DNA of 64,000 bases, taken from the NCBI GenBank assembly GCA_026770705.1, contig JANJGN010000002.1:48794001-48858000 (forward strand), given 5' to 3'. A model generated the notes under the pieces. The model did no database searches. It worked only from the letters and a program-made list of their open reading frames with translations, and was not told the origin of the DNA. Each line of letters begins with the position of its first letter. Positions within the stretch are counted from its first letter, which is position 1. The translations under genes were made by a program, and so were the position numbers. Below, piece by piece: positions 1 through 64,000 of this stretch. The DNA is from Isurus oxyrinchus (Eukaryota).

Positions 1-799
1 GTCCAAGGATTTTTGTGGACCTGAATAACCTAATTCACCAAACTTAATCCTTAAGCCAAAGCTATGCCCTCGTACATTTCTTTCCCAAATGGCTGCTTTT
101 GGCTTTCAGCTATTTAGCTTTGTGAGTCGCGCGGGAAGAATTTTGTCTTCGCTGCCTGGTTGGTAATTGAGGGAAGTGATCACCTTCCCTTTATAGAACT
201 TGCCCAATTTTCACTCCAGAATATATGAAGCCTTTGCTCAGAGCTTTTTAGTCTGGTCCCAAAAGTAATTTATTTGCTAAGAAGTTATAGCTTAAAAGCC
301 CAAGTTAAATAGCAAGTTATATAGAGAACAGCTATATGCATTATGTTCATTATTGGATATAAGGCAAAATTGGATGGCAAGGCATGACCATTTTGGTTCC
401 ATAAATGTAAAGTAACCAAATACCTTAAAACAGAGAAACCCCAATCAGGGAGTTCTAATTTTCACCAGTCGGGTTTTATTCTGGTTTTCAGTGGTGAAAA
501 GGGCAAAAGTGTAGGTTTATGGGATGAGATATTGACACTGAGGGATAAAGTGCTCATGCTCAGAGCCATGGAGTGCTCATTCTGTCTGCTGATTTCCCAA
601 TTCCAGCAGCATTGAGTGCAGACAGTAGAGTTGTCCCACCGGGAGCTGTGTAGGGACAGAGAGAAAATTGGAAGAGAGACTTCAACAGCACTTCCTTCCC
701 CTGTGACCTCTACCACCGAGAAGGACAATAGCGGCAGTGTTGTGAAAACACTGCCACCTCCAAGTTCTCTTCTAAATCTCACATTTCCTGATTTGGATA

Positions 800-990
800 T
801 ATCTCATTGTTCATTGTTGTTGTGGCAGTGACCTGGAATTCCCTGTCTTGTATCCTACAAGTAGAATGATCGCCACAAAAACCTCAATAGTTCAAGGAGA
901 ATGCTCATTACCTTCCTTTCAGGGCAACTAAAGATCGGCAATAAATACAACCTTTCCAGCATTGCCTATACCCTTTGAACAAATGAAAAG
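800..990 (+). mobile_element. Degenerate CR1-type LINE 3' end
   Basis: cctggaattccct...gttcaaggagaatgctcattaccttcctttcagggcaacta...ggcaataaata... resembles the 3' tail of a common shark CR1-like LINE; recognised from memory, heavily diverged. Confidence 0.5.
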
Positions 991-3699
991 TCATGTCTGT
1001 TGATCCCCCAATGTTTTGTGGTGGCCATTTACAAGGACCATTGGCTGCTAGTAGAAACAGGCCATTCATCCTCAGCATCTTGTCAAGATCAGAGAGACAG
1101 AAGATACGGGTTAATTTAACAGAAGAAAAATGGCATTAAAAATTAAAAGAAACATAACTGTGCTATCAAATTCAAACATTATACATCAGTAAAAGAAAAA
1201 CGTATGCTAACTGTACTGATTCAAAGTCTCAGAATCCTGAAAGCCAACTATGATCGTTTATATGTTTTTTTTATTTTAATTACATTCAAAAGAATGTATT
1301 AATCATTTCATCCTGTCACTCCAGGTTCCATTTTTTCTTTGTGTTACACTGTACTAAATGGTGATGGAATTCATTATCCTTTCTGTGGTACTGTAATTAA
1401 CTGAAATCCGCACAACCTAATTTTGTGCACAAACATATCCTGAAGATTGCTTTGGCTTGTATAAAAAGTAATACAGTTAGGCTTGTGCAGAACAAATTTA
1501 ATTTGATAGCAGGTGGTTTGATAAATCAAGAGCCATGTACTTTTCTTTCGGGCTTGGATTATTGGGGTGAAAGGAAAAGTCTTCAAAAGCTCTGTTTTCG
1601 ACATATTGGTTGTTTAAGATCCAGAACTGAATCTAATGCAAATCAGATTTTGACCATGGAAATGTTAAATTGTACGTTTTTTATTATAAAGGTTATTTTT
1701 GTATTAAAGTAAAGGCCATGACTGCATAGCAAGGAGAGAAATTAGAATACCGCTAGTTCATATTTCGAAAAATGAAATTGAGATTCCCTAGAGGTTTGTA
1801 AGCAGTTGCTTTAGGGAAGAGGAAACATTTAATGCAGCACTGAAAGGAGCCAAAATAAAGAGCTCACTGCTTCTTCTGTAGGCTGTAAGTAGCACATGAA
1901 ATGCAGCTTCCAGCATCCACATATTCAGCATCAGCATTGGGTTTCATGTTTTGTTAAAGACAGCAATGTGTAGCAGGTAAAATGAACTTTTTAGGAATAT
2001 TAGATGATTATTTCGGTGCTGTATATCAGAGCTGTCAAAATGTATCAACACACTTGATCATACACTTAATCTTCAAAAGTTCTGTACAAATTTCTCAAAA
2101 ATAATTTTTAATTCATAAATGTGCCCTTCTGGATTCCAAAATATTACAGGTTATCCTGATATTCTATACCATTTGTAAGACATCTCTGACCATTAAAAAT
2201 TCTGGGTAGGCACAAAGGAAATTTTTTGTTGCAACTCTTCCCTGTTGCCATACATAATGTTTTCTTGTGCAAATTACTGCTGAGTATCAAGCAGTTCTTT
2301 AAAAAGACAGTATTGTGCAGTCTGCAGATGTGTCTGTGTCACTCCTTGTTCAATTTCATATTTGAGGATTATGGAAAGGCACCCTTTCTTTTATTCCTGC
2401 AACTACCACCCCCCATCCCTTCACCCTCCCCACCACCATCACACCTCCCCACACCGTCACCAGCCACCCTCAGAAACCAATGCCAAAACAGTTCCCTTGT
2501 GCACAATGAAAATATACTTAAGCTCACCTGCATCAGTTTAAGAATCAAACAAAAATCTTAGCCATATGCATGTCTCAGAACTCCTGACTATGTTAACTTG
2601 TATTAAGCTGAAAGAAATTGCAAAATGATTGGGTTTCATTCTCTGAGCTGTTTCAATAATTGACTTTTTTAATTTACAACCTCCGAATTTAACACAGTAT
2701 GCTAGCACTAGTAATGAAGATTAAATGAAGTCTTACTGAAAGCATCAAAATGAAGATAGATTGAGTCAACAAAAACATTTGCTATAGATTAATGTTATAG
2801 TATAGTTGTGGATCTATTTTAAAGCTCTTCTGCAGTTTTTATTTCTGTCTGCTTCTGGGTTGCTAGAAGTAGAATGGGTAAGGCAGTTGGAATTATAGTA
2901 ATTACTCAGGAGTTTAACAAAATGCTGAAAATAGATTTTTTAAGTTTGCTTAATCCTGAAATGTTCTAAATGTTATAATTTTAAAAGATCAAAACAGGTT
3001 TTCCAGATAGCAACATAAGGTCTGCTCATGTTATATTCATATTACAATGCACAGTTCAACTTTATGAGAAATGCTACGATTGTCACCCATCACTGTAAAG
3101 CAGTGTTATACAGCAGGTACCTTAACCAAACGGCAGAGGGGATTGAGTGCCTGATGATTTGTAAGATAATATAAAGCAGACAAAATGTCATTTGTGCCAA
3201 GCAAAGTTAACCTCCAGTTTCTTGTCAAGAAATTCTGACAAAAAGCATTCAAGAAGAAAAGATACAGATAGACAATATGATGTCTTTGCAAAGCACAATT
3301 TAAGTCATGGGGGATACACTAAAAAAGCTGGAGGACCTTATTTTGGGCTGTTTTATTATCCTGTGCAAGGCACATAATTTTATAGCCTTTTCTGTAAAGC
3401 ATGAAATTTGCAAGTGCCTGCTTCTGATCCAACTATCTTTTGTTTCCAGTACAATATGCTGATAGAAACAGAAGGGGGTGATGGGCAGTGTAATGTAATA
3501 CTCTCAGCTTGCAAATATTTAGTATAATTTAACTCCTTGACTCCTATTCATCATCACATAATAAACTTAAGTCTATTTGCTGAGCTGACTGTATCACTAA
3601 AATCAAACTGGTCAGTATGTGCCCTCTTAACCAGGCACACGAAGGCCCTTTACTGTTGTGTAAACATAACCGTTCATTTCTTTTTGGGGTAAGGGGAAA

Positions 3700-4590
3700 C
3701 CTGCATTGCTACAGCTGTCAGGGCTGAGCTTTAGTATGCAACCTGTTGTGGCACTGACTCCCCTGTGGCATGCTGCAGTTCGTTTTCCAAACATGCAGCA
3801 TTGTTTTTAAATATGGAAATATATGGCCGTCATTATTGGTGCATTTCTTCAAACGTGTCCAGCATTTGAACCTCAGGCTATAAAAATGTTGATCGGAAAA
3901 TGGCAGCAGTCAGTTGATGAATGCAGAAGAGAGAAGCATAAATCAGTGCAGGGCACTTCTTTCCTTTTCTCCCCCCCTCGTGTCCACCGAGAATTGTTGT
4001 CTATTGGTTCAGAAAATGGAGAAATGAATCTAGCAATACCCAGTGCTGGTTAGCAGATTGTCATTTTTGGGTTTGATGTTCTTTGGTATAATTGTCTTTC
4101 ATGTGAACAATGGCAGGAGATCTCTGGTGAGCCATGGAAGCATGATAAAAGAGGCTGATCTTGCATAGCAATGTCTTTTATTATTAGTGTATAAAATTAG
4201 CAAGCTGGATGTTGTTAGAATTAGCTTTACTGATGTTAATTGTAATGCAGTATGAATTCCGTTAGCAGATTGTGCAGTAATTCTTCGTAAGGCGATAGCT
4301 GCACCGATAGGTACTATTAATAGCCTTTTACTTATATTGTATCGTTTTAGTAGGCTTTAATAAGGCAGTCGCCGTCAACGGGAATTTATTAGAAAAGTGT
4401 AGTAATTGATGTATTGCAGCAAGTATGGGCAGAGGCTGAAGTTGATTAATGTATGAGTTGGCTTTTTTAAGGCAGTTTAAAAAGGCTTCTTAACTGGGTC
4501 TTCGGAGACCAACACAAACCCACTGTAAACTACTTCATTCCAGTCGGAAAATGACTTGACAGCTGCTCCAGTCTCTGGTGGTTTTGCTTT
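3700..4590. promoter_or_regulatory. Candidate conserved non-coding element / enhancer
   Basis: Repeat-free, no credible ORF; retains CpGs (4285-4308, 4370-4381) in a CpG-poor background; many TAAT/ATTA and ATTGT/ACAAT motifs; 13-mer gttagcagattgt occurs twice (4049, 4261). Confidence 0.5.
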
Positions 4591-6599
4591 TCTGATCAGA
4601 GAAAATTGAAGTAATATAGTACTCATCAATAATTGCAGTGCTTAAAAATCTTATAAAGGGATTTTGACTGTTTTCCCCCCTGGAGATAAGTTTTCAAAGG
4701 TTAAATTAGTTTTACTTGCATTTGCTTCATATATTCAACCCAGAGTAAGGATCAGTTGTGCTTTAAATGGACTGCTGGTTGTGAGTTGCATGAAATTAAC
4801 ATCTTTGTGACTATCTACAGTGTTTAACTGCAAAGTGGTCTCTTCTGGGCAGCAAGTCTTTGTGTCTGCCATACTATATAGAGACTATACATTAAAAGCA
4901 CAACAGGGAAACTGGGAGGGAGTCATAGTGATGCCATTCTCCAGTAAAACTATACAGTGCCCCCAGCAATTCCATCATTTTGACATGAACAAAGACCTGA
5001 GAAAGATACCTTTATGAATACTTTGTATATTTTATATATTTCATGAAGACGATTAAATAACATATTCAAATTTCTAAATACTGAGCTGTATAATAGAAGC
5101 ATTCTGTTTGCACGTTTGATAGTTTTGCTCAAAAATATATAAAATATCAACGCTGAATGTTAAAGAGGCATTTTTACCACAGAGCTAAGTTGTGGTTCAT
5201 TGTTTAGTTTCAAGAAAAAGTGGACACTTGCAGTAGTTTTTAAAAGCTTTGCTATAAATTATAACTAGACCATCTCGCGTCACTCAAATCTCTGGCCAAG
5301 AAATTTTATGTACAGTAAACAAACAACTATCACGTAGTATGTGAACAAAAATGGTATGAAAGATAAAAGTGCCAGACATTGTTAACAGCTGCCCTCTTGT
5401 CGCTTGTTCAAAAATGCTTCCCAGCAGAATATGCATTTGCTTTGCCTAGTAAACCTTCCTGGTATTATTTTTAACTGTGTATTTTCTTCAGCCGCATTGA
5501 AAGCTTTATTTTGTACCTCACAGATATTTCCCCTCATATGCAACCCTCCAGAGAAGCTTAGCATTGTTTCCCTTAGTTTTGCTATTGAAAGCCTGCACAT
5601 ACATAAAGACCTTCTATTAATGATAAACAGTTTAACAATGTTTCATGTTTATTTGACAGTTATACTGTGATTCCTAAAGTTGTTGGATAAAGTCATTTCG
5701 CTTTTCTGCAGACACCTAAAACATGCAAGTTAAGCAGGTATTTACTGATTGTGAAAGTATTGGAAAACCAAAAAGCATTTTATTGCTCACTGGCAGTATA
5801 CTTCTCAACTGCCCCACATCTTGTGAGGCACCACACAAAGAACCTCTGCCGAGACTGACTGATTCAGTTCACATTAACCAAGAGTTCATCTTATTAAAGC
5901 ACAGAGTCCTCTCAATAATGATTCTTTAAAATAAGCTTTGACAGAAGATTCCTGATGATGGCTGCAGCCAGTTCCAACTGTCCCTCACTCCAGGTAATTT
6001 TTGGACATTATTATGGTTTGTGCCTGACATTGACTGGTACAGAAATTCACTGCAGAGTTTAACCTTGCACCTTTATTTATGGAATACTATTGTTTTTCTT
6101 GTTCTTTCAGCTTTGGTACCAATCCATGGGATTGCATTTATGTTAAGTCAGGCTGTCAATTAACTTTTCAATTTTAGCATGCACATTGCCATTTTACCCT
6201 GCTGATGTATTATGTTTGCAGTTTCTAAATTTAAAATGTATGACTTCTTTTTCACCCTGCCCAAAACTCCCACTAATATTAATACAATTGATGTAAGTTT
6301 ATTGCATATGCATAAATACTTCATGTATTTTATGCTCATTTCAAAATATTTATTTCTTTTATCTCAGCCTACCCTGGGACATTCGCTCCTTGCCCCTCTA
6401 GGCATTCAGCTTATTTGAGGTTCCAGTGAATAACACTCTTGAGCTTAATATGAAGAGGAATGCACGAATGGCTTCCGCTGACATGTCTCCGTACCTTGCA
6501 TCAAAAGATATGTATGGCTAAGATTGGGATCTCACTGTAGGCCATTTTCAACTTATGGCTGTCCATCTTTTCCAAGGAAAGTGGAAACTGAAGCCTGCA

Positions 6600-6695
6600 G
6601 CAGAATTTTATGGCCCTGTTGCAGCAGGGGTTTGGCCGTAAACTGAGGCGAGCCGTTCAAAACCCCACTGATTTTGGCAGACCATAAAATTCTGC
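6600..6695. mobile_element. 96 bp MITE (PIF/Harbinger-type)
   Basis: Perfect 14 bp terminal inverted repeat gcagaattttatgg (6600-6613) / ccataaaattctgc (6682-6695). Confidence 0.7.
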
Positions 6696-7519
6696 CCCTG
6701 GATTTTCATCCTCGAGGGGTAAATTGTGAGTCAGGCCATTTCCCCACCTTTTGATCTTCTCTCCTGTCCGCAATGCCTCCCTTGTTATTTTCATCATGGG
6801 GTGGCGGTGATGGCTGGAGTCATTGCCATAATTTCCTGAGGGCCCAGGGTCAGGGGAAAGAAGGCGAGTGGATGCCGAGGTTGGCAGATTTTAAGGTTGG
6901 CACCTGTGTTCACTGGGACATGACAGTTAGCTACCCTATCCCTCACCACCCTCAAACCCCCTACATACTCTCGACCACTCTCTATGCCTCCCATCTGGTT
7001 CAACAGATGGCTGACTTATTTGTTTGACATATCGGTCTTCAGTGCAGCCTCTGAAGCAGTCCAACCAGATGGCCAATGGTTCAACCTGCTTCAAAGATTT
7101 TGGTGTATTAGCTCTAGAGCCTTTGTTGACAGAGTTGTGCAATGGAATCCCATTATGAAGGTTTCACTGAGCTCCAAATTCAGTTAATAGATTCAGCTGT
7201 GTAACAGTGTTTACTCAGCTGTCAACGGGACTTTGAGTTTTGTTTGATTGACAGTTTAATGAACTACTGAGACAATTATGTTTCTTTGAAGTGGTTTTTG
7301 AATGTCTGCTTGTTAACTTTGAGAGTCTTATAAGCACTTTAGTGTTTAAATGGATTTTTAAAAATTTTGACATTTTCATGAGCATTTCAAAAACTTCCCA
7401 ATGTTATTACAGGGGCCTTGAGTTTTACCCATAGTGAATACTGGAAGAATGTTTCAAAGGCTCAACAGATGTAAAGACGAAAACACAGGTCCAAATGGTG
7501 CATTAATCTCTGATTCTCT

Positions 7520-8172
7520 GGGTAGAACTTTCCCCCCTTTGGTGGGGGGGAGATATTGTGCGGGGGCGGGCGTGGGCCCGATTGGTGCCCCCGATTGGGT
7601 CCGCAATGCCATTTTACCTAGGCGGGCCTTAATTTCCCCACTCAGCGTGATGTGCACCCGGAAATGCTGAGCACTCCCTGTGCGGGCAGGGGGGCGGGGC
7701 GTTCCCTGAGTCAGGCCCTGCAGGGGCGGTCCCTGAGTCAGGCACAGAGTTGCCTCAGGGAGATTATTAATAAAATTTTAATAAAGGACAAAAAAAATGA
7801 CAGTATCACATGAGCTGGGACATGTCAATGAGTTTTGATGAAAAAAATTATTTAATTTATAAACCCTTCATGAAACCTCATCGCGCCGATGAGGTTCCAT
7901 GAAAAATGCAAAGGACGCCTCGGCTCTTCGCCTGGCCCGCCAACCTTAAGGTTGGACAGGCAGCTTTGTCAATAGGCTTAATTAGCTAATTAATGACCTT
8001 AACAAGCCTTTGACAGTTCGGTAGGCGTGCAGCTGAGTTGGCTGCACGCTCGCCAAACTGAAAATCTAAATGACGCACTGTGACATCAGGACACACGCCT
8101 GATGTCACCCCGCATCATTTTACGCCTCAGTGAGCGGGCCCTGTCCCCATTTGCCGAGCCAAAGGTTCAACC
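7520..8172 (+). mobile_element. Non-autonomous PIF/Harbinger-type DNA element
   Basis: GC-rich ends gggtagaacttt...aaaggttcaacc; same family as 57028-57726 in opposite orientation (shared gccattttac..aggcgggcc, aaggttgg, catcattttacgc blocks). Confidence 0.65.
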
Positions 8173-8742
8173 TTCTATAACGTTGAATGCATAAGACCTC
8201 TTTCTCAATTGGAGAAAGTACTGTAATGCATGTCAATCCTTACACAATGCTGGCCAATTTAATGGTCACTTACCTTTTAATGACAGAGCTTTATGATCAA
8301 TCAGTGCATTAAAAACATAAATAACTTATTATACAGAATCTAATTATGACATTTGGAGTTGGCAAGACCTCAACTTGTCAAAAAAGTTCCCAGCTCCACA
8401 ATAGGCTCCCCCAAAGATTCATGACTCTTCTGAGGTGCCATGAATTGCATCTCCAAATAAAACTGGACTAACTTCATGAAAATAGTGGAGGGATGGGGAG
8501 GGGGCCCAAAATGCCCACCCTTGTGATGTAATAGGCAAGGTCTCGCTACCCACACTTTTATTCAGGGGCCATGAAAATCCCATAAGCTTGGAATGGGGGT
8601 GTGAATCTCAGAATTGGATCTCGCCTGCCATTTTAAAATCCCGCCATCTCCCTTTCAACATAGATGGAGGCATGAAAATCTGCTTTAAAGTCTCCAGATT
8701 TGCTTGGGATCTCAACTTAGTCTGTTGTTTACCAGGTGTGCA

Positions 8743-9371
8743 TTTGATTGCAAGAGGACTTGAGTACAAGAGCGAGGATGTCTTACTGCAGCTATACAGG
8801 GCCCTGCTGAGGCCACACCTGGAATATTGTGTGCAGTTTTGCTCTCCTTACCTAAGAAAGGATATATTTGCCATAGAGGGAGTGCAGCGAAAGTTCACCA
8901 GACTGATTCCTTGGATGGCAAGATTGTATGAGGAGAGATTGGGGCGAATAGGCCTGTATTCACTGGAGTATAAAGAATGAAAGGGGATCTCATTGAAACA
9001 TATAAAATTCTTTCAGGGCTGGACAGATTGGATGCAGGGATGATGTATCCACAGGCTGGGGGATCTAGAATGAGGGGTCACAATCTTAGGACGCAGAGTA
9101 GGCCATTTAGGACTGAGATGCGGAGAAACGTCTTCACTCAAAGGGTGGTCAACCTGTGGAATTCTCTACCTCAGAAGGCTGTGGAGGCCAAGCCACTGAA
9201 TATATTTAAGAAGGAAATAGATTTCTAGACTCTAAAGGCATCAAGGGGTATGTGGAGAGAAGTGGGTGCATGGCATTGAGGTAGAGGATCAGCCATGATC
9301 CTATTGAATGGTGGAGCAGGCTCGAAGGGCCGAATGACCTACTCCTACTTCTACTTTCTATGTTTCTATGT
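8743..9371 (+). mobile_element. CR1 LINE, 5'-truncated (RT C-terminus + 3'UTR)
   Basis: ARGLEYKSEDVLLQLYRALLRPHLEYCVQF..RKDI..IEGVQRKFTRLIP and GDLIETYKIL..RNVFTQRVVNLWNSLPQKAVEA; tail ctactttctatgtttctatg. Confidence 0.95.
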
Positions 9372-9674
9372 TGACATCATTTTGACTCAAATGCATTTTA
9401 GTAGTCTAGGCTGCCTGTCTGAAATAGGTGGATGTCTGATATAAATAATGGTCTATATCAAGAGCTTGCTGCCATTTTCAACTTACTCAAAGTTAAATTT
9501 GTCGGTTATAAAACCTGCCCATAAATCCTTTGTGATGATAATTAGAAGGGATACTTGTACCAATGTTAATTAAAGCAGTCTTCAGTTGAAATGAGCCAAG
9601 TAGCTGGTTAGTCATTTTAAAATGCAAGTGGGCTTTTTATACCTATTTCTGGCTGTATTGGCAAGATGGGGTGG

Positions 9675-10460
9675 CTCTGGAGTATGTGCAGCATTTTCCT
9701 TATCTTGGCAGCCACCTCTCCCAAAGGACTATCATCGATGAGGAAGTCCAAAACCGAGGAAACTGTGCCAGTGCTACCTTCTTCAAGTCTTTGTCAACAG
9801 GGACCTTTGCAAGTCAACAAATGTTCTGGTTTCTAAGGCTGTTATGTTGACCACCCTCTGCTACTGCAGTGAAACATGGACTGTTTACCAACACCATGTT
9901 AAGATCCTTGAGAGCAGTGCTTGCGTCGAATCCTGGGGATCAAATGGGAGGACCTCTAGATTAATGCGAGTGTCCTCCATGAAACTGTATCTACCAGCAT
10001 TGAAGTGCTGCTCCTGCAAAACCAACTCTGATGAATGGGCCATTGCGTCTGGATGCCTGAAAACCACCTCCCTCGGCAGGTTCTCTTCTCACAGTTCCTT
10101 TTTTGTCAACGCTCAAAAGGCAACCAAAGGAAAAGCTGTAAGGATATGCTCAAGGTCACGGTAAAGCACCGAGGCATTAACACCACTAACTGGGAGGAGA
10201 ATGCTGCCAGTTGCTTGCCATGGCACCACCTAGTCCATCAAGGCGCAAGCCACTTTGAGGCTCAGCGATTCGACAGTGAGGCAAAACGGCGGCTACAGAG
10301 GAAGTTGAAGGAAGCCTGGGCTGCAATTTCCACTCCCCTGTGCAACAACATGCCCCCGCTGTGGAAGAACATATGGATCCAGAATTGGGCTCCTCAGTCA
10401 TCTGAAGTCTTACCAATCCTGACGGACGTCATCCTCGATTCTGAGGGACCGCTGACGATT
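9675..10460 (+). mobile_element. RTE-clade LINE, 5'-truncated, decayed
   Basis: LEYVQHFPYLGSHLSQRTIIDEEVQNR, LTTLCYCSETWTVY, MGHCVWMPENHLPRQVLFSQ motifs across frameshifts; homologous to 62670-63784. Confidence 0.85.
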
Positions 10461-10464
10461 TTGG

Positions 10465-12792
10465 AGCTGGGAGAAAATTTCTGCCTAGGGGCTTTTGCAC
10501 AAATATCGTCTGGCAATAAGGGCCTGCAGCCCAGCCTGCTGTTTGACTGGAGGACCACGAAGAGAAAGAACAGCAACAAGTAATGGAAGGACCTGCAGCT
10601 ACAGAGAAAAGAGTGAAGGAGAAGAGACTGCAGGTGTTCTTATCCCACATGAGTATATGGGACAAAAGCATCTTCCCTGCAGTTCACTTCAGAGGGGAGG
10701 TTTGAGCAAGTGATGTTATCTGTCACAGCACTAACTAGAGCCAAGAAACTAGGTCACAAACTTCATTACCTGTGGCTCTCAAGATGACAGTGGGCCTGAA
10801 TTTTATGCCTCAGGGTCACTTTAGGCTGTAGCAGGTGACAGACACAATCTCCACCAAAGCAGACCAGCTCAGCACTTTCCCTATGGAGACTGCAAGACAG
10901 GAAGACAGGATTTTGGGCTTCACCACAATCGCAGGTCTTTCTTGCAGGTCTTTCTTGCCAAGCTAGCTTTGTGTCAAGAGCCTGGAGAATACGTGAACAG
11001 GAAGGATGTCCATTTGCTGGCTGTGCAGTGCATAGTGTTAGTCTGTGCACTGTTTCCTGGCAGTTGCCATGATGCATTTACCCTGTATCAGCTCTCAATT
11101 ATCCCTTGCTTGCAGCTGCACTATTGGGTGATAGGGAGGCTGTTATTGGAATGAGTGATGTCCTGTGAATCCATGGCTCAGGTCACCTGTCAGAAACCCG
11201 TGCAGAGGCACAGAAGTGTGATATATTCAGAGCCATGTCTCTATCACAGGTCTGCACAAATTATCCTGAAACAGGATGTTCAGTATGAAAGCATCCTGCA
11301 GCATAGTTTTGAGGAAGTCCTCAGACTTGCTGTAGAATGTTGTACACTGCATAAATTTGCTCTGCAAAGGGAGTGACCATTGGTGCCACCTAGGGATGAA
11401 GAGGTAGAGGCAGACCAGCAAGAAGTACCATAGGATTCTGAGGAAGAGCAAGGGTACTGATCCTGTCAGCACCAGAGCTATCTGCCAGCTGTTCATTAAG
11501 GAATGCAATCATTCCTGCCCCCACCCTGCCCCCATCCACACCAACAGTCCCTTCTACCATCAGACCCAGTCCTTCAATTCTCCAGATGAATGATCTCAAC
11601 TTAAACATCAGCATTAGTATTTCTACACATCACATAGCACGGTCAATAAACAATGAAGTTCTGCACAACAGGAAGCTCAGTGAAAATTTGTAATGCCAAG
11701 TTGACAGAAAAGAAAAAGAAAAAGTGTCACTCCGAGTGCTGTCCTTTAGGTGCTCTTCATGCTCACCTTGAGCTTACCACCAGTGGCTACAGGATGAGAG
11801 ATGAAAGGCATCTCTGTTTCCATTGAGAATGCTTGAGATGGCTATCATGAGTGACCTCGAGGAGTTCGGACCTGAGAAGGCTCAACTACAGAATGCAGCA
11901 TCTTGGTTACTGTCAGAGCACTTTGACCCAGTTGCCTTTTTGACACCAGCATGAGCACTGTTTGACGAGGTGGCAAGGAATCAGTCCTACTTTTGTCTTG
12001 AGAGGATACAGCAAGTGACCCCTCCAGAGGCGCTGGTGTCGTTGCCACTCTTGTGAGATGTGCTGTGATCCTTCTCATGTCTGAATTCCTCGAGATCACT
12101 CATGATGACCATCTCAAGCACTCTCATTGGATGCAGAGCAGCATCCCATCTTCCATTTTGTAGCCACTGGTGGAGCAATTTGCAGGAACATGAGACTAGC
12201 ATTTAAAGTGTTGAAGTGGTGTGAAAGTTTGAAAGTCCCTATCTATACTTTTCTTCATGCTTAAGCAAGCTGCAGATCTTTGAAACTCACAGTCTGAAAG
12301 GCAGCAGCCTGAGCTTCCATTGGCAGTTGTTAGAAATTCCACTACTGCTACCGAGCCCTTGGCGTGATGTATTCATCTTCTCAGCTACTTTTGCCCACTG
12401 TTGCCAGGCTATTGATCTTGCTGGCCTCCTCCCATCGTCCAGCAATAGGACCTCCTTCGCCCGTTTCCCTTTTCCATAAGAACCATCATAGATTGCCTGA
12501 AAATGTTTGCAGCACTCTTTGGAACTGCATACTCCACATTCAATCACTGGAGCATAATAGTGCGGGCGAAGTAAACATCCCCTTTAAGAGGCACAGGCTG
12601 CAACTAAATCCCTGAATTGACCCCCTGTCAATAGGTGAGCTGCCAGCAACCAGCTGGATTAACACTGGCAGTTCCCCCTTCATATAGAACTGAGACAGAA
12701 ACCCATTTATGGTTTGCACTCTATCCCGGCCTGGCCCCAATGATGCCTCACCCATTTTGCATTCACTTTAGGCAACAATTAAAAATCCCCCC
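10465..12792 (-). mobile_element. Decayed PIF/Harbinger element with Myb/SANT (trihelix) gene relic
   Basis: Minus ORF 12287-12547 has KEVLLLDDGRRPARSIAWQQWAKVAEKMN, typical of Harbinger Myb/SANT proteins; GC-rich ends; extent uncertain. Confidence 0.55.
11821..12129. repeat. 60 bp inverted repeat with ~190 bp spacer
   Basis: 11821-11880 vs reverse complement of 12070-12129, about 52/60 identical. Confidence 0.85.
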
Positions 12793-12892
12793 CTCCATAC
12801 CATTCGAAGAATTGAAGACAGGCAATGAGCCCACATTTTTGTGCATCTCCACTGAATTTGATAAAACATGTAAATTCTATTTTCTCAGTAGT

Positions 12893-12941
12893 TTCACAAG
12901 CCTTCACAAGCCTTATGGAAGGTTCACAAGCCTTATGGAAG
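12893..12941. repeat. Short tandem duplication (ttcacaagcc / ttcacaagccttatggaag x2)
   Basis: Direct reading. Confidence 0.8.
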
Positions 12942-14690
12942 TTTGAGTGTTTGTGCTAAACTGCATTGAAATGTGTGCTATTATAATACTGCCTCCAGTA
13001 GCATATTATTGTTAATGTGTCTTTTCATCGAATTTTTCAATTTTCTGTGGCTATTTGCATGTGATTAATTTGTATAACAATTTGAACTGTCTTGAAGAGC
13101 AGTGATAAAAATCTTTTATTCTTTTTTACGATGGAGTTGTGCATTACTTGAGGTTGGCACTTGTGATTTATCTCCTCTCTGCCCCTCCTCCCACCCCACC
13201 CCCACCCCATGCCCCCACCCTCCCTTCAAAGACCTGAATCCAGGCCAAGCAATCAGAAGGAGGATCACTGCAGCAGGAAGATGGAAGTGAAGCCTGGAAA
13301 TGAGTCAACCCCACCCCACCCCCCTCCTCCAGTCACTGTTGTATTCTTCCCAGCAGATGAGGAGAGAGCAGTGTGACAGTGCCCCAGAAAGAGACCTGCT
13401 GACCATTCTCTTTGGATTGAAGGGAACTTAAACTGGGATCCAGGAAAAGAAACTTCCTTTAGTTGAAGAGGGCAAAATTGAAACCCATAAATGTCTTTTT
13501 TTAGATGAACTCACTTACACAATATAAAACATAATTCCCTTACGAAAGGCCAATGAGTTACTTGCCACTAATTGTTTTTTTCCCACTTAGGAACTAAATG
13601 GTAGATTTTCACTGGCAGCGCGTTGTGCCACAGAGTGGTGGCAGCTGGGATTGCATTTACAATTCCTTTACACTGAATTGTTGGGTTCCGTGGACGCCAG
13701 GAACTTACCTACAGTAAGGTAGGGAAGGCCGGAGTAAGCCAGCCCAGAACACTTCTGCACCCCCTGGTGGTCAGTTTAGAACAACATCAGCTTTGCTCTG
13801 GGATCAGATTGAGCAATCCTTGTGTTGTAGCCAGAGTGCAGGGCAGGGACATCAAAGAGAGGAAGAATATAACTGAAGAAAGCTGGAGGAATCCTAGTCT
13901 CACCAAAAAAAACACCTTTTTTTCCACTGTGCTAAATACATACTATTATTCCCCATTAACCAAATGAATGGTCAAATCTTCAATAATTATGTAAGAATTA
14001 TTATTCCATATTGAGTATCAGCACAGAGAATATGCTGACTGTGCCTGATTTTAAGGCAGCCCACTGGTGTAAACAGGGTGGTAATGGTCCAAAAATGGCA
14101 TTAGATCACTTATTGTCTCCTTTATGGTGGTCATGTGACTGCCAACATCTTGGAAGAGGCCTTTGGATGGATTGCAGAAACATCCACCTGTTTGTTACAG
14201 TAGGCCCTTTTAATATGCAATTTGAGTCCTCTGGTGTTATTGCACTCACTATGCACATGCGCAGGCAGCAATTTCAAAAAATGGCCCCAAACCTTTTCTG
14301 ATTTCATTTTTGTGGAACCAGGAGGAGCAGGAGTGCACATTCAGACTCCAAGGAGGTACTGTGGGCTGCTGCTGCCCTGGCCTTGCCCTCTCATCTCATA
14401 CCTTCCATGATCATCTCTCCATCCTTCCATACCTAGATCTACATTCCTCCACTGGCCAACCGATGAGCTGGGCAGGATGTCTGGGATGTGCAGCTTGCTG
14501 GGGACATGCAAATGCTAGCACAACAGTTGATGGCAGGAAGGTCAAAATCTACGTCATTAACTCTAACCTCATGTAAATGTGTGTGTGTGTCTGAGAGAGA
14601 GAGAGAGATTGGGGCAAATAGGAGTCACGACTGTTCCCAGCTCCCAAACCTGCTCCCAGATGAAGCAATCTTCGGGACTTTGACTGGAAA

Positions 14691-15155
14691 ATCTGTGGCT
14701 CAGTTAGTAGTGCTTGCATCTCTGAGCTGCAAGGTCCTGCGTTCAATTCCTACTCCAAGCTTGAGCACAAAAATCAAGGCTGATGCTCTACTGCAGTGCT
14801 GAGTCTACTACATTGTCAGAGTAATTTTTTTTCTGATAAGTTGTTAAACTGAGGCCCTATTTGTCTGCTCAGGTGGATGTAAAAGATTCCATGGCACTAT
14901 TTCAAAGGAGAGTAGCGAGTTATCCTTGATGTCCTGGTCAATATTTATCCCTCAATTAACATCACAATAAGAAGCAAATTATCTGGTTATTATCACATTG
15001 CTGTTTGTGGGAGTTTGCCGTGTGCAAATTGGCTGCTGTATTTCCTGCATTACAACAGTGACTACACTTCAAAAATAAATACTTCATTGGCTGTAAAGCA
15101 CTTTGAGATATCCAGAGGTTATGAAAAGTCCTTTATAAATGCAAGTATTTCTTTT
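14691..15155 (+). mobile_element. tRNA-derived SINE with Deu domain (SacSINE1-like), near full length
   Basis: tRNA head gtggctcagttagtag (A box)...gcgttcaattcc (B box); Deu core tgctcaggtggatgtaaaagattccatggcactattt...gtgtgcaaattggctgctg; L2-like tail tataaatgcaagt. Confidence 0.85.
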
Positions 15156-15320
15156 TATCATTTTTACAGGGTGGACTCTGGCTATGCGCATGCCTGGGCA
15201 AGCAGGGAGGGCCTGTAGGCCTGCCTAGAGTGCTGACTCCCTGGCCTAGCATGGGATGCATGCCTCCAGGCAGATAAACCCTTCACCATTGTGTTGAGAA
15301 ACTGGAGACTGACTAAAATA

Positions 15321-15537
15321 AAAACAGAATTACCTGGAAAAACTCAGCAGGTCTGACAGCATCGGCGGAGAAGAAAAGAGTTGATGTTTTGAGTCCTCAT
15401 GACCCTTCAACAGAGTCATGAGGACTCGAAATGTCAACTCTTTTCTTCTCTGCCGATGCTGCCAGACCTGCTGAGTTTTTCCAGGTAATTCTGTTTTTGT
15501 TTTGGATTTGCAGCATCCGCAGTTTTTTGTTTTTATC
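15321..15537 (-). mobile_element. Fold-back Penelope-derived short element
   Basis: ~85 bp inverted arms (15321-15405 / 15413-15497); flanking direct repeat actgactaaaata (15308-15320) / actgattaaaata (15538-15550). Confidence 0.85.
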
Positions 15538-18500
15538 ACTGATTAAAATACCAGTTAGCCTCCTAAAAGTGCCCTTCATGAGTCTCTTAACTGACCTAAT
15601 TGGCTGCCTGCCTAATGGAGGGGGGTGGGGGGGTAGAATCCTGCCTGCCCCGAAACCACCTCAGCAAAGTTGGTCATGCCGGGAACAAGGTCGGGAACCT
15701 GACACGCTGTCTGGTGCCAGTATTTTCAACCCTGTCTGCCTCTGATCCCAACATAGGCAGGGCCAAAAAAATGGTCCTTTGTCTGTGCACAGCAGGTACT
15801 TCAAAATTATCTCCTATGGCATTGCACAAAGACAAAGTGAAATCTTCAGATTAGAGGGTGGAGAATAATTCGACCGTGTGGACGCAAGATTTTTAATAAG
15901 AAGATCTATACTGCTTATGTATATACTGAAGTATGCTGATTTTGAGGATGTAATTTTGTTTTGTGGGTTCTAGTGGAACTAGTCAATTATTGAGCTTAAT
16001 TTTGTTCATGATGAATTTGTTTGTGCTGAATGGAATACTGATATTATTTCTCTATATTTTAAGAATGTGCCTATTGATTGTTTTGGTATCAGTAATTGAT
16101 GTGATGATTGAGTATTTGGATATATGAAAAATGACACAATACTTAGCGAGAACCTGTATTCAGTGTCATGTCTTGTGCATTTTTACAGCTGAACTCGCTG
16201 TGTTGAGTTAACATTTGAAACTAGTTCAGTTGCCTTGTGAAAGACTGCAAAATTAACTAAACAGATTGGTGTTAATTTTGTTTTGTCACTTAAATAGTAT
16301 CAACTGCCTTCTACAGAACCAAATTTAGCTGGTTGGTTCAAAGATGCAGCAGTCCTTAACTCAATGGCAATCCATTATTTTAACTTGATATCAAAGCATT
16401 GAAAATGTCCACACAACCTTATATTTCAAAAAATAATGCAGATTCTTAAATATTTTTCCAACTTTCAATCAATTTTCTATATTAGAGCTTAATTTGATTA
16501 TTAAACTGTAAGTTAATGGCTGTACCTAGATTTAATTTGGGGACTGCTGGTTTGGAACCAAGAGAATTTTTCCACCATTAATCCCCATCCCTGGCATTGT
16601 CATGAAGAAAACAAATTCCTGACCAAGAGGCTTATTCTATACATATATAACAGCAGGATGGACTGGCTTGCCCTCATTTTCATTTGCTTTTCCATGTTCC
16701 ATCTGGAGGAATGCCTCCTCCAGATGACCTCGCTAAGATGGGAGGACTCGCTTGATGTAGGATTATGGGGAAGAACCAGGCCTGTACAAGTTTAATGCAA
16801 AGTTGCTCCATGTCATTCCATGTTCCTGCCCACCTTTTGTCTTATTATACGAAAGTTGATCTAAACGTTTTGTTGGCACTTATTTTCATTAAAAAAACAC
16901 GTACTGTTTTGGTTTATATAGCTTCCAAGGGGTTACCTTGAAAAGTACATTGAGAAAATTAACATATTAAACTTTCATATTAAACTACCATATTAAACTC
17001 TATTTTTATTACTTTTTTTGATGCTGGTTTTAATTTGGCCAGATCATTTTTAATGGCCTCAAAATAGGGCCAGCACATTTATCACCATGGTAACACCATT
17101 TTTAAAGCGGCCTCCCTTGGATGACCGAAGCATCCATCTGTTCCAGGTAGTAAGCCCCTTGATTATACAAATTGGGATCCTATGCCCTAGTTAGAATGCC
17201 GATTGCAATTTTCAGGAACATGTGGACAGCGTGCATTAAGCGGCCTACCTAGTGGTAGTGGTAGTTCCTCCATATAAACACTGCAGATCTCTGCTGCTCA
17301 GGGCTCTTCTGCCTCTGCATTTGTTGCCCTCCCCAGGTCAAATTTCCCTTTAATCTGGTTCACCCATTTTATACAACGTCAGAATGGCTCGTTAGGCTGT
17401 GGCTCCACTTCTGACCTACCACGTATTAAACAGCAAATGGATAAATGACCAAAAGCAATGGCACATTGTTGAATGCCGTGGTTACAGGCATAACCATCTC
17501 TCCTCAAAAGATAGAAAATAACAAGACGTCACACTGGATGCATCTTGTCTAAACACAGAGGCTGTAATTTGAAAGGGTGATATGAATGATGCATGAACCC
17601 AAAATGGCAGTGTACCCAAACTATTCGGTGTCTTGAAGGTCCAGTCAGTCTTAGTGACAGGGTCTCATTTAAATAAATTGTTGGAGTTCCACTTGGCACC
17701 CAGCCAGATTTGCTACCTGTCCAGGGGGCTGCAACTTTTGAATTTAAGTAGGTCCCACATCTAATTTTAGTATGAGCCTCATTGGTGGCCTGAATTGCCA
17801 CCACAAAAATCATAGTGGTTGGGAATGCCACGGGTTGGAGCCAGGAATTAGATTCTTCAAATTTTAAGTCCTCTCATGTACTATTTTTGCAGGGTCAGGT
17901 GGTGGGTGAAGGTGGGTGGAGGGGTTAAATCTTGGTCTGGGTCTCCAGAATATTATGTTCCGTGTTAGTTTGTTGTTGACTGTCCATGGAATTTTTCTAA
18001 CCTAGCTAACTTCCTCTTGACTTAAGGCAGACTGAGGAATTCTTTTAAAAGAGAGCTATCATGTAAAATAAATTTCAGTTCATGTCTCTTACACTCCAAA
18101 AGAGCTGCTTTTTAGACAAATATACAAATAAAACCTGTAAGACGTTTGTATCTGAATTGAGTGGATTGGTCTCTCCCTTAAGACTTCTGGTCAGACACAA
18201 AATCTATATTCTTCAGTTGCTGTATCAAAAAAGCTTGACCATTTTCCGAGGATGAACCTGTTACATGATAACAGGGAAAGTAACCAATTCCATGTTGATC
18301 ACTGTGTCACAATGGTTTTTTAGCAGTTGCACGATAATATATTTCATGCTACATTTGGTAGCTTATCAAAAGCTTCCAAATTTAGGATCGTACAATTATG
18401 ATTGTTAGAATATTTCACTCATGAAAGAAAATATTTCTCCAAAAATGTAAAGATGTAAGTCAAGCATGGAAACTATGGTTTCTATCTCAAAAACTTTCAC

Positions 18501-19436
18501 TATCCATTCTTTCGTGTGTATTAGTCTTTTGATTTTTCAGTATAATCTAAACTTTTGTTTTAATCATTTTATCCTTTATCCATTGGAAAACCTTTTGATA
18601 TTTAATTTATAAAGTAACATTCCAGTGATAACAGCTGGTGAGTAACTAAGTGCATTCTTTTGATCTGTTCTCAACGTGTATTTTAAAATAGTTTATTTTA
18701 GATAAGTACATAGGAAAATTATTTATATATTTGATAAGCATTTTAATTGCACTGAGGTTGTGAATACTATCAGTATGCTTTCCCTATCAGAACTTGAAAA
18801 CAATTCTTCAATATTTGATGATAATGTTTTTGACTATGTGTGACGTAATGTGCATGTTTTGCTATTAGGTGCACATGACCAGTTAGACTTGATAAGGCCC
18901 AAGCCTTTGGAGTCAGTTGTCTTTGTTTTTTTCACAAAGTTAAATAAAAAATGAACAGTGAATGATGTACCACGTAGATATGGAAGTATAGTGCTACTTA
19001 GATGTATTTTCAATGAAAGTTGCATAGTGACAGTGTGTATTTAGGCCTGCCAAAGTAAAAGATTTTCTCCGTACAAAGTATTTGGATATATAGCCCAATA
19101 CTTTCAATTCAGTAGCTTGTTGGATATTTAAGTAATTCATTTTCATGACTATTAATGTTTCTGCAAATATCAAAACATGCAAGTAAATTATACCATATTT
19201 TGATTACTATAGCTATATTTTTGTGAGGAAGATACTGAGTTGACAAAAAAGTAATAGAAATCTTTAATTTTGTACCAAAAATACTTTACTATAATTTCCT
19301 GATTGGAAATTAGTGCTTTAAAGAAAATTTAAGTCATCCTTCACATTCCATTACTTGCATTTATCCCTCTTTCAATACTATTGCAGGTAGTCGCCTGGTA
19401 GAACAGAACTGGAGTATTGCTGAAGAAAGAGACATG

Positions 19437-19472
19437 CCTTTGGAGCTTTTCATCATGCACTCATCAGGATGG
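19437..19472 (-). ncRNA. Decayed minimal type-I hammerhead ribozyme motif
   Basis: Reverse complement ccatc-CTGATGA-gtgcatgat-GAAA-agct-cc; core boxes intact, cleavage triplet and stem I decayed. Confidence 0.6.
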
Positions 19473-20991
19473 ATGCAATAATACTAAATTTTAAAGGGAA
19501 CAGCAATTAATATTGCATGAGGAAAGAGTGCTGATTGGTTGGCAAGTGGATTCTGGTTGAGGCATTGCCATGGAGAATGCATAAAGGAACAATTATGCCC
19601 CAACCTTTGCTTAAATCCAAAAAGGCAAGTTAACTCTGATTGGACAAGGCATTCCCATGAGGAATGCACCAGGGAACAGTTGACCCACATGCATTTGTTT
19701 AATTGAAAAAGGCTCAATGTCTGGACACATTCTTCCTGTTTGTAGAGGGCAGGGCCCTATATAGGAATATATGTAGCTTCTAACAACTGTAAGTGAACCA
19801 CATCACAAGCTTGACTGATAATCTTAAATTGGTTGTCAGTGCAATTCTTAGCACACTCAGGATTGTTCATTAAGTGCTCTCCAATCACATCTAATGTTGG
19901 ACACTGTTCTGAGTTCTGCAAACATGGGCTGGATGAGTATGGTCAGTACTTTGCCTATTGCAAATAGCTGAAGGGACATGCTGTTTGATATGATCCATCA
20001 ATCATTGGGACATACAGCCTACATACCTGGCATTACAACAGCACTCAAATTCATATACACATTACTCATTTGTGTGGTAGGCAGAATGACCTATTGGCTT
20101 GACAGCAACATGCTCTTAATAGGGAAATACCGCTCATGTTACTACTGCATAGTAGTAGCATGAAATAGCTAGCTTCAAAGTGTTGCTCAAATTTTTTGAG
20201 ACACCTTACCCTTCCAGGGTAATTTAAGGTAGACTGGCCACTTTCAGGACTAAATGTGGTGGCCATAGGCCCATTCATGAATTTGCACAATATACAGTGA
20301 GCAATGATCTGATCAGGATAGCCATTATCCATCAGGATAGCTTTGATGTGCCCTATTTCACCATCAAGCTTGCATTGTGAACAAATGGCTTGGGCCCTAT
20401 TTACGAGGTTGCTGATAAGGCCAGTTTTATAGTGCATTTCGCTGTAGGAATCCTAATACGTATATCGACCAGTAAAGGTAGGCTTGCGGTAGACAGTAGT
20501 GGAGAACCCATCAGTGGATTTCTCAACTAGCGCATCGAGGAAAGGCAGTTCCATTTCAAAGGGAGCTCTATTTCAGAGGTGAATTTGAGCCCAGGATGGA
20601 GCCCATTAAGATGTGTAAGGAAATTCTTACATGCAGCGGCACATTCAAATATAGGAAATGCAGTATCTACGCATCGGAAATATGCAAGGAATAGGAGGTT
20701 AGGGATCGTTCCATCAAAAATGCATTTCTCATGGAAACTGACATAAGTGTTTGTTAAAGCTGAACTGTACTGTGCAAGTTGCTAAATTCATAAGTTCAAT
20801 GATATCTCGACCAATCAGACGTAATTTGCCTTTTGTGAATTTAAACAAAGCTTGGGGGAATAGCTGTTCCCTGGTGCATTCTCCACAGCAACACTTTGAC
20901 CCATGAGAGCCCATATGCCAACCAATCAGCATCTTTTTCTCTTGCAATATTGCAAAAGTGTTGTTCCCTTTGAAATTTGGTAGTCTTGCAC

Positions 20992-21027
20992 CTGTCCTGA
21001 TGACTACAAGACAAAAAGCTTTGACAG
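20992..21027 (+). ncRNA. Decayed minimal type-I hammerhead ribozyme motif
   Basis: ctgtc-CTGATGA-ctacaagac-AAAA-agct-tt-gacag; stem I ctgtc/gacag pairs; GAAA->AAAA consistent with CpG decay. Confidence 0.65.
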
Positions 21028-23403
21028 CTTGTCTCTTTTAAGTAAGACTATGGTCAGATTTCTACCCTCTATCCATTGCTCTATGTATGTTTTATTCATT
21101 GTGATCATTTGCAGTGATTGCTGCTGGACATTAAGTTTCCATGAGGTGCATTCTTCTCCAGATGCTCCTATCATTTGAGACCACTGTAGCTTGCTTAATA
21201 TTTTATATTTGAAATGTGAGTTGATGTAAGTAAGTAATCATCAGATAATAAAGCTTTTAGAAAACAACAGTCAATAGTTGTAATAACAATAGTATGAAAT
21301 TTGTTGATTACAGGAAGCATATAGGGGAAAATTGATATTCAAAGGAATTGTGAGCAATTAGGTGAATGAACAATAAGCATTGATTGTATGCAGGTCTGAG
21401 GGCTTGTTGAAGTTGGCCTACTTCAAGAGACTCCAACCTGGACAGCATGGAGAGAAGAGGTTAGACTGTCAGAAAGTATTGACTGGAGCAGTACCAGACA
21501 TATGAATGTTTAAGTCAAAGATCTCCATTGACACCAGGAGCAAAAGAATTGCTGTAGTGGCACCTCAAAGTTTTGTATTAATAAGTCCACAATCAATAGC
21601 ATGAACAAAGCTTTCTGTATTTTGCTTCTTCAGCGGAGGCATTCTCTCTAAGGCAGTGTCGTTGCTTGGAATTCTGTTGTATAAATGCGGAGTTAACTGC
21701 TTCTTGCTGAACCAAGTTGCTAGAGCAAGCATCATGCTATTGAAAATATGTGACTTGCCAATTGGTAGCTCAATTCAATTGCCCGTGTCTTTGCATGCAT
21801 GGCCACTTTCCTCTATGGCAACACTGTTGGCCTTCAGAGGAGCTGCCTGCTCTTTTCAGCAATGCAGTGGCACACTCCATCATGGCTGCTGTCTGTCTTT
21901 GTCACTGGTGCCAGGACAGCAGCTCCCACCTGCTGAAGGTGCTGGGTGCCAATTCAGCTCGTCTCCTGCCCAATTAGGGTATTAATATTTCAAAATAACA
22001 TTGCATGAGTGATGCAGTTGAGGCCCCTGAGTCAGGACTTCAAATTCACATGGGTGTCGAGTTCCTGACTGCACTTTGAAAATTAGGCCCAGGTAGTAAC
22101 TTCACACGGGAACTGAGTGAGGGGAAGTGAAGTTGGTCTTTTGCTGTCATGCAGAATGGTCAATAAGGCATTAACAGCATGCTTTACATCCTCTTTACTC
22201 TCTTTTTTCTCTGATGTCAGTAGAAATGAATATCAGATGGGGGTGTAAAGTCAGCTGAAGATTCACTGTCGTCCATTCTGCGTTAACTGCCAAAAGCCAA
22301 TTTAACCGCTAGGAATCATTTACAATGTAATGTGTTTCATAGTAGAAAAAAATACAGAATAACATACTTTTCTTCAAATTTCACTTGGTTCTGGTGCTAA
22401 TGTGGTGAAGGTTTGATTTGAGGCACCTACCCTTGAACTGAGGTACATTTGGTTACTAAAACAGCGACAAAAAAATCCCTCGTGGCCTTCCTCTACCTGC
22501 CCACCTTGTCCAAAAAGCTTCCTGGGAATTTTACTATGAACCAGTTGAAATATATGAAAAGGCAGCCAAATGCCCTTTTTCTCTGGTAAGAGTTATGGGT
22601 AAATTAGTAATGAGGGGCTGCTAGCTTGTTAAAGAATCACCTTCACGCCATCAGCTACCTTCTGAATTTAAAATATCATAAAAGGAAACTTTACACAGGA
22701 ACAAAGTCCTCAGTGCTGAGGGAGCACAGTGTGCATTAACTAGAGAAACACAAAACCAGAGAGAAATATACCTTCAGCAGAAAAGCAATAAAAATGGTTC
22801 TTACCATAAGGCCTGGAAATGATCCGGGATGGGGCCTTTCACCAGGCTGAGAAAGAAATGTGGATTAGGGAAGAGAATGTTGGAGTGGCATTGATAAAGG
22901 CTAAAGAATAGGGTGTGGAGCAGGAGAACCTAAAAGTAATTAAGAAAAAATAACTTAAAGAAACAAGGAATTAATTACAAAAGCATCTCAACATGCCAGA
23001 GAAAGATGTAGATGATTTAACCTGCTAAGCCTACTCCATCATTTTGTGAACCACAGTAGATCTATTTTTTAAATTCCCAATTCCTATCCTTTAATAATCT
23101 TATACTCCAACATAATTGCCAGAGACATATGAATTAACTATTAAGTATCTTGTGGGACAATTTGACCTTGCCTATATTTCCTGTTTAACAACAATGTTAC
23201 AAATGTAGTTTGAGGGGGGATTGGATAATGAGACGAACTATATCATGCATGCTTGGATCTTCCATTTTTCTTTATTTTGATTCACAAAGGAGTGCAAGTC
23301 CAAAACCAGGACATCCAGCGTTTGTACCAAACACCTCCAAGTCAATATGGAATGGTTAGGTAAATATTAAAGTTCCTTCTCTTTTACTGATGTGTCTCAG
23401 AAC

Positions 23404-23572
23404 CAATATTCCCTTTAAGCTGCATGACTGTGCAGCAACCCTAAGTCCTCATGTCAGCTGCTGCAAGTCGGTCCCTTTAAATTACTGTGTGTGCGGCTGC
23501 ACAGAAGATTTAAAGGGGCCACACACTTAAAGAAACTGAATGGGCACTCAAAAAAAATTACAGGGAACATTG
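23404..23572. mobile_element. hAT-type MITE
   Basis: TIR caatattccct / agggaacattg (10/11); 8 bp TSD ctcagaac / ctcaatac (6/8). Confidence 0.7.
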
Positions 23573-25043
23573 CTCAATACAACATCCTCCCTCTGCAGCA
23601 ATGTGGATTTTTCCATAGCCAACATTAGCAGTGATCCTTGTGACCTCTAAATCACCTATTTTAGTCAATTTAGTGGCAATAAGTGGTAATTATGGACACT
23701 TCTTGTGCTGTGGACTCTCACAAGCTAATAACTGAGTTGTGACTGCTTAAATTTATTTCACGCTAAATCTGTGTAGTGAGCAGAGGGAGAAGAGTTTCAT
23801 CCCATCAATCTCGGCTACATTAAAGACTCATCCTAAAGAGGAATAGGTAGCATGATACTCAGCTGAACATTTAGTGTTTTTGGTCAGACTGCTCTCCCCT
23901 ATTCAACAGGCTTCTTTTTCTCATAGATTCTACAGGACTTCGATTCATAAAAACCTTACATATATAATGATGCATGCCTCAATGTGCCACAGCAAGTGCT
24001 GTAGTCTGCACTCCATGGGAGCATTAGATCTCGAAATAAATCAGGTTCTCCTCATGTAAACACCATGACAGCTTTTAGGCATTTTAACAGGGTAAAACAC
24101 TGCAACTCTTAAGTTATTCAGGATGAAATGATTTGAATTGGATCTGAGTTCCATGTAAACTGAACTTAAGAGGCTTATTTCCCAAGCTGTTCTTTATTAG
24201 CTGAAATTATTGTCCACCAATTGTGCACATTACAGCTACACAGCATGCTGCTGCCAGAGAAAGACTAAACAGCAAAAAATGTGGAAGGAACTGAAGTAGC
24301 AGGGCATGGAGTTCAAATGTAAAAAAAATTGCCAACATGTTTCTACTATACCTCCCACTGCAATAGAGGCATTTGTTCAGGTACCCAATTATAGTAATGT
24401 GGTATGCAGTACCTCGATAGGTGTTTCTATACCAAGCCAGAAGAAACAATTGTAATCCTTTAAATGCACTTAAGAAATTGATGTTACAGCCCCACAATCT
24501 GTTGCAGGACTTGCTTCCTGGCTGATTGCAAGCATTTCTATCTTAATTGGATCACTGGAATGTGATCTGTATTTTGGTTTTAAGATTATGTAAGACTGTG
24601 ACTTTGTTGTGACAGCCTAAAACAGATGCTGAATTGATGGATATTCTGACCCTTAATGTAGATAAGTGGTATTTGCAAATCTGTCCACATAGATCCTTGG
24701 AAAAACGGCATTAAAAAAGACAGTGTCCATCTTGTGTAGAACTTTAACTTAATTTTCATTTCTTTAATTTAATACCATAGCTACACAGAACTGCCATAGA
24801 TCAGCCCAACAGTTTTTGAGATGAATTGTTTATTAATCCATTTTTAAATTGTACTGAAAGTGGATTTATGGCAATGACATATTTATGGTATTGCAGGTGG
24901 TATTTGGTTAAGTCATATTGATTTTGTAAGTCATCGAACCCTAAAGGACAGCATATTTTCTGTTATTGTTTAATATAACCCCATTACCAAAACTAGTCAT
25001 AAAGATGTTGCTCCAGTTAGCTTTGATTCACACTCCTTACTTA

Positions 25044-25759
25044 AATTGAATTTTCAGGCCCTTATGGGGGTAGGTATGGAGTGGGCAGAGTTCAGAATTT
25101 CACAATGCGAGCTAACATGCCAGTTCCCTGGCTCCATCCCACCCTGTTACTCTTTTCCTGGAGAAGGGTTGGGAGTTGGGGTGGTGGTTGCAGCAGGGCT
25201 ACCTGCTCACAGGAAGGTAGCCAATTAAAGGGGTTGAGGGCCTATTAAGGCTCAGTGTCAGGTTTCTGGTTTGCTTCCAATTCCCCAGAGGCATCAGGGA
25301 ACAGAGCAGCTGCCAAGATGCGGCCTCATGGTGGTAGACTGAGGTGGGGGTGGGGGGTTGCAGTGCTCCTTGCAGGCTTAGAGGCCCTCCAGGCCCGTCT
25401 CGCTCCAGCTGTAGGGCAGCATGCCTTGTGGAAGGGCTCTCCCTCCACAATGGTGGCCCAGATGCTTGTCTATTTTTTCTTTTTAATTTGGAAAAGTTAG
25501 AGAGAAGGCAAAATGGAGACATCCTCTCTCTCATTTACCTGTATTACAAGCCGCTGCTTCTTCCGAGTGGGAGGGCTTGGATGGCTAATTTCAAGACCCT
25601 GCCCGCCGTCCATATGGATGGTGAACCTGTTCTCTGGCCACTAATTGGCTAATTTGGGGCAAATCAAAGTCAGGTGACTGTTTTCCCCACAGTGCAAATT
25701 TCTGATCCCCATTTGCCCAAGACAGCAGGACTCTGAAGTCTGCGGGGATAATCCTGCCC
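25044..25759. mobile_element. Non-autonomous PIF/Harbinger-type element, decayed
   Basis: GC-rich block with ends ttgaattttcaggccc...gggataatcctgccc and family motifs gccaattaa, gcctattaagg. Confidence 0.5.
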
Positions 25760-26361
25760 AGATATTTGTCTCAACAGTCACATTCTTGAATTGACCGAAA
25801 TTCCAGAGTCTAAAGCCAAATTATACTATTTGATTCCAAAAATGTCATTTTGCAAAGCTAAAGTAGGAAATGTCACCTGATATATCTTAGATGTGAATGT
25901 GCTGTCTTAATAGTGAGCTTGATCACTAAACAAGAATGGATAGGCAGGTGGCATGTTTAATAGGAATTATTTTAGCTTTTGTTGCACTGCATTACACAAT
26001 AATTCAAAGTAGTGCCTGGAATTTCTTATAGAATTTGTAGGTGCACTTGAATATTTTGATCATATGCATTGCTTGAACTAAAGATATGTCAGGGATAGTG
26101 ATATGTAATTCTGATAAGTTCCGAACAGAGTCAGTAACTATTTAACTTGTTAAATACAAAATTGAAAGCATTGTGTGATTTTATTGAGTCTTCTCTATCC
26201 AAGCCCTCCTTGTCAACATGTCCAATCAATTTTTTACGAGTATCATGAACACGTTCTTATTTTAAGACCGCTTTAAAATTAATCATACTGTGCATAATAC
26301 ACTAATCAATTTAGTTATACAGTTTTGGTCTTCTTATTTAAAAAGCAATATACTTGTATTA

Positions 26362-26550
26362 GGGCCAGTTAGCCTAGTTGGCTATGTGGCTAGAGTGTGG
26401 TTCAGAATAACGCCAATTTCCGTTGCAGCTGAGGTAGACTTGGGATCTGTTTCCTTGCCTGTCTCATGCCTGATGCGGTGTGGTGCCCCCCCCCCCCCCC
26501 CCCCGCCAAGCTGTATAACAAATTGACACTCTAACAGAGAGAGACTATGG
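26362..26550 (+). mobile_element. Degenerate tRNA-derived SINE
   Basis: Head gggccagttagcctagttggcta resembles tRNA A-box SINE heads; followed by poly-C. Confidence 0.4.
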
Positions 26551-26574
26551 CTAATTACCTACCTACCTGCCCTT

Positions 26575-27062
26575 GCAGGAGGAGGTGCAGAATAGTTCAC
26601 TAGGTTGATTCCTGGGATGAAGGAATTGTTTTATGAATAAGAATTGAGCGAGTTGGGCCAATACTCTTTGGAGTTTAGAAGAATGAAAGGTGGTTTTATT
26701 GAAACATATAAGATTCTGAAGTGACTTCACAGAGTAGATGCTGATAGGATCCCCTTGTGGGGGGATCTAAAAGGGGGGGGGCATTATTTCAAGACAAGGT
26801 GTCACCCATTTAAGACAGGGATGACAGGGAATTTCTTCTCTGAGGGTCATGATTCTCTAAGCTAGAGAGCTGTGGAAGCTGGGTCATTGAAGATATTCAA
26901 GGCTGAGTTAGATTCTTGAACCGTAGGGGAGCCAGAGGTTATGGGAGACAGGCAGGAAAGTGGAGTTGAAGCCAAAATCCAATCAACCATAATCTTATTG
27001 AATGGTGGAGAAGGCTTGAGGGCCATATGGCCCACTCCTGCTCCTATTCCTTATGTGCTTAT
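26575..27062 (+). mobile_element. CR1 LINE 3' fragment
   Basis: ggagtttagaagaatgaaaggt...attgaaacatataagattctg, gaatttcttctctgagggt, tail cctgctcctattccttatgt; homologous to 8743-9371. Confidence 0.9.
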
Positions 27063-27941
27063 TATAAGCTGTATAATCGTTATCAGGTTTCTTTCCCTTA
27101 TAATATGTACACGCTTAAAAATTGATATGATTTGACTCTTTACCCTTGAAATTAGCCACTGTTATTCTGATGTGATAAAATAATAGGGGAACCAGCTGGT
27201 GAAGGTTAAGCGAACTTCCACAATATCAGGCTTGCTGTATGTACTATGAACCAGCATCAAGGGCAATGCATATTTAGTCCCATGGGATTGCAAGTTGTGT
27301 TCTAAGGGCACCTTTGATAGCATCCAAAATGATGAATGTGGGGTTCATTTACTACCCTTCCCTCATTCTACCCCAGGTGTAGCTGAGACCTGTGTAATAC
27401 TAAGGGCATAGTCACAGCAGGATCAAAAGGTAAAAACAGAGAACAAGAAAGCAACTTGTTATCAGGATAATCATAGGATGGCATGATTTACTGTTATTTG
27501 ATCTAAGCCTGATGTATGGAAAAAACAGTTTCTGCTAGATGTTGCAAAATGTTTCCAGCAAATACTAATAAATTACAAGCTGTGCAAAGCACTGTGTCAG
27601 GTCTGTGGCAGCACACATGTTGGAAACGTATGATACTTGTACTGGACTTTGTTGTGTGATATTTTGGTCCATCAACATACTAGCTGAAATTCCTGCCTTG
27701 GTGAAATGCACATGTAACTTGAAGATCTTATATGTAAGATTTTAGACCACCTTTCCTTTTTAATGGGTTCCCCTTATGGACAATGTGATAACAGGGCAGG
27801 ATGAATGGGCTGCCCTTGGGTTTAAAAATCACCTCACTTTTTTCTGAATAGAAGGACGTGCAAGTACTTGATTATATTGCAGAGAATAATCCTGTTTGTT
27901 CACTCAGTAAATAAATGGCTTTGCTGTTTTAAGATCTTATA

Positions 27942-27946
<5 letters not shown>

Positions 27947-27977
<31 letters not shown>
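27947..27977. repeat. (TA)n microsatellite
   Basis: Direct reading. Confidence 0.95.
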
Positions 27978-27978
<1 letters not shown>

Positions 27979-28155
27979 CTAATTTATTTTCCTTCAGTTC
28001 ACCTATTTTTAATCAATTAATCTATCTTTCATTAAGCCAGCCGGTAGCCATTTGATCCAGCTCTCCAAATACTCTTATGTTTAACAGAAGCATTGTATTA
28101 TGATAAAATGAGCATCACATTTATTTTAAACCTTCAGTTTGAATTGTTACACTGT

Positions 28156-28450
28156 GGCCCCCATCTGCCTGCTCGGGTGGATGTAAAAGATCCCATGGCA
28201 CTTTTCTGAAGAAAAGTAGTGGAGTTATCCCCGGTGTCCTTACCTATGTTTATCCCTCAATCAACATCACAGAAACAGATTATCTGGTCGTTAACACGTT
28301 ACTATTTGTGGGAACTTGCTGTGCACATCTTGGCTGCCACGTTTCCTACATTATAACAGTGAATACACTTCAAAAGTACTTCATTGGCTGTAAAGCACTT
28401 TGAGATGTCCAGTGATCATGAAAAGCGCTATGTAAATGCAAGTCTTTTTT
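28156..28450 (+). mobile_element. SacSINE1/Deu-type SINE, 5'-truncated
   Basis: Colinear with 14853-15155 (ggtggatgtaaaagatcccatggcact...ttcattggctgtaaagcactttgagat...aaatgcaagtcttt). Confidence 0.88.
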
Positions 28451-29559
28451 GCTTTATTAGCAGGACAATTAACACAACTTTAGCGCAATATGAACAAGCT
28501 GCATTGACACAAATGTAATGCTACAGATTATCATGAAAGACATGAGATGTCTAAGTCCATTGAATATTTCAGATGGCATCATGTGCAAGCAAACCCCACA
28601 TACCATCTGACTCCAGTTTTTGTCTTTAACTCCTTTCCAGATTATATATATTTTTAATATATTTTAAGCAAGTAAAGTATTAAAGCCACAGAATAAACAA
28701 CAGCTGCTGCTGCTCTCTCAGTAAGTTGAAGCCACTGAAGCTTGGTGATCATGTTTGGTACACTATGGTCTTGCAATGCCAATAGTCCTACATATTAGAA
28801 ACTACTCAATGTGATCACCCTTGGGAACTAGCCAAGACAGAAGTGGCCATTTTATCGCAGGAGGAGAAATCTTGTTTTCTTGAAACCTTACAATTCTCAG
28901 CGAAAATTCTATAAATATTTTAGTTATCGTAGATACAGGTGGAAAAATATAAATTTACTTGTCAGGATACAATACAGAAATCAAACTTGAAACTTACTAA
29001 CTTATGCTTTCACAATTACTGACCTTAGTATGTGAATTTGTATAGAAAAATGATTGCACTATGTGGCTTTATCTGTACTTACAATCTCATATAACTGGAT
29101 GATTCAGGGAATGTTTTGACTCTTCTAATTTAAAAATATAAATATAACTTTTCACATTTAAATAATTGTTTTGTTGGCTTTATTTTCTGGCTGCACATGA
29201 AGATGAAAGCAAGTATATCATCACTTAAAAATCTCGTGCAGACACATTATGTATATTACAAATATATATTTCATATCTGTTGCTTTGGTAAGTGGAAATG
29301 AAAAATATTCTCTTAATTTGACTCCAGACACAAGTCTTTTCTTTAAAAAGAAACAGACCAGCAGTTACAGAAGGAAGAGAAGTCAACTGTTTTTGTCTTT
29401 ACACATTGTGGGCAATGGCAGCTTATTTAGAGAGCTGCGGTTGGTCTAGTAAATTAAAGTGGTTCAAGGAAAATAACTTGCATGTAATTTTATAAATACT
29501 TTCCTTTGAATCAAGCCTCTTTTCTCATATTTGTAAACACCACTTTTGATGTCTTCCAT

Positions 29560-30060
29560 TTTTGCAATCCCTTTTGCCTCAGCTATTCGAACTGTTCCAG
29601 CCCTATGCCAATTCTCACGTGGCGTAATAGTTTCTGTTTTGCCGGTGTCTTGTCAAGTTTGATTCAACAACACAAGGGCTTTAAATTAGCTGAGACGTTA
29701 CCATGCTGGGCTTCCTGTGCTGCCACAGATAGTTGTAGATCTGCTGAACCACTTGACGCACAAATTGATGATTACACTGAAAGGATAAGAAATTGCTAGC
29801 GGCAGACACCTTTATTCATTCAGGCTCGCCCATTTAAAAACAAGGAGAATTCCCTTCACTTTGTGCTGCCTTGCTGATAGTCCTATTGTGTTGGTGCCAG
29901 CTTCCTGCCGTGTGATTACAGCCTGGCTACATTGGGTAGTTCCTGCAAATTTTGAATCAAATGGCTTTACAAACGTGCTACAAATTTCAATAACTTGCAC
30001 CACTGTTTCCAGAAGACAGATCATTTATCAAGTCTAATATTGGTGAGTTTTTTAACCGGT
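29560..30060. promoter_or_regulatory. Candidate conserved non-coding element
   Basis: Repeat-free, locally CpG-retaining block with E-box cacgtg (29616), aattag, aattgatgatta and ctattgtg motifs; no credible ORF. Confidence 0.35.
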
Positions 30061-32559
30061 GGGATAAATGTCTGTTCCATTGGAAAATATGTAAAATTTC
30101 TCTTATGATAAGTAAGGGAAATTCATTGCAATCAAAGTTGGCCATCATAAAAAATACTTATTGACAATAATGCAAAGATCTATAATGCACCAGTAAATAA
30201 TTCATAAATATGCACCATATTAGTGGATTATATTATTGCATTTACACTTAAGCGGTAAAAGTTAAGGAAAGATAAAAATCGGTTGCATATAATATAGTTG
30301 ATTTATTTGGAACTTGGTTTCAAAAAGCCAACTGACCAATAATTTGTTCAAGCCTCCTTTGAAGAGAAACTTTCTTGTACAAAATAATAAAGACAAGTTA
30401 TTTAAATAATATCTTGCTTCCCTCTTTGCCATCATCCTTCAACCAGCCCTGCAAGGACACGTGTTTGTAGATAGGTCAGTTGCCTGGCCCACCTGTTTTT
30501 ATTACGAATTCTTTTCCCCATGAGATAGTAGGCCTCAATTTTTTTATATCTGAGCTACTGTCAGCTTTTTATATCTAACCCTCCATTCGTTCGCTACTGT
30601 GGATCACTAGCAAAGAACACACAACAACCAAGCAATTCCAATCTCAGTGCTCATTAGTAATTTAACTAATATGCTTTAAAGGAAGATACAGGTCAACTGG
30701 AATCCAGCCTACAGCAGAGCTGAGCATAGCACCTTGACAAACTCATTATAAATACTGACTGGTCTTCAATCTTAGGACATAAAACCCTGTCCCCTCAAAA
30801 TGGTGACAATCAAACCATTTTGCCAATGGAAGCAGATTGATATGGTTTTTTTGTTTGATATTCAATTTTGGAATGTGAGGAACTTTTATATTAGGCATTT
30901 TATCCCTGATTTTTTAAAATCATAATTGAGTTAATCCCTGTGGAAATCATTTATTTACTCTCTCTAGGGGGTGGGATGGAATTGGCTCTAAGTCATTTCA
31001 GAGCTGTTGACAAAACAATACTGTTTAACCAAAGAGAAATGTTCTTGCATCGTGGTAAGCGGATTTAGGTGTTTCTTTTTCTCCCCTCTATGCTGAAGTA
31101 GATGGAGCATGACTCCTAGGTGCCACCCAACTTATTAAAACCATGTGATATAGTAACTGCACTGTTAGTCCCCTGTGATTGCTATTTTGTAAGCCTTTGA
31201 ATTGGTTGCTGAACCATTTGTCATTATTTTGTATATCTCCAAAACCTTCAACAGCATTAGCGCAATGCACTTCTAAAGGAGTGCCATCATAAGGGGTCCC
31301 ATGAAAGTCACCTAATATCCTTCAAATCATTCCATCTGTGGTGTAGTTGATGATTTCACCTCTGTTTTTCTGTTAAGTCCTATATCCACCAGGATTCTGT
31401 CATTTTTATTTTATTGGCAGCACTACAGTCAGTGGTTCTCTGAATTTTCTTGCTCCTTCCAAGCTACACGTCCACCGTCATATGCTTCCTGTTACATAGA
31501 TTCCCCAATATATCAAAATCAATATCTAATATATAGCAGTGTCACCTATTCTTGCTTATTCTTTCACAGGGCCACACATGTGTGGCACTCAGTAGCTCCT
31601 TTGCTCTTTTCTTTGCTCCTACAGTTTCAGGCTTTTATAATCAAGGTTGGTCTCACCTGATTGTTCATTCCTGATTTATCTTATTATTTACAGCACTGGT
31701 GGCATCCAGCACAATGAGTCCTGATCCTTCACCCTGGTTTCTCAATTTAAAGACAACATAGACTAACCATTTGTTAGTTCCAAAACATCCAGTAATTTTT
31801 AAAAAAAATGTATATTTCATAATTGAAATAATTTATTTTATAATACAGACTAAGGGAAGAAAAATCACCAAATAAATTAGAGATTGCAACTCAGTAACAG
31901 GAGCTCTGAACAAAGTGTGGTAGGTTTATTTCCCTGCTCATTGATTAGTCATTAATTTTTCTCAGGATAACCAAACAAGGTACAAGTATTCCTATCCCTA
32001 ATCTGCCTGTATCCCACTGTTAGTAATCTCGTAAATTTTAAAATGGCTCTTTTTGTTAAGTCTCAAATTTCATATGTCATTGTATTTTTCTGCCTCTGAG
32101 TATTCATTTCTGGTAAGAAAGTATCTTTGGGGAATATTTAAAAGGAGAGTTGTAGCAACAAGTTAATTTTGCATTTTAAAAGAAAATAATTTTGCTTGTG
32201 TTTGTCTTACTACAGACGCATGCATATCTATCCTACAACTGAGATCTAAATGTATTTTCTCCATACACTTCAAGGGAATATGCCGAGAAGGTAGAGACTA
32301 GTGGAAGTAGGGATGTTGCAAAAAATTGATGTACAAGGAGAAGGTAAAAATGTGAGACCTGCACCAAGAAATTCTTGAAAAAATTGACAGAAAATAGACA
32401 CTGGCAGAACTGTTTGACAACTCATTGATAACTGAGAAAATGTATAAGAATAGAAAAGTTGCTAACAAAATACTATAAAAATTGTGGCAGAGCTGTTACT
32501 CAAGAAATTACACGCTCATTTGTGTACTTTGACATGTTTAATACATTGAAGTATATGTT

Positions 32560-32972
32560 TGAGGACTCTGGGTCTATACTCGATGGAGTTTAGAAGGATG
32601 AGAGGGGATCTGATTGAAACTTACAGAATACTGAAAGGTCTGGATAGAGTGGACATGGGGAAGATCTTTCCATTAGTAGGAGAGACTAGGACCCGAGGGC
32701 ACAGCCTCAGAGTAAAGGGAAGACCTTTTAGAACAGAGACGAGGAGAAACTTCTTTAGCCAGAGAGTGGTGAATCTATGGAATTCATTGCCACAGAAGAC
32801 CAAGTCATTGAGTGTATTTAAGACCAAGATAGATAGGTTCTTGATTGGTAAGGGGATCAAAGGTTATGGGGAGAAGACAGAAGAATGGGGTTGAGAAACT
32901 TATCAGCCATGATTGAATGGCGGAGCAGACTCGATGGGCCAAATGGCCTAATTTCTGCTCCGATGTCTTATG
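32560..32972 (+). mobile_element. CR1 LINE 3' fragment (young)
   Basis: Open frame LGLYSMEFRRMRGDLIETYRILKGLDRVD...RRNFFSQRVVNLWNSLPQK; CR1 3'UTR cagccatgattgaatggcggagcagactcgatgggcc. Confidence 0.95.
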
Positions 32973-33574
32973 GAAGTGATTAAATATTATGAAGAATTAA
33001 ATTTGGAGTTATTTGCTACATAAATTCACTGGATTTTATTGAGGTAATAAAAAGTCATGTTGCCTTTCGAAAGGCATTGTGTAGAGCATCTTACTGTAGC
33101 TTGATAGTAGGTGGAATCTAGTGAAGCTTCCCAAACTGGGAAACAAGGTGGGTGGGGGAGCTTAAAAGTCAATGGAAACAAAATATCAGTTTCCTGAAGG
33201 CGGGATGAAAGTAGTGAAGAAAGTTGTTGGTAGAAAAAGGCGGATTGTGAGTCCTGACTGCAAGTGGCGGGAACCTATATTGCATTAGCGTGTCATGTGT
33301 ACTCATTTAAACGCACGGCCCCCTATGTCATGGTGAAAATAGCAGGACTACTCAAAAATCGCAAGTCCCACCCTTGAACAATGCGCTTCCCATTTTCACG
33401 GGTGGGAAAGTGAGGGCATTACACGCATGCCTGATTTACAGAGCTGGTCTTTTAAATCAACTGCCTCCTCTGAAGAGGGATTTTGGTAGCCTTAGGGTGT
33501 GAATCCCAAAATATGTAGATTAGACCTTGTAAAAGCAGGTCTGAACTTTGTGGGTTTGTTTGGGCAGCCAGGAT

Positions 33575-33690
33575 ACTCCTTTGGAGAGGTAAGATACCTC
33601 TTTGAATCTGGTACTGGGACACCTTTGGGGGAGGTAAGGTACCCTTTGGTGGAGGTCAGGTGCCCTTTGGTGGAGGTCAGGTGCCCCTTG
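33575..33690. repeat. 21 bp minisatellite (ccctttggtggaggtcaggtg)
   Basis: Three near-perfect units at 33621-33690 plus a diverged upstream unit. Confidence 0.8.
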
Positions 33691-34372
33691 GCAGCAGTAA
33701 AGTTCGCTTTGGAATTGTTATAAGTCAGCATGGATGTGTATAAAAAATGCATCAACCCATTACTGTCAAGCTCGCTGGAACTGTCAACAGACCTGTCAAA
33801 TCTCAACTGAGAAAACTGTCAGAACCATTTGTCAAGAGGACCTGTCAAAAGTGTCAACAGGGCCTGCCAAAGGAAGTTGTCAAGGAATTTAAAAGTCCTG
33901 CCCTTTAAATCTTTGAAAAAAAACTAGAGCATTAAAAAAGGATTGCTTGCTATTTTACTCTGTCTGTTGACATAAGCCCATTACTGGATTAGTGCTGCAT
34001 GACTGATTTCACAACCACCCATTATCACAGCAGGGTGCTTGCTATTTTCAGTTTGATTGACTGCTACAAGTGGTTATGGACTCTTTGATGTGGGACTGTG
34101 AATTCCAATCTTTGTTCTTATAAGGGATTGTGCGCTTGAATAAAATGTCTGTTGTTATAAGACCTCATTTAGTTGAAGGAATGCAAATGGAGTAAATGAG
34201 TTTTTATGAACTAGTATTTTCTTCAGTATAGTGAAGTCTGCAATAGACTCTTAGAACTTTATTTTATCTATTGCCTGCATGGGTCCTGAGGCCTACCCAT
34301 AGTGACTATCGGGTGAGTTGGCATGGTAGTTGTAAGGGCACAGCGTGGGTAGGCTAACATGGGTTGACATGA

Positions 34373-34564
34373 TAAAAACAAAAAACTGCGGATGCTGGAA
34401 ATCCAAAACAAAAACAGAATTACCTGGACAAACTCAGCAGGTCTGGCAGCATCGGCGGAGAAGAAAAGAGTTGAAGGGTCATGAGGACTCGAAATATCAA
34501 CTCTTTTCTTCTCCGCCGATGCTGCCAGACCTGCTGAGTTTGTCCAGGTAATTCTGTTTTTGTT
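34373..34564 (+). mobile_element. Fold-back Penelope-derived short element (very young)
   Basis: Perfect 68 bp inverted repeat 34407-34474 / 34497-34564; perfect 14 bp TSD atgggttgacatga (34359-34372, 34565-34578). Confidence 0.92.
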
Positions 34565-36640
34565 ATGGGTTGACATGAGTTGGCACTAAGTTGACATATA
34601 GGCTATAAAGTGCCATGGGGGACTGTGTGGACTGGCATAGGGGCTGCAAAGGGCCATTTGTGGTGGGTGGAAGGGCATAGTTTGGCATGAAGGTTATGAG
34701 GGTCCATGGAGGGTGAGTGAGTGGGGAGCACACCTTGCCATGGGGGCATGAAGGACAATAGTTGTTCGGGGGACATACCTTGGCATCGGGGCAAGAGAGG
34801 CCATGGGGTGAATGGATGTGTGGGTGCATGAGGTGGCATGGGATGGCATGGATGGGACATAGGCAGTGTATGAAGAGCTGAAGGGAGTGAGGGGTTAGGG
34901 CTGGAGGGATATTTAATATATTCTATTTTTTTATTTTTGATCACAGTGCTGGAGCCTCGAGGCAGGCCTGCTGTTCAGCCTGCCTCCATATGTGCCTCCT
35001 CACTTCTTCAGGGCTGGTCTACCCTGATTTCTAATCCAGCCCGACCCCTTGGACTGAAAATCCAACGTCCAGGCAACCATTTTTAAAGGTTTGCAGAGTC
35101 GGGAATTCTCCCGTCTCTGCGCACCCAACCCCAGAGTGAAAATCTGAGCCATGCTGTCCAGATTAAATTGTACCTTTGTGATTAAGTCAGCAGCAAATGA
35201 GAAGCACATACCTTCAGATTCATAATTGGTTAAAGGTGGCATGCAGCGGGCGGGGTAGTCTTCTGGGGTGCATTTGGAGTGAGTAGGAGCTTTTCTTGTA
35301 TGGGGGAGATTAGTTAGACCATGGGAGAGGAGGCTGAGCTGTTGCATTGACCTCGGGTGGCAGGTGTCCAGGGAGGTCGGGGCATGGCTTTTTGAGGGAG
35401 GGAGGATGGCAGCAGCTACAGGGATCCAAGACTGACAGATGGACAGGAAGTGGCAGCAGCTCCCATTCAAAATCCTCCTCTCAGACAGAGAGAATGCTGC
35501 TCCTGGCTTACAGGGAATGGATACCTGTCCGAGTACCCTTTAAATATGGCTCCCAGACCTTTGACCCATGTAGTAACAGCAGAATCAGCGAGTTTCTGCC
35601 TGCCCCTGCTGCATTTTTGGCCAGGCTGCTTGACTGTGCATAGTTAATGACTGTGTGATTGTATATGGGCAACTGTTCCTGCCTCTGTGCAGAAGATCTG
35701 CTCATTTCCAGTCTGCTGTCAGGCCATTCGCCACTGCCACAAGATTCCACTATAAGTGTGAGAACCTGAGAAATTAGAGGCAGCAAAACAAACTAACCCA
35801 ACAACTAGGATAAGTTCCTACTATTTGAACTGAGGGTAGATGGTCGATGGACTTCCCACCGTTCAGTTCTTGAACAGATGATTTTCACAATTTCATTGTA
35901 AATGGAGTTTACAAGTATAAATTACTAAATGTGTTTTTGAGGGGAAAAAAGGCAGCAAATTGGAGGAAAAATAATTCTGCTTTAACGTAGTGATAAAAGG
36001 TAATTTTTTTTTTAAATTGGTTGGCATTTTAATACAAGCAGATTTGTTTTGAAAATTACTTATTGGACAAGATTAAAGAAAATCCCTCATCTCAGATTGA
36101 TTTTTGGAAGTTTTCAAAAAGGAACTGAATAGCTTTTTTTTAGTTGGGGGATAAAATGTTACATTTTGGGAAAGGTAATGAGAGTTTAGTGCATAAAGAA
36201 ATTGGAGGACAAGAATGGGTTGCTACACAGGTTGACTCAAAAAACAGAATTTGAAACTGAATGACTGTTTCTCATTTCGAAGATTGATGTGCTAAGGCTA
36301 TACAGCATCCCAACATTCACGGATCCCTTGTAAGCACAGCATATCAAATTCTCCCTTGAACACAGATTAGACTGCATTTGCTGCACAGGTATACCTCTCC
36401 TCCTGATCACACAGCATACCCCACTCATTCACATGTTCCTCTTCACCACAACCAGAATTCTGCATTTTATATTACTTCTGGACACAGTGCATCTCTCCTA
36501 TGTTACATGAACTCCTGTCCACTGGAGAAGTAAGTGAACAGCTTTATATTAATGATTTTCAGATTGAACTAGTAGACTATTCCCATATGCCAAGGGAATC
36601 CTAATTGACCATAAATATTGCAATGTTTCACTAAACATTA

Positions 36641-36849
36641 CCTGCCCTGATTGTGTCTATCTCTGTAACCTCCTCCAGCCCCACAAACACCTGAAATCTC
36701 TGTTCTCCTTTAACTCTAGCCTCTTGTGCATCTTCAATTTTCATTGCTCCACCTTTGGGAGCCATGTCTTCAGCTGCTTGCAACCTAAACCCTGGAATCC
36801 GCTCTCCAAACCTCATCTCATTCTCTTCCTTTAAGTCACTCCGTAAAAC
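36641..36849 (+). mobile_element. L2 LINE 3' fragment, left half (split by Gypsy insertion)
   Basis: tatctctgtaacctcctccagccc...gccatgtcttcagctgc...cctttaagtcactccgtaaaac; colinear with 45800-46010 and 55815-56000. Confidence 0.85.
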
Positions 36850-36993
36850 TGTTCTGCACTGCCGCCATGCTCTGCACTGCCAGCGTGCTCTGCACTGCCG
36901 CCATGCTCTGCACTGCTGCCATGCTCTGCGCTGCCACCAGGCTCTGCACTGCCACCAAGCTCTGCACTGCCGCCATGCTCTGCACTGCCAGCA
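36850..36993 (-). repeat. 8 x 18 bp array of PBS-like units (TGGYGGCAGYG-CAGAGCA on minus strand)
   Basis: Exactly eight 18-mers with consensus tgctctgcactgccgcca; unit 6 contains cactgccacca, identical to the element's PBS at 40005-40015. Confidence 0.95.
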
Positions 36994-37267
36994 TGGTTTG
37001 GCTTGATTCCCTTTAATTGTTTAGTCTTCTGGCTCGATGAGGTTTCACTTATTCTAGGAGTGACTTGGAGATCGTTTTTCTCAAAACTATTTATTTAGAA
37101 CCATTTACATCCAAGACCTTATGGTAAATACATTGTTATCTGGACAGAGAGTTTTCTGTGTCTTGCTCCCTTGGAGTTTCTTCGTCATCTGACCCTGATA
37201 TTATGCTTACATTTCATTGCCTAACATCATTGCCTAATTAATATAACCATTAATCCTTTACTCTACA
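36994..37267 (-). repeat. 3' LTR of Gypsy element
   Basis: Direct repeat of 40016-40283; on the minus strand starts TGTAGAG right after polypurine tract GGGGGGAGA (37268-37276). Confidence 0.9.
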
Positions 37268-37599
37268 TCTCCCCCCAAGTATAATCTCAAAAAGTTATTA
37301 AAGTATTTACATTTAATTACCACCGTCTATTAACCTCATATACTGTTTACAGTTTTCATCCAACTTCTACCTCTGCCACTCCCCCTCCAAGTCACTTGTG
37401 CCAAAGACATCAATGCCCCATGGTGTTCCCGGCTCTCTTGGAGGAAGCATAGGACATATATGTTCCATTATCTTCTCCTTGGAAGGTAAATACATTGCTG
37501 GAGTGGGATGGAATTTCTCTCTACAGCTGGCTCCTGGGCTTTGACTCTTACAATGACCTGAAGGGAAAGGCAGTAAAACTAATCAAGGAAAAACTGATG

Positions 37600-38580
37600 G
37601 AAGAGAGCACCTTCCCAAACTCAAACAATCACAACCCCTTGAAAAGGAAGACAGTGAACTGAAAGTCTCTCTGTTATCTTCTTCTGCATTGCATACTGAA
37701 TCATGAATGAATCTGGCACACGAAAAGAAAAGCAGTGAACACCCTGAAGACAGAGCAGGATACAAGGAAAGGAAGACTTCCCTACTACTCTTATGGTAGG
37801 AATTTCACGTTCTGTAGGCAGTGCTACCATTTCCATGCCTGTTTCAGTGTAAGACTGCTCTGCTGAATCTCGAGGGTCAGCAGGAGAAAGTAGAACAGCG
37901 CCATCATAAACAATGGAATAAACTTCCAGACCAGGATCTATAGGAAGCTCCTGTCTAGTACTCTTCAGCTGTAAAAGTTCTGTAGTTTGGGCCTCTTCTT
38001 ATTTACTGAAAGAAAGTTTGCGTGCGTCTTTGGCTTGCTGATGTGATCCAAATGTCAACTCCAACTTACATTTGTGCAATTAATAAGCTCTGAACCTCAT
38101 TATCAGTTTGATCCACTTTGGAGTTAAGCATCTCATTCTCCCTGGAAAGCTTTTGGCTGGCTGCTTGCAATTGTTGATGCATGTCATCTGTGGGCTTGGT
38201 GGAATGAGTAGACAAATTCACCTCTTTATTACTTTCTTCAACAAAAGGATGATTCTCCTCAAAAGAGACAGCAAAGACTTCCCAATCATTGGCAGCAGAA
38301 TCCAAGAGTGTGGTAAGTTTTAGGATCGCATCTTCCAACAGATCATCTGTTTCTGCGGTGGCTTCATTCTCTTGAACTCTGCCCTGAAAGAGCTTACCAC
38401 GGTCTGGAAGCTCCTCTAGCAGATGGCCACCATCTTTACAGTGCATCCTGTTTATACCTCTTCTAGCCTGTCCTCAAAGAGATGTGAGAGATCTGCAATT
38501 TCCTCCTGTGGTCCAATGGATGGTGTTTCTTCAACAAAGACTGGCTCACTGGTTAGTGAGTTGACGTCAATTTTTGCTGC
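37600..38580 (-). pseudogene. Unrecognised acidic/coiled-coil ORF relic in place of pol RT-RNaseH-IN
   Basis: Long minus-strand frames with few stops, e.g. 38066-38446 (..ETDDLLEDAILKLTTLLDSAANDWEVFAVSFEE..QQLQAASQKLSRENEMLNSKVDQTDNEVQSLL); no YxDD, RNaseH or integrase motif seen. Confidence 0.5.
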
Positions 38581-39863
38581 AGTTTTGAACTTTTCCAGTC
38601 CTCGGAATAACTTTGGAAATTCATTCCTGATTATTGCTCCACTGTCACCTCTTGTTACCTCTTTGGCCTTTTGTAGAAACTAAGTCCTGCACATGCAGTC
38701 CTGCTGAGCAATTTTCTGGGCCTGTAAGATATAAAAACTTTTGTTAGATTCTTTATCTTCATGCCTAACGGTTGTAGTTAACTGACACTTCACTTTGAGC
38801 CCTGTACGCCCTTTCCCCTATAGCTTTATTTTAGATGGCTGGATTACTACTTCCTTAATCCAGTTCTGAAGTTAGTCCAATTTGCCCAATAAAATTGAGA
38901 CCCCAGCCTTGGTGTCAGTTTAAATTCTGTTCTGTATCGTTGGACTTCCAGCTCTATGGACCAGAAGTGCTTTTGGGATCTTTGATTTCTCCTAAGAATT
39001 CGTCAGGCTGAAATGCTGTATTTCCAATTTCCTGGACTTCAAAATGGTTGGAAACATGTTCTAGCTTTATTCCTTTAAATTGTGCTTTAGATCTGCAGAA
39101 TTGTTTAAAATGTCTGGTCTTGACACAGAGAAAGCAGTGCTGGGCATTTTTTGTGGTATTCCTGCTTTTGGCACTGTTATCTGGAACATTTTAAAATAGT
39201 TGGAAGGCTTATTTCCACTGCCTCAGTGGTTTTGGCGGGCTTTGTCACGGGGGCTTATAGGTGGGCAGGGCTTCTGATTTTGGGCCTACATACTGGATAG
39301 ACCCTTCCCCAGCCTCATTGCCTCTTTGAACTACACCCCAATCCTGCTTTCACAGCTCTGCCTGCCTTGTGGACTGTTCAGACTTCTCTAATGTTAAATC
39401 CCCCTTGGTTTGCCAAAAATTCTAACAATGCCTCATTGAGCATGCTAACTACAATGTGGCCATGAATTAACTCATGTTTTAAAGCTCTGTCACTGCAGCT
39501 ACTGACCTGGTGATACAAGTCGTTATTCAATTAATCAATGGATTCACCTGGCCTTTGGCTCCCTTGCTTGAATCTCACCCATTCAATGACCAGATTCTTC
39601 TTAGGGCTGAAGTAATCATTGAAGAGCCTCAAACCCTCTTTGTAGGGTGCTGAGGTCTCCTCAACTACTTGTGTTACCAAAACATCATCAGCTGTGGCCC
39701 CATTCACATATAAAGGGGTACTGACCTAGTGCGTTTGTGTCCTGTCCTATAAGACTGAAGCTGTTTGGTACCTTTCAAACTGTCACCTCCAGCGCTCCCA
39801 ATGCCGTCCTTGTTGCGGACCCTCTGTGTTTGAAGGGCTGTGAAAGGGGTAGTGGCTGTTCAT
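38581..39863 (-). pseudogene. Gypsy gag-protease pseudogene
   Basis: ATG 39863; WERWR*QFERYQTAS, RFKQGSQRPGESID*LNNDLY, LKHELIHGHIVV, DLTLEK; CX2CX4HX4C knuckle CFLCVKTRHFKQFC (39095-39136); frameshifted FKL/DTKAGVSIL protease site (~38891-38925); LLSRTAC; EFPKLFRGL. Confidence 0.9.
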
Positions 39864-39997
39864 GGCTGATGACATCATTAGTGGTTCATTCACTGCACCT
39901 TAGCAATATACATCCTATTTTTGTTGTTCTTTGCAAAGCTAAGCTATTCCTAGGTTGTGAGTTACCAATCCGTGGTCTCAGTTTTCTTAAACTCCAG

Positions 39998-40015
39998 CTT
40001 CCAACACTGCCACCA
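39998..40015 (-). other. Primer-binding site complementary to tRNA-Leu 3' end
   Basis: Minus strand TGGTGGCAGTGTTGGAAG directly after LTR ..CA; vertebrate tRNA-Leu(AAG/TAG) ends ..CCCACCRCUGCCACCA. Confidence 0.8.
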
Positions 40016-40283
40016 TGGGTTGGCTTGTTGCCCTTTATTTGTATGGTTTTCTGGCTCACTCTAGGAGTGACTTGGATATGGTCATTATTTAGATTTTCTC
40101 AATATTATTTATTTAGAACTATTTACATACAACACCTCAGAGTAATTACATTGTTCTCTGGACACAGACTGTTCTGTGTCTTGCTCCCTTGGACTCTGTT
40201 GGTAATTTGACCCTGATGTCATTGCTTACATCATCATTAACATCATTGTCTAATTAATATAAGCATTAAACCTTTACTGTACA
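40016..40283 (-). repeat. 5' LTR of Gypsy element
   Basis: Direct repeat of 36994-37267 (tctaggagtgacttgga, tatttatttagaac, ttctgtgtcttgctcccttgga, taacatcattg.ctaattaatataa); TGTACA start on minus strand. Confidence 0.9.
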
Positions 40284-40421
40284 AAAATCTACCTCATTGA
40301 CCAAGCTTTTGGTCATCTACCCTAAAATATCTTTGTGTGCCTCGATGACTGATTATGCTCCTGTGAAGCACTTTGGTGTGATTTTGCTATGTTAAGGGTT
40401 GTTTATAAATGCAAGTTGTTG
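40284..40421 (+). mobile_element. L2 LINE 3' end, right half
   Basis: ctacctcattgaccaagcttttggtcatc...gctcctgtgaagcac...tataaatgcaagttgttg continues exactly where 36849 stops. Confidence 0.88.
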
Positions 40422-43085
40422 TATGTTGATGCCAGGAGCATAATTTTGTTTATCATATTTGCAAAAGAACATGTCCTATCCTTTAGTTAATTCCAGTTTC
40501 ACGTGTCAATGTTACAATTATGGAAAAGAAGTACAGTACATCATAGGGTTAAATTAATTCAGATTAATGTCTTAGCTACCAGAATCATTTATTGCAGTTG
40601 TTATGGTTCAAGAGCTGACTAAAGCAGTTGTTGAACAGTTGCTTTTCACTCTAGAGCTTTCCCACTCTCTTTAATTTGTTAAAATCATCAAGAGCTGCCT
40701 GTTTGTGGTTTTCCTCATAAATTCTGTACATCCTCTTGTTAGCAAAGTGTTGTGTACACTAAATACAAAAGCGCCTTGTGTCTTGGGCATAAATTACCTC
40801 TGTGCGTTACTGTCTCTGAATGGGCTCCCCAGTTATGGATTACTTTGTTCTAGACTTGACAGGAACATAATTAGAGCTGTTGATGAAATCTACAAAATTG
40901 TTCCTCAGTGGCTTCAATGGTTCAGAAATTCAGCACAGCTATATTTGTCAGCACCAAAGGGCTCTAAACAATTTATATTAACTATATTATTATGTACAAG
41001 TCATTATTCTTGGCTAATATTCTTTGCATTTTCTTGCTAGTGCACTTGATCTATTTGTTCACATGTAGTTTTTCAGTTTGTAATTTTTATCATGTAGACG
41101 AGGGCTAACGCAGGTAGATCGATAATGCTGATGGTTCATTTGTCTAAGTGATGCATTTTCTTTGGCTATCTCTCAGGCATGCATTCTTGTTTTCTTTTGT
41201 TTCAGTCATTATAGAATTAGCATTTTTTCTTTAGCAGATAAGTATTTCCCTGATCAAGACCACTTTGAATTCATACAGTCACAATAGCAGCCACAGTGTA
41301 ATAGGAAACCATTTCCCACTTTTCAAAAAACAAATAATACTTAGGCCTTTCATAACTGAATTTCTCCTCAGCAGCACATGGTCTTTATTGTATAATTTGG
41401 AACATTTGTTATGGAAAACTTAAAATATGTAAAACAAGAATAAATCATATAAAATACCATCCAACATATTGATTGCTAATTTTGTGTGGCCATGAATGCT
41501 GGTTTCTGAAATATTGTGATTTACTTACATTATCCAGTGGGTGCCAGGGGCATATTACTTGTGCCCGGTTTAACTATTGAAGCTTTTTTTGGTAGTTATT
41601 AATTCTTATACACATTGAATGATTGCCTTTTTGGAGGGGGAGGGTTAAGAAGCTCTGGTATGTTTTATTAATTTGTTCCACTGTGAGAGAGCCTAAAACG
41701 GCCTACACTGAAACATGCAGAGGACAGCTGAGCAGCTGATCAAAAACTTTGAAGGTCCAGGCAGAATTTATTATGTAGGAGAGAAAGCGATTATTGTTTG
41801 TCTGGTCTTGCATTTGAAAGGGCTTCAGTGCATAACTGACTGCTTTCTAAAGGATGCACGTCGCCCAAACTACCATAGTTATCATGTAATGTATAAACTA
41901 AACAAAAATGAAATCAAGAATTTTAAGTGGTACATTCTCAAAGACACCTGCTAGACTGTTTTCCATGTAATGATGAATATCCCTTGGACATTTAACTGTT
42001 ATCTGTAAATGAAGTAAATTGGCATTGCCAGTAATTCAAAGTTGGCCGGTTAATTTTGTTTAGTACTGTATGTAGCCTTAATGCAATATTGTAATCATTG
42101 GTTGATCCATTTTAGTCTTAAAGAACTTCAGAATTCCCCATTATTTTCTGCAGGGGCTGTTGAACTGATTGTGACCTGATTCATCCAGAAAGGATTAAAG
42201 GTGCAATAGTACAGCAAATGATCTAGCTCAATAGCATACAATATCCTGGCAAACATCTGTACCTGATATTGATATTCAATATATTGTTTTTCCTTGTAAT
42301 AGAAATGGATGTGGGCCAAGTGTTATTTTAGATCTTCAATTCACTGACAAACATAACATTTCTTAATTTTTTTATTTAAAACAAAACTGCATTTGTGGTC
42401 CCTTCATTTCAGCTGAAAAAAACGCTAACCTTGTCATATTGAGTGCGATGGTGCAGAAATGATAACTGTATGTTTTAGAAAGACATCTTATTTAAATCCT
42501 GAATACAGGCATGCCTCACATTCATTGCTCCTGAAGAATTGCATATGGATTAGGAGGATGAATATTCCATTATTTCAGTATATTGTGCTGATCTTCTTAT
42601 TGGGACTTTATGTTCAAAAAAACCTGCAAGAAATTCAGCCTTTCCATCTTCGACAGTAATTTTGACTGTATGTAAAGCACTTGATATTGTATTATTTGCG
42701 TGCTGGGGCATTTTATTTTGCCTAAATTTGCACTTGTTAACTTTCTTTAAAACACTACTTCAATATTTCTGGATATTAAAGATGTCAGTTATTACCAAAA
42801 GTAAATAAAAATGCATATGAGAAGGAAATGTAATATTGAACATTTCTTTAGTGCTAATCCTTATTGAGTAATCACAAAAGATGATTAAGTATTGTGTAGT
42901 TTTCACATTCCTGATTTTTATGTAGCCCTTAAGCCCATTTGTCTGTGGTTTAGAAAAAAATAGTTAATCTTATTTGCTTTTAGACTGTGTGCGTGAGCAT
43001 GGGTTGAAATATCTTTATTTGTATTTCATGCACATATGTGTTCTACATGTTTATTATGCGTTCATGATCCATAGGTTATCTTGAG

Positions 43086-43160
43086 TAGGTCTGTGACGAT
43101 TAATTGATTATAATTGATTGAAACATTTTAATCAACAAAAATTTAATCAATTAATTGACT
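43086..43160. mobile_element. hAT-like terminal fragment with subterminal palindromes
   Basis: taggtctgtgacgattaattgatta... resembles TAGGGCTG..CGATTAATCGATT ends of fish hAT elements after CpG decay; 12 bp inverted repeat attaattgatta / taatcaattaat. Confidence 0.45.
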
Positions 43161-44009
43161 TGTTATTGAGCAAGCTGGCACAGACATAGTGCAGTACTGT
43201 CTACTCATTTGATCTGGTTCTTCTGATCTTATTCTTCAAAAGAATGTTCAGATTGTTGTAATAAAGCACAAAACACAAATATTTTTTGGTCTTTTGGTTA
43301 TTAGCTGAACAAAGGGCATCAGTAATCTAAATAAACTGGGGTTTATTGTGCAGAACTAGTAATATATTACTTCTGTATGCAGTGGGGGAGAAAATAAAGT
43401 GAGTTGTGCCATTTTTCTGAGAAATCATGTAGTGAAATTTTTTATGATTATAGCAATTGACAGAGTTCGATTACCAAAATAATCAGCTGGAACTGTCTTA
43501 ATCATAAGTAATTGTGAGCCTTTAGACCAAACGAGCTGCTTTGAATGGAAATTCTTGTCACCATATATTTCTCCTATCTTATTCCTATCTTTGCTGCCAC
43601 TTCCATGGCAGCTGTGTTTGTCATTCTGCATTGGCTACCAAGAACTGAATTTTGTGGTGTTGAATGGAACCCCTTATCAATTTGTTTAAAAAGAAGATGG
43701 AGTTGCTATGAATTATAGCTACTGACCTGCCTAAGAACCAGTTGAATTTATATGGCCTGAGTAGCAGAGTCTAAATGTCATTCAAAGCTGGCATTGGAGC
43801 CTCATACCCAATATGAGAGTCCACAGGTTTATTACCACACACCTCCCAGCAGTCTCTACACTAAACTAATCTAGATTGATTAGCTTTAAAGGGCAAATAA
43901 TATCCAGATCAATCTGTTGGATATCTTTTGATGGGGTTTATAATTGAGCAAATTTTCTGAAGGCATAAAATTATGTTACGGTTCAGTTTCACAAGTAAGG
44001 TCAGCCTGT

Positions 44010-44270
44010 AGTCTCTTGCTAAAGTGGCTATTCTTAGTATGTGAGCTGGCACAGGGAATGTCAACAGGCTATTGGAACATGGGGGAAGTTGCATGCAGGC
44101 ACTTTCCATATACAGTCACTGGATATGCACTTAGGGCATTCTACCTGAGTTTTTCCCCTCCCTAGCCCAGGGATGCTAAAGCTTTGTACCTTTCCTATGA
44201 CACCTGGCTGAAACTGTGTGTCTTAGTTCCACACTGTCCAGTGCACTTGTCAACTGAACGAATTGGGGAA
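44010..44270 (-). mobile_element. Old SINE-like repeat, decayed
   Basis: Minus strand begins with a tRNA-like head (ttcagttgacaagtgcactg), then ccctgggctagggagggg...tatccagtgac; probably related to 58860-59115. Confidence 0.35.
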
Positions 44271-44943
44271 ACAACAATCTAATTCATAAAGGTAATGAAT
44301 TATTGGAAGTCTGTATATATTTGTAATGAGCTGGACTGAATTGCTTTAAGGATTATTAATGAGGTATGAAAAGGCTCACTACTACTAAGCACACTTGTAT
44401 GTGCGCCTGTGCTTGTTTCAAATAACTTTTATGTGCGTTATAAGTAAAAGATTTGGTTGAATACTTACCTCTGTGTAGGTAATGTAAACTAAATCATTGT
44501 TATTGATTTTAGTGGTGTTTGCTCGATATTAACCAGGTTAGAATCAATGTAAAATATTACTGTAGTATCCCAAGGTCCTGTGGCTAGTGGGATTTGAGAG
44601 GGACTGAACTAAGAGATAAATGTAGATGGCCTAAAAAGAGCAAAATAAATTGAAAATCCAAACAACACCCTTATTACATCCTTAAGTGTATGGTTACCTC
44701 CGCTGCCCCAAGCGCCGACTTCGCCCACCCAGAACTATGTCTTAAGTTTGAATAGTTTGACAGTTTTTTTAATTTTATTGTTTTGTTTTCTCTGTGATCC
44801 ATTTGTTTTGGGTGATACTTAACCTTTAAGCTCTTCATGTAATTTGAAAGGACAGGACAACTAGGCTGCAAACATTCAAGGCTGCTTGCTACCAGTCTCA
44901 CTCAATCATTTGCTAACAAAAGCCTTGGGCCAACAGGGGTGTA

Positions 44944-44945
<2 letters not shown>

Positions 44946-44980
<35 letters not shown>
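44946..44980. repeat. (TG)n microsatellite followed by ~200 bp polypyrimidine tract
   Basis: Direct reading. Confidence 0.95.
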
Positions 44981-44982
<2 letters not shown>

Positions 44983-45689
44983 CACACCCCCACCCCTGTG
45001 AGTATGTGCACCTCTTATTCTTTTTCTTTCTCCTCACCCACATTTTTCTTTGTCACCTTTCTTTTTTACTTTTCTCTTTGCTCGGTATCTACTTTTCTCC
45101 TTTTTTTCTATCTATTACTGCTGCTAGTTTTTTTTTCTCCCCTGCCCCTCTCTTTTCCCCCAACCCAGACCACTTCTTTGCTCCTTTCTCTTTTCTCCTC
45201 TCCTGCCTCCTCCGTGGCCCTGGGATGGAATGCCGAATGCTATTCACGTGACACTTCATCTGGTGGCATGGCCAAGAGCTGATGAAACTTGATGAAAGCA
45301 GGTGGATGCGAGCCTTGGGAATTAACGTCATAAAGACAAGTACAGTATTATTTCTTTTGTTGTTCAGGATATATTTGCAGCCAGCTGGATAGCACATGTA
45401 TTTGGCACAATTTTGAATATAAGTAAAAACTGTAATTACAGTTAAAAAGGACATGATAAATAATTTGATACAATATATGAATGAATATGTCGTTGCTTTG
45501 TTTCTACATAGCAAAATACCAAAGTATTAAATCCACATTTTTTTCTATCTGGCAATACAGGTTCTCTATTTTCTGCCAGGTTTTGCACAAATAATAATCT
45601 GTACTCTGAACTAAATTGAGAATTTGGCGAAATATACCTGTAACTTGAGGTCATATAAAACTCTGCTGCCCACATCTTAACTCGTAGCT

Positions 45690-46135
45690 AATCCCATTCC
45701 CCTATCATCACTCTGCTCACTGACCTACATTGGCTTCCAATCAAGCAACATCTTGATTTTAAAAGTCTCGCCATTGTTTTCAAATCCCTCCAAAGCCTTG
45801 CCCCTCTCTTTTTCTGTAATCTCCTCCAACCCCAGAACCTCCGAGATATATGTGCTCCTCTAATTCTGGCTTCTTGTACATTGCTAATCACAGTTGCTCC
45901 ATCATTGGTGGACATGCCTTCAGTTGCCTAGCCCCAAGTTCTGGAATTCCCCCCTACAACTCTCTGGCTCTCTACCTCAGTTTCCTCCCTTAAGATGCTT
46001 CTCAAAACTTTTGACCAAGTTTTTGTCTTCTGAGCTAATATCTCCAAATGTAGCTCAGCTGATTTATAACGTTCCTGTGAAGTGTCTTGGGATGTTTCAT
46101 TGCATCAAAGGCGCTATATAAATAGAAGTTGTTGT
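45690..46135 (+). mobile_element. L2 LINE 3' fragment
   Basis: SPIITLLTDLHWLPIKQHLDFKSLAIVFKSLQSLAP (L2 RT C-terminal LHWLP motif); tail gctatataaatagaagttgttg. Confidence 0.9.
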
Positions 46136-49100
46136 AAAAGTTATATTCTTACTGAATTAAGGAAAAGATATGAAATACCTCTCAGAAATGTTGTTAAAAC
46201 ATGCAGTGTTATTGAAAGAACAACTTGATCATTGAAAACCAATTGGACATCTGTGGTTTATGCACAGGTGCAAATATATCTGTTAAAACAAGTGGGTATT
46301 TTACCAGGGCTGGCGACAGTGGCTGCTCTTTCATCAGTGCTGCGGGTACATGTGAGTTCTGACACTATGCTGTCCAAGTTGAAGAACCCCCTGGGATTCC
46401 TACCCTCCCTCTTCCCTAATGAGAGAATCTTTTTGTGGGTACATTGGTCCTTCTGAAGATATAAGTTTTTCCTTTTAAATTTAATAGTGTAGTGTGCTGC
46501 TACTGGCACTTAAATGTTTCACATTCAGGAGTTATTTTTGATTTTTACACATGTGAAATGATGATCCCTTTAGGCAGTGAAATGACCAGCCGTGCCCATA
46601 GAATAAACTATTTTGTACTGTAGCTGGGTACTGATTATTACCAGTTCAGGATATCGTTGCAGTGTAATGAACAGTCCCGTGTTTCCCTCTGAAGTGACCT
46701 ATCTTTTCACAGTCATTTCCACACTCTGTTCCCTGCTTTGAATCCCTCTCTGTCATCAGAAAAAAAAATGATTTGAAGAATGCCCAATTTGTTCTGACAT
46801 AAAGAGATGTTTAGCTTTGTGAAAGGTGGTGGCAGTGGCGGTGGGCTATGTCTGACTGACAACTGAACAGTGTGTCTGCCGGGGCTGTTCACTTCATGTC
46901 CTTTCATATTCTCTATATGTCCTGCATGAGTGGTGTTTGATCTCTGCGGCTAAATATCAACAGACCCTTGAATTTTTGAGAAAAAAGTCCCTGGAACTTA
47001 ACACCTCGCAGTCCTACGGTATGAACTGGGAATACAGCAGGAAAACTCAGTGTGTGTGCTATACTGGTAACATGGAAAGCACCAACTTTACACTAGTTTC
47101 TAAACCTCATTTGCATAGAGAATTGGATTAAATACAGGCTGAGTTACTGTGTAGGTTTCTCTCACCCACTTTACAGTAGAAAATTAAGAGTATGTGTGAA
47201 GCAGACATTTGAAGTAGTGGGCTCTGCACAGCCTTTCAACCACAGTTTTGGAGAGTACATGGCGCATACTAGTTTTGTTTTAAGAGTGTGTTTCCTTATT
47301 TGGTGTGTGCAGAAATTCATTCCAAGCCACTCGTGAGGCTTGAAATTATTTCAATATTTTTTTTTCCGGAGGGTGAAATCTAGATGGCATTGCAGTTTAT
47401 ATGATGTAGATTGAGCATATTGAATCTAAATGAATAAGTTATGAAAATATAACTAGAAGAACCTTATTAATTCCCTTTGTGTCTTTCAATTGAAGTTGTT
47501 TGGAGCCCATTTTAACAGAAGTTAAATTTTATGTTAGTCTAATATTTTGTGGAATTAGGGGAATAAGCCATCAAAAATTGTAATAAGGAATATGTGAGCA
47601 TTTCTGTTGCGATTGTATATAAGAAGTGGGTCATGAAGCAGAGAAATGCAAAATGTACAGACTTTTCAGTGTTAGAGTAATTGAATGATAACAGCACACA
47701 AGGAGGCCATTCAGCCCACTGAGTCCATGTTGAATGTCATATGTTGTGAGTATGTTGAACCATTTAGATTTGACATAAGAATTTGGTTACTGGTGCCATT
47801 TAAAATATGTCTAAAAAGCTCTGCAATACATGAACATATTGTTGCCTCAGATTTGTCCTTTTCTTTAATGCTGCAAGACATAAAACTACTTGTATTAATG
47901 CACTAAGCAGAATGGCTAAACCAATCTAAATCATGTATTCCACAGATAGTGATTGTGTTTCTAATTGGCTTGCAGCAACATGACATTTTGAATCATCTTG
48001 TGAAATTATACAGTACCTTACAGGAAGAAGCTTCTTCAGTTTGTTTTGATGGAAGAACAATCAATTTGATAAGTGGTAACACATCTCATTGTCTCAGATT
48101 AATTATACTAATTGCTTGATGTTAGCCTTCAGAACAAGCTGAGCCTGAAGAGGAGCAAGGCTATGGCCCTTTGCATGCAGTGTGAGTGCCAGTTCCAGTT
48201 GCCTGCACACAGACTGGATACAGCATTGTTAGAATTCAGGTCTGCACCCTCGCTGTCAGTACTGGTTCTGCTGTAGTCAAGTTCCTGCTCTGAGCAGAGC
48301 AAATCTTTGCTCAGTTAAGTGAGCCTCAGTCACTGTTGCACTTTCAAAAGGCTTGGCCAACAGCCCAGGTTTGTTAGGCTTTCGAAGCTTCACCTGAATG
48401 AGATATTGACTGGGCTTTGTTACCTGAACATCTCCAAATAACACTGAAAAAAGATTTGATGATTAAATTGTCATGGAATGGCAGTGTGATTTCAAAGCTT
48501 ATAGCCTCCAGTGGGATTGTGCACCCAAGATTTTTTTTGATTGAAATTTGCTTGTGTAGGCATTGTCCTTCCAACCCTGCATTCCAAATCTTTTACATTT
48601 TTCTCAAGATTTATTTAATTTTGCTTCTTTGTCCTAAGATGTCACCATAGTGATGACTTTATTCATTGCCTAAGAGACCCTTTTTTTTATTCTAAAGTGG
48701 CGTTTGCAGCCTGACACTGTATCCTGTGAAGCGTCGCTGTGTTGATTAGCAGAAAACAATTCCCTTGTGGACGCAGTACCATTTTCCTGCCCCCTTGTAA
48801 ATTCAGAACAGCTGAGAGCCAAGCAGTAACCCTATATATCTGGAGCACCTGGCCTCTAGGATTGGGTTACTGCAACTTTATTGTGGTTTTAAAGGTCAGT
48901 GCTCAGCATGTGCTGCATTTCTTCAGAGGTGCTTATTCTTGCAGCCTGTTCCATGATAACACATTTGCTGACTGAAGTCACAACTAAATAAAAAGAATGA
49001 AGAGCATCTCGAGCATCTCACCTTCCAAAACAAGTGTGTAATAATAACTGGCTGTGCCTTTGATGCATAGTCCATGCCTTTAAATATATTGTAAGAAAGG

Positions 49101-51339
49101 TGATGTCAGATGCAATGACATTCTTTTAAACGTTACATTTGGTGTCTAACTTTATAATAGAAAGTCTGAAAAATTGTTGTATTAATGCACTAAATGCATT
49201 ATCTGCTGTTTTCAGGTATAGCTTCACACCAGGAGCATCCTTAATGGAAAACCATTCTGGCAAGCAAAAATTTCCTCTTATCAAATCATCTTTGTCAATT
49301 GAATATCAGAATGTACAGGGAATGAGTTTGTCCCTCAGCAAATGCTTCTTTAATTGTGCATTAACATCTGTTAAATGACCTGAACTGTGCCAATGTAAAT
49401 TTTGATTTTTTCTACCCTTTTGTTTACTTTTCATTTTTTCTTCTCCACACTACTCCATATTCACAGTAGTTTCATTGGGTGGCAAGGGAAGAATTTGAGA
49501 CAATTTACTACCTTATCAGCATCACTCTTCGGTGCACCTGGCAGGGCACATACCTGGGGTAATTTAAATCTAAGCTGCTTGGGATCGGATCAACTTTCAA
49601 TAGAAAGTAGAATCAGACAGGGTGTCCAACATGGACTCTTCAGTTTCTCACTGGGCAGGTTACATTAAAATGTTGCCTCTCCTTTAGGAAGGCAAAGGAA
49701 GATAACATGCTTTGGGGAGAATGAGATTAGCTTTGGATTGCTGTAAAGAAGATTTGACACAGGTGTGATGTGCCAAAAATTTTGTGTTCTGTGCTGTAAA
49801 CTTCTATGGTTGACTTATCTCACTGAACCTACATGATCTGGTTAGGAATGGCAACGCTTACCTTGTAAATAAGGCTGAGTACAGGTCAGCTGCAAGTCAT
49901 AGAAACTGAGAAATTGAACTCTGATGTGTTTGAAAGTACTTTGAGTAGGAACCTGATCTTAAGTTTGTCTTCCTAGAGTGGTGTAGGACAAAACACATAA
50001 CAAAAGTATTTCTATAAATATTTGTATATCCTATTGTTGCAGAAGTGTTGACCTATTTGATGAAACCTCTTCAGGTGGGCAAATGTGAACTCACTCTGAA
50101 TTAGGAATTCAGTGCTGTAGAATAACGCTGCGACTCTCCGCTCCCATTTGTCAGATACATCCTCCACGTCTGTTTGATTTACTCCATCTATAAGCCAGGA
50201 AATAATATATATTCCACCAGATTTTACAGCATTGTATTATATTAGAAGTGCTTCCTATCTTCTCTTGCAGTAATAGAGGATTCTACAACCAAAACTACTT
50301 AATTGATGGCTTGTTCTTGTATAGATTTAGAGGGAGGGTACATCAGATATTATCTAGAATTTTGGAGCTGGAGTAAAGAGGGAGATATAAACTATGGCAG
50401 AACTTTTATTATGGATGCTGGGGGAATACTTCCCCAACTCACCAACCATAACATCTACAACCCAGATGGAAAGAACTTGAGCGGTGTGTGACCTCTGTGT
50501 AGAAATGGATAAAAATTGAGTTCAAATAAATCTGCAAAACTGAATTTTAAAGTCAAGAAACACCTCTGAGAACCCATTGCAACTTTGAATGTACTAGTCA
50601 GTGTTATTTGACTTCAATTATTTTAAACAGAAAAGCAATAACACTGTTTTTCCTTACTTCACAATGGGCGACTTCAGAGCTTCTTCACATTGTATCAGTT
50701 GCAGTAGCCATGTTCTACTGTTGAGGTCAGTAATCATTGACAAGGCTAAAGCTCCATCAATCCACCCCAGTTATTTTGACAGTTTGTCTTTTGTGTTGTT
50801 TCTACTGTGCCCTGCCTACCTCCATCTTGTCAGTATGATTAAATTTGGCAGATGGCACTTTCTAGGCCAATAAATTAACATTGTGTTGCACTTTGATACA
50901 GTGTGTGGTGCAGGTTATAATTTAACAGTACACGCTCAGAGGTCATTTTCAGCTATGATTAGGGTGAGATTATGTAGTAGCTCCTTATTTTTACCATAGT
51001 TTTCATCTTTGAAATTAAAATTATCTCCAAAATTAAAAATCTCCAATAATATTTTTAAGTCAATTTTAAAAATGATGAAAACAGTAAAAATGAAAAAGCC
51101 AAAAAGTTTTCTATATATTCCATTAAAAAGAATATGTTATATGTATTTGAACTTGTATAAGTGTCCGGGGGAGAAATGTGTTTGGGTAGCGCTGCTTCAA
51201 TTATATCAGTGAAGAATAAAGGATGGGCTGCACAGGTAGTGAGCGGCCTGTGGTGATGTTTGCCCTGGGGAATCACTTTAAGCCTGCACAGTGCTGCTAA
51301 AGCAGCATGACACAAAGGAATTTCTCCCCATGTGTTGGC

Positions 51340-51960
51340 TTCAGCAATCCCAAACCAATTGTATGACCCTTGCCCTCTTTCCATCGCCCTGTATAATCTT
51401 CCACTTTGAATATTTATCCAATTTTTCCTTAAAAGATGCGATAGTCTGCCTCAGTCATTTCCTGTGGCAAAACATTGCATGTTGTAGCAAGTCTCGCTGC
51501 AAAGAACCCACCTAGACTTTTCCATCACTTTTTCACTGATAATTTCAAATTGTTGACCCCTTATTACTGACACCATAACCTGAGGAAATCGTCTTTTCGT
51601 ACTCTGTTAAACCATTCATAATTTTTAAAAACTGCTTTTAAATTTTCTCTTAGCCTTCTCTGCTTTAGTGGAAATAGTCATACAAACATATGAAAATGAA
51701 GGATAGGAAAAGATCCACTGGTCCATCTTATCTACCTTACACAGTTCTGATGGTCTATGTATCACGATACAGGCACCAGAGCCACCAACTGTTCTGGGAG
51801 AAGCTCAAAAATCTAGGCCAATTAGGGGCAAAGAATCTGAAAAAAAATTTTCTGACCCTTTAAGTAATCAAACAAGCCCAGGAGGTCCCATTGAACCTAA
51901 CTTATATTACAGGGTACCCACTGCCTGTACAAGTTGATTGCCATACCAGCCAGAAACAGG
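51340..51960 (-). mobile_element. Old CR1-type LINE fragments
   Basis: tatttatccaatttttccttaaaag, accattcataatttttaaaac...tctcttagccttctctgc are antisense CR1 RT/3'UTR motifs; second 3' end at catacaaacatatgaa. Confidence 0.55.
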
Positions 51961-52869
51961 TTGAGCTTTCACTTAAATGCTGCAAAATTCAAGAAGGCCC
52001 ATAACCTGGGGAGGAATTTACGCCCTTTTCCATGGCATAGTTGAAGCTGAGGGGATGGCCATTTAATTGGGCGGGAGGGTGCCAGGTGGGGATCCTGCCA
52101 CCTTCCCATCTCTGCCCTGATTAATTCAAGGCAGGAATGTTCACTTAAGGGACTCATCCTGCCGCTGCTGATATTCAACCAGCAGCAGGCAGGGAAATCG
52201 CCAAGCAGGGAGCCCAAAAAGCAAACCCTGTCACGTTTGCTTGCAGGCTCCCTGGTGGGGTTTGTGGGGGGCGGCGGGCTGCTGGCAATCCTCATTGTCA
52301 GGCATTCAGGGCCTGATCAAAGGACCCAGCATTGGGATGAAGGGGGTCGCTAAAAGCCGCTCCCGTGCTCTTGCTGCTGACCTACCTCCAACCTGTCCTG
52401 CAAACCCTATCCAGCGATCCCCGATCCTACACTCACTTACTTGTGGCCTTAGGTCCCTCACTGATCTTGAGCCTCTGAAGGGTGCCTTGCCAACAGCTAC
52501 CACTGTTCAAGGTACCCCTTGGGGGCAGTGTTTCCACCCCATGTTCCTTGACCCAAGGGAAGGCCCGCCGCTGGTCATTTAGTGCCTGATTGGCACTTAT
52601 TACGGCAGGCCTTCCATAAAGGAGGTGATACAGGGCTCTCAACAGCTCTCTAACCAGATGAAACATCTGTCACCTGGATTAAATACCACAAAGCACAGTC
52701 ACTCTGTCCCCATTGCTTCTGATGCCTGCAGCACATAAAACTTTGTGCTGCTTGAAGTGGTCACCTGAGAGATCATGAGAGGTTAGCACAAAGGTGCATT
52801 TTAGTTGAAGCAGGCACTGGAGCTAGTTGCAATAGAGTGTGAGCAAGATGAACGCTGAATTATGGCACA

Positions 52870-54620
52870 ACATGGTAGAGAACATGCTCCAACATTTTCC
52901 ACCGCTACACTGGAAGCCTTGGCCAAGGAGGTACAGAGGACGTGAGATGTCTTCTATGCATTGGGTTGTCCCCAACACCCTGCAGACAAACATACATTTG
53001 GCAGTGGGAGAAAATAGCTGTGGCTGTCAATAGCAGATATGTAGCCCTGAGGAACCTGGTTACAATGCTGCAAGTTCAATGACCTCACAAGAGCAGTCAA
53101 GGTTGGTGCATGCATCTTCAAATAGCATGTTGCATCAGCTGCCCCTCTGGTCCCACAGACTAAGCAATGCACTACACCCCAATCACTCCACTACCAAAAA
53201 TCTCTATGAGCCATGGCTTATACCTACTGCACACTCCAGCTTTTTAACCATGGCAGTCACATCCAACAAACACACTTCCCTCTCTCTTGTAGGACCAGAT
53301 GGCACATAATTGGAGGGAGCTGGAGTTAATCAACAGGGGACAGGCACATCTGCATGTCCTTACCTCCATGGTGGAGATCTGCTGGCCATCATTGGAGCAG
53401 CCATGACTTGAGGTTGTGGCCAGTAGTAGGGTTGAAAGCAATGAAGATGGCAATATGTTCATACCTAGTCCACTTTCTCACACCCCACTTTCCCCTCATC
53501 CTACCATCTCTTCTGATTTACAAGCTACAGATGATGTAAGCATGCACTTCTTGCTTTTCCCCCTCCCCTCACCTAGCTTTGTGCCTTTCTCCTTTCATAT
53601 GTCCAAGATCTAAAACCTGGTCTGACAGAGAAAGAGATGGAAGAGCAGAAAGCCATGGATGATGAAGGAATACCATCACTCAATCTCATACTCGTAGCCA
53701 CCAACTCAGGCACTGACACTGTGCATAGTTTAGAAGGTAGTTTGGAGTCAGGATCTGGTAAGACACATGTGACCTGCAGCCAGGACAGCGCACAAGGTTA
53801 GCGCAGGTGCCAGCTCAGTGGAAAACAAAATCACACATGAGTTCTGCTACAGAAGACTCAGATGAAGACTTTGATGGGACGGCCTACAGAAAGAGACTAA
53901 TGGATGTGCACACACAAATGCTTGGTGCATTAGCAGGCCTGTCGGTAAGCATATGATCACTGTCAAGGAGTGCCAACTTGGCACAGGATCCTGCTGTGCT
54001 AGGAGGCCATCCTTTCCAGCATGGAAGTGGTAGCCCACTTCATTTGCACACTTTGGGACCCAACTATGAAGTAGCATCTGATGGTCTGAACTTCCACTAG
54101 AGCGCAAACAGAAGCTCCCGCTGCATCCTCAGGTTGCTGCAGAGGAAACTCAAACTGAAGTTTTGTAAGCTCAGCTTGCTGCCATGTGAACTCAAATGCT
54201 GCCGTACTAGCTGTGGATACCTGTTTCATAGACGCTTATAGGATGTCACTGCAGCTCAGCAATCCGTCCTCCCTCAGATTGTTGAGGCATCACCCCATGG
54301 GAGTAGCAGTGTTTCTGTTGTGCACTAATCTGCTTTCCACTCTCAGCATGACTGCATTCATCCTCCCACCTCTGCCACTCTGTTAGTGTCCTTGCTATTG
54401 CCTGTCAGCCAACCAGCCCAGACTGCTGCCACCCATGCTGAGCTGGTGCAGTCCACAGCCTTACCTTCTAGGCTCAGAGCTGGCTAAAGTCACCCAGTTG
54501 ACCATTTGCAGTCTCCCTGACTGAAAATCAGCACCCTTCCACCAGCCATGTTGTAGCCACTGTGGTAGCACAGCACAGGAGCACTAGGACAGGTAAAAGC
54601 TCAAGGATAACAAGCATTCA
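52870..54620 (+). pseudogene. Harbinger Myb/SANT (trihelix) DNA-binding gene relic, intron-containing
   Basis: APTFSTATLEALAKEVQR, TWLQCCKFNDLTRAVK|gt intron 53102-53292 ag|DQMAHN; matches the PRFS..LE.L..EV / QCRKKFNDL..K-EK.AHN pattern. Confidence 0.75.
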
Positions 54621-54879
54621 GGGATTGCACAAGGATGATTAGTTGACGTTTGGATGGAATATTGAATGGTTTGATTGATAAAGGGTGGATTGGAATGTTT
54701 GTTTTGTAGTGTCTTTTATTTCAGCATTGCAGCTAAGAGGACACTGTGATTGTCAGTAACAGAGGGGAGATAAGGGGTTGGTCTGTTGTAGAATGGGGAA
54801 TTGTGGTTGCATTCATTGATACCACAGCTGGATGAGCCGATTATGAACAGGAGAACCAGAAATGGGCTGTTTTGGTTGC

Positions 54880-55700
54880 CTTCTCCATTCGTCTCCCTGA
54901 TCCTCCTCCTGCTCCTCAATTGGTTGCCATAATGCTGTGCCCTCATGATGGTGAGGTTGTGCAGCATGCAGCAGACCATGATGAATTGTAATAGTGGTCT
55001 GGCGCATACTGCAGGACTACTTCAGGGCAGTCCACTGAGCCAAAGTGTTGCCTAATGATCCGCTTGATAACATTTTGTGTGGCAGCATGGATCTCGTTAT
55101 ACGCATGCTGCCGACGTGTGAGTGGGTTGCACACTGGAGTCAGTGGATTGTGCTTGTCACCCAGTAGCCACCCTCTGGTTTGTTGTGGTGGCTGAAATGT
55201 GGAAGCAACAGTGAACTGCCATAGATTGAAGGCATCATGACCATGATACAGGCATTGACCTACATGATGCACTGAGCATAGTCACACATCAGCTGGACTT
55301 TGAAGAATTTCAGTTCCTTCCAGGTATCTCAATTGTTGAAATGCGGCACTTGCTAAGTGGTGTGTATACAATCAATGGCACACTGCAGCAAGGTAAATCC
55401 TGCAATTCTGGTGAAGCTACATGCTCACTCTGCTACTTCTCACAGTGACCTCTCTGGCACAACAGTGGACTGGGTGATGTTGCAAATATCCTTTGCTGCA
55501 GCCTGGAAGCAGCCTAATGCATAAAAGTTCATTGCCATGGTCACCTTCACAGTCACTGATAATGCTGTCCTCACTCTGCACTAAGGTTGCAGCTGAGGCT
55601 ATAACAGTAAACACATTTCAGTGTGAATCTGTTGGTGAAGATCAGACATATGACACACTGTTCCTTGCTGAGGTGGAGAGAGAAGAATTGCTCCCAGAAC
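54880..55700 (-). pseudogene. Harbinger (HARBI1-like) DDE transposase relic
   Basis: KVTMAMNFYALGCFQAAAKDICNITQ, IAGFTLLQCAIDCIH, WLLGDK..LTPVCNP..YNEIHAATQNVI, LQYAP, VCCMLHNL. Confidence 0.9.
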
Positions 55701-55809
55701 ACTCTAGGTGGATATGGCCTCCTGCTCAGAGCCCTTCCCCCCCAACTCCTCGCTTCTTGTCACCTCAGTTTATTCTCCATGTTATGTTGCAGACCTACTA
55801 CTACTACAC

Positions 55810-56143
55810 ACCCGTTCCTATCTCTATAATCTCCGCCAGCCCCAGAACGCTGTAAGATATCTGCAGTTCTTTGATTCTGGTCTCTTGAACATCCCCAATT
55901 TTAATTGCTCCATCATTTGTGGTCATGCCTTCAGCTGCCTGGGCCTTAATATCTGGAATTCCCTCCCTAAACTGCTCAGCCTGATTTTCCTCCTTTAAAC
56001 CTATTTCTTTGGCCAAGCTTTTGTTCATCTCTCCTAATACTTACTTATATGTCTCAGTGTCATTTTTTGATTTATGATGCTCCTGTGAAGTGCCTTGCGG
56101 TGTTTTGCTATGTTAAAGGTGCTATATAAATGCAAGTTGTTGT
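55810..56143 (+). mobile_element. L2 LINE 3' fragment
   Basis: cctatctctataatctcc...catgccttcagctgcctgggcc...gctcctgtgaagtgcctt...gctatataaatgcaagttgttg. Confidence 0.9.
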
Positions 56144-57027
56144 CATTATTATTGAACAACTGGAAGCCACAAATCATATAGCTAAATACACCCTGCACTG
56201 ACCGCAGTGACAAAGGAGCTCCCTGTTTGCATTCTTCATAGGAAATTAGTTTTTCCCATCAGTGGAATGCATGCAGGTGTGTCTATTTTCTCCTAACATT
56301 TTAAACAATGAAACACAAACTGGTAATGTTGGTGGAAGGTCCAGTAGACTATCTGCGTATATTGAAAATATGGCTTTGTTGGCGGCTGGAGCTATACATG
56401 GGCTGGTGTGAAATGCAAATAATGTGTGGTGACCTGAGGGTTTCACATCCTTTGCTTCAATGTGTTTCAGTCAGGTGCTAATCTGTGTCATGAACTATGT
56501 TGCCACTCTTCTGCCAATGTGCACCTAAAGCTGCTTTGTGTTAATATAAGAATGGCAGTGTCGCTGCAGCTTTAATCTTTGACATTCTATTAACTCTTCT
56601 TAATAGGTTCTGAAATTAATAGTGGTTTACTAATTATGAAGCAGTTGTAGAAACTACCTGAAAAAAGTAACAGGTTTATGTGTAATATTTGAATACATAT
56701 ATCAAAACAGACATATACACACATACACACAAACACACATAAATTGTGTAGGCTAATAAAGGTTATTCACATGCTTTTATTTTCAAGATAGGATCCTGTA
56801 ATGGGGACAGTAAGGAACAAGTTAATTTAAGCCTTAGATCCAATAATTGGTTGCACGTGTAAACATTAACCAACTGGCTGTCAATTTTAGCAACTTTTGA
56901 TTCTGTATGGGACAAGTAAATGTAATCAAACAGCTGACTGTAAATGTTAATTCCTGTCGAGAAATTTAATTGACAGTTAATTTTGAAGATCATCACTAGA
57001 ATTACTAGTATGAGATACTGGCTCATA

Positions 57028-57726
57028 GGGCAGAATCTTCTGTTCGACGAGCGGAGGGGTGGGGCCCGCTCATCGTCGCGTAAAATGATGCGGGGTGACG
57101 TTGGGCAGTTCAGCTGTGCACCCGCCAAACTGTCAAAGGCCTATTATGGCCACTAAAAAAGTAATTAACATGATTAATGGACCTGCTCGTCCAACTTTAA
57201 GGTTGGCGGGCAGGCCGGGAACCCAGGTGGGCTTCTGAGAAAACATGAAACTTTGTCCACGGGTTTCATGAGGGTATTAAAATTTTTATAAAATGTTTAA
57301 ATAAAAGAAATTGACATATCCCAGCTCATGTGCCAATGGCACAAGTGGACCTTTCAGTAATTTTTTTCCCCTTCTTTATTGAAATTTTCAAATCTGAGCC
57401 GCTCTCCCTGAGGCAGCACTTTCCCTCAAGGAGATCTGTGTGCCCTTTAGCACGCATGCACGATAGAGTGCACTCCCGGCTCAGGGGATCCCCACCACCC
57501 CCCACCCCACCCCCCCCCACCCCCCCCCCCCCCCCCCCCCCCCCCCACCCCCCAACCCACACAGGGTTCCTGGCAGATGTCACACTGGGCAGGCCTTAAT
57601 TGGCCCGCCTGTGTAAAATGGCAGCGCGCCCCCAACTGGGGACGCCGATCGGGAACCCACCCACTCGTGCCCGCTCCCACACAAACCCCCCCCCTGCCAC
57701 CCCAAATGGGGGGAAAGATCCTGCCC
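57028..57726 (-). mobile_element. Non-autonomous PIF/Harbinger-type element with internal poly-C
   Basis: TIR gggcagaatctt / aagatcctgccc (11/12); inverse homologue of 7520-8172. Confidence 0.75.
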
Positions 57727-58289
57727 ACATAATTTCCCAAAGATGCGCAAGGGAACCTCCCCCCCCCCACACCCTGAAGTCCCCACATAGGATTGCATGG
57801 AAATTGCCAGGGAAGTTCAAACTTTATTGGGCAATCACCCTGCACTGGGAACCATCTCATACTCCGACTTAAATTGGATGGTTCCCACTGTCTTACAAAA
57901 TTAGTTACCCAGGAAAAGTTGGAAGAATTAAAACCACTTCTAACTCCTGGGTAACAATCGTACTGAAACTCACCCAGATGCCCCACTGGACCTCCTGACT
58001 ACACTCCCCGCTCCCCCGAATACCCACCATGGGACACCCCCGAATACCCTCCTGACTATCCTCCCTACTCCACCTTGACTACCCTCTTGACCTCCAACTA
58101 CACCCCCACCACCTGACATCCCCCCCTTAGCACACGATACCCCCCCAGTGATCACCTGACTTCCACCACCACTAAGCCCCCACCCATCCTACCTAACCGA
58201 CCCCCTCCTGCCACACTCCGCCCCCTCACCCCATTACTATCCATTTACCTTACACACTTACCTTATCCCTGCCTTGTCAAGTGGCTGAG

Positions 58290-58425
58290 TAAAATAATGC
58301 GGATGCTGGAAATCTGAAATAAAAACAAAAATAGCTGGAAAAACTCAGCAGGCCTAACAGCATCTGTGGAGAGGAAGACAGAGTTAACATTTTGAGTCCG
58401 TACAACTTTGACTCTTCATTAGAAC
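58290..58425 (+). mobile_element. Single-arm Penelope-derived terminal repeat with hammerhead-like motif
   Basis: tgcggatgctggaaatc...aactcagcagg as in the 15.3 and 34.4 kb elements; minus strand gtt-CTAATGA-agagtc..gactc-AAAA-tgt-ta-actc. Confidence 0.7.
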
Positions 58426-59210
58426 CTTTAAACTTACCTGCTTCACAGAAGCTAGTGCCGTTATAAAGGTGGTGTGGCTTCCTTTCCCTCGACCCTGCTG
58501 CACTCAACTTGGAGAATTTCTGGACAGTTACACTGCATTTTTCTTACCCAGCCTGAGTCGGAAGGTTGGGCAAGAAAGGGGCAGCTGCATTTCAGTGTAA
58601 GTAAATAGGAGCAGGGCGGCAATTCGACTGTGTTTGTCGCTCCATGGAATTTCTGGCTCACGTCATTGGAGGCAAAATTATTTGCTGATTTATTTTAAAT
58701 CTAGGAATTAAAAGTAAGCAAAATTAAGGACCATTCCTACCTGTCGTCAAAGGCTCAGTGAAGACGTGCACCATCCAGGAGAAAAAGTTGTGTTGTGCTC
58801 GTGATGCTGGATTACCTAGTGCTGATGTTGCAAGGCCAATTGAAAGCCAAAAGTAAAACTGTGGGCTTCACTAAAATCAGTGACTTTGAAGAATAGAGCA
58901 ATCTTGCGGAGTACTCGTTCTTGATCTGCTGACTGCAAGATTCACATTTTTGGATGGTGGGTGAGGACAAGATTGGACTCAGCTGTGATGCCAACCATGG
59001 AGGAATGGGTTGATGGCACTTGTTATCGTGTTTTGCATGCAGAGAAAAGGCACTTGTTTGAGATACTGGAGAGCAGCTTGTGGCTGGGTATAAATCAGCA
59101 CCTTCAGGACAGAATGAGCTAAACTGAGAGAAAGACCCAGTTAAGAATGGCCAGTGATGAGATGAAAGTACTCAATAACATTCAGCACCTATTCAGCAAC
59201 CGTAAACAAT

Positions 59211-59322
59211 GGCCGGGATTTTCTGGCCCCGTTGTGGGCGAGGCAGCGGCCCAGCCAGATGTCCATTGACTTGCGGTGTGACCGGAAGATCCCGGCAGCG
59301 GGCAGGTGCGGAAAATCCCGCA
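59211..59322. mobile_element. ~110 bp MITE (PIF/Harbinger-type)
   Basis: TIR cgggattttc / gaaaatcccg; GC-rich; similar architecture to 6600-6695. Confidence 0.65.
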
Positions 59323-59404
59323 TTGACAATTCCAATTAAAGGCGCTTGTGTTTCAAATTGTCATTTGATAGTGCAGAACTCGAATATTGTTGAAAAAAGA
59401 CATT

Positions 59405-59440
59405 TTATCGAAGCTTTTCATCTTGCACTCATTAGGATAA
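59405..59440 (-). ncRNA. Minimal type-I hammerhead ribozyme motif (one core mutation)
   Basis: ttatc-CTAATGA-gtgcaagat-GAAA-agct-TC-gataa; stem I ttatc/gataa, palindromic AAGCTT stem III. Confidence 0.7.
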
Positions 59441-60200
59441 TCGCAAGAATACCAATGTCAGGGGAAGCAACAAGTTTATACTGTATAGGAAGAGAATGCT
59501 GATTGGTTGGCAAATGGACCGATTGGTATTGCCATGGAGAATGCACCAGTTAATGGTGACTGACAGTTAACTGCCAAGCGTTGTTTGAAATTTAAACCAG
59601 GCAGCTTGACTCTGATTGGTCAAGGCATTGCCCTGAGGAATGAACCAGTGAATGGCTATCACTTACTTTGTTTAGCTGAAACAGGCGCAATGCGTGTACA
59701 TGTTCTTTCTGTCTGCAAAGAAAGGGGCCCTCTGTATTAATATATGTAGCTTCTAGTACACACAGATGTGCCACACTTTAAGCCCGACTGACAATCTTAA
59801 ATTGGTTGTCAGCATAATTTTTAGCGCACTAAGAATTATTTAACAAATGTTGTCCATTTGCGGAGTCACATCTAATGTTAGACACTGTGTGTTGAGTTTT
59901 GCAAGCACAGGCTGGTTGGGTACAGTCTGTACCTTGCCTGTTGCACACAGTGGAAGGGACATGCTGTTTGAAATGATCTACCAGTCTTTGGGATGTTTGG
60001 CCTACAGACTATCATCACACTGGCACTGAAATTCATCTACCATATTACTCATTTGTGTGATAGGCAGAACGTCTTTTTGGCTTGACAGCAGCATCCTGTT
60101 AGTGGCAAATACCACTTGTGTTGCAACTTGCCAACCAATCGGCACTCTCTTCTCATATAGTATAAAGTTGTTGCTTCCCCTGACATTGGTATTCTTGCAA

Positions 60201-60236
60201 TTGTCCTGATGAGTGCCAGACAAAAAGCTTTGACAA
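60201..60236 (+). ncRNA. Minimal type-I hammerhead ribozyme motif (CpG-decayed)
   Basis: ttgtc-CTGATGA-gtgccagac-AAAA-agct-TT-gacaa. Confidence 0.7.
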
Positions 60237-62669
60237 AATGTCTTTTTTCAGCTATATTCAACTGCTTGTTTCAGTGCTGGATCCCAAATTTTCTGGAAGA
60301 ACCTGTAACCTCTACCCTCATATTTTCAAGAGAGATTTCTGTTTTTGATATAAAGGTAAGTTCTTTCTTTTGATCTGAGCATTTAACAATGCTGCATTAT
60401 ATGTAACTATAATACTTCCTGTAATCAGAAGAAAATTAGTTAAAGAACTGTAATGGAGTCTTTGTACGAATGTTAAATTTCATGAAAAAATTCAACATTA
60501 TTAGAAATCAGTAATATTAGGGATATGTATTTACCACAATACTTTTAAATATGATTATTACCTAAAAATGATTTCACAAACTGCTTTCCTTGGCTGTTAT
60601 GTGGGCTCCTGTCCATGTTTCCTTGCATGAAATAGACCTTAAGTGATCTGAAACTACAAAATTAGAAAATCATGTAAGAAACTTGAATGGCATTTTCTTG
60701 TAGAACACTTATTCAGTGGGTGGGTCCGTGGGTAGCTGCTTGAATGCTTTGCATTGTTCAGTTGCAAGTAATGAATTGTCAACCTTTCTGTGGGATTAAC
60801 AGAGAAATTTAGAATTTGAGTGTTGTTTTTAATTGAGAAAGCATCAAATGCAATAATTTTTATTGTTGTGGGGAATTAGGGTTACTTTGGATCTGCTTGA
60901 TCTATTTCCAGAGCGCTCTCACTCTGAATATGGCAGTCAATGTGATGCCAAACTGTTTCATTCTGTGATCTTGTACGTTGGCCCATTCAGTGCATATTGT
61001 TATGTGATGCAAACAAGCTCTGTGGTGTACAGATAAATGCTTGTTTAGTATTGCAAGCTGAGTTGCAAAAAATAGGGTTTTAATCAGAACTACAGTATGA
61101 TTTTTCTAATTTGCTGTTAAACCTGCAACTTAGTTTTCAGCACAGAGGCCTTCAATTCCGGTGCATTGGAGCTGCTTGAGCCTATTTATACAGCATCCTT
61201 TCTATATTTACTGCAACGTACAGTAAAAATAAATTGAAGCATTACTCTTAACCCATGATGATTGTGTTTATTTCTTCAAAGTTGTATTGTTGTCCATGTT
61301 TTTCTACATTAGCTTGTGTGATTATGACAAAATCATGTCAGCAGCTTAATCCCAGGAAGGGAAACAATTGGAACTGTTCTGTTAGCTGAAGTGATCTCCT
61401 TAACTCATCTTTATGCATATTCTACACAGGCTAACTTCCTTTTACTAGCGCAAAGCTCCCTTTCTTTCCCTGGAAATGCAAGTCTTTCTCTGGGAATATT
61501 GATCTAGAAAAATCTGATTCGTTATGCAAATAATTTAACATTTAGTCAAGTAATTTCTGCTTTGAAATAGCTAATTATTTAGAGTATTTATATTTTAAAA
61601 TAAACTTTAGAAAAAGTATTCTGTTACATTCGATTAGCAATGAGTTAGCTGATAAATTCAGAAATAATTGAATGACCTACTTTTCTTTAAGTCAAAATTT
61701 GGGATGGCATAATATAATTCTCTTTTTGATGTGTGACCCATCATATTAAACATTAATGACCAGTGAATGAATACTTGACTCCTACTATGTTGAGAGTGCA
61801 TTATGCACTTTGTAAACCTGCTTCACCTTTCTTTGGCCAATCCCAAATCTCTGCTGACATTACAAATATTGGCCGCAGTTTGGGAGGCTATTGCATATTG
61901 ACCCAAAGATTACAAGAAGTGCCAAGATAGTTATAACATCTAGTGCCAAAGAGTGAGAGCATTACTACACACTTGAGGTCACTTCCATAAACCAAGGGGA
62001 ATAATTTACCAACTGCAGCCAACAATTTGCAGCCAATGTAATCTTATTGTACCCAAGAGATACATTTATTTTCTAAATGAGAAACGTTTTCAATTGCTGT
62101 AGGCAGACCCTAGGCAGCAGTCTGCAAATAAGCGGGCAATAGTTGCTGTTTTGCAGTTGAATGTCATGGGGTAGATAATAGCCTGGACCTGTTCTCATGC
62201 CCAGACTTGATGCTCTGGTTCCAACACAACCCAAACAGACAGATCTTAGGATGGATAGAATTTGGTCCTCCACCTCTTCTGTACACTGAGAACAAGCTGT
62301 TGGTTGCACTACTACAGACAACTTGTCCCATTGTGAGAAGCCAATTTTGGGCCAACTGCTGTGCCAGCAATAGCCCTCGGTTAAATCCCTGTAAGGGATG
62401 AACTATGGTTGGGTGGGCGGGTGGGTGGGGGTTGGGTGGGGAGGTGGGGGGACAGGGGTTAGATGGGGAAGTTGCTTCTCCTGCCTTCATAGAAAGGTGA
62501 AAAACAAATTTCAAACACTTACCTTTAGTTTGTGGTCATGGGGCCTACTAACGAATCCTGATAAGATTCAAAACATTGGAGTCATGAGATGACCAATTTG
62601 TCAAAGGGTTGCTTTAATATATGCCAGGCCTTTAACTAACACACTAAAGGGCCAGGTGCCTATATTAGG

Positions 62670-63784
62670 TAGGATCAAATAAAGTCAGCTACTCTTGATC
62701 GCTTCAATTCTACATTCAAGAAACCCATCTTGTCCCTGAATGTTACCAAAGCAAAAATTATATATCAACCCACACTTGGTCAGCCAAATATTCCACCTGT
62801 CATATATGTTGAGACACTCTGGAATATGTTGAGCACTTCTCATAGTTCGGCAGGCATCTCTCTCAAAAGGCTTCCATTGATGAGGAGATCCAATACTGGA
62901 TCCGCTGCACCAGCTCAGCCTCCTACAAACTAAAGCAGGAAGTGTTTGACTACAAAGACCTCCACAGGTCAACAAAAGTCATAGGCCTGAATTTTTTGTT
63001 CATCAGACGCGCGCGATTGGTGAGCCCGGAAGCAGACAGGAAATGGGTCTCTGGTCGCGACTGGCTCCTGACTGCGATTTCACGATGGCTGGCCAATTAA
63101 CAACCAGCCAGTGTGAAATGTGCGCTGAAACACTCAGCGCTGCCAGGGTGGGGGTGGGAAGAGGGCGGGCGCCGACCTAACTGAGGGTGTGAGTGAGCAC
63201 ATTCCTGCTGCTGCAATATGACCTTGACTGTGTATGAGTGACATATAAGAGCGCTAGAGAAATTCCACCAGCAATGCCTCCACTGCATCCTCTGGATTCA
63301 ATGGGGGGATGTTGAACCAATGCCAGTGTCCTTCTTAAAGCCAGTTCCACAAGTATTCAGGCAAAACTCATGCAAAATCAAGTTCGTTGGACTGGATACT
63401 GTGCCCGGATAACCGAAAAGCATCCTCCCTGCCAGGTCCTGTTTTCTCAACTCTCAAATAGCCAATGTTCCAGGGCAGAAAATGCCAAAAAGACACTCTA
63501 ACTCTCCTTGAATTGCTAGCTATCGTTCAGAACAGCAACGAGTTCTCCAAGCCACTTTTGAGTCACAACATCTTAGTGATAAGGCAGAGCAACGGCAGTG
63601 AAGAAAAGGAAAAGAAGCACATCCTGCACTCCAGATCTCACTACATCATGGGACACCCTGCCCTGTCTACCCCAAAGATCCATGGGTCGAGAACTGGCCT
63701 GTTCAGCCATATGAAGACCCGTGGCAGAAACTCGCGACCCTGAGTAGATATCATCCTTGAATTGAGGGACAGTCGACAATGACG
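62670..63784 (+). mobile_element. RTE-clade LINE, 5'-truncated, with nested Harbinger-type fragment
   Basis: LSLNVTKAKIIYQP, GRHLSQKASIDEEIQ, ALEKFHQQCLHCIL motifs; perfect 12 bp TSD gcctatattagg (62658-62669, 63785-63796). Confidence 0.9.
62984..63197 (+). mobile_element. Harbinger-type non-autonomous element end nested in RTE
   Basis: Abrupt CpG-rich insert ggcctgaattttt...gcgattttcacg..ggccaattaa interrupting RTE coding relic. Confidence 0.6.
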
Positions 63785-64000
63785 GCCTATATTAGGCATG
63801 AACTCAAGTCTCCAAAAATATGGGCTCTACTCCATTTACAGTGGACCCAGCACCACCATAGATTGGGTACAGGCCATCCCACTGCTAAGTTAGAATATTT
63901 TGTGCTTGTTTTACACTGAAATGTTGAGCATAACCCATACCAGTTTTTAGTACCATCAGTCCTCCATTGTTCTTTCCTGTGGCTTTAGTCCAAGGTCATA

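What the first reader, a model, noticed from the sequence alone, without database searches (positions are those of the whole stretch)
36850..36993. Array of eight primer-binding-site units outside the 3' LTR, inside the TSD
Seen: the 3' LTR (ending ..CA at 36994 on the minus strand) is followed by eight exact-length 18-mers before the TSD. Each is an 11-nt PBS-like sequence (TGGTGGCAGTG/TGGCGGCAGTG, matching the element's PBS at 40005-40015) plus CAGAGCA. The last unit ends in CA at the aaaac/aaaat TSD. Known: a 3' LTR normally abuts the TSD and the PBS occurs once; the 11-mer is complementary to the tRNA-Leu 3' end. Inference: either tRNA-primer-templated sequence was retained or added repeatedly at the cDNA end and integrase used a distal CA, or one aberrant unit expanded by slippage after insertion. 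A transcribed array could also act as a multivalent binding site for tRNA-Leu or 3' tRFs.
Basis: partly seen in the sequence, partly recalled or inferred. Interest (0 to 1): 0.75.

Follow-up and report, generated by a model that had tools for sequence, protein, structure and literature searches.

The report
Primer-site array fused to retrotransposon end
An old, broken jumping gene carries eight tandem copies of its tRNA primer site attached to its right-hand end inside the insertion scar, likely because its parent had a duplicated primer site and began copying from the last one; it is likely a one-off relic in this genome rather than a family trait.

Summary
Eight exact-length 18-nt units (36993-36850, minus strand) follow the 3' LTR of a decayed, non-autonomous Ty3/gypsy element (gag and protease, no RT/RNase H/integrase), end in CA and sit inside a 5-bp TSD that splits a host repeat. 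Each unit starts with the element's 11-nt tRNA-Leu PBS; the last 7 nt are not tRNA-like. Contigs from the source species give the family's LTR and interior bins 11-219 times single-copy depth but the array bin only 2.4 times, about what this one locus predicts (1.8-2.2), so most copies lack it. A close relative shows 8 times, unexplained. The units are as diverged from each other (13.7%) as the two LTRs (14.1%), so the array is probably as old as the insertion. Best reading (0.5): a donor with a tandemly duplicated PBS was primed at the innermost copy, the outer copies became an extended U5 that integrase joined normally, and the 5' copy never formed or was lost. Main rival (0.3): a one-unit extension expanded later by slippage. 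Repeated tRNA-templated addition is poorly supported. A curious fossil with no sign of function.

The parts
36850..36993 (-). Array of eight 18-nt units, each an 11-nt PBS copy plus 7 nt; last unit ends in CA flush with the TSD
36845..36849 (.). Target-site duplication, distal to the array (AAAAC on +)
   Evidence: table 7
40284..40288 (.). Target-site duplication at the 5' LTR (AAAAT on +; 4 of 5 identical)
   Evidence: table 7
36994..37267 (-). 3' LTR, 274 nt, TG...CA
   Evidence: 219 of 255 aligned columns identical to the 5' LTR
37268..37277 (-). Polypurine tract abutting the 3' LTR
   Evidence: sequence
37278..38550 (-). Multi-copy interior that replaces RT/RNase H/integrase; no Pfam family above its cut-off
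   Evidence: (no tblastn match beyond residue 422 of P0007); depth 30-143 times single copy in X1
38557..39851 (-). Decayed gag and protease region, broken by stops and frameshifts
   Evidence: matches P0007 residues 17-422 (E 2e-25 and 2e-18); P0007 carries RVT_1, RNase H and integrase domains in Ty3/gypsy order
40005..40015 (-). PBS abutting the 5' LTR, 11 of 11 with the human tRNA-Leu(UAG) 3'-end probe, 15 of 18 over the full length (by eye); no array here
   Evidence: table 8 records 7 (X1) and 30 (X5) span this junction without gaps
40016..40283 (-). 5' LTR, 268 nt, TG...CA
36700..36844 (-). Downstream half of the old host repeat split by the insertion
40289..40422 (-). Upstream half of the same host repeat

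Best explanation
The array is eight tandem copies of the element's primer-site region lying between the 3' LTR and the TSD, and it was likely carried in as an extended U5 end from a donor whose primer site had been duplicated in tandem. Inferred steps: (1) in a donor copy an 18-nt stretch that starts with the PBS and ends in CA was duplicated behind the 5' LTR; (2) tRNA-Leu primed at the innermost PBS, so minus-strand strong-stop DNA copied all upstream units as if they were U5; (3) after the first strand transfer they formed the double-stranded right end of the cDNA, ending in CA, which a trans-acting integrase joined normally, giving a clean 5-bp TSD; (4) the left end came out without units, because plus-strand transfer took place at the first unit's 11-nt PBS homology or onto a co-packaged RNA without the array, or because the units were later deleted between unit 1 and the true PBS; (5) the number of units may have changed after insertion. 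An array on the 3' LTR alone would not be passed on, so this copy is a dead end. Shown: anatomy, TSD, PBS identity, age parity, low copy number in the source species. Not shown: the donor.
For: The array starts flush with the LTR's CA and ends flush with the TSD at a unit boundary, where the next PBS would begin. Clean 5-bp TSD; in HIV and ASLV an end that integrase cannot use is joined by host enzymes and usually leaves large duplications or deletions (PMC5041404, passages), so the distal end was likely a proper duplex substrate. Unit divergence 13.7% (column bootstrap 5.6-22.8%) against LTR divergence 14.1% (10.1-19.0%), while orthologous contigs of the related species differ by 29 of 1648 bases: the array is old. 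All 8 units differ from both LTR ends at the same two of the last 7 positions, and 4 of 8 share a non-tRNA base at position 4: they descend from one already changed founder, as expected of a genomic duplication. Precedents for the steps: partial PBS duplication in HIV-1 MAL-type isolates (PMC3185550, passages); premature and aberrant plus-strand transfer (PMC12657518, passages); LTR asymmetry in 26 of 88 HIV proviruses (PMC9278108, abstract); Ty3 transfer through R-U5 of a second plus strong-stop DNA (PMC5371799, passages).
Against: The simple form predicts the array in both LTRs; the 5' junction has none in either species (table 8, records 7 and 30), so an extra step is needed. No donor is seen: in X1 the array bin is 2.4 times single-copy depth and this locus alone predicts 1.8-2.2. 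LTR mismatches are even along the LTR (11, 13, 12 per 85 columns), so there is no sign that the two U5 regions came from different RNAs. An LTR-end origin of the 7-nt tail is weak: 5 of 7 with the 3' LTR end, chance 0.13 once the CA is given. The age intervals are wide enough to allow a later expansion.
Confidence: 0.5

Rival explanations
1. One aberrant cDNA end (LTR plus 11 nt copied from the tRNA primer plus 7 switched or untemplated bases ending in CA) was integrated once, and the single 18-nt unit then expanded in the genome by slippage or unequal exchange.
For: Ty3 makes a dead-end plus strong-stop DNA that stops after 12 nt of the tRNA (PMC5371799, passages). Explains the bare 5' junction with no extra step. 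Single locus in the source species. Units 1-2 and 7-8 share an identical 32-nt stretch, a hint of stepwise duplication. The 8-fold depth in X5 could be a longer orthologous array.
Against: Units are as diverged as the LTRs, so expansion must have come soon after insertion and then stopped. The shared change in units 1 and 7 has a chance of 0.33. A single-stranded overhang is a poor integrase substrate, yet the TSD is clean. A lone unit has little to seed slippage.
Confidence: 0.3
2. A tandem dimer (LTR-interior-LTR-PBS-interior-LTR) integrated, a deletion later joined the middle PBS to the last 7 nt of the third LTR, and the resulting 18-nt proto-repeat expanded.
For: Gives LTR + PBS + LTR-end CA + TSD directly; tail matches the 3' LTR end at 5 of 7; might explain the indels and transversion excess between the two LTRs (10 transitions of 32 mismatches away from gaps). 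Tandem LTR elements are reported for ta-TRIMs (PMC4558846, passages).
Against: Needs a dimer, a precise deletion and an early expansion; the tail match is weak (chance 0.13); no remnant of a second interior.
Confidence: 0.08
3. Reverse transcriptase copied the primer end reiteratively, telomerase-like, and added the eight units in one round of replication.
For: Age parity with the LTRs; the period equals the classical 18-nt PBS length; unit 3 is identical to the first 11 nt of the Leu(UAG) probe and unit 4 to those of the Leu(AAG) probe.
Against: The tail is not tRNA-like (2 of 7 against the human probes); 4 of 8 units share a non-tRNA base; slip-back homology before the LTR tail is 4 of 11; not repeated at other copies in X1. 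The species' own tRNA-Leu was not available (no tRNA gene in the window).
Confidence: 0.07
4. The array is an unrelated minisatellite or an assembly artefact.
For: No listed contig spans the array (table 8 is cut: 11,057 pieces not shown); part of the X5 signal could come from an unrelated repeat.
Against: Exact register with the LTR end and the TSD, PBS match of chance 8e-6, diverged units rather than identical ones, and contig depth over the bin in both species.
Confidence: 0.05

Closest known systems
Partial PBS duplication in HIV-1 MAL-type isolates (PMC3185550, passages seen)
   Same: A PBS-region sequence is duplicated in tandem next to the U5/PBS junction.
   Different: There one 23-nt insertion lies downstream of the working PBS, inside the provirus; here eight units lie beyond the 3' LTR, inside the TSD, and none at the 5' junction.
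Ty3/Ty1 dead-end plus strong-stop DNA that copies 12 nt of the primer tRNA (PMC5371799, passages seen)
   Same: LTR followed directly by about 11-12 nt of tRNA-complementary sequence.
   Different: An unintegrated intermediate with one copy; here the extension is integrated, repeated eight times and has a 7-nt tail that is not tRNA.
Aberrant and asymmetric HIV-1 proviruses (PMC12657518 passages; PMC9278108 abstract; PMC5041404 passages)
   Same: Strand-transfer errors leave tRNA-derived sequence or unequal LTRs in integrated copies.
   Different: Those are mostly deletions or single tRNA inserts at the 5' junction, and host-joined ends usually lack a normal TSD; this end has a normal 5-bp TSD.
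Non-autonomous Ty3/gypsy derivatives (LARD/TRIM type; PMC4558846, passages seen, a tRNA-Leu-primed TRIM)
   Same: LTRs, tRNA-Leu PBS, PPT and TSD kept, enzymes missing.
   Different: This element keeps decayed gag and protease; a terminal PBS array is not described in the passages seen. The gag looks like the Mag clade (recalled, not tested).
Minisatellites seeded inside transposable elements (recalled, no call)
   Same: Head-to-tail 18-nt units with CpG decay.
   Different: The unit is the primer site, and both array ends coincide with enzymatic boundaries (LTR CA and TSD).

Membership tests
Ty3/gypsy LTR retrotransposon | Two LTRs bounded by TG...CA | tested here: met
Ty3/gypsy LTR retrotransposon | tRNA-complementary PBS after the 5' LTR and PPT before the 3' LTR | tested here: met
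   (human tRNA-Leu probe; the species' own tRNA not available)
Ty3/gypsy LTR retrotransposon | 4-6 bp TSD | tested here: met
   the TSD lies beyond the array
Ty3/gypsy LTR retrotransposon | gag-protease related to polyproteins with RT-RNase H-integrase order | tested here: met
   (P0007)
Autonomous Ty3/gypsy element | Own RT, RNase H and integrase | tested here: not met
   no match in the window beyond residue 422 of P0007; no Pfam hit above cut-off. Filed as a non-autonomous derivative.
Mag clade | RT phylogeny | not testable with these tools
   RT is absent; the label is recalled from the look of gag only
Array as a fixed family LTR feature | Present in both LTRs | tested here: not met
   table 8 records 7 and 30
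Array as a fixed family LTR feature | Present after most family LTRs | tested here: not met
   X1 array bin 2.4 times single copy against 78-92 for the two 3' LTR bins and 11-143 for the 20 interior bins; X5 8.0 against 45-68 and 5-81, so a minority of copies in that species is not excluded
Reiterative (telomerase-like) primer copying | Whole unit templated by the primer RNA | tested here: not met
   last 7 nt match the human tRNA-Leu probes at 2 of 7 (by eye); another primer RNA is not excluded
Reiterative (telomerase-like) primer copying | Homology that lets the new 3' end re-anneal one unit back | tested here: not met
   4 of 11
Host slippage minisatellite | Younger than the insertion that holds it | tested here: inconclusive
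   13.7% against 14.1%, wide intervals
Host slippage minisatellite | Unit number varies between alleles or species | tested here: inconclusive
   X5/X1 depth ratio 11.4 in the array bin against 1.15-3.29 in the other 29 bins; no spanning contig listed

The most novel reading that the evidence does not exclude
A Ty3/gypsy reverse transcriptase copied the primer-end junction reiteratively and built an eight-unit, telomere-like extension on one cDNA end that integrase then joined with a normal TSD, and the surplus signal in the related species comes from further insertions made this way.
Probability: 0.06. Interest if true: 0.85.

Novelty: new variant of a known kind. Interest (0 to 1): 0.38.

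Why it matters
If the best reading holds, the locus records how an LTR can grow: a duplicated primer site moves the start of reverse transcription inward, and former primer sites become part of U5 and the integrase end. It shows that the integrase accepted an end 144 nt beyond the normal one with little more than CA, and it is a case that LTR-finding and LTR-dating programs would mis-bound. It appears to be one dead insertion, with no evidence of function, which limits its weight.

Tried and rejected
No whole genome was held, so copies could not be tabulated one by one; the family test rests on one read-laying run with 4 of the 24 listed runs, whose tables were cut (2033 loose ends and 612 joints not shown, among them any at 36850 other than host-repeat joints, 36994 or 40016) and whose depth the tool says is no copy number. 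No RNA holder listed; the two guessed-RNA runs X19 and X20 cover only the host-repeat flanks and one 46-nt interior piece: no evidence on expression either way. Array motif in viral contigs: 0 matches. LTR 20-mer in metagenome contigs: 2 matches, both chance, no further similarity. Word-index protein searches with the gag piece and with an array-coded frame: 0 hits among 239, 7 and 280 candidates. Pfam on the three interior frames: nothing above cut-off. No tRNA gene or Rfam family in the window. Folding: array z 0.65, LTR/PBS junctions z 0.49 and 0.16, no unusual structure. The unit's tail occurs once in the interior at 7-8 nt but not at 9: chance. Earlier findings by place, by sequence and four of five word look-ups answered were blank (one search gave hits). 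Ten literature searches (listings seen) listed no paper whose title or abstract start describes a PBS array outside a 3' LTR; the library lacks most subscription papers and Repbase/Dfam entries, and no supplements were read, so this is not proof that it is unpublished.

Full report
Observation. On the minus strand the 3' LTR ends in CA at 36994 and is followed by eight units of exactly 18 nt down to 36850, then by the TSD. The units differ pairwise at 1-4 positions, with no indels; TRF scores the array 211. Their first 11 nt match the element's PBS at 40015-40005 at 9-11 of 11 positions, and the chance of such a match directly behind the LTR is 8e-6. No other copy of the unit lies in the window. 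The TSD is firm: the element splits an old host repeat whose halves align end to end to an uninterrupted copy at 56143-55861, and 469 contigs of run X1 and 277 of X5 continue from 40284 into sequence that matches window 36815-36844 in register at 23 of 30 letters (table 7, counted by eye). The duplication is therefore the 5 bp at 36845-36849 and 40284-40288, and the array is inside it.

The element. LTRs of 268 and 274 nt are identical at 219 of 255 aligned columns. A purine tract abuts the 3' LTR. An open 64-residue piece of gag found 35 relatives; one of them, P0007, is a polyprotein with RT, RNase H and integrase in Ty3/gypsy order, and its residues 17-422 match 39821-38557 while nothing beyond residue 422 matches the window (11 of the 35 proteins were used as queries). 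The element is a decayed non-autonomous Ty3/gypsy derivative. The PBS 11-mer is identical to the start of the human tRNA-Leu(UAG) 3'-end probe printed in PMC6103689 (one passage) and matches 15 of 18 over the full length (by eye). The species' own tRNA could not be checked.

What the unit is made of. Positions 12-18 of the units match the tRNA probes at 2 of 7 (by eye) and the sequence behind the real PBS at 1-2 of 7, so the unit is not a full copy of the primer site. They match the 3' LTR end at 4-5 of 7, but once the final CA is given this has a chance of 0.13, so a U5-end origin is only a hint. All eight units differ from both LTR ends at the same two tail positions, and four carry C at position 4 where the probes have T. 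The units thus look like copies of one founder that had already changed, with later CpG decay (window CpG observed/expected 0.24), and not like independent copies of a tRNA. Against this, units 3 and 4 are each perfect 11-nt matches to two different tRNA-Leu probes; one transition explains that equally well.

Age. Mean pairwise unit divergence is 13.7% (10.3% without the two CpG columns; column bootstrap 5.6-22.8%), LTR divergence 14.1% (10.1-19.0%). Orthologous contigs of organism B differ from the window at 29 of 1648 bases, so the insertion is much older than the split of the two species, and the array is probably about as old as the insertion. Units 1-2 and 7-8 share an identical 32-nt stretch, but a shared change of this kind arises by chance with probability 0.33. 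LTR dating is itself doubtful: only 10 of 32 mismatches away from gaps are transitions, which I cannot explain.

Is it a family trait? No genome was held, so I laid contigs of 4 of 24 listed runs on 36730-40629 at 80% likeness. Taking single-copy depth from near-identical contigs (15.0 for X1 from 5 records, 51.4 for X5 from 3), the two bins inside the 3' LTR stand at 78 and 92 times in X1 and 68 and 45 in X5; the 20 interior bins at 11-143 (median 44) and 5-81 (median 24); the array bin at 2.4 and 8.0. Splitting of this one locus into overlapping graph pieces predicts 1.8-2.2 by itself, and LTR-PBS contigs reach 7 bases into the bin. So in the source species the array is most likely at this locus only. 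In organism B the surplus is not explained: the X5/X1 ratio is 11.4 in this bin against 1.15-3.29 in the other 29. A longer orthologous array, a few more array-bearing copies or an unrelated repeat would each give it. Limits: the tool states that depth is no copy number, 76% and 52% of the runs were read, records are filtered, and the loose-end and piece tables were cut before any row at the LTR ends. Contigs spanning the 5' LTR/PBS junction without gaps exist in both species (records 7 and 30), so the left junction has no array.

Mechanism. A clean TSD suggests that integrase joined both ends; ends that it cannot use are joined by host enzymes and usually leave large duplications or deletions (PMC5041404, passages; shown for HIV and ASLV, carried over here by inference). 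The simplest way to obtain a double-stranded end that stops exactly at a unit boundary is priming at a PBS lying right behind the last unit: everything upstream of the primer is then copied as U5. That needs a donor with a tandemly duplicated PBS region, for which HIV-1 MAL is a small precedent (PMC3185550, passages). The cost is the bare 5' junction. It can arise by plus-strand transfer at the first unit's 11-nt homology (premature transfers are documented in PMC12657518, passages; LTR asymmetry in PMC9278108, abstract; intermolecular transfers reviewed in PMC6894440, passages), by Ty3-type transfer through R-U5 onto the product of a co-packaged RNA without the array (PMC5371799, passages; the use of a second RNA is my inference), or by later deletion. 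None of these is shown here, and LTR mismatches are spread evenly. I give this 0.5. The main rival, a single 18-nt aberrant extension that expanded soon after insertion, explains the asymmetry for free and has the Ty3 dead-end strong-stop DNA as a model, but fits the clean TSD and the age parity less well (0.3). A deleted tandem dimer (0.08), reiterative copying (0.07; slip-back homology 4 of 11) and an unrelated repeat or artefact (0.05) remain.

Earlier notes of this scan (AI notes, not checked here) describe the same module, LTR end plus PBS repeated, in other genomes, once inside both LTRs and three times in a leader. They agree with the donor model, which I had noted before the look-up, but they are leads and not support.

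Novelty and verdict. Ten searches (listings only, no supplements read) showed no paper on a PBS array beyond a 3' LTR, in a library that lacks most subscription journals and repeat databases. The parts of the mechanism are known; their combination at one integrated end is unusual. There is no evidence for expression or for tRNA binding. New variant of a known kind, interest 0.38.

Noticed in passing
window 40283-40016 against 37267-36994: The two LTRs differ mostly by transversions (10 transitions of 32 mismatches away from gaps) and by indels of 11 and 15 nt, unusual for neutral decay of identical LTRs.
   Followed up: partly
window 38550-37278 (minus): The pol region is replaced by a multi-copy stretch (30-143 times single-copy depth in X1) with a 135-codon open frame at 38473-38066; only weak coiled-coil-type Pfam matches below cut-off. 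It suggests a non-autonomous subfamily with its own cargo.
   Followed up: partly
window 36860-36989 in run X5 (organism B): Array-like sequence is about 8 times single-copy depth, a clear outlier against the source species.
   Followed up: partly
window 34400-34571: Inverted repeat with 75-nt arms, 97% complementary, 22-nt loop; looks like a collapsed small inverted-repeat element (recalled).
   Followed up: no
window 33622-33712: 21-nt tandem repeat, 3.3 copies at 91%, with further short repeats at 33830-33871.
   Followed up: no
window 8486-8980 and 9742-10583 (+): Open frames that look like the C-terminal parts of LINE reverse transcriptases (resemblance recalled, not searched).
   Followed up: no
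window 57490-57562: Long C-rich run, 64 nt at 80% C-unit match.
   Followed up: no
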